Sequence record: OQ870568.1 | From: Escherichia phage Zappy | DNA: 40,562 nt | Reading direction: 5' to 3' (one strand) | In this document: positions 1-40,562 of the stretch, piece by piece | Position numbering within the stretch: the first letter of the stretch is position 1 | How the letters are laid out: each line of letters begins with the position of its first letter | The notes under the pieces: generated by a model | Seen by the model: only the letters and a program-made list of their open reading frames with translations | The model's database searches: none | What the model was told of the DNA's origin: nothing | Made by a program: the position numbers and the translations under genes

Positions 1-77
1 ACTACAGGCTCTGTTTTCTTCTCCCCATTAGAAGTAACAATAGGGTTGCTTCCGAGATATGCAGTTGTGAAACGGTT
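1..77. repeat. Terminal duplication, identical to 40486..40562 (overlap of a circularised contig)
   Basis: Direct comparison of the first 77 and last 77 bases: exact match. Confidence 0.9.
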
Positions 78-2489
78 ACTTGGTCCACCAAGCGCAATGA
101 CGTTATCGTGATAAGGCTTAACGTCAGCAGTCTGGAACAGATGCTCATTACCATTGTAAACTATTCGCTTTGAGTCGGTGTTATTTGCACCATAAAGCGT
201 AATCTGTGCGCCAGTCGTTGAACTAGTGCCTTCACCTCCGCAAAATATGGTGCGCTGCCCTGCCGGGTTATCAGTCGGTATAGATTTCCCGATAAACCCA
301 TATTCACCTTCCATTAAAACTTCAGAGCGAATGTTACTACTGGTGCTGGCTCTAATAGTCACATGACCTAAACCCAAATCCCCTGTAAATTCCATTGGCG
401 CAGGAACAGTGCGAATCCCATTCGTATCAAAAAACACGGGAACAGCTCTGTTAGGTACAGCACCATACCTGAAATCCCTAGAAACACGATTGTCTGGGCC
501 AATCTTCATTTTGTAGCAATACAAATCTGAGGGATGACCATCTGATTTGAATGGGTCCTTCGCTGAGTTATCTCCATAGGTCCATGGGTTAAAATGGTCC
601 TCTCCACCAAATATGTAGTAGATGTAATTATCCTTCACAACTACCGAACCAACACCTACACCTGAGTTAACTATTCCGCCCTGATAAATCTGGTCAGTGA
701 TGTTAACCCATTCAATATCATCTGCATTCCAATTGTTTACATTCAAGCGTGCATAGAAGGTGCGAGGATAAGATGCCTTGTAACGATCATCTGGTGCACC
801 TGCTTCCCATTCATTTTCTGCACGTTCCGAACCAAACATAATAAGGTCATCCCCTACTTTAGCAAAAGGCAATGTAGTATGATGAACATTATGTGGAAAT
901 CTCAGTGACTCCCAAGTCTGACCTATGTCTCTACTACGATGCAAAGAGCTACCTAGTCTATCCCCACGAGTGCCACGAGTGATAAGGTATAATACACCAT
1001 CATAGTACTTGATGCAAGGCTCTGCCGCATCTGGTTCATACTCAGATGGTATCTGACGACGAACATAATTAGATGGGCTATTGAAAGCATCAGGGAAGTA
1101 GAAAAGCCCAACTTCTCGTGGAGCTACATCACCTTGATGACAGCCCATAACAAAGCCATTGTTATCAATAGTAGCAAAGCTATGGACTTCAGTAACACGA
1201 GGGATTAAGCCAAGATCTGTTTTACGCCATGGAGACTTATGGAAGGAAGTACCCATATGCCAGTTCTTTCCAGCGTTATTCAAATCTGAAGTCTGCTGGT
1301 TTGGTGTAAGAACCGTGAAGTTGTCCTTATCTATTACGGTTGCAACAGTCATATTACCGGAGACACCTGTTACCGCAGAATTAGAGAAGTTAACAAAATC
1401 ACCCACGAATAGTCCGTGGTCTGGTACATGTATTGTTGCATATGGCTGATTTGCAGCTTTAGTGATACCACCAGTAAGATGCAGGCTACGAGACATGGGG
1501 CGATCCCACAATGCACAATTGGTTAATGCGTTCTTGGCTAAAGTACGTGTTTCAATCATGGCAAACAGACGGTTGCGACATACACCCATACTCATACAAT
1601 GATAGTTCACTGTAGGGTAATCTGGATGCAGATCAGTTAACCACTCTGGAGTAGACCATGTTTGACCATCATCACCAGACTTAACCCATGATACATGCAG
1701 ACGACTAACACCATGACGATCGCTACCCATGTAAGGTGCATATATCACATTATCATATACGAACGCTTTATCCTGAGGCCACGCATTGTAATAAGGGGTG
1801 TCCGTTATTTTGAACAACTCACCCTGAACAAATTCCTCAGAGACATAATAAAGAGGTTGTCCCGGAATGCGCTCATAAACGAAACGAGTGTTGATGAAGC
1901 GACTAATGTCAGGCAGGGATGTGACCTTATATGTCTTCCCATTGCCATTAATCTTTTGTCCAACCGGTGTGTCATTTAATACGCGCGTTAACGCTTCTGT
2001 ATCATCAGTGACACCGTCCCCTTTAGCATCCCAACCACGAAGATCAGGCCAGCGTGCCCAGAAACTCGCAACTATTCGGCGTGCTTCGTCCTCGCTATCC
2101 TTAGCGTTGCCAGCAGAGCTACCAGCAGCATCGGCATATTCCTTTGCTAAGTCAACCGTTTGGTCTCGACCTTCTTCTGCAATATGGATAGCCTGAAGCT
2201 CTGAATTGGTCAGGTCACTAGCTGTCAACACTGAGCCATTCCTGAAGTCTACCACTAAGTCAGTTCCAGTCTGACGGTGAATACGAACGATGTCGAAACC
2301 TGATTGGTCAGCCAACATCTCAATCATCGTTGGATTAAGGAATCGGTAATCTCGACCAACTTCCAGTACACGGTTCAGAGCAGGGTTAGAGCTATTCACC
2401 AGCGTAACAACAACAAACGTTCTGGCTAGGTAGTCGAACTCAATCCTGTACTGAGTGTTTCCTGACGGGAATTGTGTAATCGTGGACAT
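1..2489 (-). CDS. 17: Tail fibre/tailspike gp17, N-terminal ~830 codons; the ORF runs off the window start and continues in frame into 40053..40485
   Basis: ATG at 2489 with AAGGAGG 4 nt upstream. Hand translation [30 protein letters not shown] matches the T7 gp17 N-terminal adaptor domain. Downstream [11 protein letters not shown] (about 1995-2020) and Asp-box SGDDGQTW (about 1650-1676). No minus-strand stop reported before position 1; frame is continuous across the 77-bp duplicate. Confidence 0.85.
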
Positions 2490-2535
2490 TATGCCTCCTT
2501 TGTGATTTAAGCGGAGACCTATGGTAGCGCCTCCA

Positions 2536-2558
2536 GTTTCCTATAGTGATAGTTTAGT
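2536..2558 (-). promoter_or_regulatory. Phage RNAP promoter (phi17-like), minus-strand sequence ACTAAACTATCACTATAGGAAAC
   Basis: Matches the 23-bp motif found 11 times in this genome; sits between the gp16 stop and the tail fibre start. Confidence 0.7.
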
Positions 2559-5500
2559 CCTTGATGTGGATACCTTGCTCCTCAAACGTTCCAAGTAACA
2601 GCTTCTGGGTAATTGGGTCGTTAGGAACCAGTTCACGGAACGTATTATACATCCCGGTCATGTAGTCACGCTCGTTGACACGAGTGTCGGCCTTCAGGTA
2701 GCCAGCCAAGTTGTAAGCCGAAACTCCAACGTTAGCAGCATATCCGAAAGCTGGAACCTGCTCCAAGAAGTTACCAACAACATTCATCACAGGGTCACTT
2801 GTAGCTGCACCAAACGTGATGGCACGTTCAGGCTTCTCTGTAGGCGAACGAGGTAGGATAGACGAACGGAGCATCTTAGTGGCCTCATATCCAGCGATTC
2901 CACCTAGAATGTTAGCTACCCCAAGTGGGCCACCCAGATGTGAACTACGGGACAGAGCCGCATAACCAATCATCGTCGGGTCCAGAGCTTGCTTAAGGTA
3001 GTCACGGTCTCGACCATCCTGCATAGCATAAGCCTTGACGTGCACCTGAGCTATGTAGTTGATACCAGCCAGACCCATAGACATCACGGTCGATAATGCA
3101 GCGTCAATCGCTCGGTTGTTCTTCGTGGCGTTATAGAAGGTACGCATGGTTCGCCCATTGATGGACTTGATGACGAAGTTCTTAAACTGAAGGACAGTCT
3201 TAGCGATAGGGCCATAAGCCTTGGCGTCCATGTTGGACAGCTTGTGGGGCCGGAGTAACGTTTCGTCAGCGATGGTGTCACCCATACGCCATAGGTCCAT
3301 AGCCCTTGGGTCCTGACTGAACGCCTTCTTATCCTTGATGGTGTACTTCCCGTCTGGACCACGAGTCACTGACTCACGGATTAGGGACTTAATGCCATTC
3401 CACTGCTCGTCAGATATACCAGCGGTCTTCAGCCAGCGGTCATCGAACTTACGCTTACTACCAGTCAGGCTATGCTCCACGATGTCAGACAGGAAGCCTT
3501 GACGTCCAGCATCTAACAGGTAGTTGGTCGTACCGTTGAGGACTTTAGTGAACGGAGAGCGTACTGCAAGTTCGCCAGTGTAATACTTGGCAGTCCCCAG
3601 AGCTGTAGCTGTACCACGACCGAGGTCACTGTAAGATCGCAGACGGTCAATGACATCCTGTTTAGACGGACGGATTGAGTCATCCAGTTCCTTACCGAAG
3701 ATAACATTGTGCAGGTCCTTAATCTCTGAGGCCCCAACCTTCTTGTTACGGAAGGCTAGGTCACGGAAAATCGGGACTCCATGCAGCATTGCACGAACGT
3801 TGCCACGAGCCAGCATACCACCAATCTCCGTTAAGTTCTGAACACCCATGTAGGCATTCTTAGCGAAGAACGATAGGTCTGTCATTGTGCGCATCACGGT
3901 AGCGAAGGCTGCATCATCAGCACCATCACGTCGAGCACGACCTGTTAGAATCTTCAAGGTGTCACGTAAGGTAGATACTTCACCTTTCAACTTACCGTCA
4001 TCCCCAGCCTTGTTCATCATGGTCTCAACCAAGTCCTTCATGTCCTTCGTGGTTTTGCCTGTACCAGCCATGATAGCAATATCGCCATTAACTCGACGGT
4101 TGTAGGCCGGGACAATCTTGTCCATGTCCCACTCACGCAGGTTGTTGACACTGAAGGTCTGACCGTTAGGTAGGACGATTGACATATCGCTATCGAACAG
4201 GTTACGAGCCTCAAGGAAGCTGTTGTTCTCCAGACCAACCAGACCGTTGATGTTCTCTTCCATTACGGATGAACGTTCGAACTGCTCGGTGTGTGAGATA
4301 CCGTAAGCCTTATCGTTGGCGTACTTATCGACCGCAGCAGCAAGTCCCTCTGGAGTCAACGTAGGGTCAGACTCTAAGAGTGCCTCGTCAACGCGTTTCT
4401 TGACTTCAGGTCGAGACGCATAGCTGGTCAACCATGACTTCTTGATGGCCTCCTGCAACGCCTCTGGACTCCCAAGCTCCTTGATGTACAGCTCCTTCAT
4501 CTGTTTGCTATACACATGAGGGACGTAGGTTCCCTTGAAGCGGCTACCCGGAAAGATAGACTGAGCGTCTGGACGACCAAACATCGCCGGGTTCTCCATC
4601 ATCTCACGCTTGGCGTCAAACTGGTTCTTCAGTAGGTCATAGACTTTAAGTTCTCCCGGAGTCAGTTCAGCCTTCAGGTTCCCACTTCCGTCTTCAATAG
4701 CCATAGACACACGCTGGTAGATGTCCTGACGGAATGCGCCAGAGTCTCGCCAGAATGCTGTCTGGAAGTATGGGTCCTTTAGTGCCTCAGTAACCGCATC
4801 GTCGATGTCGTTGTAGAACCGATGGTCCACAGCACGAAGTCTCTCGAATACGTCTGACGCAGTGGTCCCGATTTTACCTGAGGCCCCTGACTGCATACCG
4901 GTTGGTGAACGCACTAAGTCAGCAGCGACTCCACGAATCTCTGGGTTCTCAGACCGAAGTAGCTTCAGACCAATCTCGGTAAGTCCACCAAGGTTCACAC
5001 CAGCAGCGGCACGTTCTGGCTCAATCACTTCGTCGAAGACTTGACGTGTCTTAGGGTTCAGAGGGTTCTCACCAATCAGGATTGAACCATCTTCTAATCG
5101 TACACTTCCCGGCTCATTAGGAACGTCAGCGAACTTAACGCCTTGATAACTAAAGGTCTGCTCACCTTCTTGAATAGGTAGACGAGACAGGTCCTGACCA
5201 TCAACGTTACGGGCTGTCTCACGAGCTTCCAGACGTGTAGCTGGGCCGGCAAACTCATTAGTGTTGCGACCTAAGGCTCTGCCTAACCCATCAGCGATGG
5301 CAGTCATACCACCACCAAAGAGAGCACCACCAAGGATAGCTTCAGCCACATGAGCATCACCACCAGCCACTGAGGTACGGGCCATCTCTGATACACCAGC
5401 AAGTGCTCCAGATTGAGCAGCCACGGTGAACATCTTGTTGACCAGCTTCGCACCTTTGCCAACCTGTCCAGCGATAGGGACGTAGGTCAGCGGGTCTACA

Positions 5501-6441
5501 CCAGCACCAATCACACCAGCTGCTAACTGAGCACCAGTCCCAGCCTTGGCCTTCTCTTGGTCCAACTTCTGGTTCTCAAGCGCTAAGTTAATAAGCTCGG
5601 TCAGGTTCTGAGGGGAGCCACCAGTAATGACCCCGTAATACTGAGGAAGAACTCCAGCGTTACGAATCTGGTCCAGCTCCTCACGAGACCACTTATGGTT
5701 GTTCCAGCGGGTAGGATTGAACACATCGCCAATGACATCAAGTGAGTCCTCGGTCTGACCAGCGCGGATAGCCACGCCGACCATAGAGTTCTTCACTTCA
5801 GCTTCTGTAGCCGAGCCGAAACCGAACCACGTAGAGCGATCCTCTCGTTCCTGCATGGTCTCGCCAGTAGACTTATAGAACATCTCACCGAACGATTCGT
5901 TGGGAGCTTCAGGTGCTTGACCCTCAATGTTTAGACCAGCAGCGGTCGGAAGGTTCTCACCCAGAGCTACTTTAGGTTTAGCCTTGAGTCCTTCCGTGAG
6001 TGCGTCAAATACGTTAGCGCTTACTGGTGGAGTCTTTGGGCTAATACCATTGAGTGCTCGTGCGACTCCATTCTGATAGACTTCAGGGTCGTACCGGGAG
6101 CCTGTCTCATGGAAGCTGATAGCTTGAGCCAGAGCAGACAGGGTGTCAGGGTTCGATAGGTCGAGACTCTGGGTAGCTGGAATACCAGTTGCAGCCACCA
6201 CTGAGTCAATATAAGCCTTAGTGTCGTTCTCGTTAGGAGGCGCCCATCGGTTGATAATCTTCTCGATGGAGTCATAACCTTGGCGACCGTAGGACAGCAG
6301 GTTTTTACCTAAAGCTCGGACGCCAGACTCTGGACTATCGAAGGTGACGAATGAGCCATCATCTCCAGTCATTCCTTCCCATTGGTCCTTACTTACCCGG
6401 ATGTTACCCGGATTGTTATTGCGAATACCACGAGTCGCCAT
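2554..6441 (-). CDS. 16: Internal virion protein D (gp16), 1295 aa; N-terminal ~130 aa unlike the T7 transglycosylase domain as I recall it
   Basis: ORF track; size and long stretches (e.g. GASGKIGTTASDVFERL, SPTGMQSGASGK) resemble T7 gp16; ATG with AAGGAG 8 nt upstream; synteny. Confidence 0.9.
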   Translation of the reverse strand: MATRGIRNNNPGNIRVSKDQWEGMTGDDGSFVTFDSPESGVRALGKNLLSYGRQGYDSIEKIINRWAPPNENDTKAYIDSVVAATGIPATQSLDLSNPDTLSALAQAISFHETGSRYDPEVYQNGVARALNGISPKTPPVSANVFDALTEGLKAKPKVALGENLPTAAGLNIEGQAPEAPNESFGEMFYKSTGETMQEREDRSTWFGFGSATEAEVKNSMVGVAIRAGQTEDSLDVIGDVFNPTRWNNHKWSREELDQIRNAGVLPQYYGVITGGSPQNLTELINLALENQKLDQEKAKAGTGAQLAAGVIGAGVDPLTYVPIAGQVGKGAKLVNKMFTVAAQSGALAGVSEMARTSVAGGDAHVAEAILGGALFGGGMTAIADGLGRALGRNTNEFAGPATRLEARETARNVDGQDLSRLPIQEGEQTFSYQGVKFADVPNEPGSVRLEDGSILIGENPLNPKTRQVFDEVIEPERAAAGVNLGGLTEIGLKLLRSENPEIRGVAADLVRSPTGMQSGASGKIGTTASDVFERLRAVDHRFYNDIDDAVTEALKDPYFQTAFWRDSGAFRQDIYQRVSMAIEDGSGNLKAELTPGELKVYDLLKNQFDAKREMMENPAMFGRPDAQSIFPGSRFKGTYVPHVYSKQMKELYIKELGSPEALQEAIKKSWLTSYASRPEVKKRVDEALLESDPTLTPEGLAAAVDKYANDKAYGISHTEQFERSSVMEENINGLVGLENNSFLEARNLFDSDMSIVLPNGQTFSVNNLREWDMDKIVPAYNRRVNGDIAIMAGTGKTTKDMKDLVETMMNKAGDDGKLKGEVSTLRDTLKILTGRARRDGADDAAFATVMRTMTDLSFFAKNAYMGVQNLTEIGGMLARGNVRAMLHGVPIFRDLAFRNKKVGASEIKDLHNVIFGKELDDSIRPSKQDVIDRLRSYSDLGRGTATALGTAKYYTGELAVRSPFTKVLNGTTNYLLDAGRQGFLSDIVEHSLTGSKRKFDDRWLKTAGISDEQWNGIKSLIRESVTRGPDGKYTIKDKKAFSQDPRAMDLWRMGDTIADETLLRPHKLSNMDAKAYGPIAKTVLQFKNFVIKSINGRTMRTFYNATKNNRAIDAALSTVMSMGLAGINYIAQVHVKAYAMQDGRDRDYLKQALDPTMIGYAALSRSSHLGGPLGVANILGGIAGYEATKMLRSSILPRSPTEKPERAITFGAATSDPVMNVVGNFLEQVPAFGYAANVGVSAYNLAGYLKADTRVNERDYMTGMYNTFRELVPNDPITQKLLLGTFEEQGIHIKD

Positions 6442-6445
6442 TATG

Positions 6446-8728
6446 TTACTCCTTACCGATTAGTACGTTTGCGATACCCTCCAATGAGACGTCATTGTAC
6501 ATCCCTCCGCGCTTCTCGATGTTGGCCTCTCGGTCAGCTCGACGTTTGTCACCGGCAGCTTTAGTCCCGACGATACGCGCTCGCTTGTTAGCGTCACGTT
6601 CTGCCTGAGCGTATGCGGCATCTTGTGCCTTCTGCTGTTGTTCGCGGTAGAGTTTACCTACAAGTTCTTTATCGTAGCGAATACGAATAGTCCCTGTAGC
6701 GTCTTGGAGGAAGATAGAGCCGTTCTGTTCAACAACGGACAACTGAGAGTTCACTACCCAAGGGTTGGCCTTAATGAGCTGCTTACGAGCGGTGTCGATA
6801 ATGTCTCGACCAACCTGCCACGACTCTGGGTTATCCCCGACCATAAGCTGGTGCTTTGACACCATGCCGATGGACTTACCGTCAGAACCTTCAGACTGGA
6901 ACGTTACGGTGTTCTCATTCAGCCAGCGTTGAGTCTGCTGCGTTGCAGCGTCAGCGTTACCTGTACGATAGTACCATGAGTCCCAGACCTTACGAGCACT
7001 TGAGTCTAGAGACGTAGGAAGACGCGAAAGGTCCTTATTCTTAGAGTCGTTCTTCAACTCCTGCCACGCCTTGTCTGACTCCATGCGCATCTCACGGCTT
7101 TGACTTGCAGCTTGCTTATCAGCTTCAATCATCGTCTGAGGGTCTAGACCCATCTTGTCCATCTGATCGAACGTAGAGAACAACTGAGCTTGGTCAGGGT
7201 ACAGAGCAGCGAAACTTGAAGGGTCCTGAGTGTAGGCACGACGAAGAGACTCGAAGCGTTTCATCTTGTCTGGGTCGTACTGTCCACGGATGACAGCAGC
7301 TTGCCACTCACCAGCAGCGTCCTGAGTAAGCGTCTGGAAGGCATTACGGAACGGACCGTTGTTAGTGTCAGCTCTTAACAATGCCACCTTCTGGGCGTCC
7401 TTAGCAGCCTCAGGGATGTCCATCTGGTCAATCTGCTGTAGCTTAGAAGACGCATAGTTGTTCATGTCTGAACGCTTGAACTCTCCTGTGGCTTCAGAGA
7501 CCGGAAGGTCCTCATAGTTGGTGGACACGTTGTCTCCAGCCAGACGTCGCTGATAAACTTGGTCAATGACCAGTTGCTTGTTCTGGGTCTGGATTAACTT
7601 CGTGTTCTCCTTCGCCTGTTCAGCAGACTTACGCTTTACCGCTTCCAGTAAGCTGGCTTCGGCATTAATAAGCATCTGACGCTGAGGTGTGAGTTCTTCA
7701 CCCGGTTGAAGCAGGTTGTTCTGCTCCTTGAGTTTCTGAATCTGGGCAAGACCGATGGTTGGGTCGTCCTGAAGAATCGCAGACTGAACTCCTAACGCTA
7801 AGTCTTCCTGATACTTAGCCACTAGCTTGTACTCAGTTCCTTGTGCCTCAACAATAGCAGCGTTGAAGACATCAGGTCCTACAATCTCTTCGACTGTAGC
7901 ATCCACGCCGTTAAGGGTGATTCGCTCGCCTCGTACTTGCTGTAGGAAGTTTGAGCCGCCTGACTTCTGGATTGCGTCACGGACCGTCTGGGTAATGACC
8001 TCCCGCGCTCGCTGGTCCGAGGGGATAGCAGCAGTAGTCAGTCCGTCACGAAGGTAAGCCATGAATGCCTTGCCAGACTCAGGTGAACGCATCAGGTCGC
8101 CATCGTTCAGGAATGAGTTCATCTCAATACGGGTGTTCAACATTGCTGTCTCTTCAGACTGCTTGCTGAAATACTTATTGAAAGACCCATAGATAGCGAT
8201 GTTGCGGTCTGTGATGTTATCGTTGAACCCACGCTGGAAGAACTCGTCTGTAGGGTTAATACCCGCCTCTTCAGCATAAGACTTAGCGGCGTCCTGAAGT
8301 CGCTGGTGGCGATACTCTTCCATGTCCTGACGCGTACGGAACTCACCGTTCTGAATCTTAACGTTAATCTCGTCGTCTACAGCAAAGGCAGCATTACGAC
8401 CAGTCTTGACTCGAAGTGCTTCCATAGCGTAAGGGTCATCCTGATACAGCAATGTGCCGTTCTGGATAGCCTCACGTCTTTGCTGAGGTGTCAGTTTACG
8501 GATAATCTCGTTAGACCGCTCGTCAGCTCTGGTCTTCTCCTCGTCCTTGAACTGCTTGTACAATCCAGTCCCAGACTCAACGAAGTTGGTTAACGCACGA
8601 GCCAGACCGGAGTCACCAGTTGGAGCCTGAACGCTGGCTGCTTGATAGTTGACGGCGATAGTTTTACCAGGCGCTCTGCCACGACCAATAGTCCGATTAG
8701 CCAGAGCTGATTCAATATTACTAGCCAT
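6446..8728 (-). CDS. 15: Internal virion protein C (gp15), 760 aa
   Basis: ORF track; size and position between gp14 and gp16 as in T7; strong RBS GAGGAGG. Confidence 0.85.
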   Translation of the reverse strand: MASNIESALANRTIGRGRAPGKTIAVNYQAASVQAPTGDSGLARALTNFVESGTGLYKQFKDEEKTRADERSNEIIRKLTPQQRREAIQNGTLLYQDDPYAMEALRVKTGRNAAFAVDDEINVKIQNGEFRTRQDMEEYRHQRLQDAAKSYAEEAGINPTDEFFQRGFNDNITDRNIAIYGSFNKYFSKQSEETAMLNTRIEMNSFLNDGDLMRSPESGKAFMAYLRDGLTTAAIPSDQRAREVITQTVRDAIQKSGGSNFLQQVRGERITLNGVDATVEEIVGPDVFNAAIVEAQGTEYKLVAKYQEDLALGVQSAILQDDPTIGLAQIQKLKEQNNLLQPGEELTPQRQMLINAEASLLEAVKRKSAEQAKENTKLIQTQNKQLVIDQVYQRRLAGDNVSTNYEDLPVSEATGEFKRSDMNNYASSKLQQIDQMDIPEAAKDAQKVALLRADTNNGPFRNAFQTLTQDAAGEWQAAVIRGQYDPDKMKRFESLRRAYTQDPSSFAALYPDQAQLFSTFDQMDKMGLDPQTMIEADKQAASQSREMRMESDKAWQELKNDSKNKDLSRLPTSLDSSARKVWDSWYYRTGNADAATQQTQRWLNENTVTFQSEGSDGKSIGMVSKHQLMVGDNPESWQVGRDIIDTARKQLIKANPWVVNSQLSVVEQNGSIFLQDATGTIRIRYDKELVGKLYREQQQKAQDAAYAQAERDANKRARIVGTKAAGDKRRADREANIEKRGGMYNDVSLEGIANVLIGKE

Positions 8729-8739
8729 TAGTCCTCCTC

Positions 8740-9327
8740 TTAGCTATGACCTGTAGGTGTGCCTTTAGCAGCACTAATTGGTGCAGCACCCCCAGAGCTT
8801 GACGCTCCAGAGATTGACTTACCAGCGGCGGAACCTTGCATCCCGGCGTTAGCAACATTAAGTGCATGAGCCAGTGGGCTGGTCTTGATGATTTTACCTT
8901 GACCACGGATAGCAGACTTGGTGTTCTCAATGTTGGCGATACGGTTCCCGAAGATAGCTGCATAGTCGCGGTTGTAACTTTCGGTAATCCCTGCTCGCTC
9001 CTTGACTGTATCTCCTGCGACCTGACGTTCAATCCTGTCCATAGAGTTACCTTCCAGACCGGACTCAGCCACCGCAGCTCGGACCATACCCTGATTGCGG
9101 ATACCGTTGAGCGTGGTCTCTGTCAGTTCAGCCATCTGCTGCTCCTTCAGGTCGCGCTCCTGCATCCTCAGGTTGGCGTCAGAGTAGTTCATCTGCTTAA
9201 CCATTTCCTGAGCCTGTCGGTTCTGAGCGTCAATTGCTGCTCCTTCAGCCTTGGCCTGTTGGGATGCGGACATAGTGGCACCAGCTACAGCCATAATACC
9301 CATGCCGATACTTACTGGCTCGCACAT
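8740..9327 (-). CDS. 14: Internal virion protein B (gp14), 195 aa
   Basis: ORF track; size (T7 gp14 is 196 aa) and synteny; RBS AAGGAGG. Confidence 0.8.
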   Translation of the reverse strand: MCEPVSIGMGIMAVAGATMSASQQAKAEGAAIDAQNRQAQEMVKQMNYSDANLRMQERDLKEQQMAELTETTLNGIRNQGMVRAAVAESGLEGNSMDRIERQVAGDTVKERAGITESYNRDYAAIFGNRIANIENTKSAIRGQGKIIKTSPLAHALNVANAGMQGSAAGKSISGASSSGGAAPISAAKGTPTGHS

Positions 9328-9782
9328 ACGTCCTCCTTAGAGATAGTGAATAGTTGAAAACGCTCACCAGTTACTGGGCTTACAGTCCAATCATCATGGA
9401 ATTTAGCCCCAAGCAACTTCAAGAATTTAATGTGAGACTTATTGTCTGACCACACGTAGTTCCAGATGGTCCCGTATTGGTCTAACATTAAGTCCCTGTA
9501 CTCAGAGATACGCTTTATGAACTCTCGCTTATCTTTAGGTCTCAGCTTATAGACAAGACTGGAAGTCAAGAACCATACGTTATCCCCTTGGTGTCCACCA
9601 TAGGCAAACACTTCGCCTACACCGTTCGTTAAAACCACAGATGACGGAGATAGGTGCTTAAGCAGTCTTTCAGAGAGGCCAACGGTTGACCCATAGTTTG
9701 CTTTGCACTCATTAACATCATCTGCTGAAAGATGCCACAGAAAGTAGTGGACATCTGGTTCCGTAGCCTTGCGAATATACAT
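9312..9782 (-). CDS. gp13-like internal virion/assembly protein, 156 aa
   Basis: ORF track; position between gp12 and gp14 with its own promoter, as for T7 gene 13; RBS AAGGAG. No sequence-level recognition. Confidence 0.5.
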   Translation of the reverse strand: MYIRKATEPDVHYFLWHLSADDVNECKANYGSTVGLSERLLKHLSPSSVVLTNGVGEVFAYGGHQGDNVWFLTSSLVYKLRPKDKREFIKRISEYRDLMLDQYGTIWNYVWSDNKSHIKFLKLLGAKFHDDWTVSPVTGERFQLFTISKEDVCASQ

Positions 9783-9811
9783 AAAGTCTCCTTATAACCT
9801 TAAGGGCCTAT

Positions 9812-9834
9812 AGTCCCTATAGTGATAGTTAAGG
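9812..9834 (-). promoter_or_regulatory. Phage RNAP promoter (phi13-like), CCTTAACTATCACTATAGGGACT
   Basis: Motif match; intergenic between gp12 stop and gp13 start. Confidence 0.7.
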
Positions 9835-9858
9835 TAAATCTATAGGCCCTTCAATAAG

Positions 9859-12216
9859 TTAGACGGAACGAGCTTTCTTAGCGTATGACGCCTCCCAGCC
9901 GCACCCAACGATGGACACTGGGGTAGGATAGTCGGACTCTAAGGTTAGACTCGTGGTTAATGCGTTACCATTCATAGCGAAGCGATACTGCCCGTCTCCA
10001 ATGTTTGTAGTCCCAATGGTTTGCTGACCAATGGTGTACCCGTTGAAGGTATTCACGAACTCCCGCTCACCGTTTCTGACAATGAGTCTCAGAGCGCCAG
10101 TGTCCTTGTAGTTGACCCAAGCCCGACGAAGCTGTAGACGACCAGTGTCTTCAGACTGAGTACCACTATCATCTTCAATCTTAATCAGGAACCGTGAGAA
10201 CTTGTAGGACATCAGATAGGGCCGCCCGATGAACACTGTACGTCCTGACCAATCGCCGTTGAGGGTAATCACAGTAGAGATACTGGTTAATTCCCCAAGG
10301 TACAAATAAGCACCCTTACTGTCAATCAGATAGTACCGACCGGTAGACGGAGCGTTACCACCATAAGCAGCACCAATGTCAACCGTAGTCTTATATGTGT
10401 CAGCATTAAACGAGCCGATTGGGATGACCATAGACACCTTGGAGTCAACGTGGAGTCTATATGGCTCTGACGGAAAGTCAGTTGCCTCCTTGATGAACTT
10501 AAGGTGCTCAATGTCTACCCCTCCTTGATGCTGCCGAACGATGAACATGGTAGAGCCAATAGAAGCAGACGCCAGAATCTTATCATCTTTAGGGAACTCC
10601 CAGTGTGACCAAGAGGCTTGAAGCTGTACGCCGTCCTTAAACAAGAACTTGTAGATGTAGATACGGTTGTATGCACCTGTAGAGTTGACGCAGATGTAGT
10701 TCTCAGTCCCTGTACCTTGAATATCAAACACCCCGTTAGGGATGTAGGACAATACGTGACCGGTTGTATCATCAGCATCCTTCACATCAGACACATCAGC
10801 TACAGCGAAGTATCGCTTAATGCTGGTGAATGACCCACGAGGCGCTGAGAAGAAGACTGAGCGTCCTACAGCGAACGGTCTGGCATTATCTCCTAAGGCA
10901 AACTCTGAGCCTACATCAAGCTGGATAGACTTCGAGGTAAGGACCCCTGAGCTTGTCATCACGAACTGCACCTCATCTGACCAAAGTAGTAGCTGCTCGC
11001 TAAACGGAACGGCATACTTAAGGATTGAGATTCTAGGGTGACTTACAGCTACATCAATAGGGTCATCATCACTCAGTGTCGCCACACTCTTAGGGAAGAA
11101 CGAAAAGTAGCTGGCTGAACGGCTCATGATTACGTTCTCACCCGACAAGAACCCAAGTCTGTTCCTGTAGAAGAACACATCATTAATCGCAGCATCCACG
11201 AAGCTAGGCATAGGGTTTGTGTCATCGTTACCAGAACCACGCTTGGACCAATCCAGAGTCTTGAACTCAAAGGAGCCATCAGATTGTCGTACCAGAGCGT
11301 GTGGCATTGTGGTGTTATCGAACCCAGTGACAACTCCCGGCTCCACTGTCTCCTTCCACGTCTTAGTGTTGGAGTCATACATCACGTAGTATTCATCGGC
11401 GCTACTGTTTGTCTCACCTTGAATCTTAATGATATACCCATTAGGAGCAGCAAGAGGTAGTTTAGAGATTGTCTGCACAGTGTCTAGGACGGGGCTTATT
11501 AGCTGGTTAGCGTAGCCATCCTCCGTCTCCACTGAGTTAATATCGGTCCCTGAAGGAGCTGTGATTAGCAGGAATCCAGACCCAAGGTCAAACGTGAAGG
11601 TAGGGTAGGCAGTAACAAGAAGGTCTCTCAGAGCTGCACCAATGGCTTGAGCGTCCACCTTAGGCGGGTCATTCTCGGCATCATTACCTGCTGGTAGCTT
11701 ATGCGAGACCTTAACGCCACCGTTTATTCCCACCTTAAGGGTTCGACCATACTGTCCACCACGTAGGTTAATTAAAGCTCGTGCTTTGCGGTTATAACCA
11801 GAGTGTGACTTCTCGCTTCCACCTTTGACGACAACCTTACGGTTAACGACGAACGTATAGTCTGCCACGGTAACGACACGGATGTCATCTCGCGGGTTGG
11901 AGGACTTAACGTAGTCTACCGAACCTGACACTGAGTATTGATTACCACTCAAGTCAACTACCTGAATGTTTGACCCATTGAACACGATGTAATACTGCTC
12001 CTGCTCATCACGGTTAATCAGGTGGAACTTAGGGTTGCTTCCAACGTCGATGCTAAGACGTCGCTTGAAGACTGTAGGTGGACGCTTCTGGAGTCCATCA
12101 CTCTCGGATGACCAGCAGTTAACCTGTGCCTCGCCTTGGTCTGAGAACCTAAGTATATCAGGCTGTTGGCTAATACCACCTTTAAGGTTCTTGATTGATT
12201 GAGTAATAAGCGGCAT
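9859..12216 (-). CDS. 12: Tail tubular protein B (gp12), 785 aa
   Basis: ORF track; size (T7 gp12 is 794 aa) and synteny; start overlaps the gp11 stop. Confidence 0.9.
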   Translation of the reverse strand: MPLITQSIKNLKGGISQQPDILRFSDQGEAQVNCWSSESDGLQKRPPTVFKRRLSIDVGSNPKFHLINRDEQEQYYIVFNGSNIQVVDLSGNQYSVSGSVDYVKSSNPRDDIRVVTVADYTFVVNRKVVVKGGSEKSHSGYNRKARALINLRGGQYGRTLKVGINGGVKVSHKLPAGNDAENDPPKVDAQAIGAALRDLLVTAYPTFTFDLGSGFLLITAPSGTDINSVETEDGYANQLISPVLDTVQTISKLPLAAPNGYIIKIQGETNSSADEYYVMYDSNTKTWKETVEPGVVTGFDNTTMPHALVRQSDGSFEFKTLDWSKRGSGNDDTNPMPSFVDAAINDVFFYRNRLGFLSGENVIMSRSASYFSFFPKSVATLSDDDPIDVAVSHPRISILKYAVPFSEQLLLWSDEVQFVMTSSGVLTSKSIQLDVGSEFALGDNARPFAVGRSVFFSAPRGSFTSIKRYFAVADVSDVKDADDTTGHVLSYIPNGVFDIQGTGTENYICVNSTGAYNRIYIYKFLFKDGVQLQASWSHWEFPKDDKILASASIGSTMFIVRQHQGGVDIEHLKFIKEATDFPSEPYRLHVDSKVSMVIPIGSFNADTYKTTVDIGAAYGGNAPSTGRYYLIDSKGAYLYLGELTSISTVITLNGDWSGRTVFIGRPYLMSYKFSRFLIKIEDDSGTQSEDTGRLQLRRAWVNYKDTGALRLIVRNGEREFVNTFNGYTIGQQTIGTTNIGDGQYRFAMNGNALTTSLTLESDYPTPVSIVGCGWEASYAKKARSV

Positions 12217-12782
12217 TAGTCCCTCCCAATGTCGGACATCATGTTGTAGCGACCAGTATCCATCTCGTATTCCATGACCTGCTGATAGAGTTCTGCTTCC
12301 TGCTCACGAAGGTACAGTTCAGACTCTGGGCTACCGAAGAACTTAGCGTTGAACTCACGGCTAGCTTTAGTGACGATGTAGTCCCTGAAGACCACAGGCA
12401 TCTCGGAGAATGGCTTCATCTCCACAAGCTCTACCGTGATAGGGTCGGTGAAAGTGGTGGACTGAGTGGATAGGTCGTACAGGTATCCACCCATGTTGCT
12501 GTAGTAGCTGGTGGCCCCAGCGGTCATTACACGAAGGTATGACGGCAAGAATCGAATCCTGTTGTCTTGGACATCAGGTGTCAGGACAGCAGCTTCATTA
12601 ATGTTAAAGTTCCATCCTTTAGCTTGGACCTGACGATTGACACGATGCAGGATACGTTGAGCGTTCGATACGTCAGCGTTCCCCTCGTCAAGCTGTAGGA
12701 CTGCCGGTTCACCGATAGCAGCTAACATATCGTTGATGGCGTCTAAGTCATCGTTAGCATTCAGTGGAATGTACTGAGCCAT
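12216..12782 (-). CDS. 11: Tail tubular protein A (gp11), 188 aa
   Basis: ORF track; N-terminus (DAINDMLAAIGEPAV, ILHRVNRQVQAKGWNFNI) resembles T7 gp11; RBS AAGGAG. Confidence 0.85.
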   Translation of the reverse strand: MAQYIPLNANDDLDAINDMLAAIGEPAVLQLDEGNADVSNAQRILHRVNRQVQAKGWNFNINEAAVLTPDVQDNRIRFLPSYLRVMTAGATSYYSNMGGYLYDLSTQSTTFTDPITVELVEMKPFSEMPVVFRDYIVTKASREFNAKFFGSPESELYLREQEAELYQQVMEYEMDTGRYNMMSDIGRD

Positions 12783-12898
12783 AGGTTTACTCCTTAATGG
12801 TCATAGGGGCTAGACGGTGAGCTGGGCAGCAGGTACGCCCAGAATAAGACGAATAGTGCTAACCCTGTGTAAATAAGGAACATAGTCCCTCCTTAAGC

Positions 12899-12940
12899 AA
12901 AAAAAAACCCCTCAAGCACCCGAAGGCACCCAAGGGGTTT
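12899..12940 (-). terminator. Tphi-like terminator for the phage RNAP
   Basis: Minus-strand AAACCCCTTGGGTGCCTTCGGGTGCTTGAGGGG followed by nine T residues; closely resembles the T7 Tphi hairpin; located between capsid and gp11 as in T7. Confidence 0.75.
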
Positions 12941-12943
12941 CAA

Positions 12944-14118
12944 TTAGTTGTTGGACTCAGCCAGTTTAGCGGCCCTGTTCGCAGCACGAGTACGCGCAGC
13001 TTTCTGTTGAGGAGTTAGAGTCTCCTCTTCAGGTGCAGCCGCTACTGTAGCGACGTTAGGTTGGCTAAAGGTGCTTACGCCGCTGCTGTGAAAACAAGTG
13101 CGCCTGCCGCTTCTGGACGCAGACCACCGTGGCCCATCGCGTACTTACCGACAATCAGATCGCCCTGAGCATCGACGTCGCGGTCACGTTCCAGCGCCAA
13201 GTCACGCAGCTTAACAGTACCCACAGCAGAGCGGTGAGAGAACAGGCCCACAACGTTGTCCAGAGCAACCTTAACGGTGGAGCTAGAGGTAGCCGGGAAG
13301 ACGTGTTTCTGACCAGACGCAATGGAGATACCATCATCACCACGAGTTTCGCCAGCACCACCCTGAGTCAGGTGTGGAACTTCAACAACCACGAAGCCCA
13401 TTACGTTACGGATGTTGCCCGTCTCAGGGTCAATCAGCGCAGCGTAGTTAGCGGCGTTCGGCATCAGAGCAGCCAGAATCGCAGAGTAGTTGTCAGGCGT
13501 GGTGTAGAAGTAACGGTCGCCAGCAGGTACGTAGTTGGAGGTAAGCTTCGCACGAGCGATGGTCAGTTGACCAATGATTGCTTCACCAAGCTTAGCCGGA
13601 GTGTTCAGGTTGGCTTTCTTACCAACTTCCAGTACGGACGCTTTGCCCAGACCAGCGATGTTCTCATCCGATGCATCCGGTAGGTTACACAGGATAGCCA
13701 TCTCAGCCAGTACAGCACCATCGGCAGCGATAGCCAGAGCTTCGCCCAACTGGTTGGAGTACTCGCCAGCCACGTCATAGTGGTTCATCGCGTCTTCAAT
13801 GTCGAAAATCATCACATCGGCAGTCAGCAGACCATCAATGGTAATCACTTTCTCGGTATGTTTGATACCTTTACGCTTATCGGACAGTCGCTCACCCGGA
13901 GCCAGATACACACCAGAGGTGCGACCCATGACCGGGAACTGAGCAGACTTACCGTTCTGAATGGTACGGACAATATGCTTGTCAGCAGTTACAGAGCGGC
14001 GAGTGAATGCTGTCAGGACTTCACCAGCAAAGACCTTCAGGAACAACGCCAGAGCGTCGGAACCAGATTTGCCTTTACCTTGATCTGTACCAACTTTCTG
14101 ACCCGTAACGTTTGCCAT
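12944..14118 (-). CDS. 10B: Minor capsid protein 10B, made by a programmed -1 frameshift near 13090-13096 (putative)
   Basis: The -1 frame is open from the 10A C-terminus for about 50 further codons (HSSGVSTFSQPNVATVAAAPEEETLTPQQKAARTRAANRAAKLAESNN) and stops just before the Tphi-like hairpin. Candidate slip site TGTTTTC sits where T7 has GGTTTTC. Confidence 0.45.
13075..14118 (-). CDS. 10A: Major capsid protein 10A, 347 aa
   Basis: ORF track; size (T7 10A is 345 aa); preceded by a phi10-like promoter and a T7-like RBS. Confidence 0.95.
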   Translation of the reverse strand: MANVTGQKVGTDQGKGKSGSDALALFLKVFAGEVLTAFTRRSVTADKHIVRTIQNGKSAQFPVMGRTSGVYLAPGERLSDKRKGIKHTEKVITIDGLLTADVMIFDIEDAMNHYDVAGEYSNQLGEALAIAADGAVLAEMAILCNLPDASDENIAGLGKASVLEVGKKANLNTPAKLGEAIIGQLTIARAKLTSNYVPAGDRYFYTTPDNYSAILAALMPNAANYAALIDPETGNIRNVMGFVVVEVPHLTQGGAGETRGDDGISIASGQKHVFPATSSSTVKVALDNVVGLFSHRSAVGTVKLRDLALERDRDVDAQGDLIVGKYAMGHGGLRPEAAGALVFTAAA

Positions 14119-14222
14119 ATGATAATTCTCCTATTCAATTGAAAGATAAAGTTTATTACTTACTGTATGCCCAATCCGTATGGACTGAAGTAATAGGGGG
14201 AAACCTTGAGTCTATCTCTTGG

Positions 14223-14245
14223 TCTCCCTATAGTGATAGTTTAGT
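14223..14245 (-). promoter_or_regulatory. Phage RNAP promoter (phi10-like), ACTAAACTATCACTATAGGGAGA
   Basis: Positions -7 to +6 identical to the T7 consensus; immediately after the scaffold stop and upstream of the capsid gene. Confidence 0.8.
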
Positions 14246-14246
14246 C

Positions 14247-15131
14247 CTACAGGCTTGAGGCAGCTACCTTAGCGCGAACTTCCATAGTGTACTTAGCGTC
14301 ACGCAGATATCGCGGGTCACTCATAGCCTTAATCATGTCAGCCTTGGAGCTGAATGCTTCGGTCTGTGGAGCCTTAGGTGCGACCACAGGTTTAGCCTGA
14401 GTGGTGATGGTACGCTGAGGTTTAACACCCACAGCTTTACCCAGAGTCTTGCCAGCCAGATTCAGCAGAGCTTTGGTAGTCGCAATGTCCTTACGAACGA
14501 TGGCAGCTTCCAATGCTTCACGAGTTGATGGGTCGTTGGACTCAAGGTGTGACAGGATGCGATTAAACTGTTCAGCACCACCAGCGTAGCGAACCACACC
14601 AGCGGCATACTGTTCAGCCAGAGCTTCCTGACCACGGACAAACGAATCTACGAAGCGCTTGGTGTAACCTGCTTCCTGTAACTTAGCGTAGGATGCGTCA
14701 GACAGCTTACCTTCCTTGGCGTATTCAGCCTTGATAGCGGTAATTTCATCAGCAGTGACCTTGCCGGCTTCTACAGCAGAAGACACCATGTCATCAAATG
14801 CAGCTTCGTTTTCATCCAGAGCGTTGACACTTTCGGTCAGCTCTTTCGGTGCATCACCAAGTTCGATGAACTCAGGCTGCTCACCATCGGTCTCAGACTC
14901 TTCATCATCAGACTCGTGGTCTTCTTCACCTTCAGTCTCTTCGACGTTTTCGTCTTCTTCGGTCGCATCTTCGTTTTCGGCTTCCAGTTGCTTGAAGGTA
15001 ATAGCGTCATCGCCATCGCGAACAGCTACGTCCTGTTCAAGCATAGACTTCTGGTGTTCGTTCAGGTCCTCAACGGAACCAGTGATTGCATTAGAGCTAA
15101 CGCCGAACTCGGCATAAACTGATTGAGACAT
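14247..15131 (-). CDS. 9: Capsid assembly scaffolding protein (gp9), 294 aa, highly acidic
   Basis: ORF track; acidic composition and position between portal and capsid genes. Confidence 0.85.
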   Translation of the reverse strand: MSQSVYAEFGVSSNAITGSVEDLNEHQKSMLEQDVAVRDGDDAITFKQLEAENEDATEEDENVEETEGEEDHESDDEESETDGEQPEFIELGDAPKELTESVNALDENEAAFDDMVSSAVEAGKVTADEITAIKAEYAKEGKLSDASYAKLQEAGYTKRFVDSFVRGQEALAEQYAAGVVRYAGGAEQFNRILSHLESNDPSTREALEAAIVRKDIATTKALLNLAGKTLGKAVGVKPQRTITTQAKPVVAPKAPQTEAFSSKADMIKAMSDPRYLRDAKYTMEVRAKVAASSL

Positions 15132-15209
15132 TGAGTCATTCTCCTTTAAGTTGATGATAGGAACCGACCGGGAGTCTCACCCGGCCTAATGCTTTGTGAA
15201 TCTTGTCTA

Positions 15210-15232
15210 AGTTCCTATAGTGATAGTTTAGG
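15210..15232 (-). promoter_or_regulatory. Phage RNAP promoter (phi9-like), CCTAAACTATCACTATAGGAACT
   Basis: Motif match; overlaps the portal stop codon, upstream of the scaffold gene. Confidence 0.7.
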
Positions 15233-16796
15233 CTTGAGCCATGTCCTCACCAGCTCCCTGACCTACAGCAGCACCCATGTTAGCACCAGCAGCAGACGCA
15301 CCGTTGACCACAGCTCCTTGAGCGGATTGTTCAGCAATACGTTGCATCTTCTCGTCCTGAGTCAGCAGAAGGCCAGCGGTGTCGATACCCAGAGCGTTCA
15401 GGAGTCGTAGCTTAAGGGTCGGCAAGTTGATGTCCGGGTCCTGAGATAGCGGCTGAAGACCAGTCATCATGTTAACCGCCTGAGTTAGCTTCTCCAAGTC
15501 CTGACCACGACCTAACGCTTCAAGACCAGTGGAGACAGTAGGCTCTACCGCTTCTTTCGGAAGGTCAGGAATCATGCCAGCAGACTGAAGTTGGTTCATC
15601 AGCACACGGACGATAGGTAACTGAAGCTCTTGTGATTGTACTGAGTACACGCCACCTAAGGTCGCCTCCAGTTCGCCAGCAACATAACGAATCTCTTCAG
15701 CAGTGACTCGCTCGGCGTTGCGCTGAACAGCACTATTAAGAAGGAAGGCCCAGCCTAAACGTTGCTCGATAGCGTCAGCCACCGACTTGGCAATCGTAAA
15801 GTCCTGACCCTTAGTCAGTTGCAGGAAGTTGATGTCCTCAACGCGACCGGCAACGAACTCACCTGTAGCCGCCTTGTTCAGACGACGAGGTTGCGTGATA
15901 CCGTTCGGGTTAACGAGGCCCACCACCTTGGAGGCTACCTTAGCCATTTTGGTGATAGCTTCTGTAATCGTCTCCAGCGAGTTCAGGTCACCCAGATACT
16001 CCTCGCAGTAAGAACGACCATAGTCTTCACCATCCAGTCGAACCATTCGTACCGGGATGTATGGACATGCAGTCAGTGGGTAGGAACCATCGGTCCCTGC
16101 TACCTCAATTCCTTCCACTTCCTCATAACGTAGATACTCGTCGTCTTGACGGTAGATGTGCGTATATACTTCCAGCTCTGTGTCAGGCTCATAGTCGTCT
16201 GCGTTGAGTTGTGACTTCACGTCTTCCGGTAGAGCACTAAACGCTACCTTGTCGAGAGTCACAATCTGCAAGATATTACCGAAAGCATCACGTTGAACAA
16301 CGTATGACACTAAGCGGTACATTCGCATAGGACTGTAAGTACCCTGTTCAGGCTCTGGAATGTAAAGCAGACAGTTACCGGAGACGATAAGCTGCTTCAG
16401 AGCTTCGAACAATGGCACACGGAAACTGTTGGTCTCCATGTAGGCCATCAACACACGCTCGACCATAGCCAGCCCTTCGTCAACACGAGCAGCTGCCTCT
16501 GAGTCCTGACTCAAGGTCTTGGCCTCATATTCGGAGACTGTCAGTCGCATCCACGGTGACTGAGGGAATAATGCCAACATCAGCTTTGCAGCCAAGTTGT
16601 TCAAACAGCGAGCACCTACAGCTTGCCACGGAGTTGTGTACTCAGTAGACGAGTTGTCGGACTCCTTAGGAAACAGTGACGGGATAGTGACAGCAGCACA
16701 GTTCTGAGCGCGTGTCTCATATGGCTGTCTACCGTTCTTCAGTCGGTCATAGACCGCTTTGGCTCCTTCAGCAGCGAACCCTTCACGTTCAGCCAT
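15228..16796 (-). CDS. 8: Head-to-tail connector (portal) protein gp8, 522 aa
   Basis: ORF track; size (T7 gp8 is 536 aa) and synteny; RBS AAGGAGGTG. Confidence 0.9.
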   Translation of the reverse strand: MAEREGFAAEGAKAVYDRLKNGRQPYETRAQNCAAVTIPSLFPKESDNSSTEYTTPWQAVGARCLNNLAAKLMLALFPQSPWMRLTVSEYEAKTLSQDSEAAARVDEGLAMVERVLMAYMETNSFRVPLFEALKQLIVSGNCLLYIPEPEQGTYSPMRMYRLVSYVVQRDAFGNILQIVTLDKVAFSALPEDVKSQLNADDYEPDTELEVYTHIYRQDDEYLRYEEVEGIEVAGTDGSYPLTACPYIPVRMVRLDGEDYGRSYCEEYLGDLNSLETITEAITKMAKVASKVVGLVNPNGITQPRRLNKAATGEFVAGRVEDINFLQLTKGQDFTIAKSVADAIEQRLGWAFLLNSAVQRNAERVTAEEIRYVAGELEATLGGVYSVQSQELQLPIVRVLMNQLQSAGMIPDLPKEAVEPTVSTGLEALGRGQDLEKLTQAVNMMTGLQPLSQDPDINLPTLKLRLLNALGIDTAGLLLTQDEKMQRIAEQSAQGAVVNGASAAGANMGAAVGQGAGEDMAQA

Positions 16797-16807
16797 TCGT
16801 CACCTCC

Positions 16808-17056
16808 TTAAATAGAAATACCGCCACCAGAGGTGCGAGAGACCTGAAGGCTACGCTTACCGGAACGCTTTACTTTCTTCTCATCAGATGCAGTCGCTTC
16901 GGTATCCACATCCTCCACTTTGTCGTTCGGTACTTCCACTGGTGCTGCTGGGGTCTTAGCCTCAACAACCTTAGGCGCGTCATCAGAGCCAAGACCAACG
17001 GTCCCTAACGTACTTTTCACCACTTTCTTGAAGGCCTTACTGATTGATTTACCCAC
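16808..17056 (-). CDS. 7.3: gp7.3-like tail/host-range protein, 82 aa (GTG start)
   Basis: ORF track; lysine-rich N-terminus and C-terminal SRTSGGGISI resemble T7 gp7.3; GTG start with AAGGAG 7 nt upstream. Confidence 0.7.
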   Translation of the reverse strand: MGKSISKAFKKVVKSTLGTVGLGSDDAPKVVEAKTPAAPVEVPNDKVEDVDTEATASDEKKVKRSGKRSLQVSRTSGGGISI

Positions 17057-17453
17057 GATTAATCTCCTTAGTTGTTACGATGTCTACCGACCCGGAAACA
17101 TGCTTGACACGAGAATACCAGCCAAGACCCCAACGCTTGCACTCTTCGTCTATGATGTGTCTGACAGTCTCAAGAACCTTGCGGGAGGACTGCGAGTCAC
17201 GACGAATAGCGACTATTGAAAGGTCAAGACCGGGAGTCGGTCGGTGCCAAGATGCGGTAGCCAGCATGTAGAGATACGCTACTGGTTGACCTGAGACATC
17301 GTAGATTGTGTACTCTTCACCATCGAACTCGTCAGCCATACGGTAAGTATGAGCCTTGAAGTCCTCTAATGACTTGAAGTTAGACTGCCCGTCTTCCCAG
17401 AGGCGACAGGCGCACATGTGGCGACCTTCGCGTGAGTTGAGATATGGTAACAT
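17049..17453 (-). CDS. gp7-like protein, 134 aa (start uncertain; alternative ATG at 17417)
   Basis: ORF track; size and position as T7 gene 7 (133 aa). No sequence-level recognition. Confidence 0.55.
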   Translation of the reverse strand: MLPYLNSREGRHMCACRLWEDGQSNFKSLEDFKAHTYRMADEFDGEEYTIYDVSGQPVAYLYMLATASWHRPTPGLDLSIVAIRRDSQSSRKVLETVRHIIDEECKRWGLGWYSRVKHVSGSVDIVTTKEINRG

Positions 17454-17457
17454 TGTC

Positions 17458-17682
17458 TTACCCCATGTTTACGCCAGAGGCTCGCATAGCGCGGCTCACT
17501 GACGATTTATCTTTAGGTGCAGACTCCTTCTTGACCTTAAGGTCTTTGATACCTTTGGTCTCGTTGGTGTCAACATCCGATTCAGCCCCGATGTCAACTG
17601 ACGCAACTTCCTCACTCAGAGGTGCTGGTTCAGGTGCTTGGACCGAAGGCTTCGGAGTGCTAATCTTTGGACTGAAACACAT
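17458..17682 (-). CDS. 6.7: gp6.7-like virion protein, 74 aa
   Basis: ORF track; N-terminus MCFSPKI..PK...APEPAPL resembles T7 gp6.7; RBS GGAGG. Confidence 0.75.
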   Translation of the reverse strand: MCFSPKISTPKPSVQAPEPAPLSEEVASVDIGAESDVDTNETKGIKDLKVKKESAPKDKSSVSRAMRASGVNMG

Positions 17683-17696
17683 AGTCCCTCCTACAG

Positions 17697-17969
17697 TTAA
17701 TCGAACTGAACGGTATCTTTCAGCTCACGACGCATAGCAATCGCAGAGTCGAGAGTGTCAGAACAATACTGGAGACCCTTGATGAACCCGGCAATGAACG
17801 CATCGCTGTAGCCTTGCTGCTTGAGGAGACTGATAACTCCCATCTTCTCAGCATAGCTTGCGTTGAACAATACGTGCAGGAACTGGATAGCAGACTGGGA
17901 GATATTAGGGACATCAAGTCTTTCTTCCTGTAACTGCTTAACAACGTTTTCAATAGCATTAAGAGCCAT
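17697..17969 (-). CDS. gp6.5-like protein, 90 aa
   Basis: ORF track; first gene downstream of a phi6.5-like promoter, size close to T7 gp6.5. Confidence 0.55.
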   Translation of the reverse strand: MALNAIENVVKQLQEERLDVPNISQSAIQFLHVLFNASYAEKMGVISLLKQQGYSDAFIAGFIKGLQYCSDTLDSAIAMRRELKDTVQFD

Positions 17970-18030
17970 CTTGAATCTCCTCTTTAAGTTAAGACTAAAG
18001 TCTATCTTATAGTCATATCTTAGGTCCTAA

Positions 18031-18053
18031 AGTCCCTATAGTGATAGTTTAGT
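18031..18053 (-). promoter_or_regulatory. Phage RNAP promoter (phi6.5-like), ACTAAACTATCACTATAGGGACT
   Basis: Motif match; intergenic between exonuclease and the gp6.5-like gene. Confidence 0.75.
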
Positions 18054-18179
18054 GTTTCACCTATGGATGACTGTTGGATTGATAGGATATGACTATCGGT
18101 TAGACTCAGTGTTTAGGGCGGTTGTTCGACCCGAACCACTTGTACATGCAGTAAAGGGCCAGAAGTCCGGCCCAGTATA

Positions 18180-19082
18180 TTACATGGATGGTGTCCACAG
18201 GATGACCTCCTTGGACTTAGGGTCATAGTCAGAGGCTCGACAAATACGAGCGACCTGAGCTTGTACCAGAAGTTCCTCCTCGGTCATTCCAGCCTTAGCA
18301 GCCAGTGTAACCATGCAGTCCCACAGCGTCATGTCTTCACGCTTCGGATACTTCTTCCACTCAGTCTTAATCTGGCCTTTGTTCTTACCAGTCTTAAGCT
18401 CGCGGCTCTCCTGCACGAAGTAATACGGTTCGTCAAGGAATTCACGAGTGGTGTCCTCACCCATCCCAGGAATACCGCCGTAGCCATCTGTAGTGTCACC
18501 CTTGATGGTCTGCTCCATGTGCCAGTAGTCTGCCTCGGAAGTCGTATGACTCAGGATTTCACCAGTGGTTAACCAGAAGAACTCACAGTTCGGGATGGTC
18601 TTGAAGTCCTTATCGCAGGACACCAGCACCGCATGGTCGCATCCGACAATCTGAGGTCTGGTCCCGATGATACCCATACAATCATCACCCTCAAGCGTTG
18701 GACGCAGGAAGCTGTTGAACCGTGGGTCAGCCATCACTTCGGCTACGAACTTCTTGTAACCTACAGGCTTGCGAGAACCATTACGGTTAGCCTTATAGGT
18801 AGGTAAAACGTCCTTACGCCAGTTGTTATCATCAGTAAAGCACATCACAATCTTAGCGTCTTTCCACGCCTTGCGCTTCTTAACGATTTCAGCGATGGTG
18901 TTCTCAAGGATACGACGAGCCTTCTCGTGGTCGCAGATAAGGGTCCAGATGTCATCACCCCAGTCTGTCTCTTCCTCGGCAGCAGCCATAGAAGAGAATA
19001 CTAGGTAATCGCCATCAAGAACAAGAGCTATCTTCTTCTCAGCACCCATCGTCCAGACCTCCTGTAGCCATAGCGACTGCAT
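18180..19082 (-). CDS. 6: 5'-3' exonuclease gp6, 300 aa (alternative start ATG 19049 has a better RBS)
   Basis: ORF track; VLDGDYLVF, DKDFKTIPNCEF, WDCMVTLAAKAGMTEEEL resemble T7 gp6; same length as T7 gp6. Confidence 0.9.
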   Translation of the reverse strand: MQSLWLQEVWTMGAEKKIALVLDGDYLVFSSMAAAEEETDWGDDIWTLICDHEKARRILENTIAEIVKKRKAWKDAKIVMCFTDDNNWRKDVLPTYKANRNGSRKPVGYKKFVAEVMADPRFNSFLRPTLEGDDCMGIIGTRPQIVGCDHAVLVSCDKDFKTIPNCEFFWLTTGEILSHTTSEADYWHMEQTIKGDTTDGYGGIPGMGEDTTREFLDEPYYFVQESRELKTGKNKGQIKTEWKKYPKREDMTLWDCMVTLAAKAGMTEEELLVQAQVARICRASDYDPKSKEVILWTPSM

Positions 19083-19494
19083 ATGGCATCAAGGGAACTT
19101 TAGGCTCCTCAATACGTTCCAGAGTCACCTCAGGCTTCAGCCATTTGTTGGCGAACTCATGTGCCATGTCGTTGTCCTCTGAGTTGAGGTGGGACATCAG
19201 GTTCCAGAAGTTTGAAGACATCTCAGTCTCCTTCTCAACCCGGCGATATACTCCCCAGTCATTTACCTCTGAACCGTAGCTGTCATTCCACATACCACTT
19301 GCTACGATGGTCAGCCCGATGAACGGACGCCACTCATAGGCCTCAGCGGGAGACTCGGTGTATGACTCAACGTCCTTCTCGGTCAGGGTGTATGACCAAG
19401 ATGCGTAGAACTCAGCGTACTTGCGGTGCTCCTTCTCGCACTCACACTCACCTATGTCAAGGACCAGCTCTTTCAGACTTTCAGGTATCTTCAT
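19039..19494 (-). CDS. Hypothetical protein, 151 aa, at the gene 5.9 position
   Basis: ORF track, trimmed to the ATG at 19494 that overlaps the gp5.7 stop as ATGA. No recognisable similarity. Confidence 0.55.
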   Translation of the reverse strand: MKIPESLKELVLDIGECECEKEHRKYAEFYASWSYTLTEKDVESYTESPAEAYEWRPFIGLTIVASGMWNDSYGSEVNDWGVYRRVEKETEMSSNFWNLMSHLNSEDNDMAHEFANKWLKPEVTLERIEEPKVPLMPYAVAMATGGLDDGC

Positions 19495-19700
19495 ATACAG
19501 CCTCCATGTTGGTTCAGGAACTTGGTGCCAGCAGCGGTAATCTCCCACGCACCGTTGTTACGCCCATCCATAGACAGGCAGCTCAGATGTCCACGACTCG
19601 CAGCCTCAGCCACAAGTGCAGCGTTGTTGCGCACATAGTTGGACTGGAAGGTCTTCGGGCAGGACTTAAGGGCCGCTAGGACCCGTAAGTATTCACTCAT
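19491..19700 (-). CDS. 5.7: gp5.7-like protein, 69 aa
   Basis: ORF track; MSEYLRVLAALKSCPKTFQSNYVRNNAALVAEAASRGH closely resembles T7 gp5.7. Confidence 0.8.
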   Translation of the reverse strand: MSEYLRVLAALKSCPKTFQSNYVRNNAALVAEAASRGHLSCLSMDGRNNGAWEITAAGTKFLNQHGGCI

Positions 19701-19987
19701 TGCTTGAACTCCACTCGGAAGTCTCCGAAGCTGGGCTTGTCAGCATAATGACTCAGGTCTTCTTTCAGACCATCAACAATACCCTTCTTAAAGACAAGCT
19801 CTACCACAGCTTCCAGACCATCTGTAACGCCGACCTCGACCATCTTACGCTCGAAGCCAGTGATCTTCTCACCATTGAGAACCTTACGGCTCAACTCACA
19901 GAGAGACTTCTTGAAGTGCTCAACTTCTTCAGTAGACAGTACAGCGCCAAGCGAGAATGAAACTCGCATACGTTTAGTAATAGCCAT
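19697..19987 (-). CDS. gp5.5-like protein, 96 aa
   Basis: ORF track; immediately upstream of gp5.7 with overlapping stop/start, size close to T7 gp5.5 (99 aa). Confidence 0.55.
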   Translation of the reverse strand: MAITKRMRVSFSLGAVLSTEEVEHFKKSLCELSRKVLNGEKITGFERKMVEVGVTDGLEAVVELVFKKGIVDGLKEDLSHYADKPSFGDFRVEFKQ

Positions 19988-20145
19988 TAGTCTTCTCCTT
20001 CTTCGTTATGTTCTTTCAGAATTTCACGAATGTCTCGACTGCACTGCCCACTGATGTTTGGACTATAACGAGACTCCTCGTGTCCACACCACCAAGCTGA
20101 CCGCATCAGGTCTTTGACCTCCTGCTCGCTATAAGTTTTAGCCAT
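19987..20145 (-). CDS. Hypothetical protein, 52 aa (MAKTYSEQEVKDLMRSAWWCGHEE...)
   Basis: Internal ATG of ORF 19987..20202 with AGGAG 8 nt upstream. Confidence 0.4.
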   Translation of the reverse strand: MAKTYSEQEVKDLMRSAWWCGHEESRYSPNISGQCSRDIREILKEHNEEGED

Positions 20146-20150
20146 TAGTG

Positions 20151-20456
20151 TTACTCCTGTTTGAATTGTCCGAACTTCTTGTCGGACGTTAAGTTTATAC
20201 ACATAGAGGTCTTAACTCTAACCTCTTCAGTGAATGGGATTAACCATAAGTTATCTTGGTACACAACCGCCAGAAGGTCGATGTCTCCCGGACTGTACGT
20301 GGGCTTCCCGCATCCTCCAAGCCTGACCTGTATACTGTTACAGTTCTTCAGCTTTGTTCCAGTCTTTACCTGAACTCTCGTTAAGGTCCCACCAATGTCC
20401 ACCACTAAGTCTGCTTTGGACTGGGTAAACGCTGGTAGGAAGACTTGGTGTCCCAT
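20151..20456 (-). CDS. Hypothetical protein, ~101 aa, start uncertain
   Basis: Downstream part of ORF 20151..20759 that does not overlap the DNA polymerase gene; first ATG after the polymerase stop; weak RBS. Confidence 0.3.
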   Translation of the reverse strand: MGHQVFLPAFTQSKADLVVDIGGTLTRVQVKTGTKLKNCNSIQVRLGGCGKPTYSPGDIDLLAVVYQDNLWLIPFTEEVRVKTSMCINLTSDKKFGQFKQE

Positions 20457-20520
20457 TGCTGTTAGTCTGTAGCTCGCATATAGCTCACTGGCTGCACCTG
20501 TAAAGTGCTGAGTCGTACCA

Positions 20521-22692
20521 TCAATGGCATTCTTTCCATGTTGGTCCAATCTTGCCCTCAGTATCAAGTACACACTTGAAGTTATAGAACTCACCCACCT
20601 TACGCATAGCAAGTTGAGCAATCTTGACGACTTCTTCGGCAATCTCCTGAGTACGGCAAGCAATCTGCAATTCGTCGTGAACCCAGGCCATGTACGCGAA
20701 GTCTCCCTCCCAGCCGTGAACATACCCTGACTCTTCAAGCATACGTTCAGTCTCGACAATCCAGTGCTTACAGACTACCGCACCATCGCCTTGAAGTAAG
20801 GCGTTCAGTGCTGAGTGCGGCGACCGGATGTGGATACGGCGACCGTCAAGTCCACGCAGCCAACGGCGTTTCCACTTAACGATGTTCTCTCCGTCCACCC
20901 ACTTAGAGTCTGAGATTAACGTACTACTCACAGCTTCCCTGAGGTCTTTGATGGCTGGTGTACCCTCAATGAATTTCTGCATGAGTGCTGAACCTTCCTT
21001 CTTCCCACCGCCTACTATCAGTCCAATCTTCGCGGCCCCTGCACCATATAGGAACGCATAGATGAACGTCTTAGCGTTGTTACGGAAAGCATCATGGTCG
21101 TGGCTGGACTTATCGCGTGGGACGTTAGGTGCTAACCCAGCGTTTACTGCGTTGGCCCAGTGGATGTCACCTTCGACCACAGTCTTCGCATAGGCACCAC
21201 CATCAAACGGAGCCGCTCGGTTCCCCAGACAACGAAGCTCAAGACCTGAAGCATCCACACCCACTTGAATCCAAGGGTCTGGCTTACCATCCGTCTTGTT
21301 CCAAGCTGCACCGAAAGCACCACGGCAAATCTCACCATACGGAGCACCGTTAGCAGGGACCTGAGCCATGTTTGGTGAACTATGAGTCGCACGTCCGGTT
21401 ACTGCCCCGCATGGGTTGATTGAACCGTGCATCCGTCCGTCTGGACCTACAAGTTTCAACCATGCGTTCTTACCTTCAGCCGCCTGACCGATGCGCTTCT
21501 GGACTACCAGATACTCACGAACTAGCTCTACGCAATCCTGAGCCTCTGCGTCTGGCAACTTAACGTGTTCTAACGTCTCGTCATCGACTACAGGTTTCCC
21601 GGTGTCAGTGAAGTCCACAGGCTCCCAGCCACGCTCCATCAGAACTTTCGCTAAGTGGTCTCCGCTTCCCGGATTAAACTCAACGTAAGTGATTGGCGTG
21701 AAGGGTGCTCCCTCCATCGTGTCTCGCGTATCGCGTTCACAGGGTTCAAGACCTAAGCGTTGAGCTTTGTTCTTCGGCTTCTTAAAGATGCCACCGACCT
21801 TAGGATACACGACTCTCGGATACTTCGGAAGGTCCTTGCCTGTCCGTGGGTGCTTGAAGAACTCCTTGCCTCCCTTTGGTGCGTACCAGCTGCCGAAAGT
21901 CGAACGCAGCTTGTCCAGCAGCTCTGCACGCTTGACGGTGAGTTCACGATATAAGCCTTCGACCATCTCGGTGTTCATCGGATAGCCGTTACGTTCCATC
22001 TTCGCACAGGTCCACGCAGCATCATGTTCCAGACGCAACGCATAAATCTGGTCGAAAGCGAACTGTTCAGACTGGAAGTAATACTTGTCAGTCAGGAACT
22101 TCTTGAACAACGCCAGTGTGACCACAACGTCTTGAACGTTATAGTCCAGCATCTCCTGAGACGGGAACAACCATTCGTCCCCAGCCTTATATTCGATACC
22201 TTCAGCCTTGCATTTGGCAACGTAATCGTGTTTGTACTCACCTTTCATCTCCCCGAGACGATAGCCCCAAGCCTCAAGAGACTGTCGTCCCATCATCTGA
22301 GGTGGCAGACGTCCAGATTTCACCGCTCCCATGTCTGAGAACTTAATGTTGGGATACATCAATCGCCCAAGCACCAAGGTATCAACAATTCGACCCTTAT
22401 TCACATTTAGGTTCTTACCGAAGTATTTCTTCTTCAGTATTTTCAAGGCTGGTATATCATAGTTCACACCATTATGCATAACCAGCATACCGTCAGTGGA
22501 TGTCATAATAGATTCTATGCGGTCTATATATTCTTTGAATCCACCTGTCAGCCCAGTCATAGGGGCAACACCATATTTCTCAGTAGCTTGAGTTCCAGCG
22601 TTAATGATAACACCACAGTGGAACTGTGACACAGTGTCTAGTAGACCGTCAGTCTCTATATCTGTGCCATAGAATGAGTTGAGATTAAACAT
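20521..22692 (-). CDS. 5: DNA polymerase gp5 (family A, with 3'-5' exonuclease), 723 aa
   Basis: ORF track; many T7 gp5-like stretches (NVQDVVVT, GSWYAPKGG, KYPRVVYPKVGGIFKKPKNKAQR, DASGLELRCL, FAYMAWVHDE). Confidence 0.95.
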   Translation of the reverse strand: MFNLNSFYGTDIETDGLLDTVSQFHCGVIINAGTQATEKYGVAPMTGLTGGFKEYIDRIESIMTSTDGMLVMHNGVNYDIPALKILKKKYFGKNLNVNKGRIVDTLVLGRLMYPNIKFSDMGAVKSGRLPPQMMGRQSLEAWGYRLGEMKGEYKHDYVAKCKAEGIEYKAGDEWLFPSQEMLDYNVQDVVVTLALFKKFLTDKYYFQSEQFAFDQIYALRLEHDAAWTCAKMERNGYPMNTEMVEGLYRELTVKRAELLDKLRSTFGSWYAPKGGKEFFKHPRTGKDLPKYPRVVYPKVGGIFKKPKNKAQRLGLEPCERDTRDTMEGAPFTPITYVEFNPGSGDHLAKVLMERGWEPVDFTDTGKPVVDDETLEHVKLPDAEAQDCVELVREYLVVQKRIGQAAEGKNAWLKLVGPDGRMHGSINPCGAVTGRATHSSPNMAQVPANGAPYGEICRGAFGAAWNKTDGKPDPWIQVGVDASGLELRCLGNRAAPFDGGAYAKTVVEGDIHWANAVNAGLAPNVPRDKSSHDHDAFRNNAKTFIYAFLYGAGAAKIGLIVGGGKKEGSALMQKFIEGTPAIKDLREAVSSTLISDSKWVDGENIVKWKRRWLRGLDGRRIHIRSPHSALNALLQGDGAVVCKHWIVETERMLEESGYVHGWEGDFAYMAWVHDELQIACRTQEIAEEVVKIAQLAMRKVGEFYNFKCVLDTEGKIGPTWKECH

Positions 22693-23116
22693 TATATTTC
22701 TCCAAGTACGTTATAGCAGCCCTAAGCACAGCTACCTTGTCACCGAACTTACCAAGTGCGCTATTACATGTACCACATAGCAATCCCCTAACACTACCTG
22801 AGTCATGGCAATGGTCAACGTGGGCTACATTATTCTTACTCTCAATAGACCCATGCTTGAAGATAATGTCTGAGCATATAGCGCATCTGCCCTTTTGACT
22901 ATCGAACATAGTGTCATATTCCTCAAGTGTGAGACCATAGGCTTTCTTAAGCCAAGACTTACGGGCAGATAGACGATGCGCCTCACCAGCCTCTGTACCT
23001 TTGTTTCGGTGATATCGCGACCTATTATCCTCACGAGCACAGGATATGCACCACCCATTTGTCTTCCTGAACTCAGTGGACTCCTTTGTGGAGCCGCATC
23101 TACTGCAAGTCCTCAT
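22685..23116 (-). CDS. Endonuclease VII-family protein (homing-endonuclease-like), 143 aa
   Basis: ORF track; motif HVDHCHDSGSVRGLLCGTCNSALGKF typical of the T4 endonuclease VII family; N-terminal Cys-rich region; RBS AAGGAG. Confidence 0.8.
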   Translation of the reverse strand: MRTCSRCGSTKESTEFRKTNGWCISCAREDNRSRYHRNKGTEAGEAHRLSARKSWLKKAYGLTLEEYDTMFDSQKGRCAICSDIIFKHGSIESKNNVAHVDHCHDSGSVRGLLCGTCNSALGKFGDKVAVLRAAITYLEKYNV

Positions 23117-23149
23117 ATTGCTTCTCCTTTAGTTATAAGTCTAGTCATA

Positions 23150-23174
23150 AAGGCCACTCGATGTGAATGACCTT
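23150..23174 (-). promoter_or_regulatory. RNase III-type processing hairpin (family member 3)
   Basis: Minus-strand AAGGTCATTCACATCGAGTGGCCTT shares conserved flanks and a covarying stem with the hairpins at 30553 and 39449. Confidence 0.45.
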
Positions 23175-23360
23175 GAGTATAGACCTAGAAGTCTGTACGC
23201 AAGAAGTGGTACATAAACTTCCGGTTAGCTTTCTTCCATGCCTTAGAGTCGAACCTTTGGTCTCCCAGAATGTTTGACAGGCAGGTTGCTTCGTCGCTCC
23301 ACCATTTGTACATGAACCGATGGTAGCGAGCTTTAAGTTTTCTTAGCAATGTACTCCTCC

Positions 23361-25064
<1,704 letters not shown>

Positions 25065-25071
25065 TCACTCC

Positions 25072-25251
25072 TTAAATACACTCATACCCTGCTGCAACGT
25101 TTGAGACATCACCAAACTTATCGGCCCACTTTGAGCCAGACTGGTCACATATTGTGAATGCGTCCTGTAATGTTGGCGCTGTTATAGGTACTTGGCTGAT
25201 AGTTTGCCCACTACCACTGATCAGCGTTAGAACTAGAATAACTGTAACCAT
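25072..25251 (-). CDS. Hypothetical small protein, 59 aa, hydrophobic N-terminus (possible signal peptide or membrane anchor)
   Basis: Hand translation MVTVILVLTLISGSGQTISQVP...; initiation region TTAAGGAGTGACCAATG is an exact 17-bp copy of the one used by gp4. Confidence 0.45.
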   Translation of the reverse strand: MVTVILVLTLISGSGQTISQVPITAPTLQDAFTICDQSGSKWADKFGDVSNVAAGYECI

Positions 25252-25301
25252 TGGTCACTCCTTAATCAATAATGCGAACAAAGGGACAGGACTAATGGTC
25301 C

Positions 25302-25324
25302 CATCCCTAAGGTGATAGTTTAGG
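25302..25324 (-). promoter_or_regulatory. Variant phage promoter, CCTAAACTATCACCTTAGGGATG (two mismatches at -4/-3)
   Basis: Motif match except -4 and -3; upstream of the small ORF and gp4. Confidence 0.45.
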
Positions 25325-25535
25325 CTTTGAAGAACTTAGCCAATTGGTCAGCTTTGGTATCAGCCTGACGAGCCTTCATGCCAGCTTCCAGTGACGCGAT
25401 GGTCAGCTTGTCAGCCAGAGCAGCAGCATCAGCCGCGCCGGTCGCAGTCTTCTTTTCTACCTTTCGTTCCAGTACCGCAGCACGACGATAACCACGCACC
25501 ACCAGACGACCAAGAAATTCGATAAGTTTAATCAT
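25320..25535 (-). CDS. Hypothetical protein, 71 aa
   Basis: ORF track; ATG with AGGAG upstream; between the lysozyme and primase genes. Confidence 0.5.
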   Translation of the reverse strand: MIKLIEFLGRLVVRGYRRAAVLERKVEKKTATGAADAAALADKLTIASLEAGMKARQADTKADQLAKFFKA

Positions 25536-25672
25536 TGGGTTGTTCTCCTAGCCATTCGATGGCTTCATTAGATGTTTTGAAAGACTTCGACGTCCTCTCG
25601 CCAAAGCGCTGCTTGTGTGCTACATAAGGCTTACCATTTCTGGATAGACCTGATGGACTAGATGGGTCGATG

Positions 25673-26140
25673 CTAAACTGATTCGCGGTCAGATGTAACC
25701 AGTTCATTCTTGGTCCACCATCGCTTCACGTCGAAACTCGGACAGGCTTTGGCTGCTACTGAATGATGGGCCATTAGCTCTGCATTAGGGTACTTACTCA
25801 TAAGCTCCTCCAGCTTGTTGCGCAGGGAGTTCATCTGGGCTGGAGTGAAGTTAGCTTCAAACTGACCCTTAGCGTCAATTCCGCCTACAAGGCAGACGCC
25901 TACTGACCGGGAGTTCCAATCCTTAACGTGTGACCCTACGACATTTACCGGGCGACCCTCTTCCACAGTACCATCACGCTTGATGATAAAGTGGTAGCCT
26001 ACATCCAGCCAGCCTTGCTGCTTGTGCCACATACGGATGGTCTCTACCCCGATGTCCATCTCTGGCTTGGTAGCCGAACAGTGAACGAAGATAGCGTCAG
26101 TCCGGGACCGTGGGTTGAATTGCACCTTACTCACCATCAT
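25673..26140 (-). CDS. 3.5: Lysozyme (N-acetylmuramoyl-L-alanine amidase, RNAP inhibitor) gp3.5, 155 aa
   Basis: ORF track; DAIFVHCSATKP, WLDVGYHFIIKRDGTVE, KACPSFDVKRWWTKNELVTSDR resemble T7 lysozyme. Confidence 0.9.
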   Translation of the reverse strand: MMVSKVQFNPRSRTDAIFVHCSATKPEMDIGVETIRMWHKQQGWLDVGYHFIIKRDGTVEEGRPVNVVGSHVKDWNSRSVGVCLVGGIDAKGQFEANFTPAQMNSLRNKLEELMSKYPNAELMAHHSVAAKACPSFDVKRWWTKNELVTSDRESV

Positions 26141-26354
26141 ATACCACCAGCTCTACAGCTACGAGGTTCAGATGACGTTGGAAGCGGTTAGCATCCGTGG
26201 TGTGCATCTGGAGTAACTTATGGTTGAAGACGTGAGAGTTACTAATCTTCACGTACACTTCACCCGGCTTACCGTGGATGATAAACGCATAGCCTACCGG
26301 GATTTTATCAATGGTCAGACGCTTACGAACGACCTTAACTTCCTGAGTCATCAC
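26127..26354 (-). CDS. Hypothetical protein, 75 aa, inserted between endonuclease I and lysozyme
   Basis: ORF track; start overlaps the endonuclease I stop and its stop overlaps the lysozyme start. No T7 counterpart that I recognise. Confidence 0.5.
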   Translation of the reverse strand: MMTQEVKVVRKRLTIDKIPVGYAFIIHGKPGEVYVKISNSHVFNHKLLQMHTTDANRFQRHLNLVAVELVVYDGE

Positions 26355-26803
26355 TTAACTCCTTTCTTCTTGGGGATGAGTATACCTGAAGGCAGACGTA
26401 CAGTCGCCTCTTTCAGCCACTCAACCGGGATAAACTTGTCGGCATACTTATAGCCGTTCTTTTCGCACCAAGCGCCATACGTGGTCGGAGACCCTTTGTA
26501 TAACTTGGAGCGGGAACTTGAGAACACGAACCGAATGTCTAACTCAGGGTGCTGTTCTCGTACCAGAAGGTGCTTCTTACGGTCATCACTATCGAAGATA
26601 CCTTTGGTCTCCACGATGATACCGTTAGGAAGGATAAAGTCTGGTGTGTACTTGTGGTCGGAAGCCGGAATCACATAGTTGATATAATGGCTTTCGTACT
26701 CCGCTTTGACGCCGTTCTGCTCCAGCCACTGCTGGTTCTTGGCTTCAAGTCCAGAGCGGTAGGCACCCACAGAGTGCCCCCGTTTTGCAGACCATTGGGC
26801 CAT
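26351..26803 (-). CDS. 3: Endonuclease I (Holliday junction resolvase) gp3, 150 aa
   Basis: ORF track; YVIPASDHKYTPDFILPNGIIVETKG, DDRKKHLLVREQHPELDIRFVFSSS resemble T7 gp3. Confidence 0.9.
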   Translation of the reverse strand: MAQWSAKRGHSVGAYRSGLEAKNQQWLEQNGVKAEYESHYINYVIPASDHKYTPDFILPNGIIVETKGIFDSDDRKKHLLVREQHPELDIRFVFSSSRSKLYKGSPTTYGAWCEKNGYKYADKFIPVEWLKEATVRLPSGILIPKKKGVK

Positions 26804-27501
26804 TAGAAGTCGTAATCGCCACCAGAGTTGGAGTCGTCACCGCCTTCGGAACCATCGTCACCGAAGTCATCAGACCCGAAGTCACCATCGGTTGACGCTT
26901 TGTAGCCAGTACCGAGGTCTTCATCATCACCCCAGCCACCATCGCCACCAGCACCATCACCTTTCCACTCCTTCAGTTCTACCAGAAGGCAGGACTCAAG
27001 CTGGAGCTTAACGCTTGCACCAGTCGCAGCGTTCCACTTGAACGGCAGGACTTTAAACTTGACCTTCAGCTTTGAGCCAGCGCCAATATTCGGGACGTCA
27101 CGGATTAACTTAGCATCGGTGTCGTAGAACCGTAATACTATAGGCTCTGACTTACCATCCTTCAGGTAAGACGCGAAGCATTTAAACTTCAGGGTAACAG
27201 TACCGTCACCATTCTCAATCCACGGCATGTCGCCTTCTCGTGGTTCAATAGGCTTCTTGCCACGCTGAACCTGAGGCGGGTTCTTCTCGTGGTCTGTGAG
27301 TGCTTTCGCATACGCATCGTCGTGAATCTTCTGTAAGACATCAATCATCTTACGGACCTTCGGGTTGCTCAGGTCGAAAGTCAGGTTAACCTTATGCTCA
27401 CCACGCTCGTTAAACTTGGTGTCTGCTTTGTTCAGCCATGCGTAAGGCTCAACGATACCAGCTACCGGAGTGGTGAAAGTCTTCAGTTGCTCTTTAGCCA
27501 T
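26803..27501 (-). CDS. 2.5: Single-stranded DNA-binding protein gp2.5, 232 aa, acidic C-terminus ending DF
   Basis: ORF track; size, acidic C-terminal tail with terminal aromatic residue, position downstream of a phi2.5-like promoter. Confidence 0.85.
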   Translation of the reverse strand: MAKEQLKTFTTPVAGIVEPYAWLNKADTKFNERGEHKVNLTFDLSNPKVRKMIDVLQKIHDDAYAKALTDHEKNPPQVQRGKKPIEPREGDMPWIENGDGTVTLKFKCFASYLKDGKSEPIVLRFYDTDAKLIRDVPNIGAGSKLKVKFKVLPFKWNAATGASVKLQLESCLLVELKEWKGDGAGGDGGWGDDEDLGTGYKASTDGDFGSDDFGDDGSEGGDDSNSGGDYDF

Positions 27502-27541
27502 CGGTGTAAATCTCCTAATTTAAAAGTTACGAACTGGACGT

Positions 27542-27564
27542 ATGTCCTACAGTGATAGTTTAGG
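27542..27564 (-). promoter_or_regulatory. Phage RNAP promoter (phi2.5-like), CCTAAACTATCACTGTAGGACAT (one mismatch at -3)
   Basis: Motif match; overlaps the gp2 stop, upstream of the SSB gene. Confidence 0.6.
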
Positions 27565-27718
27565 TCTCAGGACGAATCCGTCCGACCATAAACCCAGCGT
27601 CCTCATACTCTTGTGACTTCAGGGTAGCCTCTTCAAGAGACTTTGCGTACACCGGAACCTCGAAAGACTGGGTACGTCCCTCAAGTTCCACGATGTATTT
27701 CTTCTCTACGTCAGTCAT
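27560..27718 (-). CDS. 2: Host RNA polymerase inhibitor gp2-like, 52 aa
   Basis: Hand translation [52 protein letters not shown]; SFEVP.YA..L.EA resembles T7 gp2; RBS AAGGAG 8 nt upstream. Below the ORF-track size cut-off. Confidence 0.7.
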
Positions 27719-27796
27719 AGACCACGCTCCTTCCATAAGTTGTAGAGCTGAAGGTAATCGACGTTACCTGTCTCCTCAAATTTACGCTCGCACCAC

Positions 27797-28240
27797 TCAC
27801 TCGGCAGCATAGCACTTACCTTTATGCAGGTAGAACAGCTCCTGATAGAAGGCCGCTTTGTTTAGGTCCTTCTCCATAGTTGCTAGCTCTGACTTCTTAC
27901 CAGCCCGGAGTCGATACTTCAGGACGTTACCCATGCAGAACCCACGGAACTCACTGACAGTCATGGACCGAGCGATAATCTCAATGGACTCCACTCCGTC
28001 AAAGACCTGATAGTAAGATGGCTTACGGACGCTATCTTCCTGACCTATGGTTGTCGGCTCGGACTGCGCCTGCTTGGTAATACTTAAGGAACTAATGGAG
28101 TGAGTGAGTGGTTCAGATAAACGGGGCCACTTAACAACAGCTACATGCTCATTCTTAACCACTATCACCTTGCCACAGGAGCGTCCCATGTGGGCTCCAA
28201 CTGGTCCAACATAGTTAACTGTATCCCCCACCTTAACCAT
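27797..28240 (-). CDS. gp1.7-position protein, 147 aa (C-terminal region with F..GN..KY..R motif)
   Basis: ORF track; position between the gp1.6-like gene and gp2; RBS AAGGAGGTG. Domain assignment tentative. Confidence 0.45.
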   Translation of the reverse strand: MVKVGDTVNYVGPVGAHMGRSCGKVIVVKNEHVAVVKWPRLSEPLTHSISSLSITKQAQSEPTTIGQEDSVRKPSYYQVFDGVESIEIIARSMTVSEFRGFCMGNVLKYRLRAGKKSELATMEKDLNKAAFYQELFYLHKGKCYAAE

Positions 28241-28493
28241 TGATCACCTCCTTCACGAACTCAATAAACAGACGAACGCGAGGCCACTTGGTGTATACAA
28301 CAGATACGTCGGTCTCACGCTTCTGGCGAGCCTCTTCAGCTTTGCTGGGAGTTATCAGAGCATAGACTGTAGGTGACAGCTTAACGGCCTTCCCGAAGTA
28401 TCCCAGCTTCTCGTTGCGCTTAATGCAAGCGAACGGGTTGTGAGACAGGTGGAAGGTATCGGTATAACGGTTGAACATTAAGTTCTTAGACAT
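28233..28493 (-). CDS. gp1.6-like protein, 86 aa
   Basis: ORF track; first gene after the promoter at 28518-28540; size matches T7 gp1.6. Confidence 0.5.
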   Translation of the reverse strand: MSKNLMFNRYTDTFHLSHNPFACIKRNEKLGYFGKAVKLSPTVYALITPSKAEEARQKRETDVSVVYTKWPRVRLFIEFVKEVING

Positions 28494-28517
28494 AGAGTCT
28501 CCTTAGGTTGTTGATGG

Positions 28518-28540
28518 TTGTCCTATAGTGATAGCTTAGG
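28518..28540 (-). promoter_or_regulatory. Phage RNAP promoter (phi1.5/1.6-like), CCTAAGCTATCACTATAGGACAA
   Basis: Motif match with one change at -12. Confidence 0.65.
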
Positions 28541-28573
28541 GTCTAGCTGGTGGCCCAGACGATAGCTTGCTAG

Positions 28574-28614
28574 CACAAAGCAAAGAAACCCAGCAGTCCT
28601 AAGACCGCTGGGTT
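28574..28614 (-). terminator. Rho-independent terminator, TE-like (early terminator for host RNAP)
   Basis: Minus-strand AACCCAGCGGTCTTAGGACTGCTGGGTT (8-bp GC-rich stem plus inner pairs) followed by TCTTTGCTTTG; directly after the HNH gene that follows ligase. T7 TE lies after gene 1.3. Confidence 0.5.
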
Positions 28615-28618
28615 GACG

Positions 28619-29080
28619 TTATAATAAATCTCTTAAGGCTACTGCCTCGGCTATGGTATCGAACGTACCGTATGACTTACGCTTTATCCGCAGTTGCCAG
28701 CGACCAGTTGATTTCTGGTATTGAACGTATTTCTCTCCAGATTGGCAGTGACTACGGGTTGGAACGTTAGTTAGGTTCACCGCCTGAGTCACACACCTGA
28801 GGTTCTCAATCCTGTTATCCGAAGGGTCCCGGTTGATATGGTCAATCACCATCCCTTCTGGTATAGGACCGTTGGTTAGTTCCCAAACTACTCGGTGGGC
28901 CAACTGCTGGCCCTTTGTCGTACTTAGAATCCAGTACCCATCCTTTCGTCTATAGCCAAGATGTCTACCGTTTAGGTTGGAGACCCCAGAGTGAGCCGCC
29001 CTGTCTGCTTTAAATCTTGACCGTAGGGTCGTCCTCAGTTCCACGCCACTGGTCGAACGAGGGATGCCGTAGTAAGCCAC
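28619..29080 (-). CDS. HNH homing endonuclease (HNH-A), 153 aa, GTG start
   Basis: ORF track; [39 protein letters not shown] is a typical HNH motif; GTG with GGAGGAG 7 nt upstream; paralogous to the ORF at 38505..38945. Confidence 0.8.
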   Translation of the reverse strand: MAYYGIPRSTSGVELRTTLRSRFKADRAAHSGVSNLNGRHLGYRRKDGYWILSTTKGQQLAHRVVWELTNGPIPEGMVIDHINRDPSDNRIENLRCVTQAVNLTNVPTRSHCQSGEKYVQYQKSTGRWQLRIKRKSYGTFDTIAEAVALRDLL

Positions 29081-30065
29081 TTGGTGTCTCCTCCATGTAG
29101 GTAATCTGGCAGGCCCAGCCTTTATAATAATCAGGGTCGGACTTAACGTTTTCGGTGAACTCGGACATTAGGGCGCGACTAATGTTAGTTGCGGAGACCT
29201 CCATCCCGTTCTCAAGCATAACGTCAAAGCCGATGACCATACCTTCGTTGGCTAGACCTTCTGTTCCCCATATAGGCCGTACAACGTGACCGTCTGCCTC
29301 TTCGCTTGGTTTCATCTTGAACATACCTGACTTCTTGCCACGCTTCCAGCGTCCCAGTGGGTCTTTAACTACCAGACCCTCATGGCCCTCTTCTCTCTTC
29401 TTCTCATACAAGTCAGTAAGCTCGTCTAAGCTAAACACTGTATGACTCTCAGATAGCACCCAGTCGATTTCCGGGAAGTATTTCTGGAGGAGAGGGACGA
29501 CAGCTTCGGCCTTCAGTCGCGTTACGCTGTGGATAGGCCCTTCAGCTTTTGGGTCGAGGATGACGTTAAGGTCAATAATCCCGTATACAACCACTTGGAT
29601 GTGCTCGGCTGCCAGTAGGAACGGAAGTTTAGACTTAGCGCCTGTAGACTTACGAGGCATCTCGTCAAACTTTACGTCATTGAACTTTAGGTTATCAGGC
29701 TTCAGCCACTTCGTGCGAATAAGTCCTGAGGATGTGTTGAAGTCTACACCCTTTACCATCACCTCGCCGTCAATCATCAGGCCAGTACCTTCGTATCCAG
29801 CCTGTTTAAGGAACCATCGCCAGTCGCTAGCCTTGGCAGCACCGATGTCGTCACCGGATGTGCCCAGCCAGCTTAGGGCCGGAAGCTCTTTAGACTCACG
29901 GCTCAACCATTGAGTCTCACCAGTAGGGAAGACCGGGAGATTCAGGCGCACACCGTCGTACTTCACTTCAGCTTCCAGAGACCCGGCTGCTTCCAGTGCC
30001 TTCTTAACGCCAGACTCAGAGTAATCTACAGCGCGGTGCGGGTTAGTCTTAATAGTCGTAGTCAT
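29010..30065 (-). CDS. 1.3: ATP-dependent DNA ligase gp1.3, ~351 aa (start moved to ATG 30065)
   Basis: ORF track 29010..30080; IKTNP, EVKYDGVR, EGHEGLVVKDP, WACQITYMEETPSGLLRHPSF resemble T7 ligase; the ATG at 30065 has a GGAG RBS and matches the T7 N-terminus. Confidence 0.9.
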   Translation of the reverse strand: MTTTIKTNPHRAVDYSESGVKKALEAAGSLEAEVKYDGVRLNLPVFPTGETQWLSRESKELPALSWLGTSGDDIGAAKASDWRWFLKQAGYEGTGLMIDGEVMVKGVDFNTSSGLIRTKWLKPDNLKFNDVKFDEMPRKSTGAKSKLPFLLAAEHIQVVVYGIIDLNVILDPKAEGPIHSVTRLKAEAVVPLLQKYFPEIDWVLSESHTVFSLDELTDLYEKKREEGHEGLVVKDPLGRWKRGKKSGMFKMKPSEEADGHVVRPIWGTEGLANEGMVIGFDVMLENGMEVSATNISRALMSEFTENVKSDPDYYKGWACQITYMEETPSGLLRHPSFDQWRGTEDDPTVKI

Positions 30066-30328
30066 TATGATTTGCTCCATGTGTCGAGATGGTCAGCGAG
30101 ACCGTTGAGGTAGTCGGTTGCAGTGTTATACAGCACGTCTTCATCGTAGCGTGCGAAGGTTACAAGCGCGAAGATGTTACCAGCTCGGTCCTCAACCCTG
30201 AGTCTCATACACTCTTGGCGTGACGCAAGGTCTTGAAACTCCTGAGTTATGACAGCGAAGTCTAACTGATAGAGCCTGTTACACGCTGCTTTGAAAGCGT
30301 TTAGGTTGCCACTATAAAGTCGGCCCAT
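30065..30328 (-). CDS. 1.2: gp1.2-like protein (dGTPase inhibitor homologue), 87 aa
   Basis: ORF track; MGRLYSGNLNAFKAACNRLYQLDFAVI closely resembles the T7 gp1.2 N-terminus. Confidence 0.8.
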   Translation of the reverse strand: MGRLYSGNLNAFKAACNRLYQLDFAVITQEFQDLASRQECMRLRVEDRAGNIFALVTFARYDEDVLYNTATDYLNGLADHLDTWSKS

Positions 30329-30332
30329 AGCG

Positions 30333-30512
30333 TTATGCTCCTACGAAATACTTCTCTTGGTTGACCATAGAGTCTTTGCCCTCAGCGTTACGAAAAGCAC
30401 CCTTGACACCACCACCACGCTTGGTCTTGTTCAGCTTGCGGCCCTTCGTAATGTAATCTTCAGTCTGCTGACGTTCACGGATGCGCTCGAAGTTGATAGT
30501 GTTCTGATACAT
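30333..30512 (-). CDS. 1.1: gp1.1-like protein, 59 aa
   Basis: Hand translation MYQNTINFERIRERQQTEDYITKGRKLNKTKRGGGVKGAF...; TKGRKLNKTKR matches T7 gp1.1; RBS GGAG. Below the ORF-track size cut-off. Confidence 0.7.
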   Translation of the reverse strand: MYQNTINFERIRERQQTEDYITKGRKLNKTKRGGGVKGAFRNAEGKDSMVNQEKYFVGA

Positions 30513-30552
30513 TGTTGTAGCTCCAGTTGTTTAGGTTATAGGGTTAATCATG

Positions 30553-30579
30553 AAGGCCACGACTCTGAGTCATGACCTT
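30553..30579 (-). promoter_or_regulatory. RNase III-type processing hairpin (R1.1-like)
   Basis: Minus-strand AAGGTCATGACTCAGAGTCGTGGCCTT; stem pairs with G-U wobbles, so it is an RNA-level structure; same position as T7 R1.1 (between gene 1 and gene 1.1). Confidence 0.5.
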
Positions 30580-30584
30580 GAGTC

Positions 30585-30607
30585 TAATCCTATAGTGATA
30601 GTTTAGG
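30585..30607 (-). promoter_or_regulatory. Phage RNAP promoter (phi1.1-like), CCTAAACTATCACTATAGGATTA
   Basis: Motif match; first promoter downstream of the RNAP gene, as for T7 phi1.1A. Confidence 0.75.
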
Positions 30608-30685
30608 TTAACCTCTTCTGAGTTGGATTAAAGTGAATACTGCGAGTGCTCCCAGCCACAAGGCCAGTAACTGTAGGTATGTCAT
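30608..30685 (-). CDS. Possible 25-aa hydrophobic peptide (MTYLQLLALWLGALAVFTLIQLRRG)
   Basis: ATG overlaps the stop of the upstream 66-aa ORF as ATGA (translational coupling); entirely hydrophobic. Confidence 0.3.
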   Translation of the reverse strand: MTYLQLLALWLGALAVFTLIQLRRG

Positions 30686-30882
30686 TTGGTTGCCTCTTCC
30701 CGTAGGGCCTTCTCGTGTGACCACTGGATTACCTGAATCAGCTCCTTCTGGCTGATACCCTTGGCCTTAGCCGTTCCAGTCGGGACCATAGTAACCTTGA
30801 CCAGACCCTTGCCAGCCACAGTGGTTACGGTTACTACCTTGTTGCCGCCAGATACGTTGGATACACGGTGTGCGAACTGCAT
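30682..30882 (-). CDS. Hypothetical protein, 66 aa, directly downstream of the RNAP gene
   Basis: ORF track; no recognised similarity. Confidence 0.5.
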   Translation of the reverse strand: MQFAHRVSNVSGGNKVVTVTTVAGKGLVKVTMVPTGTAKAKGISQKELIQVIQWSHEKALREEATK

Positions 30883-30900
30883 GTTGTCTCTCCTATGTTA

Positions 30901-33582
30901 TTAAGCGAATGCAAAGTCTGAAGACAAGATGTCTTCGATATTCAGTTTACCTTTCTTCGGAAGCTCAGGCAACTTATCGCGCTGGCTCTCGTGAAGCTGG
31001 TATTCAAACTGCTCGTAGAAGTCAAGCAGCACATCGTTGTCGCGGTAGGTCTCGACCATCGTCTCACGGACGCCACGGAACAGATACTCAGCGTCAGCCG
31101 GGATGGTCCCGAAGCTATCGTGAATCACTGCGAATGACATCACGCCATACTTGCGGTGCGTGTGGACTACAGTCTTGCGTAGGTGGCTACCATCTTGTGA
31201 GTGGACGAAGTTCGGGCTAATGCCTGACTCCTGCTTGTGCTTGTCCAGCTCTTTCTTAGTACCTTTGTTGACTGTAGGCTGAAGGTTAAATGACCCTAAG
31301 AACATCAGGTTCAAACGTGTGGTATCCTTCTTGCGGTATTCCTGCCAGACCGGGAAACCATCAGGTGTTACCCAGTGTACAGGAAGGCAAGGCTTCAGGA
31401 TTTCACCAGTCTTCTTGTCCTTCACTTCAGCAGCCAGCAACTTGGCAGCGCCTTGAAGCCACTTCATCGCGTCAACCGCAGCAACTACTGTCACACTCAC
31501 AGCTTCCCAAATCATCTTAGCCATGAAGCGAGACGCTTGGCTCGGCTCGGTGAACATAGCGCCAGACCCTGAGTCAATCGCTGGCATCACGATGTCCTCG
31601 TAAACTTGGTCTGCGAAGCCGTACTCTTTCGACCCGTATGCCAGAGTCATGACTGAACGCTTAGTGACCTTGCGTGACATCCCGTAGGTCAGCCACTGAC
31701 GGGCCAGCTCTCGTGTCCCCAGCTTGATACGTTCGGTAATCTCACCAGTTTTCTTGTCCTCGTGAGTGACCATCTCGTTGTCAGTACCGTTAATCAGCAG
31801 GACTTTAAGCTCCTCATCAATGCGGTCAGACACGATGCGGTAGATGTCTTGGACCTTACCGGATGGCGTCAGATTTACTGCATGTCCACCAATGTGGTCA
31901 CGAAGCATCGCGCTGAAGTGCTGAATACCAGAGCAGGACCCATCGAACGCTATCGGCAGTGAGCAGGAGTAAGACAATCCGTGGTGCATTACACCAGCAT
32001 ACTCGAAGCAGAACGCAAGGAAGCAGAACGGAGAGTCTAACTTGCCCCACCACTCAATACTATCCATCGGTGCCTTAGCAGCAGCCATGATGTTTTCGTG
32101 GTTGTCTTCCACCCACTTGATGCGCTCCTCGAAGGTGACTTTATCAACACCCGCGCAGTTTGCACCATGGACCTTCAGCCATTTGAAACCGTCAGCACCA
32201 ATAGGCTTACCGACTGCCAGAGTCAGGAGACCCTTCTGCATGTCGTTACCCTGAGGGTTGAACATCGGCACAGCGTAGACTCGACCGCGCCAGTCCATGT
32301 TGTATGGAAACCAGATGGCCTTGAACTGAGAGAACTTATTCGCTTGGTTGACGATAAAGCTCAGTGATAATCTGCGTGACTGTCGGGCCTTCTCGCGGCG
32401 ATAGATACCAGCAGCAGCCTTCTTCCATGCCTTGAGTTCCTCCTCGGTCTCACCCGCATAGTCCTCAGGCTTCAGTGGTTCCATCTGAGGGATGTCATCG
32501 ATAGGCGTGTTGTTCAACTTCTCGACCATGTTCACCACGTCCAATACCTTCTTGTTTACTTTCCAAGGTGTATTTTGAATGATGTTCACAGCGTCATAGA
32601 CTTCAGGCATGTACACGTCTTCATAACGTGCTACCGCAGACTTAGACCCTAAGCGAATCAATGGTAACGGTCTGCGACCTTTGGCCCAGTACCCACCGCC
32701 TACTACACCAGTCCACGGCTTAGGTGGAACGACGCAAGGCTGGTAGACTGGAGCGATACCCGCAAGGCTGAATCCTCGTTGTGCCATCTTCTTGACCCAG
32801 AAGTCTGACAGGTGGACCATCTCAACGTCAGCCGCCGCATTGCCAGCACCATAACGCTTAAGCTCGACCAGTTGTGTGGACTGGATGACAATCTCTAGCA
32901 TCTTGATGCCAACGTGTACCGCTTCGGTCGGACTCCAAGTACCCCACGCATCTTCCAGTTGACCTTGCTCCAGCATGGAGGTCTCAACTGCTTGCATGTA
33001 GGCTTTCTTGTAGGATGCCCCGGACCGCTTATTCAGGTTATCAGCTATCGCCTTCTTGAAATGCTCTTTCTCCTTGTCACGGATGCGACCGAATCGGATT
33101 TCATCCTCAAGTGTGCGACCTATCGCGGAGGCCATTGGTGTAATCGGTATCCCTTCAGGCTTTACCAGCTTGGAGAGGATGACCTTCAGTATGATAACCG
33201 CAGCAGACTCACAGGAGATGCGCATCGAGCGGTCTTTAACGCCCTTCTCTTCAGTGCTCAACATGGTGAACGCTACGCTAGGACGTGAGGTTGACAGCTT
33301 CCCGTCTTGTCCTTCATGCCACTCCTTGACGGCTTGCGCAATCTTAGGTACCAGAGTCTGCATCAAAGGCTTGGCGACCTGATTGTCTGCCAGTTCCCCG
33401 CGCTCGGTCTGGCGCTCAAGGTTCTTGATGAAACGTCGCTCACCTTCTGTGTATGCCTCATGCTCAAGCTGAAGCTGTTTGACTGCAAGGTCTTGCCCGT
33501 AGTGGTCGGCCAGCAGGTTAAACGGCTCAATGGCGTTCGACACATCAGAGAAGTCGTGTTTGTCAATAGAGATGACGCTCAT
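30901..33582 (-). CDS. 1: Single-subunit DNA-directed RNA polymerase gp1, 893 aa
   Basis: ORF track; long near-identical stretches to T7 RNAP (PFCFLAFCFEYAGV, FDGSCSGIQHFSAMLRD, AIWFPYNMDWRGRVYAV, SFGTIPADA, C-terminal FAFA). Confidence 0.97.
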   Translation of the reverse strand: MSVISIDKHDFSDVSNAIEPFNLLADHYGQDLAVKQLQLEHEAYTEGERRFIKNLERQTERGELADNQVAKPLMQTLVPKIAQAVKEWHEGQDGKLSTSRPSVAFTMLSTEEKGVKDRSMRISCESAAVIILKVILSKLVKPEGIPITPMASAIGRTLEDEIRFGRIRDKEKEHFKKAIADNLNKRSGASYKKAYMQAVETSMLEQGQLEDAWGTWSPTEAVHVGIKMLEIVIQSTQLVELKRYGAGNAAADVEMVHLSDFWVKKMAQRGFSLAGIAPVYQPCVVPPKPWTGVVGGGYWAKGRRPLPLIRLGSKSAVARYEDVYMPEVYDAVNIIQNTPWKVNKKVLDVVNMVEKLNNTPIDDIPQMEPLKPEDYAGETEEELKAWKKAAAGIYRREKARQSRRLSLSFIVNQANKFSQFKAIWFPYNMDWRGRVYAVPMFNPQGNDMQKGLLTLAVGKPIGADGFKWLKVHGANCAGVDKVTFEERIKWVEDNHENIMAAAKAPMDSIEWWGKLDSPFCFLAFCFEYAGVMHHGLSYSCSLPIAFDGSCSGIQHFSAMLRDHIGGHAVNLTPSGKVQDIYRIVSDRIDEELKVLLINGTDNEMVTHEDKKTGEITERIKLGTRELARQWLTYGMSRKVTKRSVMTLAYGSKEYGFADQVYEDIVMPAIDSGSGAMFTEPSQASRFMAKMIWEAVSVTVVAAVDAMKWLQGAAKLLAAEVKDKKTGEILKPCLPVHWVTPDGFPVWQEYRKKDTTRLNLMFLGSFNLQPTVNKGTKKELDKHKQESGISPNFVHSQDGSHLRKTVVHTHRKYGVMSFAVIHDSFGTIPADAEYLFRGVRETMVETYRDNDVLLDFYEQFEYQLHESQRDKLPELPKKGKLNIEDILSSDFAFA

Positions 33583-33602
33583 ACTTAAAGTCCTTGTTAT
33601 TA

Positions 33603-33642
33603 GTCTTTCACTTAGAGTCTCTTTGGTCTTTCACTTGGAGTC
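33603..33642. repeat. 17-bp direct repeat x2 (gtctttcactt[a/g]gagtc) in the RNAP leader
   Basis: Two copies 23 bp apart between the promoter at 33652-33674 and the RNAP start codon. Confidence 0.6.
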
Positions 33643-33651
33643 TTAGACCTT

Positions 33652-33674
33652 GAGTCCTATAGTGATAGTTAAGT
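33652..33674 (-). promoter_or_regulatory. Phage RNAP promoter located 75 bp upstream of the RNAP gene itself, ACTTAACTATCACTATAGGACTC
   Basis: Motif match; lies between the stop of the 86-aa early ORF (33680) and the RNAP ATG (33582). Confidence 0.7.
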
Positions 33675-33679
33675 CATAA

Positions 33680-33940
33680 TTACTTGCATATCAGTGGGTT
33701 AGCGTGAAGATGACTGAAGTCACCGTGAGTCGTGTGCTTGATGGTCGACCGTTGGTCTATCGCCTTCCAGCCTGAGACTAAAAGTTTACCATCGTCAGTG
33801 ATCGGTCGTCCACCAAACGCCAGACTCATCAGTTCGTACTTATTGCCCTCAGCCCTCATGCGGCGATGTAAGAACACGTCACGCTCTATTTGCTCTACAC
33901 GGCTACGGATAGATGGTTTGTTAATGTATACGGTTTTCAT
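33680..33940 (-). CDS. Early hypothetical protein, 86 aa
   Basis: ORF track; start overlaps the upstream stop as TAATG; occupies the T7 0.4-0.7 region. No similarity recognised. Confidence 0.55.
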   Translation of the reverse strand: MKTVYINKPSIRSRVEQIERDVFLHRRMRAEGNKYELMSLAFGGRPITDDGKLLVSGWKAIDQRSTIKHTTHGDFSHLHANPLICK

Positions 33941-34137
33941 TACAGTTTGCTCCCAATAGTTGCTATATCCCAGACGTTCGCTAAGTTGCGCATGAATCGT
34001 CCGTTAGGTTGATGTACAGTCCAGCGGACCATACGTACATAGTTGAATTTATAGACTTTACGCGCTTTGTTGATGTCTCTCATCAGCACGTAGGCGATAA
34101 GTCCATAGCCTATGGCTATCAATAATGAAGATATCAT
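33940..34137 (-). CDS. Early small membrane protein, 65 aa (N-terminal transmembrane segment)
   Basis: ORF track; MISSLLIAIGYGLIAYVLM hydrophobic helix; coupled by ATGA overlap to the upstream 29-aa ORF. Confidence 0.5.
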   Translation of the reverse strand: MISSLLIAIGYGLIAYVLMRDINKARKVYKFNYVRMVRWTVHQPNGRFMRNLANVWDIATIGSKL

Positions 34138-34223
34138 AGTGATTTCCGTTTAATACAATCGTATACCCCATAACCTATCATCAAGATAACTGGCGCTAGA
34201 CATACCCAGTAACCGATGTTCAT
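34134..34223 (-). CDS. Possible early 29-aa membrane peptide (MNIGYWVCLAPVILMIGYGVYDCIKRKSL)
   Basis: ATG with AGGAG 6 nt upstream; stop overlaps the next start as ATGA. Confidence 0.35.
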   Translation of the reverse strand: MNIGYWVCLAPVILMIGYGVYDCIKRKSL

Positions 34224-34437
34224 AATTAACTCCTATCAATTTAAGTGATAATCTTTGAGGCCACCTATCAGTCGTGACCTCTCGTCTATCACTCAGTGTG
34301 TAAGCTGTCGTGCATACGTTTGCGGCGCTTATAGACCACCTTCAGGAGACGCATAGACTCCTCGTGGTTTAATCGCCCGGTCTTGACCATAAGCCGGGCG
34401 GTGGTGACGTGGTACTGGCAGAGACCATAAGTTACCA

Positions 34438-34770
34438 TCACTCGCAGTCCTCTTCAGCCTCGTACCAGACCACCTCAGAGCTATTAGACACATCGTTATA
34501 CAGTGCCTCATAGATGCGAGCTTGTAGTATACGCGTTACGTCCTTGGTCTCAGGCATCAGCCCAGAGTCTTCGAACTCATTGTCAATACCATCAGCAGCC
34601 ATCACCGTGTAAATCTCGTGGTAATAATGCGGAACATTACCGTCTACGACCTCATGCAGCGCATCGCTGTAGTCATCGCCTTCAGCTATTTCGTCGCACT
34701 GAATACGCTCATTGAACAGCTCAACGGTTGCAGCCAGCAGCTCATAGTATGCGTTAGCGTTACGTTCCAT
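34438..34770 (-). CDS. ocr: Ocr (gp0.3) DNA-mimic anti-restriction protein, 110 aa
   Basis: ORF track; VPHYY, EFEDSGLMPETKDVTRILQARIYE and the acidic C-terminus resemble T7 Ocr; first gene after the early promoters. Confidence 0.85.
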   Translation of the reverse strand: MERNANAYYELLAATVELFNERIQCDEIAEGDDYSDALHEVVDGNVPHYYHEIYTVMAADGIDNEFEDSGLMPETKDVTRILQARIYEALYNDVSNSSEVVWYEAEEDCE

Positions 34771-34804
34771 AGTTATATCCTCTCAGTTGTTAGTGACTAT
34801 CAGT

Positions 34805-34836
34805 CAGGGCCTTCAGATGTAGATTCAAAGGCCCTG
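34805..34836 (-). promoter_or_regulatory. Stable hairpin in the ocr leader (R0.3-like RNase III site candidate)
   Basis: Perfect 9-bp inverted repeat CAGGGCCTT...AAGGCCCTG with a 14-nt loop, 35 nt upstream of the ocr ATG. Confidence 0.5.
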
Positions 34837-34876
34837 TAGTTAGTCGCTATCGGCGCACATTAAGAGTTTATCCAGA

Positions 34877-34889
34877 TTGTTAAAGAGCA
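34877..34889 (-). promoter_or_regulatory. boxA-like element TGCTCTTTAACAA in the early leader
   Basis: Exact match to the E. coli rrn boxA core on the transcribed strand, downstream of the early promoter. Confidence 0.5.
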
Positions 34890-34959
34890 TTCCCTTCAGT
34901 CAGAGGACTTCAGGTAGACCATTTCAGTGTTGGTCATCACCGTTGTTTCGATGTGGTAC

Positions 34960-34989
34960 ATCTTACATCTTATCGTTACATCTTGTCAA
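34960..34989 (-). promoter_or_regulatory. Host sigma70 early promoter (T7 A2/A3-like): TTGACA - 18 bp - TAAGAT
   Basis: Minus-strand GTTGACAAGATGTAACGATAAGATGTAAGATGTACCACAT; -35 perfect, -10 TAAGAT as in T7 A2; downstream GTACCACAT as in T7 A3. Confidence 0.65.
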
Positions 34990-35101
34990 CTACTTTCTGT
35001 CATCTGCCTGTTGTTCGTATGACTGATCAGGCTGTCTACTTAACCGGGATGGTCCGGCGTCTTCACTATCCGGTTGTTGCCGTGTCGTGTTGACGGAAGC
35101 T

Positions 35102-35130
35102 ATTAGGCCATATCCTTGACCTATAGTCAA
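35102..35130 (-). promoter_or_regulatory. Possible second sigma70 early promoter (A1-like): TTGACT - 17 bp - CCTAAT, with AT-rich upstream tract
   Basis: Good -35 and UP-like AT-rich region, but poor -10. Confidence 0.3.
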
Positions 35131-35280
35131 TAGGTAATTTGAAATAATATTGATTAAGTTATCGTCGGCCCCATGGTGTAAGAGGATATAGTCTTTGACT
35201 AACATGTCTTTGACCTTAAGTCTATAGCTCTGTGTCTAGTAACTGTAGGTCTCTGACTGTAGGCGTTGGTGTCTTATGGT

Positions 35281-35373
35281 TGAGACTGTAGGTTAGTGAG
35301 ACTGTAGGTTAGTGAGACTGTAGGTTAGTGAGACTGTAGGTTAGTGAGACTGTAGGTTAGTGAGACTGTAGGT
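35281..35373. repeat. Tandem array of a 16-bp unit (tgagactgtaggttag), 5 perfect copies plus a partial one
   Basis: Read directly; the core CTGTAGG also recurs at 35243, 35256, 35651 and 35668. Confidence 0.9.
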
Positions 35374-35848
35374 GTAGGACGTAATGTTATACTATAACAC
35401 TATACAGATAGAGACTCAAAGAAGACCTATAGCCCCTACCTATCGTCCTTCCCTAAGCCATAGCCTAGACCTATCGTTGACCTGAAGTCTTTACCATCGG
35501 TCCAACCTTATGATAGACTGGCTGTGACTGCAAGGAGCAGTAACGGGTAGGGCCTTTGGTCTGGACTTAAAGAGGGCCTATGGGGAGACTTGAGGTTCTT
35601 GAACTGTGAGATGTGGTCTCAAACTTTTGGTCCAAAACTCATCGTCACTACTGTAGGCCACAGCCACTGTAGGCCAAGGACCGTAGGTCAGGCGACACTA
35701 GGATAGACCAATAAGTAGGATGACCCTAAGTGAGCTTCTCTTAAGGTGTTACCTAAAGTCCTTGACTGCAGTAGCTAAGGTCAGTAGAGTAGCGTCAGCT
35801 ATGAACTGACCTTAGGTCTTCCGCTCATGAATCGTTACCATGATTGCG

Positions 35849-36007
35849 TTAATTACACTGAGAGACCAGAGAGCATACGAGAGTCTCGACCCACCCGACC
35901 CACTGACTTCCAGCAGTAACGCCAGCAGCAAGTAGAACAGCAGCAAGAAACCTGTATGTAGCTCGATTGGTCGCCAGAGCTTTAAGTACAGCTTTGGTCT
36001 TTGCCAT
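35849..36007 (-). CDS. Possible small membrane protein, 52 aa, at the gene 19.5 position
   Basis: Hand translation MAKTKAVLKALATNRATYRFLAAVLLAAGVTAGSQWVGWVETLVCSLVSQCN; AGGAGG 8 nt upstream of the ATG. Confidence 0.4.
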   Translation of the reverse strand: MAKTKAVLKALATNRATYRFLAAVLLAAGVTAGSQWVGWVETLVCSLVSQCN

Positions 36008-36153
36008 ATGCTACATACCTCCTGTATCTATGGTCGGTGACTATCTGTATTTGAGGGATTATGATTAATATCACCCTCCTCTATAGGGAGACTTAGAGTC
36101 TTATCTATATGCTAACTTTTAGTCGGCATACTATAAGGTCCCCCTAGGTCCCC

Positions 36154-36176
36154 CATCCCTATAGTGATAGTTAAGT
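36154..36176 (-). promoter_or_regulatory. Phage RNAP promoter (phiOR-like), ACTTAACTATCACTATAGGGATG
   Basis: Motif match; last promoter before the probable right genome end. Confidence 0.7.
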
Positions 36177-36189
36177 TAACCTATTGAAT

Positions 36190-36732
36190 TTACTTGTGGT
36201 TTCTCTTGGCCCTATCACGCTTAGGGGACCGTAGGGAAACAGCGTACTCCTTGTGCTTCTCTTCACGTAGTGCTGTCAGCCATGCTTCAAGTTCTATCAC
36301 AGAGTCGGAAGTCTTTGTGTAGCACTTACCCTTAAGTCGCAACTGAGCGCGATACTTTCCGGTAGGCTTGAAGAAGCTGATACCCTTAGGGAGACCATTA
36401 GTCTCGCCACCTCCTGAGTTCCATCTGTTCTCCAATGCTGTTACTAACCTGTAGTTATCCGGCCTGTCATCAAGCCTATCACCATTGATATGGTCAACCA
36501 TCATGCCAGAAGGTATTCGACCAACGGCTAGGCTGTAGATGATTCTGGCACGTCTATAGCGACTACCAAGGACCTTCACGATTGCGTACCCAGACGGATG
36601 GACTGAATGTCCCATGACCTCGCCTGGCTTCTTGTTAGAGCCTTTATAGGACTTCTTGCACACCAACTCACCATCTACATAAGCATAGTGATTAAAGAGG
36701 GCCACCCTGTCGATGGCCTTCTGTTTACTCAT
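36190..36732 (-). CDS. HNH homing endonuclease (HNH-B), 180 aa, immediately downstream of the large terminase gene
   Basis: ORF track; GRIPSGMMVDHINGDRLDDRPDNYRLVT HNH motif; RBS AGGAGG. Confidence 0.8.
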   Translation of the reverse strand: MSKQKAIDRVALFNHYAYVDGELVCKKSYKGSNKKPGEVMGHSVHPSGYAIVKVLGSRYRRARIIYSLAVGRIPSGMMVDHINGDRLDDRPDNYRLVTALENRWNSGGGETNGLPKGISFFKPTGKYRAQLRLKGKCYTKTSDSVIELEAWLTALREEKHKEYAVSLRSPKRDRAKRNHK

Positions 36733-36745
36733 ATTTCTCCTCCTA

Positions 36746-38512
36746 TTAGTGGAACGTAACGTATGACCCTAGTCCCAGCTCGTCGTCCGTATCGTGAGTT
36801 ACCCGGACCCCATTGTCCCAGAACTCAGTGTGGATGGACTCGAAGCCTTTCCGTGGGTTCTCCATCTGTTCCTCCAGCCACTCCTCAGTGACTTCACGTT
36901 CGCCTTTGTTGGCATCCTTAGCCATCGACTCAACGAAGAACTGTACACCGATAGCCAGCGCATCAAGTCGGTCATCGTGTGCCAAGGCTCCACGCTCACG
37001 AGAGATACGGGTCATCTGGTAGAAGAGAGAGTAGATAGGGTTACGAACACCATCCTTATCAGAGGCTGACTGGTAGTCTTGGACGATAGCAGCAGCGTTG
37101 ACGATAAGTCTGTGAGACCCCATGATAGGCTCCAGAACGTCACAGATTCGGAGTTCCTTCTGACCCTTACTCTTCACTTCAGTTACAGCAGCGGGATGAA
37201 TACGGGCAGCTACAGGCTTGAATAACTCAAGGTACATACCATCACCGAAGTTACCCTCAATGACGTATTCGTTTACCTTCCACTTACGACCAATCTTAGC
37301 CAAGGCTTCCAGCGTAGAGTCTTCATAACCACCGCGCATACCACCAACTTCCATAGCGAAGATGTAGCCGTTTAGCTGATATAGTACCGCATAACCAGTT
37401 TCATCCTTACCGCGACCACTAGGGTCAATGACCAGAATCTTCTGGGTGTATGAGCTGAAGGCAGAACCTACAGTCTGATACGTGTGGTACGAGTCACCCA
37501 TGAGGCCAACGTTAGGAACGTCCTCACGCTTGTTCTGAGGGTTAGGAAGCCATTGGTAGACCATTGGGCTGGACTCTGGGTCCAAGTCTGCTACGATAAG
37601 GTCACGGAGCTTCAGAGGGTACTTCTCGGCATCACTCAGGTTAGGGTTAAGCATGAACTGTAGAGCGAAGCCAGCTTTACCATAGGACAGCTCACGTTCC
37701 TTCAGGTCCGTATCATCGAATCGTACTTCATCGGTAGGACGCCAGTAGAAGGACTCAGGGTCCTCTTCAAGCTCTGCCTGAAGCATAGGAGCCAGACGGT
37801 CGCCGTAAGACTGCCAGTCCTTCTTATCGCGTGGGTAGCGAGCGGGCCAGATGGTAGTGGTATATCCACGACCTTCCAGCTCACGATACAAGGTCATCTC
37901 GTTCTGAGGAGTACCCAGATAGATGATTGTACCTCCCGGCTTCAGGATAGCGTCGAACTCTTTCACAAGCTCTGACAGACGGTCTCGTGCAGCCTGAGTC
38001 GCTGAGTTGTTCGGAACCTCCACGTCATCGGCAATCAGGATGTCAGCACGACTACCAGTCAACTGACCAGTGATACCAACGGACTTAACTGAAGGTGAGT
38101 GGTCTGGCTTGGCTGGTCCAACGTCGAAGCTGATAACCGCATCTCGCTGCCCCTGCTTAGGTTTAAGTTCCTGAAGCTGAGGCATGAGGTCGATGATTCG
38201 CTTGATGAAGATGGAGTTCGCATCGGCTCGTTCCTTTGAGGCCGACACAATCATGAACTTCAAGTCTGGGTTGTTCCATAGTTTCCAGACCACGAAACCA
38301 CAGGTCAGAAACGACTTGCCAATACCACGGAACGCCTGAAGGATGAAGCGGCGATTATCCCCAGCAGCCAGCTTCTTACACATATCTATCTGGCAGCGGG
38401 TTGGAACCGGAAGGCTAAGAGCTTTCCAGAGAACGAAGATGAAGAACACGAAGTCGTCCCTCATCCTTTGGGTCATTTCTGCCTGTCTTTCAACAGGTGT
38501 TTTCTTAGACAT
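36746..38512 (-). CDS. 19: Terminase large subunit (DNA maturase B) gp19, 588 aa
   Basis: ORF track; near-identical stretches to T7 gp19 ([74 protein letters not shown]). Confidence 0.95.
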
Positions 38513-38945
38513 AGAGTCCCTCCAGCATTAGGTCCCGGACAGAGATAGCCTCCTCTAAAGTAGGACGTGTTGTTCGAATACGGACTCCCTTACGCATGAC
38601 CTCGATAGCGTAGCCATTCTGATGGAACGATATGTTCTTAACTCCAGTCTTTGAGTCAGAATGTCCTGAGGTGTTGCAGGAGTTCTCGCTGGAAGTAACT
38701 AGCCGGAGGTTGTCCAGCCTGTTGTTAGTCCGGCAGCGGTCGATATGGTCAATCTCCATCCCTTCTGGTATAGGACCGTGGATTAGCTCCCAGACGACTC
38801 TATGGGCCAGCAGGAGTCCATGACGTCGAGTTCCTACCTGATAATACCCGTGGTTTCCCACACACCCCACATCCTTACCAGAACGCAGGGACTTCAGGCC
38901 AGACTTACTGGACTCATCATAGACATACGAATCACTGAGCATCAT
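38505..38945 (-). CDS. HNH homing endonuclease (HNH-C), 146 aa, immediately upstream of the large terminase gene
   Basis: ORF track; [25 protein letters not shown] nearly identical in its core to HNH-A; start overlaps the gp18.5 stop as ATGA, stop overlaps the gp19 start. Confidence 0.8.
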
Positions 38946-39385
38946 TTCTCCTTATCTTGCTGCAAGGCTCTCACAGTGTCCTGAAGAGCCTTAATCCACT
39001 TGTCTCCTTTCACTCCTATGGCGATAAGACGTTTAGCATCTCGTTCGTCAAGTTCGGCGTAACCATCAATGACGCATCGACCGTCACTTTGCGTGGTTCC
39101 ACTCGTTGGCTTGACTCGGATGCGCAGCCGCTTATTGTCAGACTGAAGGTCAGCAATAATCCTATCAGTGCTGCCTTCCAGCGAGGACATTTCGTCCTGA
39201 AACCGTTTGGACACTTTGTTGACTTCAGCTTGGACAGCAAGCCTTGTATCTTCCGATGCCTTAAGATTCGAGGTGTATTCTTCATTGACCTTAGCCTCCC
39301 ACTTATTGTTAGCGGTGTGGTAGCCACCAGCAAACATCACTGCTGCAAGTAACCACGGAGCCGCTCTCTTTAAAAATTCGAGCAT
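38942..39385 (-). CDS. 18.5: Rz-like i-spanin gp18.5, 147 aa
   Basis: ORF track; MLEFLKR, EGSTDRIIADLQSDNKRLRIRVK, DERDAKRLIA, WIKALQDTVRALQ resemble T7 gp18.5. Confidence 0.8.
   Translation of the reverse strand: MLEFLKRAAPWLLAAVMFAGGYHTANNKWEAKVNEEYTSNLKASEDTRLAVQAEVNKVSKRFQDEMSSLEGSTDRIIADLQSDNKRLRIRVKPTSGTTQSDGRCVIDGYAELDERDAKRLIAIGVKGDKWIKALQDTVRALQQDKEK
39016..39285 (-). CDS. 18.7: Rz1-like o-spanin gp18.7, embedded in the +1 frame of gp18.5 (~89 aa from the internal ATG)
   Basis: ORF track 39016..39333 (TTG-initiated); PRWKAALIGLLLTFSLTISGCASE lipobox and C-terminal SLMVTPNLTNEMLNV resemble T7 gp18.7. Confidence 0.6.
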   Translation of the reverse strand: MKNTPRILRHRKIQGLLSKLKSTKCPNGFRTKCPRWKAALIGLLLTFSLTISGCASESSQRVEPRKVTVDASLMVTPNLTNEMLNVLSP

Positions 39386-39448
39386 AGTTGCCCTCCCGGT
39401 TTATCAGATTTCACGTAGAGTCGCCTCCACTAGTTAGTGTTAACCATA

Positions 39449-39475
39449 AAGGCCACTACATATAGTAATGACCTT
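39449..39475 (-). promoter_or_regulatory. RNase III-type processing hairpin (R18.5-like)
   Basis: Minus-strand AAGGTCATTACTATATGTAGTGGCCTT; same conserved flanks and covarying stem as the hairpins at 30553 and 23150; between gp18 and gp18.5. Confidence 0.45.
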
Positions 39476-39486
39476 GAGTCTAACAC

Positions 39487-39750
39487 TTATTGAACACCAT
39501 ACCCGGTGTCATTATCTTCCGTAGCGGAGAGCACCTTATCGTACTCTGCGTTCAGGGCCTCCATATCAGCGAGCGTCTTCTCGTCAACAGACAACTTGCT
39601 TAGCACGAAGTTGTGACGAGCCAGTAGCTTCTCAATGGCGTTGTAAAGCTGAGGTGAACGCTTAGAGTCATCCCGCAGGTCTTGCAGCATGAGTCGAGCA
39701 CGTTCAGTATCCAGCATCAAGAGGAACTTCTCTAAGTCCATCTGCGTCAT
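39487..39750 (-). CDS. 18: Terminase small subunit (DNA maturase A) gp18, 87 aa
   Basis: ORF track; FLLMLDTERARLMLQDLRDDSKRSPQLYNAIEKLLARHNF resembles T7 gp18; RBS AAGGAGGTG. Confidence 0.8.
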   Translation of the reverse strand: MTQMDLEKFLLMLDTERARLMLQDLRDDSKRSPQLYNAIEKLLARHNFVLSKLSVDEKTLADMEALNAEYDKVLSATEDNDTGYGVQ

Positions 39751-39941
39751 GTTTTACCACCTCCTTTAATCGTTTTGTAGACCAGCACACCAATCTGGAC
39801 AACGGTGTACGCGATAGCTGCAACGTAGAACCATTCGTTAAGTGTTAGTCCGAAGAAGAACCGACTGGCACCATCAGCCGCAGCGGTCCCGACGATAGGA
39901 GAGGCTTTAAGGACCTCATTCTTGAAGTCTAACTCAATCAT
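39747..39941 (-). CDS. 17.5: Holin gp17.5, 64 aa (start at internal ATG; the track ORF begins at an upstream TTG)
   Basis: ORF track 39747..39977; from the ATG, MIELDFKNEVLKASPIVGT...LNEWFYVAAIAYTVVQIG resembles the T7 class II holin. Confidence 0.75.
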   Translation of the reverse strand: MIELDFKNEVLKASPIVGTAAADGASRFFFGLTLNEWFYVAAIAYTVVQIGVLVYKTIKGGGKT

Positions 39942-40052
39942 AAACCTCCAGTTTAAAGCGGGTCGTCCGTGACCCAAAGTTGTTACCTTATGTTGTTTAG
40001 CGTGTAGTTAGCCTCTACCTCCACAACTTAATGGCAAAAGGGTTTTTGTTTA

Positions 40053-40562
40053 TTACTTCTGTTCAAGAGCAGAAAGTCTGGCTTCGATTCTTTCCAGTTT
40101 TCTTCTCTGATAGGCGGCTTCAGCAAAGAAAATTCCGTCAGGCCGAACACCCCACTCCTCACCCCCTTCATGGATAACCACCTCAGTGAATACAGGTTCT
40201 TCCGTAGTAGTGACATTACCCTCCTCGTCAGTGTGTTCAATGATTTCATTGTGCGAAAATACCGTATCGGTCATCCGTGGATACTTGTCATAGCACAGAA
40301 CGGCATAACGACAATTCGTACTGTTTTCATCCATCAGACCGTGTGCAATGAATACATCACGAATTTGCTGAGCAATAACCCCGAAGTGAATACGAGCATC
40401 ATTGCCTTTCAGCTGAACAGCATCTAACCATTGATACATGATGTAGTGAACGTCACCCCAGGCATCTAGGAAAGCATCATCAAAAACTACAGGCTCTGTT
40501 TTCTTCTCCCCATTAGAAGTAACAATAGGGTTGCTTCCGAGATATGCAGTTGTGAAACGGTT
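40053..40562 (-). CDS. 17: Tail fibre/tailspike gp17, C-terminal part (same gene as 1..2489; 40486..40562 duplicates 1..77)
   Basis: ORF track 40053..40439; frame stays open upstream to the window end and is the same frame as the ORF at the window start; ends in a predicted coiled-coil (RRKLERIEARLSALEQK). Confidence 0.8.
   Translation of the reverse strand, partial: NRFTTAYLGSNPIVTSNGEKKTEPVVFDDAFLDAWGDVHYIMYQWLDAVQLKGNDARIHFGVIAQQIRDVFIAHGLMDENSTNCRYAVLCYDKYPRMTDTVFSHNEIIEHTDEEGNVTTTEEPVFTEVVIHEGGEEWGVRPDGIFFAEAAYQRRKLERIEARLSALEQK
40486..40562. repeat. Terminal duplication, identical to 1..77
   Basis: Exact match to the window start. Confidence 0.9.

What the first reader, a model, noticed from the sequence alone, without database searches (positions are those of the whole stretch)
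1..2489. Tailspike with a T7-type adaptor and an Asp-box glycosidase body, split across the contig ends
The gene (about 973 codons, 2489..1 continuing into 40485..40053) starts with a T7 gp17-like N-terminal domain. It then carries [11 protein letters not shown] and at least one Asp-box (SGDDGQTW), hallmarks of sialidase-like or related glycosidase folds, and ends in a coiled-coil module. This architecture suggests a capsule-degrading tailspike, possibly an endosialidase as in K1-capsule-specific T7-like phages. Automated annotation of the linear contig would miss or truncate it.
Basis: partly seen in the sequence, partly recalled or inferred. Interest (0 to 1): 0.6.

Follow-up and report, generated by a model that had tools for sequence, protein, structure and literature searches.

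The report
K1F-type endosialidase tailspike, neck domain missing
The gene split across the contig ends is the well-known capsule-degrading tailspike (endosialidase) of K1F-like phages that infect K1-encapsulated E. coli. It is ordinary except that it lacks a 91-residue "neck" domain present in nearly all its relatives.

Summary
The window is a circularly closed assembly: bases 1..77 equal 40486..40562, giving a 40,485-bp unit. A 973-codon ORF with no stops runs on the minus strand from 2489 to 1 and on through 40485 to 40053.

The protein is an ortholog of phage K1F gp17 (endoNF), about 97% identical to crystal structures 1V0E/3GVL/3GW6. It has a T7-type anchor, the endosialidase cap, a beta-propeller with a beta-barrel insert, a stalk, and a C-terminal S74 self-cleaving chaperone. 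Every literature-defined catalytic, polysialic-acid-binding and autocleavage residue checked is conserved. The genome is a Kayfunavirus, closest to phage SR04.

All 27 GenBank K1F-type records that cover the junction query carry this domain. The same neck-less junction occurs in one other, diverged protein (P0132, 973 aa, 97.3% identical). So the deletion is a real natural lineage and not an artefact of this contig.

There is also a private Tyr-to-Cys change at an invariant position (K1F Y541).

Verdict: a new member of a very well characterised family, of low to moderate interest.

The parts
1..2489 (-). Gene 17 (tailspike), 5' part: codons 1-829 plus the first 2 nt of codon 830
   Evidence: Open frame with no stops; joins in frame to 40485
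40053..40485 (-). Gene 17, 3' part: third nt of codon 830 through codon 973, plus the stop codon (40055..40053)
   Evidence: Joined ORF of 973 aa. On the linear contig only a 128-aa ORF (40053..40439) is callable
40486..40562 (.). 77-bp duplicate of bases 1..77 (assembler overlap from a circular or terminally redundant assembly); not biological
   Evidence: Exact terminal direct repeat. The SR04 GenBank record has the same artefact at the same position
2536..2556 (-). Phage-RNA-polymerase promoter-like site TAAACTATCACTATAGGAAAC, upstream of gene 17 and overlapping the gene 16 stop codon
   Evidence: 8 related sites, all on the minus strand, against 0 expected by chance
2494..2499 (-). Shine-Dalgarno AGGAGG, 4 nt upstream of the ATG
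   Evidence: Read directly from the sequence
2073..2489 (-). T7 gp17-type anchor (aa 1-139): tail-binding domain plus a long helix
   Evidence: PF03906, aa 10-115; 9VVR_A residues 1-143, E=1.5e-91; AF2 model shows helix 95-146 (low confidence)
2028..2072 (-). Neck-less junction (aa 140-154, [15 protein letters not shown]). About 273 nt encoding the PF18668 neck domain and linker are missing here relative to K1F
   Evidence: Alignments; PF18668 present in K1F 156-211 and absent here at E<=10; the same junction occurs in P0132
1827..2027 (-). Endosialidase N-terminal cap (aa 155-221), containing [11 protein letters not shown]
   Evidence: PF12218, E=2.4e-38; AF2 pLDDT 84-94
501..1826 (-). Six-bladed beta-propeller catalytic domain (aa 222-663). 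Contains two Asp-boxes and catalytic residues H259, R458, E490, R505, R556 (K1F H350, R549, E581, R596, R647)
   Evidence: PF12217, E=4e-221; residue mapping; residue roles from PMC12632334
1245..1493 (-). Beta-barrel (lectin-like polysialic-acid-binding) domain inserted in the propeller (aa 333-415)
   Evidence: PF12195, E=5.5e-47
1140..1142 (-). Codon TGT = Cys450, replacing a Tyr (K1F Y541) that is invariant in all homologs compared
33..494 (-). Tail-spike stalk with the second polysialic-acid site (aa 666-819). R746, S757, Q762 correspond to K1F R837, S848, Q853 (roles recalled from memory, not verified in a paper read here); R806 corresponds to K1F R897, which PMC8326128 reports as crucial for autocleavage
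   Evidence: PF12219, E=6e-79; residue mapping
30..32 (-). Ser820 (K1F Ser911): autoproteolytic cleavage site. The dyad partner Lys825 (K1F K916) lies 5 residues downstream
   Evidence: Mapping; dyad defined in PMC8326128
1..29 (-). Start of the C-terminal intramolecular chaperone domain (aa 821-973), which continues at 40485..40056
   Evidence: PF13884, aa 823-880; 3GW6 covers aa 699-973, E=6e-181

Best explanation
This is gene 17 of a Kayfunavirus (K1F-like, T7-supergroup podophage). It encodes the homotrimeric tailspike endosialidase.

Mechanism, transferred from K1F by about 97% identity. The N-terminal anchor (aa 1-139) plugs six trimers onto the tail. The beta-propeller hydrolyses the alpha-2,8-polysialic acid K1 capsule of E. 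coli, while the beta-barrel and stalk sites hold the polymer, so the virion tunnels through the capsule. During folding, the C-terminal chaperone domain (aa 821-973) nucleates trimerisation of the stalk. It then cuts itself off at Ser820 using a Ser820/Lys825 dyad.

The gene appears split only because the assembler circularised the genome and opened it inside gene 17.

Unlike K1F, this allele fuses the anchor helix almost directly to the enzyme cap. The roughly 91-aa PF18668 neck domain and its linker are deleted. The deletion is a heritable natural variant that most likely still gives a working spike.

Shown here: the ORF, domain architecture, residue conservation, the deletion, and its presence in a second diverged sequence. 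Inferred: enzymatic activity, K1 specificity, self-cleavage, and viability without the neck.
For: The ORF and the circular join are established. Six Pfam domains occur in K1F order. Aa 154-819 match 1V0E/3GVL at about 97% identity and aa 699-973 match 3GW6. The protein is 96-97% identical to gp17 of K1F and more than 20 K1F-like phages, several isolated on K1 strains. The rest of the window is 93-97% identical to Kayfunavirus genomes, and no second large receptor-binding gene is present. Every functional residue checked is conserved: K1F H350, R549, E581, R596, R647, Q330, K585, N699, R837, S848, Q853, R866, R897, S911, N912, K916, G956, D994. Residue roles come from PMC12632334, PMC8326128 and PMC3742443, except R837, S848 and Q853, whose stalk-binding role I recalled from memory.

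The neck deletion is shown. The same junction occurs in P0132 (973 aa, two Logan contigs up to 39.7 kb), which differs from the window protein at 26 positions with no gaps. Engineered direct anchor-to-enzyme fusions in K1F and KP32 scaffolds are infectious (PMC13352976). K1E/K1-5-type endosialidases naturally lack this neck (P0020).
Against: No wet-lab data exist for this allele. Cys450 replaces a Tyr that is invariant in all 20 homologs compared, down to 50% identity, and in P0132. This could impair the enzyme or be a sequencing error. The neck is present in all 27 GenBank K1F-type records that cover the junction query and in essentially all listed Kayfunavirus tailspikes, so its loss may carry a fitness cost. 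The AF2 model of the junction is low confidence.
Confidence: 0.9

Rival explanations
1. The 91-residue deletion is an artefact (misassembly, or a minority or defective deletion mutant picked up by the assembler), and the real phage carries the canonical 1064-aa gp17.
For: None of the phage records matched by the junction-spanning query, and no IMG/VR, JGI metagenome or GTDB genome contig, holds the junction. The contig is clearly an unpolished assembler output with its 77-bp overlap left in.
Against: An independent, diverged protein (P0132, 26 substitutions) has the identical junction and length. The junction is in frame. It involves two separate gaps (264 + 9 nt) plus lineage-specific substitutions shared with P0132 (F143, W144, P148, L150, D154, E165). 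The long-form allele has no repeat longer than 16 nt flanking the segment that could collapse at k=77.
Confidence: 0.05
2. The gene is intact but the spike is enzymatically or structurally crippled, through Y541C and/or loss of the neck. The sequence would then represent a poorly fit or decaying variant, not a working K1 phage.
For: Tyr at K1F position 541 is invariant in every homolog compared. Deep mutational scanning shows the K1F tailspike is generally intolerant to substitution (PMC12632334). The neck is almost universally retained.
Against: The complete 973-codon ORF has all known functional residues intact. A complete, otherwise normal roughly 40.5-kb genome was assembled, which implies abundant replicating phage. 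The neck-less lineage has persisted long enough to diverge by 2.7%. P0132 shows that Cys450 is not tied to the deletion.
Confidence: 0.08
3. The enzyme has shifted specificity to a different polysaccharide: not alpha-2,8-polysialic acid, or only modified or O-acetylated forms or K92.
For: There are 33 substitutions relative to K1F, some in the stalk (I838T, R865K, D872N, S878T, N885H, T889I). The DMS study describes the stalk as a 'tuning knob' for host discrimination (PMC12632334).
Against: All active-site and binding-site residues checked are identical. Most substitutions are shared with other K1F-like phages isolated on K1 hosts. The enzyme body is about 97% identical to K1F.
Confidence: 0.03

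Closest known systems
Phage K1F gp17 / endoNF (endo-N-acetylneuraminidase, GH58; PDB 1V0E, 3GVJ-L, 3JU4, 3GW6)
   Same: Same gene position (between gene 16 and the holin gene 17.5) and the same T7-type anchor. The cap, propeller, barrel, stalk and S74 chaperone are the same. Aligned residues are 96.6% identical, and all functional residues are conserved.
   Different: 973 aa against 1064 aa. K1F residues ~144-234 (the PF18668 neck plus linker) are absent and the junction is remodelled ([15 protein letters not shown]). There are 33 substitutions, including Y541C.
P0132, an unnamed 973-aa protein from Logan assemblies (contigs up to 39,690 bp)
   Same: Identical length and the same neck-less junction; 947 of 973 residues identical with no gaps. 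It belongs to the same lineage of short-form K1F-type tailspikes.
   Different: 26 substitutions; it has Tyr at the K1F-541 position and A140 instead of V140. Its genomic context could not be retrieved.
K1E / K1-5-type endosialidase (811 aa; e.g. P0020, phage vB_EcoP_C)
   Same: Homologous enzyme body (about 71-76% identity). It also lacks a PF18668 neck.
   Different: It has no T7-type anchor. According to PMC6872550, it docks through an N-terminal undecapeptide onto a separate adaptor protein. Its C-terminal chaperone region is divergent.
Other Kayfunavirus tailspikes (e.g. the 843-aa spike of ZG49-like phages, PDB 9VVR)
   Same: Near-identical anchor, aa 1-143.
   Different: They carry the PF18668 neck followed by unrelated bodies. 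This shows that the seam after the neck is the usual swap point, and the window's allele has lost the neck that lies just upstream of that seam.
Neck domain of CBA120 TSP1/3/4 and G7C-type tailspikes (PF18668; PDB 4OJ5, 5W6F, 5W6H, 4QNL)
   Same: Homologous to the K1F segment that is missing here.
   Different: It is not present in the window's protein at all.

Membership tests
Bacteriophage endosialidase (endo-N-acetylneuraminidase, K1F endoNF type) | Catalytic six-bladed beta-propeller domain | tested here: met
   PF12217, aa 222-663, E=4.1e-221, full profile coverage; about 97% identical to 1V0E/3GVL
Bacteriophage endosialidase (endo-N-acetylneuraminidase, K1F endoNF type) | Active-site residues H350, R549, E581, R596, R647 (K1F numbering; PMC12632334) | tested here: met
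   H259, R458, E490, R505, R556 are all conserved
Bacteriophage endosialidase (endo-N-acetylneuraminidase, K1F endoNF type) | Beta-barrel insertion, tail-spike stalk domain and N-terminal cap | tested here: met
   PF12195 E=5.5e-47; PF12219 E=6.2e-79; PF12218 E=2.4e-38
Bacteriophage endosialidase (endo-N-acetylneuraminidase, K1F endoNF type) | Sialidase Asp-box motifs (S-x-D-x-G-x-x-W) | tested here: met
   SGDDGQTW at 271 and SRDIGQTW at 519
Bacteriophage endosialidase (endo-N-acetylneuraminidase, K1F endoNF type) | Hydrolysis of alpha-2,8-polysialic acid; K1-capsule-dependent infection | not testable with these tools
   Inferred from about 97% identity to the biochemically characterised K1F enzyme
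Peptidase S74 / intramolecular chaperone auto-processing (ICA) domain | Domain present at the C-terminus | tested here: met
   PF13884, aa 823-880, E=4.7e-9; 3GW6 aligned over aa 699-973, E=5.7e-181
Peptidase S74 / intramolecular chaperone auto-processing (ICA) domain | Ser-Lys catalytic dyad (K1F S911/K916), R897, and essential residues N912 and G956 (PMC8326128, PMC3742443) | tested here: met
   S820, K825, R806, N821, G865 are conserved
Peptidase S74 / intramolecular chaperone auto-processing (ICA) domain | Actual autoproteolytic release of the C-terminal domain | not testable with these tools
   Requires protein expression and SDS-PAGE or mass spectrometry
T7 gp17-type tail anchor | N-terminal Phage_T7_tail domain | tested here: met
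   PF03906, aa 10-115, E=2.9e-16; matches T7 gp17 in 7BOZ and the Kayfunavirus spike 9VVR
Canonical Kayfunavirus tailspike architecture (anchor + PF18668 neck + variable body) | PF18668 Tail_spike_N neck domain between the anchor and the body | tested here: not met
   No PF18668 hit at E<=10 in aa 1-220, whereas K1F gives E=1.4e-19 at residues 156-211. The alignment shows about 91 residues missing
Kayfunavirus (K1F-like) genome | Genome-wide nucleotide similarity and T7-like gene order | tested here: met
   93-100% coverage at 93-97% identity to SR04, UFJF_EcSW4, phiHAO2-2, vB_EcoP_F and others. Gene 16 lies upstream; holin, small terminase and Rz genes lie downstream

The most novel reading that the evidence does not exclude
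A naturally circulating lineage of K1F-like phages carries a 'neck-less' endosialidase tailspike. The PF18668 neck is widely shared among tailspikes and lies just upstream of the seam where receptor-binding bodies are usually exchanged. In this lineage it has been excised and the junction remodelled (FW...P..L..D). If the spike works, the neck is dispensable for virion assembly and K1 infection. Its loss might also change spike reach or geometry, or reduce further exchange of the receptor-binding body.
Probability: 0.75. Interest if true: 0.3.

Novelty: new member of a known kind. Interest (0 to 1): 0.22.

Why it matters
For annotation, the result is practical. The phage's host-range determinant would be lost from any annotation of the linear contig, as has already happened in a public GenBank record (SR04). 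The contig should be reverse-complemented and restarted near window position 35611, and the 77-bp duplicate removed.

Biologically, the phage can be predicted with high confidence to target K1-encapsulated E. coli, which cause neonatal meningitis, urinary tract infection and avian colibacillosis. That is relevant to phage therapy and to endosialidase reagents for polysialic acid research.

The neck-less architecture is a small natural experiment. It suggests that the PF18668 neck domain is not required between a T7-type anchor and an endosialidase body, which is useful for engineering minimal chimeric tailspikes. It is not a new type of system.

Tried and rejected
1. Exact 29-mer across the junction in IMG/VR, JGI metagenomes and GTDB genomes: 0 hits. 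A degenerate 20-mer gave 0 viral hits and 16 metagenome hits, all chance matches with no tailspike homology by tblastn.

2. A junction-spanning 100-aa query against IMG/VR: 37 related loci, none contiguous across the junction.

4. Repeat-mediated assembly collapse as the cause of the deletion: rejected, because only imperfect repeats of 16 nt or less flank the region in K1F. An exact 9-nt repeat GATGCTGCT spaced exactly 273 nt apart was found. However, its positions (codons 120 and 211) do not match the observed breakpoints, so it is a coincidence.

5. A simple recent clean deletion: rejected, because the junction has two gaps (264 + 9 nt) and several flanking substitutions. These are shared with P0132, so they are lineage-specific and not sequencing errors.

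6. P0130 (983 aa) and P0131 (976 aa) looked like possible short forms by length. In fact they have different, non-T7 N-termini that retain the neck.

7. AF2 model of aa 1-330: mean pLDDT 63, a monomer of an obligate trimer with a truncated propeller. It is too weak for fold searching and was used only descriptively.

8. Literature searches for a defined role of PF18668 in K1F found nothing specific.

Full report
**Observation.** Translating the reverse strand of window 2489..1 gives 829 codons without a stop. The window ends in an exact 77-bp copy of its first 77 bases, 1..77 = 40486..40562. This is the signature of an assembler k-mer overlap on a circular graph. After removing the duplicate (unit length 40,485 bp), the frame continues through 40485 to a stop at 40055..40053. 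On the linear contig only the internal 128-aa ORF 40053..40439 is callable at the far end. A second Asp-box, SRDIGQTW, lies at aa 519-526. A phage-RNA-polymerase promoter-like site, TAAACTATCACTATAGGAAAC (2556..2536), and an AGGAGG ribosome-binding site precede the ATG.

**What it is.** Pfam finds six domains in the order known for phage K1F gp17:
- Phage_T7_tail, aa 10-115
- End_N_terminal, aa 155-221
- End_beta_propel, aa 222-663 (E=4e-221), with End_beta_barrel inserted at aa 333-415
- End_tail_spike, aa 666-819
- Peptidase_S74, aa 823-880

Against the PDB, aa 154-819 align end to end with the K1F endosialidase crystal structures 1V0E/3GVL at about 97% identity. Residues 699-973 align with 3GW6, the stalk plus C-terminal chaperone. 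In the phage collection the protein is 96-97% identical to gp17 of K1F and more than 20 K1F-like phages, several isolated on K1 strains. The rest of the window is a Kayfunavirus genome. It is 93-97% identical over 93-100% of its length to SR04, UFJF_EcSW4, phiHAO2-2 and vB_EcoP_F. Gene 16 lies upstream, the holin, small terminase and Rz genes lie downstream, and there is no second large receptor-binding gene.

**Functional residues.** The literature defines the catalytic residues H350, R549, E581, R596 and R647, and further critical residues Q330, K585, N699, R866 and D994 (PMC12632334). It also defines the autocleavage dyad S911/K916 with R897, and the essential residues N912 and G956 (PMC8326128, PMC3742443). 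All are conserved here at positions shifted by 91. So are R837, S848 and Q853, whose role as stalk binding residues I recalled from memory and did not verify in a paper.

**Likely mechanism.** The mechanism is therefore that of K1F endoNF. The trimeric spike is anchored to the tail by its T7-type N-terminus. The propeller cleaves alpha-2,8-polysialic acid. The C-terminal domain chaperones folding of the stalk and then removes itself at Ser820.

K1F gp17 and all close relatives are 1064 aa; this protein is 973 aa. Alignment shows that K1F residues ~144-234 are absent and the junction reads [23 protein letters not shown]. In K1F that segment is the Pfam PF18668 Tail_spike_N domain (residues 156-211, E=1.4e-19). 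The window's protein gives no PF18668 hit even at E<=10. The missing module is homologous to the neck domain that precedes the catalytic body in CBA120 TSP1/3/4, G7C-type spikes and the Kayfunavirus spike 9VVR.

All 27 GenBank records that cover a junction-spanning query carry the extra 273 nt. Essentially every Kayfunavirus tailspike listed from the 5.8-billion-protein collection has PF18668. The junction was not found in IMG/VR, JGI metagenomes or GTDB genomes.

**Is the deletion real?** At the DNA level the event is not a clean single deletion. There are two gaps (264 and 9 nt) and a cluster of flanking substitutions. No repeat longer than 16 nt flanks the segment in the long allele, which argues against k-mer collapse during assembly.

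The decisive evidence came from the 90% cluster of K1F-type proteins. It contains one member, P0132, that is also 973 aa. It was recorded on two Logan contigs of up to 39.7 kb and has the same junction ([31 protein letters not shown]). It differs from the window's protein at 26 positions with no gaps. The neck-less form is therefore a real, heritable and already diverged natural lineage. Residues that first looked private to the window (A37, A60, F143, P148, D154, E165) are lineage markers shared with P0132.

A working spike without the neck is plausible for two reasons. Engineered direct anchor-to-enzyme fusions in K1F and KP32 scaffolds are infectious (PMC13352976). K1E/K1-5-type endosialidases naturally lack this domain (PMC6872550). 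A low-confidence AF2 monomer model (mean pLDDT 63) shows one long helix, 95-146, running through the junction into a confidently folded cap at 155-221.

**Remaining oddity.** Cys450 (codon TGT, window 1142..1140) replaces a Tyr (K1F Y541). That Tyr is invariant in all 20 homologs compared, down to 50% identity, and in P0132. It may be a sequencing error, a private polymorphism or a mildly deleterious change. Only reads or biochemistry can tell.

**Annotation point.** The closest genome, phage SR04 (GenBank OQ870567.1), starts at the same nucleotide and keeps the same 77-bp duplicate. It has no CDS over gene 17, only a 128-aa 'hypothetical protein' fragment. The K1F 178-bp terminal repeat maps to window ~35411..35611 on the minus strand. 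The contig should therefore be reverse-complemented and started near 35611.

**Verdict.** The object is a new allele of one of the best-characterised phage tailspikes. Its one modestly interesting twist is a rare, natural, neck-less architecture, which has precedents in engineered spikes and in other endosialidase chassis. I rate it as a new member of a known kind, of low to moderate interest.

Noticed in passing
window 1..77 and 40486..40562; GenBank OQ870567.1 (L003/L004): The 77-bp assembler overlap has been left in the contig. The public SR04 record starts at the same nucleotide, keeps the same 77-bp duplicate, and lacks any annotation of gene 17.
   Followed up: yes
window 1140..1142 (minus strand), codon 450 of gene 17: TGT (Cys) replaces a Tyr (K1F Y541) that is invariant in all 20 endosialidases compared and in the other short-form protein P0132. 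It could be a sequencing error or a private, possibly deleterious, variant.
   Followed up: partly
window ~35411..35611 (minus strand): The K1F 178-bp direct terminal repeat maps here as a single collapsed copy. These are the likely physical genome ends, so the true genome would be about 40.7 kb and should start near 35611 on the reverse strand.
   Followed up: partly
window 2536..2556, 14223..14243, 15210..15230, 18031..18051, 27542..27562, 28518..28538, 30585..30605, 33652..33672 (all minus strand): Eight phage-RNA-polymerase promoter-like sites with the core TAAACTATCACTATAGG, against 0 expected by chance. One lies directly upstream of gene 17 and overlaps the stop codon of gene 16.
   Followed up: partly
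GenBank PV615262.1 (hit H25): A record named 'Acinetobacter phage vB_Aba_01KA' (host A. baumannii) carries a K1F-type endosialidase at 90% identity, split into two CDS, within a Kayfunavirus backbone. The host label looks doubtful.
   Followed up: no
protein P0002 (1167 aa): This K1F-type neck plus endosialidase body sits on a different, longer T7-like anchor with an extended coiled coil. It shows the neck and body moving together between chassis, in contrast to the neck-less allele in the window.
   Followed up: no
L001 (K1F) 1858-1866 and 2131-2139: An exact 9-nt direct repeat GATGCTGCT is spaced exactly 273 nt apart, the same as the total deletion size. Its positions do not match the observed breakpoints, so it was judged a coincidence.
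   Followed up: yes

What the first reader, a model, noticed from the sequence alone, without database searches (positions are those of the whole stretch)
14223..14245. Eleven copies of a promoter identical to T7 at -7..+6 but different at -12..-9
Sites at 2536, 9812, 14223, 15210, 18031, 25302, 27542, 28518, 30585, 33652 and 36154 share the minus-strand consensus (A/C)CT(A/T)AACTATCACTATAGG. Positions -12 to -9 read ACTA, whereas T7 has CGAC and T3 has ACCC as I recall them. These are the bases read by the polymerase specificity loop, so this polymerase likely has its own promoter specificity. Three copies (25302, 27542, 28518) carry one or two changes and may be weaker.
Basis: partly seen in the sequence, partly recalled or inferred. 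Interest (0 to 1): 0.55.

Follow-up and report, generated by a model that had tools for sequence, protein, structure and literature searches.

The report
Known K1F-type phage RNA polymerase promoters
The eleven repeats are real promoters for this phage's own T7-like RNA polymerase, but they are the standard, already published and experimentally used promoter of phage K1F and its genus (Kayfunavirus), so the finding is correct but ordinary.

Summary
There are exactly 11 minus-strand sites matching MCTWAACTATCACTATAGG, against 0.04 expected by chance. A PWM scan shows a clean gap (11 sites score at least 30.6 bits, the next scores 14.3).

The window is a reverse-complemented, circularly permuted Kayfunavirus (K1F-like) genome. 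Its RNA polymerase is 99% identical to K1F gp1 and has an identical specificity loop (T7 numbering N748, S754, N756, Q758, V761). K1F and PE3-1 carry the same 11 sites in the same gene positions, with essentially the same three degenerate variants. Ro45lw carries 12.

The pairing of the K1F loop with ACTAT at -12..-8 was shown to be orthogonal to T7 in 2012. The native Ro45lw polymerase (94% identical) initiates in vitro at the G of ACTTAACTATCACTATAGGGA. GenBank records annotate these sites as phi1.6, phi2.5, phi6.5, phi9, phi17 and so on.

Its own refutation criterion for novelty, an already documented promoter of a characterised relative, is also met.

Two corrections. Only -16..+2 is conserved in the family, and GGGAGA at +1..+6 occurs only in the phi10-like copy. 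The promoter also differs from T7 at -17..-14.

The three weaker copies sit at class II (DNA-metabolism) positions, and their deviations are conserved across species.

The parts
36154..36176 (-). Promoter (-17..+6), phiOR-like. It lies downstream of terminase/HNH ORF and reads toward the genome end and early region. ACTTAACTATCACTATAGGGATG
   Evidence: The orthologous site in K1F is at 38852 and in PE3-1 at 39066.
33652..33674 (-). Promoter with +1 75 nt upstream of the RNAP start codon. ACTTAACTATCACTATAGGACTC
   Evidence: It is conserved in K1F (2474), PE3-1 (2874) and Ro45lw (2400, 1 change).
30901..33582 (-). Single-subunit T7-like RNA polymerase gene (893 aa), the enzyme predicted to read the 11 promoters
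   Evidence: It aligns end to end with T7 RNAP structures at E=0. It is 99% identical to K1F gp1 and 94% identical to Ro45lw RNAP.
31243..31338 (-). Segment encoding the specificity loop (T7 residues 739-770): YRKKDTTRLNLMFLGSFNLQPTVNKGTKKELD. In T7 numbering: R746, N748, S754, N756, Q758, V761.
   Evidence: It is identical in K1F.
30585..30607 (-). Promoter, phi1.1-like, downstream of the RNAP/1.05-like ORF and ahead of the gene 1.2 homologue and ligase. CCTAAACTATCACTATAGGATTA
28518..28540 (-). Promoter, phi1.5/1.6-like, variant (-12 G), 30 nt before the gene 1.6 ATG and just after a TE-like hairpin. CCTAAGCTATCACTATAGGACAA
   Evidence: The same variant occurs in K1F, PE3-1 and Ro45lw, where it is annotated phi1.6.
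27542..27564 (-). Promoter, phi2.5, variant (-3 G), overlapping the end of gene 2. CCTAAACTATCACTGTAGGACAT
   Evidence: The same variant occurs in K1F, PE3-1 and Ro45lw, where it is annotated phi2.5.
25302..25324 (-). Promoter ahead of the primase/helicase gene 4 (phi3.8/4-like), variant (-4 C, -3 T). CCTAAACTATCACCTTAGGGATG
   Evidence: The same CACCTTAGG variant occurs in K1F and PE3-1.
18031..18053 (-). Promoter phi6.5. ACTAAACTATCACTATAGGGACT
   Evidence: It is annotated phi6.5 in PE3-1 and Ro45lw.
15210..15232 (-). Promoter phi9, overlapping the gene 8 stop codon. CCTAAACTATCACTATAGGAACT
   Evidence: It is annotated phi9 in PE3-1.
14223..14245 (-). Promoter phi10, the cited copy, 110 nt before the major capsid gene. 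It is the only copy with GGGAGA at +1..+6. ACTAAACTATCACTATAGGGAGA
12904..12941 (-). T-phi-like terminator after the capsid gene: a 17-bp stem followed by a T run
   Evidence: The fold gives -25.2 kcal/mol, z = -3.5. The equivalent position is annotated as a terminator in PE3-1 and Ro45lw.
9812..9834 (-). Promoter phi13. CCTTAACTATCACTATAGGGACT
2536..2558 (-). Promoter phi17, overlapping the gene 16 stop codon, ahead of the endosialidase tail gene. ACTAAACTATCACTATAGGAAAC
   Evidence: It is annotated phi17 in Ro45lw.

Best explanation
The eleven 19-23 bp repeats are the promoters for this phage's own single-subunit RNA polymerase. The phage is a K1F-like member of the T7 group (genus Kayfunavirus). 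After host RNA polymerase makes the early transcript that includes gene 1, the phage polymerase binds each promoter. By analogy with the T7 RNAP-promoter crystal structure, the beta-hairpin specificity loop reads the major groove at about -12..-7, where this family has ACTATC in place of T7's CGACTC. An N-terminal loop reads -17..-13. The TATA segment is melted and transcription starts at the G of TATA|GG. The loop carries S754, N756 and V761 (T7 numbering) in place of Q, R and I. The R756N change matches the change at -9, from the G:C pair that R756 contacts in T7 to an A:T pair. Eight consensus copies drive the structural and late genes (phi6.5, 9, 10, 13, 17), the region after gene 1, the RNAP gene itself and a phiOR-like site. 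Three slightly off-consensus copies sit before DNA-metabolism genes (1.6, 2.5, 4) and are probably weaker, like T7 class II promoters. Shown here: the sites, their non-random occurrence, their strand and gene positions, the loop sequence, and one-to-one orthology with K1F, PE3-1 and Ro45lw. Shown in the literature for relatives: initiation at +1 G by the Ro45lw RNAP, and orthogonality of the K1F loop with the ACTAT promoter versus T7. Inferred: activity and relative strength of each copy in this particular phage.
For: There are 11 sites against 0.04 expected, all on the coding strand. The PWM scan shows a gap from 30.6 to 14.3 bits. Every site lies in an intergenic gap or on the last codons of the upstream gene, 30-250 nt ahead of a T7-group gene. 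A full-length T7-like RNAP is encoded in the window. It is 99% identical to K1F gp1 with an identical loop. K1F and PE3-1 each have the same 11 sites in the same order. The three variant copies are the same in all three phages, apart from one extra -16 change at phi2.5 in PE3-1 and a -17 difference at the gene-4 site. Ro45lw has 12 sites. Promoter cores are 396/399 identical to K1F/PE3-1 while the +/-40 nt flanks are 85% identical in an ungapped comparison. The published literature agrees: the T7 RNAP variant 754S/756N/761V is cognate to ACTAT at -12..-8. The T7(K1F) chimera was active on its predicted promoter and orthogonal to T7, T3 and N4. Purified Ro45lw RNAP has the minimal promoter ACTTAACTATCACTATAGGGA and starts at G. 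CTWAACTATCACTATAGG repeats are interpreted as promoters in Kayfunavirus Sparklingdew. GenBank records annotate the orthologous sites as phi1.6, phi2.5, phi6.5, phi9 and phi17. A T-phi-like terminator follows gene 10.
Against: No transcription data exist for this particular phage, so the strengths of individual copies are inferred. The grafted K1F loop in T7 RNAP gave only moderate activity, and a later paper rated the orthogonality of that set as limited (minimum ratio 8). The loop/-12..-8 pair is therefore not the whole story, since -17..-13 and the N-terminal domain also differ. The PE3-1 record labels the copy in front of gene 1 as a 'host RNAP promoter', although its sequence is the phage consensus.
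Confidence: 0.95

Rival explanations
1. The sites are phage promoters, but the sequence difference from T7 does not give a functionally distinct specificity. T7-type polymerases and this polymerase would cross-recognise each other's promoters to a useful degree.
For: The -8..+2 segment is identical to T7. A 2025 paper rates the orthogonality of the grafted T7/T3/K1F/N4 set as limited, with a minimum ratio of 8. The JBC 2025 paper attributes variable background signal to T7 RNAP cross-reactivity with some tested promoters.
Against: Four consecutive bases at -12..-9 and three or four at -17..-14 differ from T7. The key contact residue R756 is replaced by N. Temme et al. report that each RNAP/promoter pair is highly orthogonal. 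No site in the window lies within 6 mismatches of the T7 23-mer.
Confidence: 0.04
2. The repeats are not polymerase promoters. They would instead be another kind of dispersed signal, such as host sigma-70 promoters (as one is labelled in the PE3-1 record), recombination sites or packaging sites.
For: PE3-1 annotates the gene-1 copy as a 'host RNAP promoter'. A consensus scan finds weak sigma-70-like matches (9/12) overlapping three sites on the opposite strand.
Against: Those sigma-70-like hits are on the non-coding strand, and the total count is below the shuffle expectation (12 found against 16.4). The motif carries the T7-group core CACTATAGG. It always sits on the coding strand at the positions of T7 phi promoters. 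It is transcribed by a congeneric RNAP in vitro.
Confidence: 0.01
3. This particular phage has a promoter specificity that differs from that of K1F, making it a new specificity class.
For: The RNAP differs from K1F gp1 at 12 of 893 residues.
Against: None of the 12 differences lies in the specificity loop, and residues 721-893 are identical. The 11 promoter cores are 19/19 identical to K1F at 10 sites and 18/19 at one.
Confidence: 0.01

Closest known systems
Phage K1F (Kayfunavirus K1F) promoters and gp1 RNA polymerase
   Same: Both have 11 sites in the same order and at the same gene positions. The sequences are the same, including the three degenerate variants. The RNAP is 99% identical with an identical specificity loop, and both have an endosialidase tail gene.
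   Different: The -17 base differs at the gene-4 promoter (C here, A in K1F). Genome-wide identity is about 92-96% to the nearest records. This phage has extra or alternative small ORFs, for example an HNH ORF after the terminase gene, and lacks an interrupted DNA polymerase gene.
Escherichia phage Ro45lw RNAP and its in vitro mapped promoter (Takatsuki et al., J Biol Chem 2025)
   Same: It belongs to the same genus. Its RNAP is 94% identical and has the same R746/N748/S754/N756/Q758/V761. Its minimal promoter ACTTAACTATCACTATAGGGA is identical over -17..+2 to the window sites at 33656 and 36158 and matches the consensus of the rest. The +1 base is G.
   Different: Ro45lw has L at T7 position 750 where the window has M. 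It has 12 genomic sites, with an extra one before the DNA polymerase gene. Its gene-1 copy reads TAAAGG.
Engineered T7(K1F) polymerase / PK1F promoter pair (Temme et al., NAR 2012; Segall-Shapiro et al., 2014)
   Same: It uses the same loop substitutions (754S, 756N, 761V) and the same -12..-8 ACTAT.
   Different: The engineered promoter keeps T7's -17..-13 TAATA and +1..+6 GGGAGA in a T7 RNAP scaffold. The native sites have MCTWA upstream and variable +3..+6. The native enzyme also differs from T7 around the N-terminal AT-rich recognition loop, including an 11-residue insertion.
Phage T7 class II / class III promoters
   Same: The architecture is the same: a 23-bp element with the CACTATAGG core, start at G, and positions phi1.1, 1.5/1.6, 2.5, 3.8/4, 6.5, 9, 10, 13, 17 and OR. 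Late promoters are consensus and DNA-metabolism promoters are off-consensus. T-phi follows gene 10.
   Different: The -12..-9 bases are ACTA rather than CGAC, and -17..-14 are MCTW rather than TAAT. There are 11 sites, against the 17 I recall for T7 (one search covers only its first 8 kb, which holds 6). There is no phiOL-type copy near the left end, and there is an extra copy directly upstream of gene 1.

Membership tests
T7-group (Studiervirinae) single-subunit RNAP promoters | A conserved element of about 23 bp (-17..+6) with the core CACTATAGG and G at +1, repeated about 10-17 times per genome | tested here: met
   There are 11 copies, with -16..+2 essentially invariant. The information content is about 28 bits.
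T7-group (Studiervirinae) single-subunit RNAP promoters | All copies are on the coding strand, in intergenic gaps or on gene 3' ends, ahead of the gene blocks 1.1-1.3, 1.5-1.6, 2.5, 4, 6.5, 9, 10, 13 and 17 and near the right end | tested here: met
   The sites were mapped by tblastn of K1F proteins onto the window and by the ORF list. The T7 reference annotation was used for comparison.
T7-group (Studiervirinae) single-subunit RNAP promoters | A cognate T7-like single-subunit RNAP is encoded in the same genome | tested here: met
   The 893-aa ORF aligns over its full length with T7 RNAP structures at E=0.
T7-group (Studiervirinae) single-subunit RNAP promoters | Transcription actually initiates at +1 G by the phage RNAP | not testable with these tools
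   This is shown only for a congeneric enzyme, Ro45lw RNAP, in vitro.
K1F-type (Kayfunavirus) promoter/RNAP specificity subfamily | Promoter bases -12..-8 are ACTAT | tested here: met
   This holds in 10 of 11 copies, and one reads GCTAT. The literature gives ACTAT for the K1F loop.
K1F-type (Kayfunavirus) promoter/RNAP specificity subfamily | The specificity loop has N748, S754, N756, Q758 and V761 (T7 numbering) | tested here: met
   The loop reads TRLNLMFLGSFNLQPTVN. It is identical to K1F and matches 754S/756N/761V.
K1F-type (Kayfunavirus) promoter/RNAP specificity subfamily | Promoter sites are positionally orthologous to those of K1F | tested here: met
   The correspondence is 11 to 11, in the same order and with the same variants.
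K1F-type (Kayfunavirus) promoter/RNAP specificity subfamily | Genome-wide nucleotide similarity to Kayfunavirus genomes | tested here: met
   Identity is 92-96% over 76-93% of a 20-kb query to the 30 best-matching records, which are mostly Kayfunavirus/K1F-like coliphages. The RNAP region is 95-97% identical to the 60 best records listed.
K1F-type (Kayfunavirus) promoter/RNAP specificity subfamily | Functional discrimination against T7 and T3 promoters | not testable with these tools
   This has been published for the K1F loop grafted into T7 RNAP but was not tested for this enzyme.
T7 (Teseptimavirus) promoter specificity | -12..-9 is CGAC, with R756 in the loop | tested here: not met
   The window has ACTA and N756. 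The closest site to the T7 23-mer has 7 mismatches.
T3 (Teetrevirus) promoter specificity | -12..-9 is ACCC with CACTAAAGG, and D748 in the loop | tested here: not met
   The window has ACTA, TATAGG and N748. The closest site to the T3 23-mer has 5 mismatches. D748 is taken from the T3 variant listed.

The most novel reading that the evidence does not exclude
The copy at 33652..33674 puts a consensus phage-polymerase promoter 75 nt upstream of the polymerase's own start codon. It is conserved in K1F, PE3-1 and, with one change, Ro45lw. The T7 and T3 reference annotations show only the E. coli C promoter (plus, in T3, an RNase III site) there. If this copy is functional, Kayfunaviruses would run a natural 'autogene': positive feedback on RNAP synthesis that is independent of host RNA polymerase once the first enzyme is made. 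I could not find this discussed in the papers I was able to read. It may be described in the K1F genome paper, which was not available to me.
Probability: 0.25. Interest if true: 0.3.

Novelty: already known. Interest (0 to 1): 0.08.

Why it matters
It matters little as a discovery. The consensus, the polymerase loop that reads it and its orthogonality to T7 are published and already used as a synthetic-biology part (the PK1F / T7(K1F) pair). The native enzyme of a sister species has been characterised in vitro.

The result is useful for annotation. It identifies the window as a K1-capsule-specific Kayfunavirus, places all 11 phage promoters and the T-phi terminator, and shows that the three off-consensus promoters are conserved variants rather than decay.

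Tried and rejected
- **Extra sites:** A looser 14-mer search with 3 mismatches and a PWM scan of both strands found no further credible sites. The only additional hits were 1593 (3 mismatches, inside gene 17, with 3.55 expected by chance) and a degenerate copy at 18007.
- **Other phage consensus sequences:** I searched for T7, T3, SP6 and K11 consensus 23-mers. Nothing was closer than 5-7 mismatches.
- **Host promoters:** A sigma-70 promoter scan found fewer hits than in shuffles, and those overlapping the sites are on the wrong strand. I rejected the host-promoter reading.
- **Gene 1 leader:** I folded the 75-nt leader between the gene-1 promoter and the ATG to look for an RNase III-type hairpin as in T3 (R1). 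It is no better than shuffles (z = 0.28).
- **Papers not available:** I tried to read the K1F genome paper (Scholl and Merril 2005), Chen and Schneider 2005 and the Temme supplement. None is held.
- **Literature on the gene-1 promoter:** A search for discussion of a phage promoter upstream of gene 1 gave nothing relevant.

Full report
**1. Checking the observation**

The cited site on the minus strand reads ACTAAACTATCACTATAGGGAGA at 14245..14223. Shuffles predict 0.04 matches.

Eight copies are perfect. 28522 has -12 A>G, 27546 has -3 A>G, and 25306 has -4 T>C plus -3 A>T.

A position weight matrix built from the 23-mers scores the 11 sites at 30.6-37.2 bits and the next best position in either strand at 14.3. 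A relaxed 14-mer search adds only one chance-level hit. Eleven is therefore the complete set.

Column counts over -30..+20 show that conservation runs from -16 to +2, with M at -17 and W at -14. Position +3 is G or A, and +4..+6 vary. The title's 'identical to T7 at -7..+6' is true only for the cited phi10-like copy. For the family as a whole, identity with T7 spans -8..+2.

I checked the T7 and T3 comparison against the reference records rather than from memory. T7 promoters read TAATACGACTCACTATAG and T3 promoters read (A/T)TTAACCCTCACTAA. So -12..-9 is CGAC in T7, ACCC in T3 and ACTA here.

**2. What the window is**

Megablast of half the window finds more than 1000 phage records. The best is Escherichia phage SR04, at 96.4% identity over 93% of the query. 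It is followed by vB_EcoP_F, several records named 'Kayfunavirus' and many K1- or E. coli-infecting podoviruses at about 92-94%.

A tblastn of K1F proteins maps the whole T7-type gene order onto the minus strand. In order, these are 0.3, 0.6, RNAP, ligase, 1.6, 2, 2.5, 3, 3.5, 4, 5.5-6, 6.5-8, 9, 10, 11-16, the K1F endosialidase gene 17, holin, 18, 18.5 and terminase. Gene 5 was left out of the query set, but a 723-aa uninterrupted ORF lies at 20521..22692.

The window is thus a reverse-complemented, circularly permuted Kayfunavirus genome, broken inside gene 17. Its last 77 nt repeat its first 77 nt, which looks like an assembly artefact.

**3. The polymerase**

The ORF at 30901..33582(-) aligns end to end with T7 RNAP crystal-structure sequences. 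In the specificity loop (T7 739-770) it reads YRKKDTTRLNLMFLGSFNLQPTVNKGTKKELD.

In T7 numbering, R746, N748 and Q758 are retained. The changes within the grafted stretch 744-761 are Q744T, Q754S, R756N and I761V.

The enzyme is 99% identical (881/893) to K1F gp1, with no difference anywhere in residues 721-893. It is 94% identical to the Ro45lw RNAP, whose loop differs only by M750L.

Relative to T7 there are also two single-residue insertions and an 11-residue insertion at and just after the N-terminal AT-rich recognition loop region. That part of T7 RNAP contacts -17..-13 (established knowledge from the T7 RNAP-promoter structure), and the promoters differ from T7 there too.

**4. The sites in relatives**

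The K1F reference genome contains 11 matches to the same pattern, in the same order and in the same gene contexts. It has the same three variants: CCTAAGCTATCACTATAGG before 1.6, CCTAAACTATCACTGTAGG before 2.5 and (A)CTAAACTATCACCTTAGG before gene 4.

PE3-1 also has 11 matches. Ro45lw has 12, the extra one lying before the DNA polymerase gene.

Anchored on the promoters, the 19-bp cores are 396/399 identical between the window and K1F or PE3-1. The +/-40 nt flanks are 85% identical in an ungapped comparison, and several flanks are unalignable. The cores, including their off-consensus bases, are therefore maintained while the surroundings change.

The exact 18-mer CTWAACTATCACTATAGG occurs in 95 stretches of IMG/VR. 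These belong to at least 23 contigs, 20 of which are 39-40.5 kb genomes.

**5. What is already documented**

- **Temme et al. 2012:** They grouped phage RNAPs by beta-hairpin sequence and predicted promoters with PHIRE. They found that each hairpin subfamily shares one promoter binding region. They then grafted the K1F hairpin (Q744-I761) into T7 RNAP and replaced -12..-7 of the T7 promoter with the subfamily consensus. T7(K1F) gave 17-fold induction and the set was reported as orthogonal.
- **A 2025 NAR paper:** It tabulates that variant as 754S/756N/761V with the cognate promoter ACTAT at -12..-8. It names R746, N748, R756 and Q758 as the hydrogen-bonding residues, and 748/756/758 as the key covarying positions.
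- **A 2025 JBC paper:** It purified the native Ro45lw RNAP, mapped +1 to G by 5'-end sequencing, and trimmed the promoter to ACTTAACTATCACTATAGGGA. Ro45lw is a Kayfunavirus species.
- **A 2026 genome paper:** It describes eight CTWAACTATCACTATAGG repeats in Kayfunavirus Sparklingdew as promoters.
- **GenBank records:** The PE3-1 and Ro45lw records annotate the orthologous 23-mers as phi1.6, phi2.5, phi6.5, phi9, phi(10) and phi17, with a terminator after gene 10.

**6. Mechanism**

The sites map as follows:
- 36159: phiOR-like, after the terminase and HNH ORFs.
- 33657: 75 nt before the RNAP ATG.
- 30590: phi1.1-like, before the gene 1.2 homologue and ligase.
- 28523: 30 nt before gene 1.6, just after a TE-like hairpin.
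- 27547: on the last codons of gene 2, before gene 2.5.
- 25307: before gene 4.
- 18036: phi6.5.
- 15215: phi9.
- 14228: phi10.
- 9817: phi13.
- 2541: phi17.

A 17-bp-stem terminator followed by a T run sits after the capsid gene.

This is the T7 programme: host RNAP first makes gene 1 mRNA, and the phage RNAP then fires at these promoters. The three off-consensus copies are all in the DNA-metabolism (class II) block. Two of them change the TATA melting segment (-4/-3), which in T7 affects initiation rather than binding (established knowledge). That fits with tuned, weaker promoters. This point is an inference and has not been measured.

The R756N substitution fits the -9 change from C:G to A:T, since in T7 R756 contacts the -9 guanine on the template strand (established knowledge; residue list).

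**7. Verdict**

Novelty: already known. Interest: low.

The one feature I could not find discussed is the consensus phage promoter directly upstream of gene 1. T7 and T3 lack it according to their reference annotations. PE3-1 labels it a host promoter. I record it as a side observation.

Noticed in passing
window 33652..33674 (-), with the RNAP ATG at 33582: A consensus phage-RNAP promoter lies 75 nt upstream of the RNAP gene itself. It is conserved 19/19 in K1F and PE3-1 and 18/19 in Ro45lw (TATAGG>TAAAGG). The T7 and T3 reference annotations show only the E. coli C promoter there (plus, in T3, an RNase III site), and PE3-1's record calls it a 'host RNAP promoter'. It suggests natural positive feedback on RNAP synthesis. 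The 75-nt leader is not significantly structured (z = 0.28).
   Followed up: partly
window 1..77 and 40486..40562: The last 77 nt of the window are identical to the first 77 nt. This looks like a circularised-assembly overlap, for example a k-mer of 77, rather than biology. The non-redundant length is about 40,485 bp. The break falls inside the endosialidase tail gene (gene 17), so the window is permuted relative to the physical genome ends.
   Followed up: partly
window 17990..18024 (-), +1 equivalent at 18007: A degenerate promoter-like copy, CCTAAGATATGACTATAAGATAG, lies 29 nt downstream of the phi6.5 start. It is the best non-promoter PWM score (14.3 bits against at least 30.6). It may be a decayed tandem promoter or may be chance.
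   Followed up: no
window 36190..36732 (-): A 180-aa HNH endonuclease ORF (Pfam HNH_3, E = 1.6e-14) lies directly after the terminase large subunit gene. It is absent from K1F, but an ORF of the same size is annotated as an HNH endonuclease at the same place in PE3-1 and Ro45lw. It is probably a mobile homing-type gene. The phiOR-like promoter sits 14 nt after the end of this ORF (stop codon included).
   Followed up: partly
window 33200..33300 (-), RNAP residues about 95-125: Relative to T7 RNAP, the enzyme has two single-residue insertions and an 11-residue insertion (…LSTEEKGVKDRSMR…) at and just after the region aligning with the T7 AT-rich recognition loop. This coincides with the promoter's -17..-14 being MCTW instead of TAAT. 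It could be a second specificity determinant that was not transferred in the published loop grafts.
   Followed up: no
window 28587..28614 (-) and 12904..12941 (-): Two terminator-like hairpins were found. One is a 12-bp stem with a T-rich tail after the ligase gene, at the position of T7's TE, immediately before the phi1.6-like promoter. The other is a 17-bp stem with a T9 run after the capsid gene, at the T-phi position (-25.2 kcal/mol, z = -3.5).
   Followed up: partly
loci L040, L067 and L077 (IMG/VR contigs of 72.9, 29.3 and 29.1 kb): The exact 18-mer promoter consensus also occurs once or twice in three IMG/VR contigs whose lengths do not fit a 39-40 kb Kayfunavirus genome. I did not examine them. 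They may be fragments, chimeric bins or other phages.
   Followed up: no
rows H40 (MT350292.1) and H51 (PV615262.1): Records named 'Enterococcus phage EFA-1' and 'Acinetobacter phage vB_Aba_01KA' match the window's RNAP region at about 95% identity over its full length. Those host assignments look doubtful for what is a coliphage-type Kayfunavirus genome.
   Followed up: no

What the first reader, a model, noticed from the sequence alone, without database searches (positions are those of the whole stretch)
19039..19494. Unrecognised 151-aa protein at the gene 5.9 position
Between gp5.7 and the exonuclease, T7 encodes the small RecBCD inhibitor gp5.9. Here the slot holds a 151-aa acidic protein with a Cys-x-Cys motif near its N-terminus (GECECEKEH) and no similarity I can recognise, coupled to gp5.7 by an ATGA overlap. 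It could be an alternative nuclease inhibitor or anti-defence factor.
Basis: inference. Interest (0 to 1): 0.5.

Follow-up and report, generated by a model that had tools for sequence, protein, structure and literature searches.

The report
Uncharacterised acidic protein beside phage exonuclease
The gene is real and encodes a very acidic, phage-only protein of unknown function that fills the slot where T7 keeps its RecBCD inhibitor and sits next to the phage 5'-3' exonuclease gene in unrelated phages, so it probably acts on DNA-end processing, but this is untested.

Summary
A 151-aa ORF lies at 19039-19494 on the minus strand of a K1F-like (Kayfunavirus) genome. It has an ATGA overlap with gp5.7, its own GGAGG ribosome-binding site, and an 11-nt overlap with gene 6 (exonuclease). 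Its pI is 4.47 and net charge -16.

The Cys-x-Cys motif is a 2-residue EC duplication confined to the window's closest relatives, and the cysteine is not conserved.

Two context results are new:
- The slot between gp5.7 and gene 6 is hypervariable among near-identical Kayfunaviruses, with at least six alternative contents including empty.
- The family sits next to a gp6-type exonuclease in two deeply diverged phage groups with opposite gene order: upstream in T7-likes, downstream in about 90-kb environmental phages.

Best reading (confidence about 0.35): a dispensable acidic binding protein of the recombination module that blocks a host DNA-end nuclease such as RecBCD. This would make it an analogue, not a homologue, of gp5.9 or Gam. 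A direct exonuclease partner is the main rival. Function is untested.

The parts
19039..19494 (-). CDS of the 151-aa acidic protein (PHROG 4382 family), stop codon included
   Evidence: ORF and translation; phrog_4382, E 6e-46; dN/dS 0.10-0.25
19501..19505 (-). GGAGG ribosome-binding site, 6 nt upstream of the ATG, inside the 3' end of gene 5.7
   Evidence: upstream sequence CATGGAGGCTGTAT-ATG
19491..19494 (-). ATGA overlap: stop of gene 5.7 and start of this gene
   Evidence: sequence; ORF ends
19231..19494 (-). Conserved N-terminal module (residues 1-88). Motifs are E-H-R-K-Y (22-26) and G-M-W-x-D-S-Y-G-x-E (67-76). It is shared by every family member
   Evidence: alignments A1-A3; AF2: H5-14, E16-19, E28-36, H39-45, H49-58, E62-70, E74-88
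19438..19449 (-). GAGTGT/GAGTGC duplication that creates the E-C-E-C (Cys-x-Cys) motif. It occurs only in the window's immediate clade
   Evidence: DNA; other homologues lack 2 residues; the Cys is not conserved; phiHAO1-1 shares it
19105..19230 (-). C-terminal module (residues 89-130): a helix pair with FWxLMSHLNSEDNDMAxEF, then a final strand. The shorter (~105-115 aa) family members have a different C-terminus here (VPExxIPAH)
   Evidence: alignments; H91-102, H109-118, E122-127; 9 of 30 members also hit phrog_6163 in this region
19042..19104 (-). Low-confidence, probably disordered tail (residues 131-151, ...AMATGGLDDGC). It is Kayfunavirus-specific, and its last codons carry the gene 6 SD and ATG
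   Evidence: pLDDT about 56; tails of homologues; overlap with the gene 6 start region
19047..19063 (-). Gene 6 translation start (AGGAGG 19063-19058, 8-nt spacer, ATG 19049-19047), embedded in the tail-coding region
   Evidence: sequence; same 11-nt overlap annotated in phiHAO1-1
18180..19049 (-). Gene 6 5'-3' exonuclease (FEN type, phrog_107), the gene this family is linked to across phage lineages
   Evidence: PF02739, phrog_107 E 1.9e-80; linkage
19491..19700 (-). Gene 5.7 homologue, the upstream translationally coupled neighbour
   Evidence: phrog_1334, E 8.2e-39
25305..25331 (-). Nearest upstream phage-promoter-like repeat (reverse complement CTAAACTATCACCTTAGGG). No other copy lies before the one at 18034-18060, so the gene would be co-transcribed with genes 4, 5, 5.5, 5.7 and 6
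   Evidence: repeat family D2/D4, at least 9 copies

Best explanation
SHOWN. The ORF is a genuine class II (DNA-metabolism operon) gene of a K1F-like coliphage. It encodes a member of a small, phage-only, uncharacterised family (PHROG 4382). The protein has a compact alpha/beta core of about 130 residues with no significant structural neighbour, followed by a disordered tail. It is strongly acidic, as is every family member examined. It is under purifying selection, yet it is dispensable: near-identical phages carry other genes or nothing in the same slot. The family is genetically tied to the phage FEN-type 5'-3' exonuclease.

INFERRED. It acts by binding rather than catalysis. It would be an acidic decoy or DNA-mimic-like inhibitor made together with the exonuclease. 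It would neutralise a host factor that attacks or binds the linear and concatemeric DNA ends generated by exonuclease-driven recombination and replication. RecBCD is the prime candidate. On this reading it is a non-homologous functional analogue of T7 gp5.9 and lambda Gam, kept where the host makes it useful and swapped out elsewhere.
For: - Position: it sits exactly where T7 has gp5.9.
- Missing alternative: tblastn finds no gp5.9 homologue in the window. None of 20 small early/middle ORFs hits a PHROG annotated as a RecBCD inhibitor or Gam.
- Complementary distribution: gp5.9 homologues detectable from T7 gp5.9 (187 records) come from T7, T3 and other Escherichia, Yersinia and Salmonella phages; no Klebsiella- or Kayfunavirus-named record is among them. 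This family (170 records) is in Kayfunavirus, Klebsiella Przondovirus, Jarilovirus, Elunavirus and FelixO1-like phages. The full record lists were not intersected.
- Acidity: all 115 members have net charge -9 to -20 and pI at most 4.87. In this window only the Ocr DNA mimic is more acidic.
- Hypervariable, dispensable slot, typical of host-interaction genes. Alternatives are a 72-aa ORF (EcoDS1), a 110-aa acidic ORF (ST35), an HNH endonuclease (KE18), a 92-aa ORF (Citrobacter SH3-5), nothing (UKE1), or gp5.9. Decayed copies also exist.
- Linkage to the exonuclease in two deeply diverged groups with opposite gene order. Known RecBCD inhibitors are likewise encoded beside the phage's own exonuclease or recombinase genes: gam-bet-exo, abc2-erf, 5.9-6 (PMC9836394).
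- Selection: dN/dS 0.10-0.25 against 0.02-0.07 for the exonuclease. It is constrained but evolves faster than the core enzyme.
Against: - There is no direct evidence of binding to RecBCD or to any host protein.
- There is no sequence or fold similarity to gp5.9, Gam, Abc2, Ocr or any solved DNA mimic or nuclease inhibitor.
- The complementary distribution with gp5.9 is confounded by phylogeny, because the two sets are different genera.
- Adjacency to the exonuclease fits a direct exonuclease partner equally well.
- The family is not always adjacent. It is about 9 kb from the exonuclease in SUSP1, 3.6 kb in a Proteus-type 90-kb phage, and next to NAD-salvage genes in a 121-kb contig.
- Acidity is common among small phage early proteins.
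- Conserved E-H-R-K, D, E and H residues could mark an active site.
- Hosts of the environmental phages are unknown, so it is unknown whether they have RecBCD.
Confidence: 0.35

Rival explanations
1. Direct partner of the phage's own 5'-3' exonuclease. The protein binds gp6-type FEN exonuclease (or bridges it to the replisome) and regulates its activity, timing or recruitment. Possible roles are restraining resection of phage DNA ends or coupling primer removal to the polymerase.
For: - Immediate adjacency, usually with overlapping stop and start codons, in all 13 T7-like loci examined (family then exo; one has a 58-aa ORF between).
- Immediate adjacency in 24 of 32 IMG/VR loci of a different phage group with the order reversed (exo then family). 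Five more loci are separated only by inserted ORFs.
- Between the two groups the exonucleases are only about 20-28% identical, while the family N-module is 29-43% identical.
- Most Kayfunavirus tails end in DD[G/E/D]F. This resembles the C-termini of the window's gp2.5 (..DYDF) and gp4 (..DTDF). From my own knowledge of T7, those tails dock on the DNA polymerase.
Against: - Kayfunaviruses with a near-identical exonuclease manage without the gene or with unrelated genes in its place (flanks 90-95% nt identity). T7 itself has none. So it cannot be an obligatory subunit.
- It is not adjacent in FelixO1-like and some other phages.
- The tail is absent from other genera and is disordered.
- The tail's codons carry the gene 6 SD and ATG, so its conservation may be a nucleotide-level constraint.
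- The window's tail ends in Cys, not Phe.
- Translational coupling is common between unrelated neighbouring phage genes.
Confidence: 0.25
2. Counter-defence or host take-over protein with a different target. Examples would be a defence system that senses phage FEN or recombination activity (retron-type guards), an SMC complex such as MukBEF or Wadjet, or another DNA-binding host protein.
For: - The same slot variability, dispensability and acidity as above.
- gp5.9 itself has a second target, MukBEF (PMC7617805).
- Phage FEN exonuclease D15 is the escape locus for retron Ec78 (bioRxiv 10.1101/2023.03.15.532788). A protein encoded beside a FEN could therefore plausibly mask such sensing.
- In one 121-kb contig the gene lies next to PRPP-synthetase and NAPRTase genes.
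Against: This is entirely circumstantial. There is no match to any PADLOC model or known anti-defence family: the best PADLOC hit is E 0.016 at 12 bits. No literature trace was found, and the sequence motifs were absent from the 39 supplementary text files of the one phage accessory-gene screen searched.
Confidence: 0.2
3. A small enzyme, such as a phosphoesterase or nucleotide-modifying activity, that uses the conserved polar residues E22, H23, R24, K25, D71 and E76 plus a His/Glu pair in either type of C-terminal module.
For: The conserved polar cluster recurs in all members. Both alternative C-terminal modules keep a His and acidic residues (SHLNxEDN versus PExxIPAH). The genes lie in nucleotide-metabolism regions.
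Confidence: 0.08
4. A metal-binding (Cys-x-Cys) or redox protein, as the motif flagged by the first reader might suggest.
For: The window's sequence contains C17-x-C19 and a C-terminal Cys151.
Against: The second Cys arises from a 6-nt duplication found only in the closest relatives. The remaining Cys is F, L or P in other members. The terminal Cys is Phe in most homologues. No column with a conserved Cys exists in the 30-sequence alignment.
Confidence: 0.02

Closest known systems
T7 gp5.9 (RecBCD and MukBEF inhibitor, DNA mimic)
   Same: Same genomic slot, between gene 5.7 and gene 6, overlapping the gene 6 start. Acidic and non-essential. Encoded in the same class II operon.
   Different: No homology (hhalign probability 0.1%). 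It is 151 aa with an alpha/beta core, whereas gp5.9 is a 52-aa parallel coiled-coil dimer. pI is 4.47 against 4.0. Binding to RecBCD is untested.
Lambda Gam and P22 Abc2 (RecBCD inhibitors or modulators encoded beside phage exo/recombinase genes)
   Same: A small accessory protein encoded next to the phage's own recombination exonuclease. Gam is acidic. The logic of protecting linear DNA while the phage uses its own nuclease is the same (PMC9836394).
   Different: No sequence or fold similarity. The partner exonuclease here is FEN-type (phrog_107), not lambda Exo or RecE type.
PHROG 4382 (phage proteins of unknown function)
   Same: The window protein is a full-length member: E 6e-46 over residues 1-132, and all 30 aligned relatives hit the same PHROG.
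   Different: The family has no assigned function, so membership names it but does not explain it. This member has a clade-specific EC insertion and a 21-residue tail.
Ocr / gp0.3-type DNA mimics
   Same: Strongly acidic phage protein. The window's own Ocr homologue (34438-34770) is the only ORF with a higher negative charge density.
   Different: No homology. Ocr is an early (class I) gene at the genome's left end and targets type I R-M and BREX. No structural match.
RelE/ParE/BrnT-like toxin fold

Membership tests
T7 gp5.9-like RecBCD inhibitor | Detectable sequence homology to gp5.9 | tested here: not met
   hhalign of the family profile against gp5.9: probability 0.1%. tblastn of gp5.9 against the window: best E 3.2. 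No PHROG gp5.9 hit.
T7 gp5.9-like RecBCD inhibitor | A protein of about 52-60 aa forming a parallel coiled-coil dimer | tested here: not met
   151 aa. The AF2 model is alpha/beta with five strands. The gp5.9 architecture is taken from PMC9836394.
T7 gp5.9-like RecBCD inhibitor | Position between gene 5.7 and gene 6 | tested here: met
T7 gp5.9-like RecBCD inhibitor | Binds RecBCD and blocks DNA-end binding | not testable with these tools
   Needs pull-down, nuclease assays or complex prediction.
PHROG 4382 | Significant full-length match to the family profile | tested here: met
   E 6e-46, residues 1-132 on profile positions 6-129 of 130. All 30 aligned relatives also match.
DNA-mimic proteins (functional class) | High net negative charge | tested here: met
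   Net -16, pI 4.47. All 115 family members are at -9 to -20.
DNA-mimic proteins (functional class) | Surface carboxylates arranged like a DNA phosphate backbone, and competition with DNA for a DNA-binding protein | not testable with these tools
Lambda Gam / P22 Abc2 | Sequence or fold homology | tested here: not met
RelE/ParE/BrnT toxin superfamily | Significant structural match and a basic RNA- or ribosome-binding surface | tested here: not met
Cys-based metal-binding motif (CxC, Zn ribbon) | Conserved cysteines across homologues | tested here: not met
   There is no conserved Cys column. The CxC arises from a clade-specific duplication.
Aminoglycoside nucleotidyltransferase ANT(4') | Score above the curated cut-off | tested here: not met
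   15.1 bits against a cut-off of 500. PDB phmmer E 0.66.

The most novel reading that the evidence does not exclude
The family is a dedicated, new-fold partner of FEN-type phage exonucleases. It would be co-translated with them in phages as different as T7-like podoviruses and about 90-kb environmental phages, and it would gate or target 5'-end resection. For example, it could protect the phage's own ends, or hand the exonuclease to the replisome through a gp2.5/gp4-like acidic tail ending in an aromatic residue. That would be a previously unrecognised regulatory layer of phage recombination-dependent replication.
Probability: 0.2. Interest if true: 0.65.

Novelty: new variant of a known kind. 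Interest (0 to 1): 0.45.

Why it matters
T7 gp5.9 is a textbook RecBCD inhibitor, now also known to inhibit MukBEF. Yet whole genera of T7-like phages, including therapeutic K1F-like and Klebsiella KP32-like phages, lack it, and what fills its place there has not been studied.

This family is the commonest occupant of the slot in those genera. It has a fold with no solved relative, and it is linked to the phage exonuclease across very distant phages.

- If it inhibits RecBCD or another DNA-end factor, it adds a structurally new inhibitor class and a potential trigger for guard-type defences.
- If it instead partners the exonuclease, it reveals an unknown regulator of phage recombination.

Either outcome can be tested directly with simple genetics.

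Tried and rejected
- **Family libraries gave no informative hit.** Pfam, NCBIfam and PADLOC scans of the protein, and Pfam over 30 relatives, found nothing useful.
- **PDB sequence searches were negative.** With the single sequence the best E was 0.66; with the family profile it was 0.52.
- **Homology to gp5.9 and to the acidic 110-aa slot protein of phage ST35 was rejected** by hhalign. The local MWNDSYG/VWNDIQG resemblance to gp5.9 is 7 residues long and not significant.
- **The CxC metal-site idea was rejected** by the alignments.
- **The C-terminal DDxF tail as a polymerase-docking motif was considered** but kept only as a side idea. The tail is disordered and genus-specific, it overlaps the gene 6 SD and ATG, and it ends in Cys in this window.
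- **phrog_1985 could not be identified further.** This 'HNH endonuclease' neighbour in the 90-kb phages has no Pfam or PDB match.
- **Literature searches found nothing.** I searched for the PHROG id and for sequence motifs, including the supplements of the Silas et al. accessory-gene screen.
- **Two searches were unproductive.** The search for related loci with the full 30-sequence alignment failed for lack of a conserved stretch. The long-type alignment recovered only 6 T7-like contigs, most matching cultured phages in length.
- **P0058, an apparent stand-alone C-module, is probably a truncated gene call.** It starts 27 nt from the end of a short contig.
Full report
**Observation**

The window is a K1F-like (Kayfunavirus) coliphage genome read on the reverse strand. 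The 2.3-kb region around the finding is 91-98% identical to many Escherichia, Salmonella and Enterobacter Kayfunavirus records.

The ORF runs from the ATG at 19494 to the TGA at 19041-19039 on the minus strand and encodes 151 aa.

- Upstream lie gp5.5 (PF11247; phrog_1452) and gp5.7 (phrog_1334).
- Downstream is the gene 6 5'-3' exonuclease (PF02739; phrog_107, E 1.9e-80).
- T7 has 5.5, 5.7, 5.9, 6 in the same order.
- The gp5.7 stop and the ATG form ATGA.
- A GGAGG lies 6 nt upstream of the ATG.
- The ORF's last 11 nt overlap gene 6, whose AGGAGG and ATG are embedded in the tail codons.
- The protein has pI 4.47 and net charge -16.
- Copies of the phage-promoter-like repeat lie at about 25305-25331 and 18034-18060, with none between them. 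The gene would therefore be co-transcribed with the helicase, polymerase and exonuclease genes.
- dN/dS against five Kayfunavirus orthologues is 0.10-0.25. For comparison, the exonuclease is 0.02-0.07 and gp5.7 is 0.07-0.21.

**The Cys-x-Cys motif**

Other Kayfunavirus homologues read G--ECEKEH. The window and its closest relatives, such as phiHAO1-1, carry a GAGTGT/GAGTGC duplication that adds Glu-Cys. In more distant members the remaining Cys is Phe, Leu or Pro. The 30-sequence alignment has no conserved Cys column. The motif carries no functional weight.

**What the protein is**

It has no Pfam family and only sub-threshold NCBIfam and PADLOC hits. It is a full-length member of PHROG 4382, annotated 'unknown function' (E 6e-46).

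An exhaustive profile search of 1.84 billion cluster representatives found only 28 representatives at E of 0.001 or better. A profile search of the 5.8-billion-sequence collection gave 101 proteins. None had an informative name or a Pfam domain, and those on long contigs lie on contigs of typical phage genome size (about 40-95 kb).

In cultured phages, tblastn finds the family in 170 records:
- Kayfunavirus (80-99% identity)
- Klebsiella Przondovirus (about 43%)
- Jarilovirus, Elunavirus and a Providencia T7-like phage
- about 90-kb FelixO1-like myoviruses (28-33%)

All are annotated as hypothetical proteins, apart from a few evidently spurious labels.

The family has a conserved N-terminal module, residues 1-88. 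Its motifs are E-H-R-K-Y and G-x-W-x-D-x-x-G-x-E. There are two alternative C-termini:
- a helix pair with SHLNxEDN, found in this window, other T7-likes and the FelixO1-likes;
- a short VPExxIPAH segment, found in members of about 105-115 aa from environmental phages.

Every one of 115 members examined is strongly acidic.

**Structure**

AlphaFold2 with the 30-sequence alignment gave mean pLDDT 84.5 and pTM 0.67. Most of the core, residues 1-130, scores above 90, and the tail scores about 56. The predicted elements are:
- helix 5-14
- strands 16-19 and 28-36
- helices 39-45 and 49-58
- a long hairpin, 62-70 and 74-88
- helices 91-102 and 109-118
- strand 122-127

No fold search gave a significant neighbour:
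- Foldseek against PDB: nothing below E 0.74.
- BFVD: only uncharacterised family members.
- PDB sequence and profile searches: negative.

The fold therefore has no solved relative detectable with these tools.

**Relation to gp5.9**

There is no homology. hhalign probability is 0.1%. tblastn finds no gp5.9 homologue anywhere in the window. None of 20 small early or middle ORFs matches a PHROG annotated as a RecBCD inhibitor or Gam, while the Ocr, gp1.2 and gp2 homologues are recognised.

gp5.9 homologues detectable from T7 gp5.9 occur in 187 records of T7, T3 and other Escherichia, Yersinia and Salmonella phages. No Klebsiella- or Kayfunavirus-named records are among them. The PHROG 4382 family occupies the slot in other genera. 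The two distributions look complementary, but the full record lists were not intersected, and the pattern is confounded by phylogeny.

**The slot is hypervariable**

Kayfunaviruses whose gp5.7 and gene 6 flanks are 90-95% identical to the window carry different contents in the slot:
- this gene (about 54 records)
- an unrelated 72-aa ORF (EcoDS1; phrog_2251)
- an unrelated, very acidic 110-aa ORF (ST35; phrog_18166)
- a 127-aa HNH endonuclease (KE18)
- a 92-aa K11-like ORF (Citrobacter SH3-5; PMC4925675)
- nothing at all (vB_EcoP-101118UKE1)

Decayed copies also exist: internal deletions in P0033, P0038 and P0052, and a remnant in phage LS2. The gene is therefore dispensable for the phage core functions and turns over quickly. 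That is typical of host-interaction genes.

**Linkage to the exonuclease (new result)**

In all 13 T7-like loci examined, the family gene lies directly upstream of gene 6, usually with overlapping stop and start codons. These loci cover five genera plus metagenomic contigs. Klebsiella IME321 has a 58-aa ORF in between.

In a different phage group, the gene lies downstream of a phrog_107 exonuclease of 315-346 aa. This group comprises environmental contigs of about 85-105 kb plus some shorter contigs (4.5-52 kb).

I scanned 32 IMG/VR loci with HMMs built here:
- In 24 loci the exonuclease ends within 20 nt of, or overlaps, the family start.
- In 5 loci one or two ORFs, mostly HNH-like, are inserted between them.
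- In 3 loci no exonuclease is detected. Two of these are a truncated T7-like arrangement: primase-helicase, polymerase, family, then the contig ends.
- A phrog_1985 protein, annotated 'HNH endonuclease' with no Pfam or PDB match, neighbours the family gene in 28 of the 29 loci that have an exonuclease.

The window's exonuclease is only about 20-28% identical to those of the second group. The family N-module is 29-43% identical.

Adjacency is not universal. In SUSP1 (FelixO1-like) the exonuclease is about 9 kb upstream. In a Proteus-type 90-kb phage it is 3.6 kb downstream. In a 121-kb contig the gene follows PRPP-synthetase and NAPRTase genes.

So there are two independent lineages with tight adjacency in opposite orders, and in the other lineages the gene lies among replication or nucleotide/NAD-metabolism genes. 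This is moderate guilt-by-association evidence for a functional tie to exonuclease-driven DNA processing.

**Mechanism**

The context fits two readings.

(a) A host-nuclease inhibitor kept beside the phage's own exonuclease. Lambda gam sits beside bet and exo, P22 abc2 beside erf, and T7 5.9 beside 6 (PMC9836394). Supporting points are the conserved acidity, dispensability, slot turnover, the lack of a recognised RecBCD inhibitor among the ORFs scanned, and faster evolution than the exonuclease.

(b) A direct partner or regulator of the exonuclease. The reversed-order adjacency supports it. So, weakly, does the DD[G/E/D]F tail of most Kayfunavirus homologues, which resembles the C-termini of the window's gp2.5 (..DYDF) and gp4 (..DTDF).

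Against (b):
- Near-identical exonucleases function without the gene.
- The tail is disordered and genus-specific.
- The tail ends in Cys here.
- Its codons carry the gene 6 SD and ATG, which can explain its conservation.

I rank (a) first at about 0.35 and (b) second at about 0.25. A different counter-defence or host target follows at about 0.2. Such a target is plausible because gp5.9 also hits MukBEF and phage FEN D15 is the retron Ec78 escape locus. A small enzyme comes at about 0.08. All functional steps are inferred. None is shown.

**Novelty and verdict**

The family is already catalogued as a PHROG but is uncharacterised. I found no literature trace of it. What is new here:
- no solved-structure neighbour could be detected for its fold;
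- the CxC motif is demoted to a clade-specific duplication;
- the hypervariability of the slot is documented;
- the family is linked to the exonuclease across distant phages.

It is best filed as a new variant of a known kind, namely the small acidic phage accessory proteins of recombination modules. Its function is open but readily testable. Interest is moderate (0.45).

Noticed in passing
window 1-77 and 40486-40562: The first and last 77 nt of the window are identical. This looks like an assembly overlap of a circularly closed contig, so the unique length would be 40485 nt. The window is permuted relative to the T7 map and reverse-complemented.
   Followed up: no
window 35265-35389: A tandem array of a 16-nt unit (TGAGACTGTAGGTTAG), at least 7 copies. 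It lies in a non-coding stretch near the Ocr-like gene and the early region.
   Followed up: no
window 19697-19987 (-): The gp5.5 (H-NS inhibitor) allele is only about 37-45% identical in protein to the gp5.5 of phages whose flanking gp5.7 and exonuclease are 95-99% identical. This is a mosaic replacement right next to the finding, and it explains the two-piece megablast matches.
   Followed up: partly
window ~20154-20540 (-): An extra ORF (phrog_5018, unknown function, E 3e-29) lies between the DNA polymerase stop (20521) and the 52-aa phrog_20928 gene. In phiHAO1-1 the polymerase is followed directly by the 52-aa gene. This is another variable slot. The ORF's start codon is unclear.
   Followed up: partly
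window 34438-34770 (-): An Ocr-like anti-restriction DNA mimic (phrog_2568, E 6.7e-52). It has net charge -23 over 110 aa and is the only ORF more acidic than the finding.
   Followed up: yes
loci L012-L044 (IMG/VR, Logan, JGI and ENA contigs): There is a recurrent three-gene block: FEN-type exonuclease, PHROG 4382 member, phrog_1985 protein. The last is annotated HNH endonuclease but has no Pfam or PDB match. It is present in 28 of 29 IMG/VR loci that have the exonuclease. It looks like a resident gene of the block rather than a sporadic homing endonuclease.
   Followed up: partly
window 19042-19104 (-), with 26803-27501 (-) and 23361-25061 (-): Most Kayfunavirus homologues end in ...GGLDD[G/E/D]F. 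This resembles the acidic C-termini ending in Phe of the window's gp2.5 (..GGDYDF) and gp4 (..WEDTDF). The window's own copy ends ..DDGC. The tail codons double as the gene 6 SD and ATG.
   Followed up: partly
protein P0111 (metagenomic, 155 aa): One family member carries an N-terminal CPDC...CVAC zinc-ribbon-like extension fused to the conserved module.
   Followed up: no
records MT350292.1 and OR786095.1: Records named 'Enterococcus phage EFA-1' and 'Staphylococcus phage MBBL139' are 91-94% identical to this enterobacterial Kayfunavirus region. They are probably mislabelled hosts or contaminants.
   Followed up: no
window 28787-28902, 36485-36531, 38694-38809: Three related stretches (72-91% identity) lie inside ORFs 28619-29080, 36190-36732 and 38505-38945. 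The first of these is an HNH endonuclease (phrog_99, E 1e-41). This suggests several paralogous HNH homing-endonuclease genes in the genome.
   Followed up: no
locus L011 (Pantoea phage vB_PagP-SK1, MN450150.1): The record annotates a minus-strand CDS (1795-2073) where the plus strand encodes a clear PHROG 4382 member (1783-2160, E 1.9e-38) abutting the exonuclease. This is a likely mis-annotation.
   Followed up: partly

What the first reader, a model, noticed from the sequence alone, without database searches (positions are those of the whole stretch)
30553..30579. Family of conserved RNA hairpins with compensatory stem changes (RNase III site candidates)
Three loci (30553-30579, 23150-23174, 39449-39475) share the minus-strand frame ACTCAAGGTCAT...GTGGCCTT(T/C)ATG. 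The stems differ between copies but stay paired, including G-U pairs, which indicates selection on RNA structure. Their positions (before gene 1.1, before the endonuclease VII gene, between gp18 and gp18.5) parallel T7 RNase III sites R1.1, R4.7 and R18.5. A further perfect hairpin lies in the ocr leader (34805-34836).
Basis: partly seen in the sequence, partly recalled or inferred. Interest (0 to 1): 0.45.

Follow-up and report, generated by a model that had tools for sequence, protein, structure and literature searches.

The report
T7-type RNase III processing hairpins
The three conserved hairpins are real and are the K1F-like phage's versions of the RNA signals at which the host enzyme RNase III cuts phage T7 messenger RNAs, so they are an ordinary, already understood kind of element that is simply not annotated here.

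Summary
The frame ACTCAAGGTCAT…GTGGCCTTYATG occurs exactly three times, all on the minus (sense) strand, with 0 expected by chance. The window is a circularly permuted Kayfunavirus (K1F-like, T7 supergroup) genome.

A covariance model built only from seven T7 RNase III sites finds five minus-strand hits in the window. The same model recovers 8 of the 10 'RNase III recognition site' stem-loops annotated in T3, with no extra T3 hits.

Each element is about 58-65 nt: lower stem, internal loop, then a 10-12 bp upper stem. Across 57 distinct homologues, 94% of cells pair and 15 of 18 pairs show compensatory changes.

The loci sit where R1.1, R4.7 and R18.5 sit in T7 and T3. The most likely function is a single-strand cut by host RNase III in the 3' side of the internal loop. 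Cleavage itself is untested.

This is a new member of a known kind and of low interest. Looser R3.8-, R6.5- and R13-like stems also exist. There is no R1 or R1.3 equivalent.

The parts
30534..30593 (-). RNase III-type processing signal at the R1.1 position. Upper stem-loop 30553-30579; the lower stem pairs GGAUUAG with AUUAACC(C). Its 5' arm overlaps the start region of the phage promoter at 30587-30604. The predicted cut lies between 30550 (U) and 30549 (G), 37 nt before the gene 1.1 ATG at 30512.
   Evidence: T7-only covariance model, 46.8 bits, E 1.5e-8. Fold -21.2 kcal/mol, z -4.1. Promoter. Downstream ORFs are gp1.1-like and gp1.2. The cut position is inferred by register with T7 (T7 coordinates recalled from Dunn & Studier 1983).
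23131..23188 (-). RNase III-type processing signal at the R4.7 position, between the gene 4 cluster and gene 5. Upper stem-loop 23150-23174; its 10-bp stem is identical to that of T7 R1.1. The predicted cut lies between 23147 and 23146, 30 nt before the endonuclease VII ATG at 23116.
   Evidence: 54.2 bits, E 2.4e-10. Fold z -4.9. Stem identity to T7 R1.1. K1F and EcoDS1 orthologues lie directly before gene 5.
39430..39489 (-). RNase III-type processing signal at the R18.5 position. It starts within the gene 18 stop codon (39487-39489). Upper stem-loop 39449-39475. The predicted cut lies between 39446 and 39445, 60 nt before the gene 18.5 ATG at 39385.
   Evidence: 53.8 bits, E 2.9e-10. Fold z -5.0. 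It shares UAUGG after the stem with T7 and T3 R18.5. T3 R18.5 likewise overlaps the end of gene 18.
34786..34850 (-). RNase III-type signal in the ocr (gene 0.3) leader, at the R0.3 position. Upper stem-loop 34805-34836, lower stem GACUA/UAGUC. The predicted cut is near 34802/34801, about 31 nt before the ocr ATG at 34770.
   Evidence: 35.4 bits, E 8.7e-6. Fold z -6.6. The flanks resemble T7 R0.3.
34238..34295 (-). Upper stem-loop 34257-34281 (GAGGUCAC/GUGGCCUC). The lower stem GAGUGAUAG/(G)AUUAUCACU(U) is nearly identical to that of T7 R0.5. The predicted cut is near 34254/34253.
   Evidence: 33.0 bits, E 3.3e-5. Fold z -6.4. Alignment to T7 R0.5. Orthologues in K1F (1766-1824) and EcoDS1 (1490-1548).
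25282..25308 (-). R3.8-like hairpin: 11 bp including 2 G.U pairs. It starts inside the phi3.8-like promoter (25304-25321) and is followed by UUUGUUCGCAUU, as in T7 R3.8. This is a weaker candidate of the non-consensus type.
   Evidence: Sequence. Fold z -2.85. Side-by-side comparison with T7 and T3 R3.8. The covariance model does not detect it.
18000..18105 (-). R6.5-like long-range stem. AUAGUCAUAUC (18086-18096) pairs with GAUAUGACUAU (18009-18019), enclosing the promoter at 18033-18050. T7 and T3 R6.5 enclose phi6.5 in the same way. Candidate only.
   Evidence: (z -3.9). The T3 annotation places R6.5 at 17135-17206 around phi6.5 at 17160-17182.
9802..9851 (-). R13-like perfect 12-bp stem, AAGGGCCUAUAG/CUAUAGGCCCUU, enclosing the promoter at 9814-9831 before gene 13. 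Candidate only.
   Evidence: (z -2.7). T3 R13 (25443-25480) encloses phi13 (25457-25479).

Best explanation
The three loci, plus the ocr-leader hairpin and a fifth site at 34238-34295, are sense-strand RNA processing signals orthologous to the RNase III sites of phages T7 and T3.

Each is transcribed as part of a polycistronic early or late mRNA. It folds into a coaxial structure of about two helical turns: a lower stem, an asymmetric internal loop (ACUC on the 5' side, U/C-AUGA on the 3' side), and a 10-12 bp upper stem beginning AAGGUCA/UGGCCUU.

Host (E. coli) RNase III binds this structure. Because the internal loop lets only one strand enter a catalytic site, the enzyme cuts one phosphodiester on the 3' side of the loop (…CCUUYAU^GA…).

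The upstream mRNA then ends in the upper hairpin, which protects it from 3' exonucleases. The downstream mRNA begins 30-60 nt before the next start codon, with a 5'-monophosphate and a freed ribosome-binding region.

Shown here: the sequence family, the fold, covariation, strand specificity, homology to T7 and T3 sites, and synteny. Inferred: that RNase III cleaves them in vivo, the exact cut positions, and the consequences for mRNA stability and translation.
For: - Motif statistics: three exact matches against 0 expected by chance.
- T7 has the same motif at 5861-5884, and the seven canonical T7 sites share the consensus in one register.
- On the T7 sites alone the proposed structure is 93.7% paired, with 11 of 18 pairs changed on both sides.
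- The covariance model trained only on T7 finds exactly five minus-strand hits in the window, at E 2e-10 to 3e-5. The next hit is at E about 0.9.
- The same model recovers 8 of 10 annotated T3 'RNase III recognition site' stem-loops with no false hit in T3. It also recovers T7 R6.5, which it was not trained on.
- K1F and EcoDS1 carry sites at the same five gene junctions.
- Across 57 distinct homologues, 94.0% of cells pair against 77% in shuffles and 25-48% in slid controls. 15 of 18 pairs carry compensatory changes; 0 of 500 shuffles reach this.
- The U.G wobble at upper-stem pair 5 is kept in 52 of 57 sequences. It can pair only in RNA of the sense strand.
- The antisense strand scores 10-15 bits and folds 3-11 kcal/mol worse at four of five sites.
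- Folding z-scores are -4.1 to -6.6.
- Literature: RNase III processes the T7 early precursor at five sites, and the late precursors too. R1.1 RNA is cut at a single phosphodiester (PMC4858673). Internal loops restrict cleavage to one strand and leave protective 3' hairpins (PMC1540722, PMC3867540). T7 has ten RNase sites, commonly next to promoters (PMC6938266).
- The upper stem of the 23131-23188 site is identical to that of T7 R1.1, the standard in vitro substrate.
Against: - No experimental data exist for this phage or, as far as I could find, for any Kayfunavirus. The K1F, EcoDS1 and SR04 records annotate no RNase III sites.
- The T7 cleavage coordinates used for the register are recalled from Dunn & Studier 1983. 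The T7 records held here do not carry them.
- In the 30534-30593 site, the pair that is U-A in T7 R1.1 is G-C. I read this position as part of the distal box, whose optimum is the canonical UA/UG (PMC1540722). Substitutions there weakened binding of a minimal substrate, so this site may be a poorer substrate.
- The phage has no gene 0.7 kinase, which stimulates RNase III in T7 infection.
- The alignment used for covariation was fitted to the model's structure, which favours pairing somewhat.
Confidence: 0.88

Rival explanations
1. The hairpins are structured RNA elements that stabilise mRNA 3' ends or modulate translation of the next gene without being cleaved. RNase III may bind them as a regulator only, or another factor may recognise them.
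For: Binding can be uncoupled from cleavage in R1.1 variants (PMC1540722). T7 grows without RNase III (PMC6938266). The 30534 site departs from the optimal distal-box pair.
Against: The sequence around the scissile bond, the proximal stem AAGG/CCUU and the internal loop are the same as in the T7 sites that are cleaved. The 23131 site has the identical upper stem to the cleaved T7 R1.1. No feature known to uncouple binding from cleavage was seen.
Confidence: 0.06
2. They are transcription terminators or pause sites for the host or phage RNA polymerase.
For: They are stable G+C-containing hairpins in intergenic regions, followed by a short U-containing stretch (UUUAUGAUU).
Against: None of the five sites meets even a permissive terminator pattern of hairpin plus T-run. 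The expected TE-like terminator is found separately at 28587-28614. The conserved lower stem and internal loop, with covariation, are not terminator features. The homologous T7 and T3 sites lie inside polycistronic transcripts that are read through (PMC4858673).
Confidence: 0.02
3. They act at the DNA level, as conserved intergenic 'linker' sequences for homologous recombination and module exchange, or as origin or cruciform elements. On this view the RNA fold is incidental.
For: The core is conserved far beyond what helix geometry needs: 8 identical bp plus flanks across paralogous sites and across genera. Gene content differs immediately next to some sites: an endonuclease VII gene follows the R4.7-position site here but not in K1F or EcoDS1, and K1F has two R0.3-like copies 260 bp apart.
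Against: The conserved G.U wobbles would be A.C mismatches on the other strand or in a cruciform. The antisense strand scores and folds much worse. Compensatory changes preserve RNA pairing. A DNA-level role could at most be an addition to the RNA role.
Confidence: 0.04

Closest known systems
Bacteriophage T7 RNase III processing signals R0.3, R0.5, R1.1, R4.7 and R18.5 (Dunn & Studier 1983; the R1.1 RNA substrate used by the Nicholson laboratory)
   Same: Same consensus, ACUCAAGGUC…UGGCCUUUAUGAUU. Same architecture of lower stem, asymmetric internal loop and upper stem. Same sense-strand orientation and the same gene junctions. The window's 23131 site has an upper stem identical to T7 R1.1.
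   Different: Loops and the top 2-4 bp of the upper stem differ: 5-nt loops here against the GCAA loop of T7 R1.1. This genome has five consensus-type sites where T7 has seven. There is no R1 equivalent, only a half motif after a phage promoter, and no R1.3 equivalent because genes 1.2 and 1.3 overlap. The gene downstream of the R4.7-position site is an endonuclease VII, unrelated to T7 gp4.7. There is no 0.7 kinase.
Bacteriophage T3 'RNase III recognition site' stem-loops annotated in NC_003298
   Same: Same positions relative to genes. R1.1 follows phi1.1 directly and precedes gene 1.1. R4.7 precedes gene 5. R18.5 overlaps the end of gene 18. The same covariance model detects them.
   Different: T3 also has detectable R1, R1.3 and R6.5 of the consensus type. 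In the window, the R6.5 and R13 analogues have unrelated stem sequences and are found only by structure and position.
Unannotated orthologues in Kayfunavirus K1F (NC_007456) and EcoDS1 (NC_011042)
   Same: The same consensus sites at the same junctions. The R18.5 site is identical in K1F and seven other contigs.
   Different: K1F has a sixth, duplicated R0.3-like copy (707-771 and 1030-1088). Relatives vary in the length of the upper stem and loop at R18.5 (55-65 nt elements), with compensatory changes such as C-G to U-A in L147.

Membership tests
T7-group RNase III processing signals | Shared sequence consensus around the cut site (ACUCAAGGUC … UGGCCUUUAU^GAUU) | tested here: met
   Exact frame found at the three loci. 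Alignment with T7 and T3 sites. T7 register.
T7-group RNase III processing signals | Architecture of lower stem, asymmetric internal loop and upper stem of at least 10 bp, about two helical turns, on the transcribed strand | tested here: met
   MFE and centroid folds of all five elements, z -4.1 to -6.6. Upper stems are 10-12 bp. All genes and all sites are on the minus strand.
T7-group RNase III processing signals | Significant score against a structure-and-sequence model built from independent, experimentally defined members (T7 only) | tested here: met
   33-54 bits, E 3e-5 to 2e-10; the next hit has E about 0.9. The model was validated on T3 annotations, recovering 8 of 10 with no extra hits.
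T7-group RNase III processing signals | Base pairs maintained by compensatory substitutions among members | tested here: met
   94% paired; 15 of 18 pairs with changes on both sides; 0 of 500 shuffles reach this; slid controls give 25-48%. Caveat: the alignment was fitted to the model.
T7-group RNase III processing signals | Conserved position between the same genes as in T7 and T3 | tested here: met
   Flanking genes were identified with PHROGs and compared with the T3, K1F, EcoDS1 and T7 maps. R4.7 is met by position only.
T7-group RNase III processing signals | Proximal-box and distal-box base pairs compatible with E. coli RNase III recognition (PMC1540722) | tested here: inconclusive
   The 23131 site has an upper stem identical to T7 R1.1. 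The 39430 site keeps U.G and U-A at the same distance. The 30534 site has G-C where R1.1 has U-A. My assignment of the distal box rests on my reading of the text of PMC1540722 without the figure.
T7-group RNase III processing signals | Site-specific single-strand cleavage by host RNase III in vivo and in vitro | not testable with these tools
   No transcript-end data exist for this phage, and no paper in the searchable library reports RNase III sites for K1F-like phages.
Intrinsic (rho-independent) terminator | G+C-rich hairpin followed immediately by a U-run | tested here: not met
   None of the five sites appears among the terminator-like matches. The TE-like terminator is at 28587-28614.
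Any Rfam family | Match at or above a family's gathering score | tested here: not met
   0 matches over the whole window. No Rfam family matched anywhere in the window.

The most novel reading that the evidence does not exclude
The core of these signals is conserved far beyond what RNase III recognition is known to require. Eight identical base pairs, including two wobble pairs, plus both loop strands are shared by paralogous sites in one genome and by phages of several genera.

The most novel reading not excluded is a second constraint on top of processing. One possibility is concerted evolution or gene conversion among sites, with the sites used as recombination linkers at which T7-like phages swap gene modules. 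The endonuclease VII gene sitting right behind the R4.7-position site, and the duplicated R0.3-like copies in K1F, would fit this. Another possibility is recognition by a further phage or host factor.
Probability: 0.1. Interest if true: 0.45.

Novelty: new member of a known kind. Interest (0 to 1): 0.15.

Why it matters
The practical value is for annotation. K1F-like phages are used for phage therapy and engineering against K1 E. coli. Their records (K1F, EcoDS1, SR04) list promoters and terminators but not these processing signals, although the signals shape mRNA boundaries, stability and translation of neighbouring genes.

Knowing the five consensus sites and their predicted cut positions helps when the genome is refactored or when inserts are placed in intergenic regions. 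The T7-trained covariance model could annotate these sites across Studiervirinae; a 58-nt site alone has BLAST matches in 332 phage records.

Scientifically, the result confirms a textbook mechanism in another genus and opens no new question.

Tried and rejected
- Rfam at gathering thresholds over the whole window gave no match.
- I looked for RNase III features in the T7 records NC_001604 and V01146. They are not carried there, so the T7 cut coordinates come from memory. The T3 record served as the annotated reference instead.
I kept only the about-40-kb contigs, most of them with several matches (L016, L022, L045, L050, L062, L076). For orthologues I switched to protein-anchored loci using gp18 and gp1.2.
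- Twelve more distant gp18 loci (L148-L159, 52-59% identity) gave no model hit at E<=0.01. The R18.5 site is therefore not universal among remote relatives.
- R1 equivalent: the region before gene 1 (33583-33672) has the half motif ACTCAAGGTCT after a phage promoter, but no stable fold (z +0.27) and no model hit. Rejected as a site.
- R1.3 equivalent: genes 1.2 and 1.3 overlap (30065 and 30080), so there is no room for one.
- Terminator reading: rejected.
- Homology of the endonuclease VII ORF to T7 gp4.7: none.
- Literature: the K1F genome paper, Panayotatos & Truong 1985 and the T7 refactoring paper are not held. Searches for RNase III together with K1F or Kayfunavirus found nothing relevant.

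Full report
**What the window is.** All long ORFs lie on the minus strand. An 8-kb stretch is 96.5% identical to Escherichia phage SR04 and about 90-93% identical to K1F-like phages of the genus Kayfunavirus. Flanking genes match PHROG families for T7-type RNA polymerase, ocr, the gp1.2 dGTPase inhibitor, primase/helicase, DNA polymerase, small terminase and Rz-like spanin. The window is a circular permutation. The physical left end, identical to nucleotide 1 of EcoDS1, lies near 35612 on the minus strand.

**The observation.** The frame ACTCAAGGTCAT-N(4-14)-GTGGCCTTYATG occurs exactly three times, at 23146-23178, 30549-30583 and 39445-39479. All three are on the minus strand, and no dinucleotide-preserving shuffle produced a match.
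- The reported coordinates delimit upper stem-loops of 12, 10 and 11 bp.
- The first eight pairs are identical and include two U.G wobbles.
- Pairs 9-11 differ between copies but stay paired.
- The ocr-leader hairpin at 34805-34836 is also present: 11 pairs, 9 of them Watson-Crick.

**What the elements are.** T7 carries the same motif once, at 5861-5884. I extracted T7 sequence at the RNase III cut coordinates I recall from Dunn & Studier 1983: 890, 1468, 3138, 5887, 6448, 13892 and 36856. All seven show the same consensus, ACTCAAGG…CCTTTAT^GA, in the same register. This supports the recalled positions, but it is not an independent citation.

The seven T7 sites align to a common structure of lower stem, internal loop and 10-bp upper stem. 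That structure is 93.7% paired, and 11 of 18 pairs change on both sides.

I built a covariance model from these T7 sites only and searched the window with filters off. It returns exactly five convincing hits, all on the minus strand:

| Window coordinates | Bits | Position |
|---|---|---|
| 23131-23188 | 54.2 | R4.7 |
| 39430-39489 | 53.8 | R18.5 |
| 30534-30593 | 46.8 | R1.1 |
| 34786-34850 | 35.4 | R0.3 (ocr leader) |
| 34238-34295 | 33.0 | R0.5 |

The next hit has E about 0.9 and is the antisense strand of a true site.

**Validation of the detector.** The T3 RefSeq record annotates ten stem-loops as 'RNase III recognition site'. The T7-only model recovers eight of them at matching coordinates: R0.3, R0.5, R1, R1.1, R1.3, R4.7, R6.5 and R18.5. 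No other T3 hit reaches E<=0.01. In T7 it also recovers R6.5, which was not in the training set.

**Structure and covariation.** Each of the five elements folds as predicted: lower stem, internal loop, upper stem. Energies are -20.6 to -24.7 kcal/mol, with z = -4.1 to -6.6 against shuffles.

I collected homologues from K1F, T3 and metagenomic T7-like contigs anchored on gp18 and gp1.2. This gave 73 hits, 57 of them distinct. Results on this set:
- 94.0% of cells pair, against 77% in column shuffles and 25-48% when partners are slid.
- 15 of 18 pairs carry changes on both sides.
- 0 of 500 shuffles reach any of the measures.

Orthologous R18.5 sites within Kayfunavirus differ in upper-stem length and sequence yet remain paired. 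One (L147) changes C-G to U-A inside the otherwise invariant core. The alignment was fitted to the model, which favours pairing somewhat, but the margin is large.

**RNA level, sense strand.**
- The U.G wobble at upper-stem pair 5 is kept in 52 of 57 sequences. On the complementary strand it would be an A.C mismatch.
- Antisense model scores are 10-15 bits.
- Antisense folds are 3-11 kcal/mol weaker at four of the five sites.

**Position.**
- The 30534 element begins in the initiating region of a phage promoter (30587-30604). It precedes a 59-aa gene that is 95% identical to EcoDS1 gp1.1, followed by gp1.2. T3 has the same order: phi1.1, R1.1, gene 1.1.
- The 23131 element lies between the gene 4 cluster and gene 5. 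In K1F and EcoDS1 the orthologous site sits about 10 nt before gene 5. Here an endonuclease VII gene (22685-23116) sits between the site and the polymerase gene, and it is unrelated to T7 gp4.7. 'R4.7' is therefore a positional label.
- The 39430 element starts within the gene 18 stop codon and precedes gene 18.5, as T3 R18.5 does. It also shares the UAUGG junction specific to R18.5 in T7 and T3.
- The lower stems of the 34238 and 34786 elements closely resemble those of T7 R0.5 and R0.3.
- K1F and EcoDS1 have sites at the same five junctions, and K1F has a duplicated R0.3-like copy. Neither record annotates any of them.

**Other T7-type sites.** T7 and T3 R3.8, R6.5 and R13 overlap promoters and depart from the consensus. 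The window has analogues by structure and position:
- An 11-bp hairpin at 25282-25308, starting in the phi3.8-like promoter and followed by the same UUUGUUCGCAUU as T7 R3.8.
- An 11-bp long-range stem enclosing the promoter at 18033-18050.
- A perfect 12-bp stem enclosing the promoter at 9814-9831.

These are candidates only (z -2.7 to -3.9). There is no R1 equivalent: the half motif after the promoter at 33654-33671 has no stable fold. There is no R1.3 equivalent, because genes 1.2 and 1.3 overlap.

**Mechanism.** The following comes from the literature.
- E. coli RNase III processes the roughly 7000-nt T7 early precursor at five sites, and the late precursors as well. R1.1 RNA is cut at one phosphodiester (PMC4858673).
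- Internal loops restrict cleavage to one strand and leave a 3' hairpin that protects against 3'-5' exonucleases. Proximal-box and distal-box base pairs act as recognition determinants, and about 11 bp between the cut and the loop is the minimum for good reactivity (PMC1540722; PMC3867540).
- T7 has ten such sites, commonly paired with promoters, and can grow without RNase III (PMC6938266).

By homology I infer single cuts at …CCUUYAU^GA…, that is between 30550/30549, 23147/23146 and 39446/39445, and near 34802/34801 and 34254/34253. The upper hairpin would remain on the upstream mRNA. The downstream genes would be left with 30-60 nt leaders.

The 23131 site has exactly the T7 R1.1 upper stem. 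The 30534 site has G-C where R1.1 has the U-A that I read as part of the distal box, so it may be a weaker substrate (inference).

**Rivals.**
- Terminators are excluded. No site has a U-run, and the expected TE-like terminator is found separately at 28587-28614.
- A purely DNA-level role conflicts with the conserved wobbles and the strand asymmetry.
- Binding without cleavage cannot be excluded without experiments. It is unlikely, because the sequence around the scissile bond is identical to that of sites that are cleaved.

**Novelty.** This is the textbook T7 RNase III signal family in an unannotated K1F-like genome: a new member of a known kind, and of low interest. One feature is not fully explained by known RNase III requirements. 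The core is conserved to an extreme degree among paralogous sites and across genera; a 58-nt site has BLAST matches in 332 phage records. This leaves a small chance of an additional constraint, such as gene conversion, recombination linkers or another binding factor.

Noticed in passing
window 33583-33672 (-): Before the RNA polymerase gene there is a phage-type promoter (33654-33671), directly followed by the 5' half of the family motif (GGACTCAAGGTCT). There is no matching 3' half and no stable fold (z +0.27). It may be a decayed R1 site. EcoDS1 annotates a 'phi' promoter at the same place (2244-2266).
   Followed up: partly
window 22685-23116 (-): An endonuclease VII-family ORF (143 aa) sits between the R4.7-position site and the DNA polymerase gene, overlapping the polymerase start. 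K1F and EcoDS1 have no gene at this position; EcoDS1 has an endonuclease VII at gene 13.5 instead. This looks like a mobile nuclease insertion next to the conserved hairpin.
   Followed up: partly
window 35281-35373: A perfect tandem array: 16-bp unit, 5.8 copies, 100% identical (minus strand CCTACAGTCTCACTAA). It lies in the non-coding left-end region, about 240 nt downstream of the physical left end.
   Followed up: no
window ~35612 (-) and 35430-36170: The window is a circular permutation of a linear genome. The minus-strand sequence from about 35612 matches nucleotide 1 onwards of EcoDS1 (TCTCACAGTTCAAGAACCTC…), which is the start of the terminal repeat. A phiOR-like promoter lies at 36156-36173.
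   Followed up: partly
window 33680-34440 (-): Only small ORFs lie between ocr and the RNA polymerase gene. There is no homologue of the T7/T3 gene 0.7 protein kinase, the enzyme that phosphorylates and stimulates RNase III during T7 infection.
   Followed up: no
L123 (K1F) 707-771 and 1030-1088: K1F carries two R0.3-like sites about 260 bp apart upstream of gene 0.3. The first is nearly identical to the window's single ocr-leader site.
   Followed up: no
window 2538-36173 (-), 11 sites: There are eleven phage promoters with consensus TAACTATCACTATAGGRA, all on the minus strand: 2538, 9814, 14225, 15212, 18033, 25304, 27544, 28520, 30587, 33654 and 36156. Only 0.03 would be expected by chance.
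   Followed up: partly
window 28587-28614 (-): A 12-bp G+C-rich hairpin followed by a T-run lies about 400 nt downstream of the ligase gene. This is the position of the T7 and EcoDS1 early terminator TE.
   Followed up: no
phage records: Near-identical Kayfunavirus-type genomes are deposited as 'Enterococcus phage EFA-1', 'Acinetobacter phage vB_Aba_01KA' and 'Staphylococcus phage MBBL139'. The host labels are implausible for this E. coli phage group and probably reflect contamination or mislabelling.
   Followed up: no
L148-L159: Twelve metagenomic loci encode more distant gp18 relatives (52-59% identity). None has a covariance-model hit at E<=0.01, so the R18.5-type signal does not extend to these remoter T7-like phages.
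   Followed up: no

What the first reader, a model, noticed from the sequence alone, without database searches (positions are those of the whole stretch)
33583..33674. Phage-type promoter directly upstream of the phage RNA polymerase gene (possible positive autoregulation)
A full copy of the phage promoter motif (ACTTAACTATCACTATAGGACTC) lies 75 bp upstream of the RNAP start codon, with a 17-bp direct repeat pair (33603-33642) in the leader. In T7, gene 1 is transcribed only by host RNAP from the early promoters, and the first phage promoter lies after gene 1. If functional, this promoter lets the polymerase drive its own gene; the repeats could be a control site.
Basis: partly seen in the sequence, partly recalled or inferred. 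Interest (0 to 1): 0.6.

Follow-up and report, generated by a model that had tools for sequence, protein, structure and literature searches.

The report
Phage promoter upstream of polymerase gene
A genuine, conserved copy of the phage's own promoter sits 75 bases before its RNA polymerase gene, so the polymerase very probably helps transcribe its own gene, but the same site is already annotated in close relatives (K1F-like coliphages) and similar arrangements exist in other T7-family phages.

Summary
The window is a complete, circularly permuted K1F-like (Kayfunavirus) coliphage genome with its genes on the minus strand. An exact 23-bp phage promoter lies at 33652-33674(-), with +1 at 33657. 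A 75-nt leader without a terminator runs to the RNA polymerase ATG at 33582. It contains a 17-bp direct repeat (16/17 identical, 23-nt spacing).

The site scores as well as the genome's ten other phage promoters. It is present in all sampled relatives with at least 79% polymerase identity, and about 221 phage records hold the region. It co-varies with three different promoter specificities and with the polymerase specificity loop, so it is under selection as a promoter. Any initiation there must transcribe gene 1, so positive feedback is the natural consequence. No transcript data exist to confirm it.

It is not new. EcoDS1, CR44b and PE3-1 records annotate this site. Pseudomonas phages Keila and CHF1 have the same layout, and LUZ100 has a mapped equivalent. 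T7 itself has phiOL upstream of gene 1.

The repeats belong to a word array (TAAGAC/CTTAAAGA) found widely in T7-family leaders, including T7's phi1.1B origin leader. Nothing shows they are an operator. Interest is low to moderate.

The parts
33652..33674 (-). Phage RNA polymerase promoter (-17 to +6), ACTTAACTATCACTATAGGACTC; +1 G at 33657. It has a class II-like GGA start.
   Evidence: Exact match, with 0 expected by chance. Leave-one-out PWM score 32.8 bits. Orthologous site annotated 'promoter / phi' in EcoDS1 and 'predicted promoter' in CR44b. It co-varies with the lineage-specific promoter consensus and the RNAP specificity loop.
33583..33657 (-). 75-nt 5' leader of the gene 1 transcript. 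It is 61% A+T and 64% purine, has no stable structure and no terminator.
   Evidence: Fold z-score 0.24. No terminator-like site. No Rfam match. A+T content is at the 96th percentile of 75-nt windows.
33623..33643 (-). Direct repeat copy A (AGACTCCAAGTGAAAGACCAA), promoter-proximal.
   Evidence: The core AAGTGAAAGAC occurs only twice in the window, both in this leader.
33600..33620 (-). Direct repeat copy B (AGACTCTAAGTGAAAGACTAA), 23 nt downstream of copy A.
   Evidence: Two copies of AAGT-N2-3-AAGAC are kept in every Kayfunavirus lineage examined, at 13/14- or 22/23-nt spacing.
33580..33595 (-). Ribosome-binding region and start codon, AAGGACTTTAAGTATG (SD AAGGA at 33591-33595). The last 15 nt, AGGACTTTAAGTATG, are identical to the gene 1.1 start region of T7.
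30901..33582 (-). Gene 1, a T7-type single-subunit RNA polymerase (893 aa).
   Evidence: phrog_414 E=0. 98.7% identical to K1F gp1 and 62.8% to T7 gp1.
33680..33940 (-). Upstream early gene (gp0.38 homologue, function unknown). Its stop codon lies 5 nt before the promoter.
34960..34989 (-). Predicted sigma-70 early promoter (TTGACA-18-TAAGAT). It is the likely equivalent of one of the three host-RNAP promoters annotated in EcoDS1, and the likely source of the first gene 1 transcripts.
   Evidence: Consensus scan. EcoDS1 annotates host promoters at 469-800 from the left end. The left end maps to window 35611.
30542..30607 (-). Next phage promoter (+1 at 30590) followed by an RNase III-type hairpin. 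This is the homologue of T7 phi1.1A/R1.1. No phi1.1B-type second promoter or word-repeat leader follows it.
36154..36176 (-). phiOR-like phage promoter, about 550 nt before the right genome end. No phiOL-like promoter lies between the left end (35611) and the gene 1 promoter.
27560..27736 (-). gp2-like inhibitor of host RNA polymerase. After it acts, only phage-promoter transcription of gene 1 can continue.
   Evidence: phrog_1307 E=1e-24.
25673..26140 (-). gp3.5-like amidase/lysozyme, the probable negative regulator of the phage RNAP by analogy with T7.
   Evidence: phrog_822 E=7e-80. The regulatory role is inferred from T7 knowledge.

Best explanation
The site is a functional, class II-type promoter for the phage's own RNA polymerase. 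It is the first phage promoter from the left genome end and the ortholog of the 'phi' promoter annotated before gene 1 in EcoDS1 and other K1F-like phages.

Proposed mechanism:
1. After DNA entry, host RNA polymerase starts at the sigma-70 early promoters about 1.3-1.5 kb upstream. It reads through ocr and the small early genes into gene 1. The only structures on the way are RNase III-type hairpins, and there is no terminator.
2. The first polymerase molecules recognise the promoter at 33652-33674 and initiate at G33657. Because the 75-nt leader has no terminator, they necessarily transcribe gene 1 and the genes after it. This creates a positive feedback loop.
3. That loop also keeps gene 1 transcribed after the gp2-like protein has shut off host polymerase.
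4. The GGA start, and the -2/-3 variants seen in some lineages, suggest moderate strength. The gp3.5 lysozyme homologue probably damps it later.

Shown here: the sequence, its position, conservation and co-evolution with polymerase specificity. Inferred: initiation in vivo, the host read-through that primes the loop, the size of the feedback and the damping.
For: - The match to the genome's promoter consensus is exact, and the PWM score equals that of the other ten sites.
- All 21 IMG/VR relatives with RNAP identity of 79% or more have a cognate promoter about 75-105 nt before the gene 1 start codon (+1 position). So do K1F, ASO2B, PE3-1, EcoDS1, CR44b, EcpYZU01 and Dev2.
- 221 phage records hold the 131-nt region, against about 218 records with RNAP identity of 80% or more.
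- The site tracks three promoter specificities: AACTATCACTATAGG in the K1F type, AACCCTCACT(A/G)TAGG in L019/L045/EcpYZU01, and GGAAGGTACACTATAGG in L017. The RNAP specificity loops change in parallel: TRLNL..SFNLQ, TRLDL..TFRLQ and TRIKL..VQYR.
- Grafting the K1F specificity loop into T7 RNAP activates a promoter carrying the K1F -12..-7 consensus (PMC3458549).
- There is no terminator or stable hairpin between +1 and the ATG.
- Host promoters are annotated upstream in EcoDS1 and predicted here.
- gp2 and gp3.5 homologues are present and there is no gp0.7 kinase.
- Precedent: phi1, directly upstream of the LUZ100 RNAP gene, was mapped by ONT-cappable-seq and a positive feedback loop was proposed (PMC10134795).
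Against: - No transcript 5'-end or in vitro data for any Kayfunavirus was found in the searchable library.
- Conservation and co-variation show the site is used as a promoter. They do not show that gene 1 expression is the selected function.
- The leader resembles T7's phi1.1B origin leader, so replication priming could be the main role.
- Several lineages carry -2 or -3 substitutions at this promoter only (CACTAAAGG in the Dev2 type, CACTTTAGG in ASO2B). These may mean weak activity.
- The contribution relative to host-promoter transcription is unknown.
Confidence: 0.7

Rival explanations
1. The promoter plus its A/T-rich word-repeat leader is mainly a replication-origin module. It would be the K1F-clade counterpart of T7's primary origin (phi1.1A/phi1.1B plus the A/T-rich leader of gene 1.1), placed on the other side of gene 1. 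Short transcripts from it would prime DNA synthesis, and gene 1 transcription would be a by-product. This does not exclude autoregulation.
For: - T7 replication starts at phi1.1A/phi1.1B, and every T7 origin needs a T7 promoter (PMC8373140).
- The 3' half of the leader aligns to the T7 phi1.1B/gene 1.1 leader with score 39, against a maximum of 24 in 500 shuffles. It shares an identical AGGACTTTAAGTATG.
- In T7, multi-copy CTT(T/A)AAG-type words (5 per 75 nt) occur only after phiOL and phi1.1B. The other 15 promoters have 0-2, and the genome average is 0.19.
- K1F-likes have the phi1.1A/R1.1 homologue and a gp1.1 homologue after gene 1, but no phi1.1B-type module there.
- One T7-type primase site (TGGTC) lies on the template strand of the leader.
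Against: - The leader is only 61% A+T and is not among the most A/T-rich stretches of the genome. Other promoters also have A/T-rich leaders.
- The primase-type site is not conserved in all lineages (reading of the sequences).
- Single copies of the same word sit at ordinary ribosome-binding sites in T7, so the words may be translational.
- No replication data exist.
Confidence: 0.25
2. The site's selected role is as a phiOL substitute. It would be the left-most phage promoter, from which the fast phage polymerase takes over genome internalisation and left-end transcription, including transcription across concatemers. Autoregulation would be incidental.
For: - K1F-likes have no phage promoter between the left end (window 35611) and this site.
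- All outgroup loci that reach far enough upstream have a phiOL-type site about 1.7-3.4 kb upstream of gene 1 (about 0.6 kb in one T3-like contig with a short early region) and none next to gene 1.
- T7 phiOL is at 405.
- That T7 DNA entry depends on transcription is established knowledge, also summarised in PMC4517105.
Against: - Keila has both a phiOL-like site and a gene-1-proximal promoter, so the two are not strictly alternatives.
- By the time polymerase exists, gene 1 is already inside the cell, so the gain over a promoter just after gene 1 is small.
Confidence: 0.15
3. The 17-21-bp direct repeats are an operator or control site for a DNA- or RNA-binding regulator of gene 1.
For: - The repeat is far beyond chance.
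- Two AAGT-N2-3-AAGAC copies are kept in every Kayfunavirus lineage.
- CHF1 (Ghunavirus) has ATCTTAAAGAC twice at the same 23-nt spacing.
Against: - The word occurs nowhere else in the genome.
- Spacing varies between lineages, 13/14 versus 22/23.
- No early ORF has a Pfam DNA-binding domain, and there is no MarR-like gene as in LUZ100.
- Related words sit at ordinary ribosome-binding sites and in many T7-family leaders. This fits a translational-enhancer, standby or mRNA role at least as well.
Confidence: 0.1
4. The site is a chance or relic promoter copy with no function.
For: None beyond the absence of direct transcript data.
Against: - Zero chance expectation.
- Universal conservation in the clade.
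- Compensatory change with RNAP specificity in three lineages.
Confidence: 0.03

Closest known systems
The 'phi' promoter annotated before gene 1 in Escherichia phage EcoDS1 (EU734172, 2244-2266), with the same site in CR44b, PE3-1 and K1F
   Same: It is the orthologous site. It has the same 23-mer apart from one or two bases upstream of -17. It starts at or within a few bases after the gp0.38 stop codon (it overlaps the CDS end by one base in EcoDS1) and precedes a 75-nt leader with the same repeats.
   Different: Nothing substantive. The window is simply another isolate (97% identical to phage SR04 and 94.5% to K1F over this region). PE3-1 labels the site 'host RNAP promoter', which looks like an annotation slip.
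LUZ100 phi1, a phage-specific promoter directly upstream of the RNAP gene (Putzeys et al. 2023, PMC10134795)
   Same: A phage-RNAP promoter lies immediately before the RNAP gene, host read-through is proposed to prime it, and positive feedback is proposed.
   Different: LUZ100 is a distant Pseudomonas phage with temperate features. Its promoter is proposed to be flanked by MarR repressor sites, and the transcription start was mapped experimentally. Here there is no MarR-like gene, the phage is strictly lytic in type, and there are no transcript data.
T7 phiOL (position 405)
   Same: It is a phage promoter upstream of gene 1 and the first phage promoter from the left end. Its leader carries the same kind of CTTAAAGA word array.
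   Different: phiOL lies about 2.8 kb upstream of gene 1, ahead of the host promoters A1-A3. The site here is 75 nt from the gene 1 ATG, and K1F-likes lack a phiOL.
T7 phi1.1B plus the gene 1.1 leader (part of the T7 primary replication origin)
   Same: It has the same layout: promoter, an A/T-rich leader of about 80 nt with tandem CTTAAG-type words, then AGGACTTTAAGTATG. The local alignment is significant.
   Different: In T7 the module follows gene 1 and precedes gene 1.1. Here it precedes gene 1, and the gp1.1 homologue (30333-30512) lacks it. Origin function is untested here.
T7 gene 1 upstream region (E. coli promoter C at 3113 and RNase III site R1)
   Same: It is the same genomic slot, the short intergenic region just before gene 1.
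   Different: T7 has a minor host promoter and an RNase III hairpin there. The window has a phage promoter and an unstructured leader, although it shares the GACTCAAGGTC word with true RNase III-type hairpins elsewhere in the genome.
Synthetic T7 'autogene' (T7 gene 1 cloned under a T7 promoter; Dubendorff and Studier 1991, cited from memory)
   Same: It uses the same circuit logic: the polymerase gene is driven by its own promoter, giving self-amplifying expression.
   Different: The autogene is an engineered plasmid construct that needs lac repression and lysozyme to be tolerated. The site here is a natural element in a lytic phage.

Membership tests
T7-group single-subunit RNAP promoter | A conserved block of about 23 bp (-17 to +6) matching the genome's own multi-copy consensus, on the transcribed strand | tested here: met
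   Exact CTTAACTATCACTATAGG core. Eleven co-oriented sites in the genome. Leave-one-out score 32.8 bits. Zero matches expected by chance.
T7-group single-subunit RNAP promoter | Initiation at G, with a GG start directly after TATA | tested here: met
   The sequence reads ...CACTATA|GGACTC, with +1 G at 33657. This is sequence only; the actual start was not measured.
T7-group single-subunit RNAP promoter | The specificity region (-12 to -8) matches the specificity loop of the cognate polymerase | tested here: met
   Promoter class and loop sequence change together in three Kayfunavirus lineages, and the gene 1 site follows each time. The K1F loop and promoter pairing was shown experimentally (PMC3458549).
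T7-group single-subunit RNAP promoter | Initiation by the phage polymerase demonstrated in vitro or in vivo | not testable with these tools
   No Kayfunavirus transcript-start data were found in the library.
Self-transcribed phage RNAP gene (LUZ100 phi1 type / autogene) | A phage-specific promoter directly upstream of the RNAP gene with no terminator between them | tested here: met
   75-nt leader, fold z-score 0.24, no terminator-like site.
Self-transcribed phage RNAP gene (LUZ100 phi1 type / autogene) | An independent host-RNAP route that makes the first polymerase | tested here: inconclusive
   Sigma-70-like sites are predicted at 34960-34989 and 35391-35419, but the count is no more than in shuffles. 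Three host promoters are annotated at the equivalent place in EcoDS1. No terminator lies before gene 1. Read-through was not measured.
Self-transcribed phage RNAP gene (LUZ100 phi1 type / autogene) | A repressor (MarR-like) with sites flanking the promoter, as proposed for LUZ100 | tested here: not met
   The early ORFs have no Pfam DNA-binding or MarR domain. The repeats lie downstream of +1, not flanking the promoter.
T7-type replication origin (phi1.1A/B type) | A phage promoter followed by an A/T-rich region | tested here: inconclusive
   The promoter is present. The leader is 61% A+T (96th percentile) but is not among the most A/T-rich segments of the genome.
T7-type replication origin (phi1.1A/B type) | Sequence relationship to the T7 phi1.1B origin leader | tested here: met
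   Local alignment score 39 against a shuffle maximum of 24. Shared 15-mer AGGACTTTAAGTATG. Shared tandem word array.
T7-type replication origin (phi1.1A/B type) | Replication initiation mapped to the site | not testable with these tools
   This requires experiments on infected cells.
T7-type RNase III processing site (R1-like) | An extended irregular hairpin (AAGGTC...GGCCTT type) | tested here: not met
   The leader folds no better than shuffles (z 0.24). Genuine hairpins of this type lie immediately downstream of the GACTCAAGGTC words at 30584 and 39480, and others at about 34285 and 34835.

The most novel reading that the evidence does not exclude
The promoter and word-repeat leader before gene 1 may be a conserved T7-family module, not just an extra promoter. 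In this reading the tandem TAAGAC/CTTAAAGA word array marks origin-type promoters, as in T7 phiOL and phi1.1B. In K1F-like, gh-1-like and phi15-like phages the module sits in front of gene 1. One element would then couple polymerase self-amplification to the start of DNA replication. The word array would be the so far unrecognised cis-determinant, acting in replication priming or as a translational or standby element.
Probability: 0.2. Interest if true: 0.55.

Novelty: already known. Interest (0 to 1): 0.3.

Why it matters
If the promoter is active, K1F-type phages run their key transcription enzyme on a self-amplifying loop rather than on the strict scheme of T7, where host polymerase makes gene 1 mRNA. 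That bears on how fast these therapeutic-candidate phages take over a cell, and on how polymerase supply survives host-polymerase shut-off. It also bears on the use of K1F polymerase and promoter parts in synthetic circuits.

The survey done here suggests that gene-1-proximal phage promoters are normal in several Studiervirinae genera, so T7 is not a universal template. The element itself is already annotated, so the practical gain is modest. It amounts to a clear, cheap experimental test (transcript-start mapping and a promoter-down mutant) and a pointer to the unexplained leader word array.

Tried and rejected
- RNase III site in the leader. The leader shares GACTCAAGGTC with two clear RNase III-type hairpins, but it does not fold better than shuffles. 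Rejected.
- Known RNA family. There was no Rfam match at E up to 1.
- Tandem Repeats Finder does not call the two-copy 23-nt repeat. The repeat finder and direct counting do.
- Operator for a phage regulator. The early ORFs have no DNA-binding domain and the word has no other copies in the genome. Not supported.
- Leader words as a general property of all phage-promoter leaders in this genome. Only a mild GACT/AGACT enrichment is seen elsewhere, and the AAGAC/GACTYNAAG array is specific to the gene 1 leader.
- Extreme A/T richness as an origin signature. The leader is not among the most A/T-rich windows.
- Literature. The K1F genome paper (Scholl and Merril 2005, PMC1317022) and Chen and Schneider 2005 (PMC1275584) are not held, so I could not check whether they discuss this promoter. 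Searches for Kayfunavirus or K1F transcript mapping found nothing. Papers on phi15, phiPsa17, SH3, IMM-002 and Hafnia phage Ca do not discuss a promoter before gene 1.
- The first pure-Python k-mer survey timed out and was redone with numpy.

Full report
**What the window is.** All large ORFs lie on the minus strand. The region around the finding is 97% identical to Escherichia phage SR04 and 94-95% identical to K1F and other Kayfunavirus phages. Alignment with the left ends of K1F and EcoDS1 places the physical left end of the genome at window 35611. The window is therefore a whole, circularly permuted, reverse-oriented K1F-like genome. ORF 30901-33582(-) is the T7-type RNA polymerase (phrog_414, E=0). 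It is 98.7% identical to K1F gp1 and 62.8% identical to T7 gp1.

**Checking the observation.**
- The 23-mer ACTTAACTATCACTATAGGACTC is present exactly at 33652-33674(-). No match with up to 3 mismatches is expected in shuffles.
- The first G after TATA is at 33657 and the ATG at 33582, so the leader is 75 nt.
- Nine sites share the exact CACTATAGG core and two more have one-base variants, all on the minus strand.
- In a leave-one-out weight matrix the gene 1 site scores 32.8 bits, third best of nine.
- It begins 5 nt after the stop codon of the upstream gp0.38 homologue.
- The repeat is real: 16/17 identical at 33626-33642 and 33603-33619, extending to 19/21 with 23-nt spacing. None of 2000 shuffles reached 16.

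**Is it a working promoter?** I collected 80 loci encoding relatives of the polymerase from IMG/VR.
- In every one of the 21 loci with polymerase identity of 79% or more, the 300 nt before gene 1 contain an 18-mer that recurs at the locus's other promoter positions. It puts +1 about 75-105 nt before the gene 1 start codon. In none of the 37 loci at 58-64% identity does this happen.
- The site follows the lineage's own promoter. It is AACTATCACTATAGG in K1F-type genomes, AACCCTCACTATAGG in L019/L045, AACCCTCACTGTAGG in EcpYZU01 and GGAAGGTACACTATAGG in L017. Each matches the other promoters of the same genome.
- The polymerase specificity loop changes in step. It reads TRLNLMFLGSFNLQPT in the K1F type, TRLDLMFLGTFRLQPT (T3-like Asp) in the AACCC lineages and TRIKLMFMG-VQYRPT in L017. 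The A/T-rich recognition loop changes as well.
- A site that is rewritten each time the polymerase changes specificity is being kept as a promoter.
- Independent experimental support for the K1F loop and promoter pairing comes from Temme et al. 2012 (PMC3458549).
- In GenBank, 221 phage records contain the 131-nt promoter and leader region at 80% coverage or more. About 218 records have a polymerase at least 80% identical. The feature is effectively universal in the clade.

**Consequence for gene 1.** The leader has no terminator-like site and no structure beyond chance (z 0.24). It has no Rfam match. Any transcript started at 33657 therefore runs into gene 1.

Upstream, the minus strand carries sigma-70-like sites, where EcoDS1 has three annotated host promoters. 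The hairpins at about 34835 and 34285 are of the RNase III type and lack a T-tract. Host polymerase can therefore plausibly make the first gene 1 mRNA.

The phage encodes a gp2-like host-polymerase inhibitor and a gp3.5-like lysozyme, but no gp0.7 kinase. The best reading is a host-primed, self-sustaining loop. The phage polymerase amplifies gene 1 transcription and prolongs it past host shut-off. From T7 knowledge, damping by lysozyme would follow.

The GGA start groups the site with the early and middle promoters (33657, 30590, 28523, 27547) rather than the GGGAGA capsid-type promoter at 14228. Some lineages carry -2 or -3 substitutions only at this promoter (CACTAAAGG in the Dev2 type, CACTTTAGG in ASO2B). 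This suggests tuned, moderate strength.

**What is already known.**
- The orthologous 23-mer is annotated 'promoter / phi' in EcoDS1 (EU734172) and 'predicted promoter' in CR44b. In PE3-1 it is annotated as a promoter but labelled host RNAP promoter.
- A 2026 Kayfunavirus paper lists the repeat at the 3' end of the gene before the polymerase gene (PMC13298934).
- I could not read the original K1F paper.
- For LUZ100, a phage-specific promoter directly upstream of the polymerase gene was mapped by ONT-cappable-seq, and a positive feedback loop was proposed (PMC10134795).
The T7 record has phiOL at 405, upstream of gene 1, as well as E. coli promoter C at 3113. The outgroup loci that extend far enough upstream all have a phiOL-type site, mostly about 1.7-3.4 kb upstream. 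K1F-likes have no phiOL, so the gene 1 promoter is their first phage promoter from the left end, about 1.95 kb in.
- The gene-1-proximal layout also occurs outside the clade, in Pseudomonas phages Keila (Pifdecavirus, +1 at -104) and CHF1 (Ghunavirus, -103). It is absent in phiPccP-1 and Pasteurella phage PS07.

**The repeats.**
- The core AAGTGAAAGAC occurs only twice in the window, both times in this leader. The leader is far richer in AAGAC/GACTYNAAG words than the other ten promoter leaders.
- Every Kayfunavirus lineage keeps two AAGT-N2-3-AAGAC copies, at 13/14- or 22/23-nt spacing. A last related word forms the ribosome-binding context GGACTTTAAGTATG.
- CHF1 has ATCTTAAAGAC twice at 23-nt spacing, and Keila has four CTTAAG-type words.
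- Across Studiervirinae, tandem CTTAAAGA/CTTAAGA words follow phiOL and one promoter next to gene 1. That promoter is downstream in T7 (phi1.1B) and in the KP32-, T3- and phiPccP-like phages, and upstream in K1F-likes, Keila and CHF1.
- In T7 itself these words reach 5 per 75 nt only after phiOL and phi1.1B. The genome average is 0.19 and the other promoters have 0-2.
- The 3' half of the K1F-type leader aligns significantly with the T7 phi1.1B/gene 1.1 leader and shares AGGACTTTAAGTATG.
- The window's own gp1.1 homologue (Pfam Phage_1_1, 30333-30512) has only the phi1.1A/R1.1-like promoter and hairpin.
- Since phi1.1A/B are T7's primary origin (PMC8373140), an origin-type role for the module is a live alternative or addition.
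- Single copies of the word at ordinary T7 ribosome-binding sites make a translational role equally possible.
- Nothing supports an operator: there is no DNA-binding early protein and no other copies of the word.

**Verdict.** The element is already annotated in close relatives and has precedents elsewhere, so novelty is low. The leader word array and its link to T7's origin-type leaders is the only part that remains unexplained.

Noticed in passing
L090 (Pseudomonas phage Keila) about 3795-3918; L093 (Pseudomonas phage CHF1) about 4545-4666: Both Pseudomonas T7-family phages (Pifdecavirus, Ghunavirus) have a cognate phage promoter about 100 nt upstream of their RNAP gene. Their leaders carry tandem CTTAAAGAC words; CHF1 has two copies at 23-nt spacing. 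A gene-1-proximal phage promoter is therefore not confined to the K1F clade.
   Followed up: partly
window 33583-33657(-); L094 (T7) 405-480 and 5923-6009; many loci: Tandem CTT(T/A)AAG(A)/TAAGAC words mark the leaders of phiOL and of one promoter adjacent to gene 1 across Studiervirinae. In T7 they reach 5 per 75 nt only after phiOL and phi1.1B. Their function is unknown; it could be origin-related or a translational enhancer.
   Followed up: partly
window 30542-30590(-), 39440-39485(-), about 34285(-), about 34835(-): There are four RNase III-type hairpins (AAGGTC...GGCCTT). Two begin with GACTCAAGGTC, the same word that starts the unstructured gene 1 leader. The one at 30542-30590 is the homologue of T7 R1.1.
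   Followed up: partly
window 35281-35373: A perfect 16-nt tandem array (5.8 copies; CCTACAGTCTCACTAA on the minus strand) lies just inside the left end. It resembles the short-repeat arrays next to T7-family terminal repeats. The left genome end maps to 35611.
   Followed up: partly
window 36190-36732(-): An HNH homing-type endonuclease ORF (180 aa, phrog_99) sits between the large terminase gene (36746-38512) and the phiOR-like promoter.
   Followed up: no
L003 (PE3-1, KJ748011) 2874-2896: The GenBank record labels the 23-mer before gene 1 'host RNAP promoter', although it is the exact phage-promoter sequence. This is a probable annotation slip. ASO2B annotates K1F-type promoters elsewhere but not its CACTTTAGG variant before gene 1.
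   Followed up: yes
L013-L015, L021, L022, L089 (Dev2 type); L002 (ASO2B); L088 (EcpYZU01): In several sub-lineages the gene 1 promoter alone departs from the genome consensus at -2 or -3 (CACTAAAGG, CACTTTAGG, CACTGTAGG). This hints at selection for reduced strength or relaxed constraint at this site.
   Followed up: partly
RNAP residues aligned to T7 739-770 and 88-106 (window 30901-33582; L019, L088, L017): Within one genus-level clade the polymerase specificity loop and the A/T-rich recognition loop have switched at least twice (K1F type, T3-like Asp type, L017 type). All promoters were rewritten in step, which makes a compact natural set of orthogonal polymerase and promoter pairs.
   Followed up: partly
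L089 (Cronobacter phage Dev2) 1079-1813: Dev2 is annotated with a 'phage protein kinase' in its early region, whereas the window and K1F have no gp0.7-type kinase. Early-gene content varies while the gene 1 promoter stays.
   Followed up: no
L043 (T3-like IMG/VR contig) 3340-3974: This T3-like contig has only about 600 nt between its phiOL-type promoter and gene 1, with no ocr or kinase genes. It is an example of a very short early region.
   Followed up: no

What the first reader, a model, noticed from the sequence alone, without database searches (positions are those of the whole stretch)
33680..34770. Early anti-defence/takeover module: Ocr plus three translationally coupled small ORFs, no gp0.7 kinase homologue
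Ocr is followed by a chain of ORFs of 29, 65 and 86 aa joined by ATGA or TAATG overlaps; two have transmembrane-like N-termini. No homologue of the T7 protein kinase/host shut-off protein gp0.7 was seen between ocr and the RNAP gene. The small proteins are unrecognisable to me and sit where T7-like phages keep host-takeover and anti-defence functions.
Basis: partly seen in the sequence, partly recalled or inferred. Interest (0 to 1): 0.55.

Follow-up and report, generated by a model that had tools for sequence, protein, structure and literature searches.

The report
K1F-type early host-takeover gene cluster
This is the ordinary early operon of a K1F-like relative of phage T7. It holds the anti-restriction protein Ocr, an overlooked 49-residue relative of T7's cell-division inhibitor Gp0.4, and three small conserved proteins of unknown function. 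It has no T7-type kinase.

Summary
The window is Escherichia phage Zappy, a K1F-like (Kayfunavirus) T7-group phage; its genes run on the minus strand.

**Confirmed:**
- The ORFs of 29, 65 and 86 aa and their ATGA/TAATG overlaps are real, conserved and under purifying selection.
- No gp0.7 kinase exists anywhere in the window.

- A 49-aa ORF (34289-34438) is the one actually coupled to ocr, through a TGATG overlap.
- It belongs to Pfam Phage_T7_GP04, the family of the T7 FtsZ inhibitor.
- It keeps 5 of 6 experimentally defined FtsZ-contact residues.
- It is the obvious candidate for the "unknown" FtsZ inhibitor of K1F.

**Layout:** A homologue of T7's RNase III site R0.5 separates the 49-aa ORF from the 29-65-86 chain. 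The layout therefore copies T7 (0.3-0.4 | R0.5 | 0.5-0.6-0.7).

**The three small proteins:**
- The 65-aa protein is in the T3 gp0.6 / phiYeO3-12 gp0.6A family, which is uncharacterised.
- The 29-aa peptide is a positional analogue of T7 gp0.5.
- The 86-aa protein (K1F gp0.38) belongs to a narrow orphan family. It is unrelated to the gp0.7 shut-off domain and coexists with a kinase in phage CR8.

The arrangement has been in K1F records since 2005. This is an ordinary T7-type early operon, and three functions remain unknown.

The parts
34960..34989 (-). sigma-70-like promoter (TTGACA-18-TAAGAT) upstream of ocr; candidate host-RNAP early promoter
   Evidence: Consensus scan gives 10 of 12 matches. 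The number of such sites in the region is not above shuffles, so this is weak evidence.
34791..34849 (-). hairpin upstream of ocr, at the position of T7/T3 RNase III site R0.3
   Evidence: The 90-nt stretch containing the hairpin folds at -24.7 kcal/mol with z -3.45; 0 of 200 shuffles fold as well. T3 and phiYeO3-12 records annotate R0.3 at the equivalent place.
34438..34770 (-). ocr (DNA-mimic anti-restriction protein), 110 aa
   Evidence: Pfam PF08684 at 3.9e-31. phrog_2568 at 6.7e-52. 50% identity to T7 gp0.3. dN/dS 0.18.
34289..34438 (-). It is a member of the T7 Gp0.4 (FtsZ inhibitor) family. Its start overlaps the ocr stop as TGATG.
   Evidence: All 23 relatives carry PF26807.1, which is named Phage_T7_GP04. 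hhalign against the T7 Gp0.4 family gives E 5.9e-5. An expanded Gp0.4 HMM hits it at 7.6e-5. Reciprocal PHROG hits and a bridging sequence link the families. AF2 predicts a helical hairpin at pLDDT 88.8. dN/dS 0.30.
34242..34295 (-). hairpin homologous to the T7 RNase III processing site R0.5
   Evidence: -24.4 kcal/mol, z -5.9. It aligns with the T7 hairpin that lies between genes 0.4 and 0.5, with 30 invariant columns. It is conserved in front of the same cassette in K1F-like loci and in CR8.
34134..34223 (-). 29-aa single-TM micropeptide ORF with AGGAG Shine-Dalgarno; not annotated in this phage's record; positional analogue of T7 gene 0.5
   Evidence: dN/dS 0.18 against about 1.27 in the other frames, over 11 genomes. 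Intact in 90 phage records. The exact sequence is absent from the 15-billion-protein collection. SD shown.
33940..34137 (-). 65-aa protein with an N-terminal TM helix and a basic tail (K1F gp0.37, also annotated '0.6'); T3 gp0.6 / phiYeO3-12 gp0.6A family; ATGA overlap with the 29-aa ORF and a weak Shine-Dalgarno of its own
   Evidence: phrog_2385 at 1e-29, and T3 gp0.6 hits the same PHROG at 9.1e-30. 40% identity to T3 gp0.6 over 60 aa. Alignment A6. dN/dS 0.36.
33680..33940 (-). 86-aa basic helical protein (K1F gp0.38) with a conserved C-terminal motif K-H-T-T-x-G-D-F-S-H-L-H; orphan family; TAATG overlap with the 65-aa ORF
   Evidence: phrog_7066 at 3.7e-39. Only 14 representatives among 1.84 billion. 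AF2 predicts three helices plus a low-confidence tail at pLDDT 70. No fold or PDB matches outside the family. dN/dS 0.31.
33652..33674 (-). phage-RNAP promoter (core ATCACTATAGG) between the 86-aa stop and gene 1; marks the end of the module transcribed only by host RNAP
   Evidence: It is one of 9 CACTATAGG sites on the - strand; all 9 share the extended core ATCACTATAGG. It is conserved before gene 1 in K1F and most K1F-like loci, and absent in T7, T3 and CR8.
30901..33582 (-). gene 1, T7-type single-subunit RNA polymerase (downstream boundary of the module)
   Evidence: 63% identity to T7 gp1 over the full length.

Best explanation
The region is the class-I (early) operon of a Kayfunavirus (K1F-like T7-group phage), laid out like T7's.

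**Transcription and processing (inferred from homology with T7)**
- Host RNA polymerase transcribes it from the genome left end.
- RNase III cuts at hairpins equivalent to R0.3, R0.5 and R1.
- This yields an ocr + 49-aa mRNA, a 29 + 65 + 86-aa mRNA and the gene 1 mRNA.
- Overlapping stop and start codons couple translation within each mRNA.

**Gene products**
- Ocr is shown by homology. It mimics DNA and blocks type I restriction.
- The 49-aa protein is shown to be a member of the T7 Gp0.4 family. It is inferred to bind the FtsZ monomer through the same helical-hairpin face and so block Z-ring assembly. This would account for the division block seen in K1F infection. It has lost the residues that CapRel(Ebc) uses to sense T7 Gp0.4.
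- The 29-aa peptide and the 65-aa T3-gp0.6-type protein are inferred from sequence features only. They are probably small inner-membrane proteins made in a fixed ratio. The basic tail of the 65-aa protein probably faces the cytoplasm. They would act on a membrane-associated host process, as T7 gp0.5/gp0.6 do at the same position.
- The 86-aa protein is a cytoplasmic helical protein that probably docks on a host partner through its conserved C-terminal tail. Its target is unknown.

**Kinase**
The kinase is simply absent in this genus. The three-gene cassette is not its replacement.
For: **Identity and synteny**
- The region is 98% identical to Escherichia phage SR04 and 94-96% to K1F, and the gene order matches. 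The 86-aa product is 100% identical to a protein of phage Zappy on a 40562-bp contig.
- T7 has 0.3/0.4 with a 1-nt overlap, then 0.5/0.6A with an ATGA overlap.
- The hairpin at 34242-34295 aligns with the T7 hairpin between genes 0.4 and 0.5.

**The 49-aa ORF belongs to the Gp0.4 family**
- All 23 relatives (71-90% identical) carry PF26807.1. This is Pfam 'Phage_T7_GP04', seen on the CR8 Gp0.4 homologue.
- hhalign gives E 5.9e-5 over 41 columns.
- An HMM of the Gp0.4 family hits every K1F-type orthologue (4e-8 to 6e-3). Apart from one further ORF in locus L033 (1.6e-8), nothing else among 1581 ORFs scores below 0.1.
- A 48-aa protein in locus L043 hits both PHROGs: 1.7e-19 and 3.3e-8.
- The two types are mutually exclusive across 49 loci.
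- AF2 predicts a helical hairpin at pLDDT 88.8. It matches CR8 W6PPJ7 with TM 0.72-0.77. PMC4944311 treats that protein as a Gp0.4 homologue.

**Function of the 49-aa protein**
- PMC13423816 shows that V15, V22, W28, M32, L35 and Y39 of T7 Gp0.4 are each needed for toxicity. In the alignment they map to V11, V18, H25, M29, L32 and Y36, so 5 of 6 are identical. With 14 of 41 identities overall, my hypergeometric p is about 0.013.
- The CapRel-contact residues A12, T14, L16, S19 and R23 map to Q, H, T, R and K, so 0 of 5 are identical.
- PMC9372555 reports that K1F infection gives multi-ring filaments. It states that the responsible peptide is unknown and that K1F lacks 0.4.

**The small ORFs are real genes**
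- dN/dS is 0.18-0.36, and each has a ribosome-binding site or an overlap.

**The cassette is independent of the kinase**
- CR8 carries a 242-aa kinase, then an R0.5-like hairpin, a 34-aa hydrophobic peptide, a 64-aa protein and a 118-aa protein.
Against: - No experiment was done here. RNase III cleavage, expression timing and FtsZ binding are inferred by homology.
- W28 of T7 Gp0.4 is essential (W28L and W28A abolish activity, PMC13423816). It is a near-invariant His in the K1F-type proteins.
- The K1F-type protein is strongly basic (net +6), unlike T7 Gp0.4. The target or affinity may therefore differ.
- hhalign probability is only 65%. A two-helix hairpin is a simple fold.
- The Pfam model itself could not be run locally.
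- No function-bearing relative was found for the 29-, 65- and 86-aa proteins. Pfam, NCBIfam, PDB sequence search, the exhaustive profile search (86-aa family only) and Foldseek (86-aa model only) all found nothing. The proposed membrane and host-partner roles rest on composition and position only.
- The sigma-70 promoter calls are no more frequent than in shuffled sequence.
Confidence: 0.7

Rival explanations
1. One reading: the 29-, 65- and 86-aa proteins are a novel anti-defence or host shut-off set that compensates for the missing gp0.7 kinase.
For: - They occupy the slot between R0.5 and gene 1, where T7 has 0.5, 0.6 and 0.7.
- T7 kinase is now known as a broad anti-defence factor (PMC13645617), so a kinase-less genus might need substitutes.
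- The 86-aa family is seen only where the kinase or its C-terminal shut-off domain is missing. That covers the K1F-type loci and CR8, whose kinase is 242 aa.
Against: - CR8 carries the cassette together with a kinase gene.
- The 65-aa family also occurs beside full-length kinases in T3, phiYeO3-12 and loci L033, L040, L042 and L058.
- The 86-aa profile shows no relation to the gp0.7 shut-off domain (hhalign probability 0.65%) or to anything in the T7, T3 or phiYeO3-12 early regions.
- The anti-correlation with the shut-off domain rests on very few independent lineages.
Confidence: 0.15
2. The 49-aa protein is a Gp0.4-family member by descent but has changed target. The K1F division block would then be caused by another early protein, for example the 65-aa or 86-aa protein.
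For: - The essential W28 is replaced by His, and the charge is reversed to net +6 (PMC13423816).
- Identity to T7 Gp0.4 is only 34%.
Against: - Five of six functionally validated FtsZ-contact residues are identical, and all six positions are invariant or nearly so within the K1F-type family.
- The bridging protein in L043 has Phe at the W28 position, so aromatic or planar side chains are tolerated there.
- K1F does block FtsZ (PMC9372555), and no other K1F early protein resembles any known FtsZ inhibitor.
Confidence: 0.25
3. The smallest ORF (29 aa), and perhaps others, are chance ORFs in an untranslated leader. The overlaps would then be coincidental.
For: - The 29-aa ORF is not annotated in Zappy, SR04, phiYIO1-1 or vB_EcoP_F.
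- It matches no protein family.
Against: - dN/dS is 0.18 with pS 0.53, against about 1.27 in the other frames.
- The ORF keeps its full length in 90 records at 59-100% identity.
- It has an AGGAG Shine-Dalgarno 7 nt before its ATG.
- The ATGA junction with the 65-aa gene is conserved.
- The 65-aa gene has almost no Shine-Dalgarno of its own.
Confidence: 0.04

Closest known systems
Bacteriophage K1F early region (genes 0.3, 0.35, 0.36, 0.37/'0.6', 0.38, 1)
   Same: - Same gene order and 94-96% nucleotide identity.
- The 49-, 65- and 86-aa proteins are orthologues of gp0.35, gp0.37 and gp0.38.
- There is no gene 0.7.
   Different: - Ocr is 110 aa here and 169 aa in K1F.
- K1F has an unrelated 55-aa two-TM gp0.36 where this phage has the 29-aa ORF. 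Locus L024 has both.
- K1F gp0.2 is absent here.
T7 class I region (0.3, 0.4, R0.5, 0.5, 0.6A/B, 0.7, R1, 1)
   Same: - Ocr is followed by a roughly 50-aa Gp0.4-family gene with a one-base stop/start overlap.
- A homologous R0.5 hairpin follows.
- A small hydrophobic peptide is then coupled by ATGA to the next gene, followed by gene 1.
   Different: - There is no kinase.
- The 29-aa peptide is not homologous to gp0.5 (hhalign probability 0.5%).
- The 65-aa protein is not detectably homologous to gp0.6A (hhalign probability 0.3%).
- An 86-aa orphan gene sits in the 0.7 slot.
- A phage promoter lies directly in front of gene 1.
T7 Gp0.4, FtsZ inhibitor (Pfam PF26807 Phage_T7_GP04)
   Same: - Same family by Pfam, PHROG, HMM and profile-profile evidence.
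- Same locus position.
- Same predicted two-helix hairpin.
- Five of six FtsZ-contact residues are identical.
   Different: - Only 34% identity.
- W28 is replaced by His.
- The protein is basic instead of mildly acidic.
- None of the five CapRel(Ebc)-contact residues is kept (PMC13423816).
T3 gp0.6 / phiYeO3-12 gp0.6A (phrog_2385), function unknown
   Same: - 65 aa, with an N-terminal TM helix.
- Shared motifs: an invariant Asp (R/K-D) at the end of the TM helix, R-(W/F)-T-(V/A)-R..N-G-R-F and A-T.
- Same PHROG, and the position after R0.5 is equivalent.
   Different: - 33-40% identity.
- A five-residue deletion.
- The C-terminus differs: IGSKL here, against the '...YIATH' end that T3 shares with T7 gp0.6A.
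- No 0.6B-type frameshift product is annotated.
Citrobacter phage CR8 early region
   Same: It has the same cassette: an R0.5-like hairpin, a small hydrophobic peptide, a 64-aa gp0.6-type protein and a gp0.38-type protein (118 aa), followed by gene 1.
   Different: - CR8 also has a T7-type Gp0.4 and a 242-aa kinase without the shut-off domain.
- Its micropeptide (34 aa) has an unrelated sequence.

Membership tests
Ocr (Pfam PF08684, DNA mimic) | Match to the family model above the curated threshold | tested here: met
   108 bits against a cutoff of 25, E 3.9e-31, covering profile positions 5-97 of 101.
Ocr (Pfam PF08684, DNA mimic) | Strongly acidic surface; first gene of the early operon | tested here: met
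   Net charge -23 in 110 aa. It is the first substantial gene after the left-end promoter region.
T7 Gp0.4 family (Pfam PF26807 Phage_T7_GP04) - the 49-aa ORF | Match to the family model | tested here: met
   All 23 relatives carry precomputed PF26807.1. They include P0002, which represents the window protein's own 90% cluster. The local Pfam copy lacks the model. Independent support: HMM E 7.6e-5, hhalign E 5.9e-5, and T7 Gp0.4 against phrog_5058 at 9e-5.
T7 Gp0.4 family (Pfam PF26807 Phage_T7_GP04) - the 49-aa ORF | About 50 aa, encoded immediately after ocr with an overlapping stop/start | tested here: met
   TGATG overlap at 34438. T7 0.3 ends and 0.4 starts at base 1278. TAATG or TGATG junctions occur in 16 T7-like loci.
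T7 Gp0.4 family (Pfam PF26807 Phage_T7_GP04) - the 49-aa ORF | U-shaped two-helix hairpin | tested here: met
   The AF2 model has pLDDT 88.8 with helices 8-20 and 25-47. Foldseek matches CR8 W6PPJ7 at TM 0.72/0.77. The fold is described in PMC4944311.
T7 Gp0.4 family (Pfam PF26807 Phage_T7_GP04) - the 49-aa ORF | FtsZ-contact residues V15, V22, W28, M32, L35, Y39 (PMC13423816) | tested here: inconclusive
   Five of six are identical (V11, V18, M29, L32, Y36). The essential W28 is His25.
T7 Gp0.4 family (Pfam PF26807 Phage_T7_GP04) - the 49-aa ORF | Binds the FtsZ monomer, blocks Z-ring assembly, and is toxic when overexpressed | not testable with these tools
   Only indirect evidence exists: K1F infection disrupts FtsZ rings (PMC9372555).
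T3 gp0.6 / phiYeO3-12 gp0.6A (phrog_2385) - the 65-aa ORF | Match to the family profile and to T3 gp0.6 itself | tested here: met
   phrog_2385 at 1e-29, with T3 gp0.6 at 9.1e-30 to the same profile. blastp gives 40% identity over 60 aa, E 9e-9.
T3 gp0.6 / phiYeO3-12 gp0.6A (phrog_2385) - the 65-aa ORF | N-terminal TM helix followed by a basic tail; located after R0.5 | tested here: met
   KD maximum 2.33 at residues 5-19 and net charge +8. Alignment A6. Positions shown.
T7 gp0.6A (MreB inhibitor) - the 65-aa ORF | Sequence homology to T7 gp0.6A | tested here: not met
   hhalign probability 0.3%. Smith-Waterman is no better than shuffles, p 0.25. Only T3 gp0.6 shares a C-terminal 20-aa similarity with T7 gp0.6A, p about 0.003.
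T7 gp0.5 - the 29-aa ORF | Sequence homology to T7 gp0.5 | tested here: not met
   hhalign probability 0.5%. There is no PHROG in common. Only the position (first ORF after R0.5, ATGA-coupled to the next gene) and the hydrophobicity are shared.
T7 gp0.7 protein kinase / shut-off protein | Presence of a kinase-domain homologue in the genome | tested here: not met
   tblastn best E 1.1. A ten-sequence kinase HMM against the six-frame window gives best E 0.67.
T7 gp0.7 protein kinase / shut-off protein | The 86-aa protein as a stand-alone shut-off (C-terminal) domain | tested here: not met
   hhalign of A4 against shut-off-domain alignment A7 gives probability 0.65%.
T7-type RNase III processing site R0.5 | Irregular hairpin of about 50 nt with the conserved stems, located between the 0.4-type gene and the next gene | tested here: met
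   -24.4 kcal/mol, z -5.9. 30 invariant columns are shared with the T7 hairpin. No Rfam model exists for it.
T7-type RNase III processing site R0.5 | Cleavage by host RNase III | not testable with these tools
   This needs RNA-end mapping in infected cells.

The most novel reading that the evidence does not exclude
The RNase-III-delimited cassette (hydrophobic micropeptide, T3-gp0.6-type membrane protein, gp0.38-type protein) would be a self-contained, previously unrecognised host-takeover or anti-defence unit of T7-group phages. The two membrane proteins would form a complex in fixed stoichiometry, as suggested by the ATGA coupling and the weak SD of the 65-aa gene. The 86-aa protein, through its invariant C-terminal K-H-T-T-x-G-D-F-x-H-L tail, would supply the host shut-off activity that T7 keeps in the C-terminal domain of gp0.7. 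This would explain why the family is seen only in phages lacking that domain.
Probability: 0.1. Interest if true: 0.6.

Novelty: new member of a known kind. Interest (0 to 1): 0.3.

Why it matters
**A testable candidate for an open question.** A 2022 study (PMC9372555) showed that K1F blocks FtsZ. It concluded that K1F lacks gene 0.4 and that the inhibitor is unknown and "likely novel". The 49-aa ORF next to ocr is a divergent Gp0.4-family member in every K1F-type genome examined, so it is the first gene to delete or express.

**A natural separation-of-function variant.** The 49-aa ORF keeps the FtsZ face but none of the residues that the CapRel(Ebc) defence protein uses to sense T7 Gp0.4 (PMC13423816). 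It is therefore a possible natural variant for the FtsZ-guarding model.

**Otherwise ordinary.**
- The arrangement is annotated in K1F records.
- The absence of the kinase is a genus trait.
One of them, a 29-aa micropeptide, is missing from many annotations.

Tried and rejected
1. **Kinase elsewhere in the window.** tblastn and a kinase HMM on all six frames found nothing.
2. **86-aa protein as a relative of the gp0.7 shut-off domain.** hhalign probability is 0.65%. A search of all frames of the T7, T3 and phiYeO3-12 early regions gave best E 0.33. Rejected.
3. **86-aa protein, remote homology and fold.**
   - An exhaustive profile search of 1.84 billion representatives found only 14 family members.
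   - Foldseek against BFVD and PDB found only its own family.
   - PDB sequence search, NCBIfam and Pfam found nothing.
   - The AF2 model is only moderate (pLDDT 70), and its most conserved segment has low confidence.
4. **65-aa protein as a relative of T7 gp0.6A (MreB inhibitor).**
   - Not supported.
   - A shared K-x-Y...T-V-x-x-P-[DN]-G spacing and the T3/T7 C-terminal similarity remain only hints.
5. **29-aa peptide as a relative of T7 gp0.5.** Not supported.
6. **Depletion of Ser/Thr/Tyr in early proteins as a footprint of kinase presence (PMC13645617).** RNAP gives 0.135 here against 0.123 in T7 and T3. Ocr gives 0.155 against 0.148. The difference is too small to interpret.
7. **Rfam scan of 33400-36200.** No family matched.
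8. **Local Pfam copy.** It lacks PF26807, so it reported no hit for the 49-aa ORF or for T7 Gp0.4 itself. The family name was recovered indirectly.
9. **Scholl and Merril 2005 K1F genome paper.** It is not in the held library. The statement that K1F lacks 0.7 therefore rests on the two annotated K1F records.
10. **Literature on gp0.35-gp0.38.** The only mention is in one BLAST table.
Full report
**What the window is.** The stretch 33500-35000 is 98% identical to Escherichia phage SR04 and 94-96% identical to phage K1F and other members of the genus Kayfunavirus (Autographiviridae, Studiervirinae). The 86-aa product is 100% identical to a protein of Escherichia phage Zappy, carried on a contig of exactly the window's length. 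All genes in this part run on the minus strand. The T7-type RNA polymerase gene is at 30901-33582 and is 63% identical to T7 gp1.

**Checking the observation.**
- Ocr is real. The ORF 34438-34770 scores 108 bits against Pfam ocr and is 50% identical to T7 gp0.3.
The junctions read ATGA and TAATG on the coding strand.
- The 29- and 65-aa products have clearly hydrophobic N-termini.
- There is no gp0.7. T7 gp0.7 finds nothing by tblastn (best E 1.1). An HMM built from ten T7/T3-type kinases finds nothing in the six-frame translation of the whole window (best E 0.67).
- The ORFs are not chance. Across 11-15 related genomes, dN/dS in the annotated frame is 0.18 (ocr), 0.30 (49 aa), 0.18 (29 aa), 0.36 (65 aa) and 0.31 (86 aa). 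The same columns read in the other frames give ratios of 0.76-1.7.
- The 29-aa ORF is intact over 93-100% of its length in 90 phage records.

Ocr is not followed directly by the 29-65-86 chain.
- A 49-aa ORF (34289-34438) starts on the last base of the ocr stop codon (TGATG). It has a GAGGA Shine-Dalgarno inside the acidic tail of ocr.
- It is the orthologue of K1F gp0.35.
- After it comes a 65-nt spacer that folds into a strong hairpin (-24.4 kcal/mol, z -5.9).
- This hairpin aligns with the T7 hairpin between genes 0.4 and 0.5, with 30 invariant columns. By established knowledge of T7, that T7 hairpin is the RNase III site R0.5. T3 and phiYeO3-12 records annotate the equivalent sites.
- A second hairpin lies upstream of ocr, where R0.3 would be.
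- The region therefore consists of two translationally coupled groups separated by a processing site. This is exactly the T7 layout: 0.3 and 0.4 share one base, and 0.5 and 0.6A share ATGA.

**The 49-aa ORF is a Gp0.4-family protein.** Pairwise similarity to T7 Gp0.4 is weak: 36% over 39 residues. It exceeds shuffles at p about 0.0002. The profile evidence agrees:
- T7 Gp0.4 hits the PHROG of the 49-aa ORF (phrog_5058) at 9e-5. The ORF hits the T7 Gp0.4 PHROG (phrog_7202) at 0.026.
- A 48-aa protein that follows ocr in a T7-like contig (L043) hits both PHROGs, at 1.7e-19 and 3.3e-8.
- hhalign of the two family alignments gives E 5.9e-5 over 41 columns.
- An HMM of the Gp0.4 family, expanded with two divergent members, picks out every K1F-type orthologue. 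Apart from one further ORF in locus L033 (1.6e-8), nothing else among 1581 ORFs scores below E 0.1.
- All 23 database relatives of the ORF carry a precomputed hit to PF26807.1. That family proved to be 'Phage_T7_GP04' when seen on the Gp0.4 homologue of phage CR8. The local Pfam copy lacks this model, which is why direct scans were empty even for T7 Gp0.4 itself.
- In 49 loci, the K1F type and the T7 type never co-occur.
- The AF2 model is a confident two-helix hairpin (pLDDT 88.8). Beyond its own family, its best structural matches are small proteins of T7-like phages. One is CR8 W6PPJ7 (TM 0.72-0.77), which PMC4944311 used as a Gp0.4 homologue when proposing the U-shaped fold.

**What this implies for function.**
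- PMC13423816 showed that single alanine substitutions of V15, V22, W28, M32, L35 or Y39 abolish Gp0.4 toxicity. It also showed that W28L and L35P abolish FtsZ binding.
- In the hhalign alignment these positions map to V11, V18, H25, M29, L32 and Y36 of the window protein. Five of six are identical although overall identity is 14 of 41. My hypergeometric estimate is p about 0.013. All six positions are invariant or nearly so in the K1F-type family.
- The five residues that contact the defence protein CapRel(Ebc) (A12, T14, L16, S19, R23) map to Q, H, T, R and K, so none is kept.
- PMC9372555 reported that K1F infection produces multi-ring filaments. It stated that K1F lacks gene 0.4, that BLAST finds no similarity, and that the inhibitor is unknown. 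The 49-aa ORF is therefore the obvious candidate.
- Points against: the essential Trp is a His, the protein is strongly basic (net +6), and nothing here measures binding.

**The 65-aa protein.**
- It belongs to phrog_2385 (1e-29), as does T3 gp0.6 (9.1e-30). It is 40% identical to T3 gp0.6 over 60 residues.
- One K1F record already calls it '0.6'.
- The family shares an N-terminal TM helix with an invariant Tyr, an invariant Asp (R/K-D) at the helix end, and the motifs R-(W/F)-T-(V/A)-R..N-G-R-F and A-T.
- Members occur beside full-length kinases in T3, phiYeO3-12 and several contigs. The family is therefore not tied to kinase loss.
- I found no functional study of it.
- Homology to T7 gp0.6A, the MreB inhibitor at the same position, is not detectable for the window protein (hhalign probability 0.3%; shuffle p 0.25). 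T3 gp0.6 and T7 gp0.6A do share a similar C-terminal 20 residues (p about 0.003).

**The 29-aa ORF.**
- It has a good AGGAG site. The 65-aa gene has almost none and overlaps it by ATGA. This suggests that the 65-aa protein is made by re-initiation after the micropeptide.
- It is not annotated in Zappy, SR04, phiYIO1-1 or vB_EcoP_F. It is annotated in some other records.
- K1F has an unrelated 55-aa hydrophobic gene in its place, and one contig has both.
- CR8 has an unrelated 34-aa hydrophobic peptide there, and T7 has the hydrophobic gp0.5.
- The slot 'first ORF after R0.5' is thus always filled by a small hydrophobic peptide of changing sequence. No homology to gp0.5 was found.

**The 86-aa protein.**
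- It belongs to phrog_7066. The family is very narrow: an exhaustive profile search of 1.84 billion representatives returned 14 proteins.
- Longer forms (108-139 aa) differ by N-terminal extensions.
- The model has three helices (pLDDT 75-86 in the core) and a low-confidence tail. Yet that tail, I-K-H-T-T-x-G-D-F-S-H-L-H-A-N-P-L-I-C-K, is the most conserved part. It is kept in the most distant members as T-T-x-G-D-F-x-H-L.
- This pattern suits a docking motif, or possibly a metal site (His/His/His/Cys). That reading is inference.
- No fold or sequence relative with a known function was found.
- It is not related to the shut-off domain of gp0.7.
- It is seen only where that domain is absent: the K1F-type phages and CR8, whose kinase is 242 aa. 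The number of independent lineages is too small to build on.

**Overall reading.**
- This is a T7-type class-I operon in its Kayfunavirus form. The form has been annotated in public K1F records.
- One of the four small genes has a characterised relative. One has an uncharacterised T3 relative. Two are orphans.
- The absence of the kinase is a genus-level trait and not a peculiarity of this window: none of eleven K1F-type contigs has one.
- Confidence by step:

| Claim | Confidence |
|---|---|
| Operon identity and gene set | about 0.95 |
| Gp0.4-family membership of the 49-aa ORF | about 0.9 |
| The 49-aa protein inhibits FtsZ | about 0.6 |
| RNase III processing at the R0.5-like hairpin | about 0.75 |
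| Proposed membrane or host-partner roles of the other three proteins | about 0.2-0.3 each |

**Interest.** Interest is modest. The practical gain is a concrete candidate for K1F's unidentified FtsZ inhibitor, which may also be a natural Gp0.4 variant invisible to CapRel(Ebc). A second gain is the recognition of a conserved micropeptide gene that many annotations omit.

Noticed in passing
window 33652-33674 (-): A phage-RNAP promoter (core ATCACTATAGG) sits directly between the 86-aa stop and the RNA polymerase gene. It is one of 9 such sites on the - strand. It is conserved there in K1F and most K1F-type loci, but absent before gene 1 in T7, T3 and CR8. This would give the polymerase gene positive feedback.
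   Followed up: partly
window 35281-35373: A perfect tandem array of a 16-nt unit (TGAGACTGTAGGTTAG, 5.8 copies) lies near the genome left end, upstream of the early promoters. It probably belongs to the repeat arrays next to the terminal repeat of T7-like genomes. Its role was not examined.
   Followed up: no
window 36190-36732 (-) and 36746-38512 (-): An HNH_3 endonuclease ORF (Pfam 1.6e-14) lies directly downstream of the ORF I read as the large terminase (36746-38512, not checked against a family model). The window is a circular permutation of the linear genome, whose ends must lie between about 35400 and 36170. A further phage promoter is at about 36166.
   Followed up: partly
window 34990-35205 (-): A 71-aa ORF is orthologous to K1F gp0.1 (phrog_30192, 1.2e-45). 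The orthologue is named 'alpha,alpha-trehalase' in the vB_EcoP_F records, which looks like an annotation error.
   Followed up: no
window 34438-34770 (-) compared with L001 1114-1623: Ocr length is dimorphic in the genus. It is 110-114 aa here and in several loci, and 166-169 aa in K1F and others. The difference is a roughly 59-aa insertion just before the acidic C-terminus.
   Followed up: no
loci L022, L026, L027, L031 between the gp0.35-type gene and the 29-aa ORF: The gap between the Gp0.4-type gene and the 29-aa (or, in L022, 65-aa) ORF holds 400-620 nt of extra sequence in these K1F-type genomes. In L031 the R0.5-like hairpin stays with the downstream cassette. This looks like an accessory-gene hot spot.
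   Followed up: partly
window 33940-34137 (-) compared with T7 gene 0.6A: The 65-aa protein and T7 gp0.6A share K-x-Y and T-V-x-x-P-[DN]-G with identical spacing. T3 gp0.6 shares its last 20 residues with T7 gp0.6A (shuffle p about 0.003). The link is not significant for the window protein.
   Followed up: partly
L071 (Citrobacter phage CR8) 1875-2603: The CR8 kinase is only 242 aa and lacks the C-terminal shut-off domain. CR8 is also the only kinase-bearing phage seen here that carries a gp0.38-type gene.
   Followed up: partly
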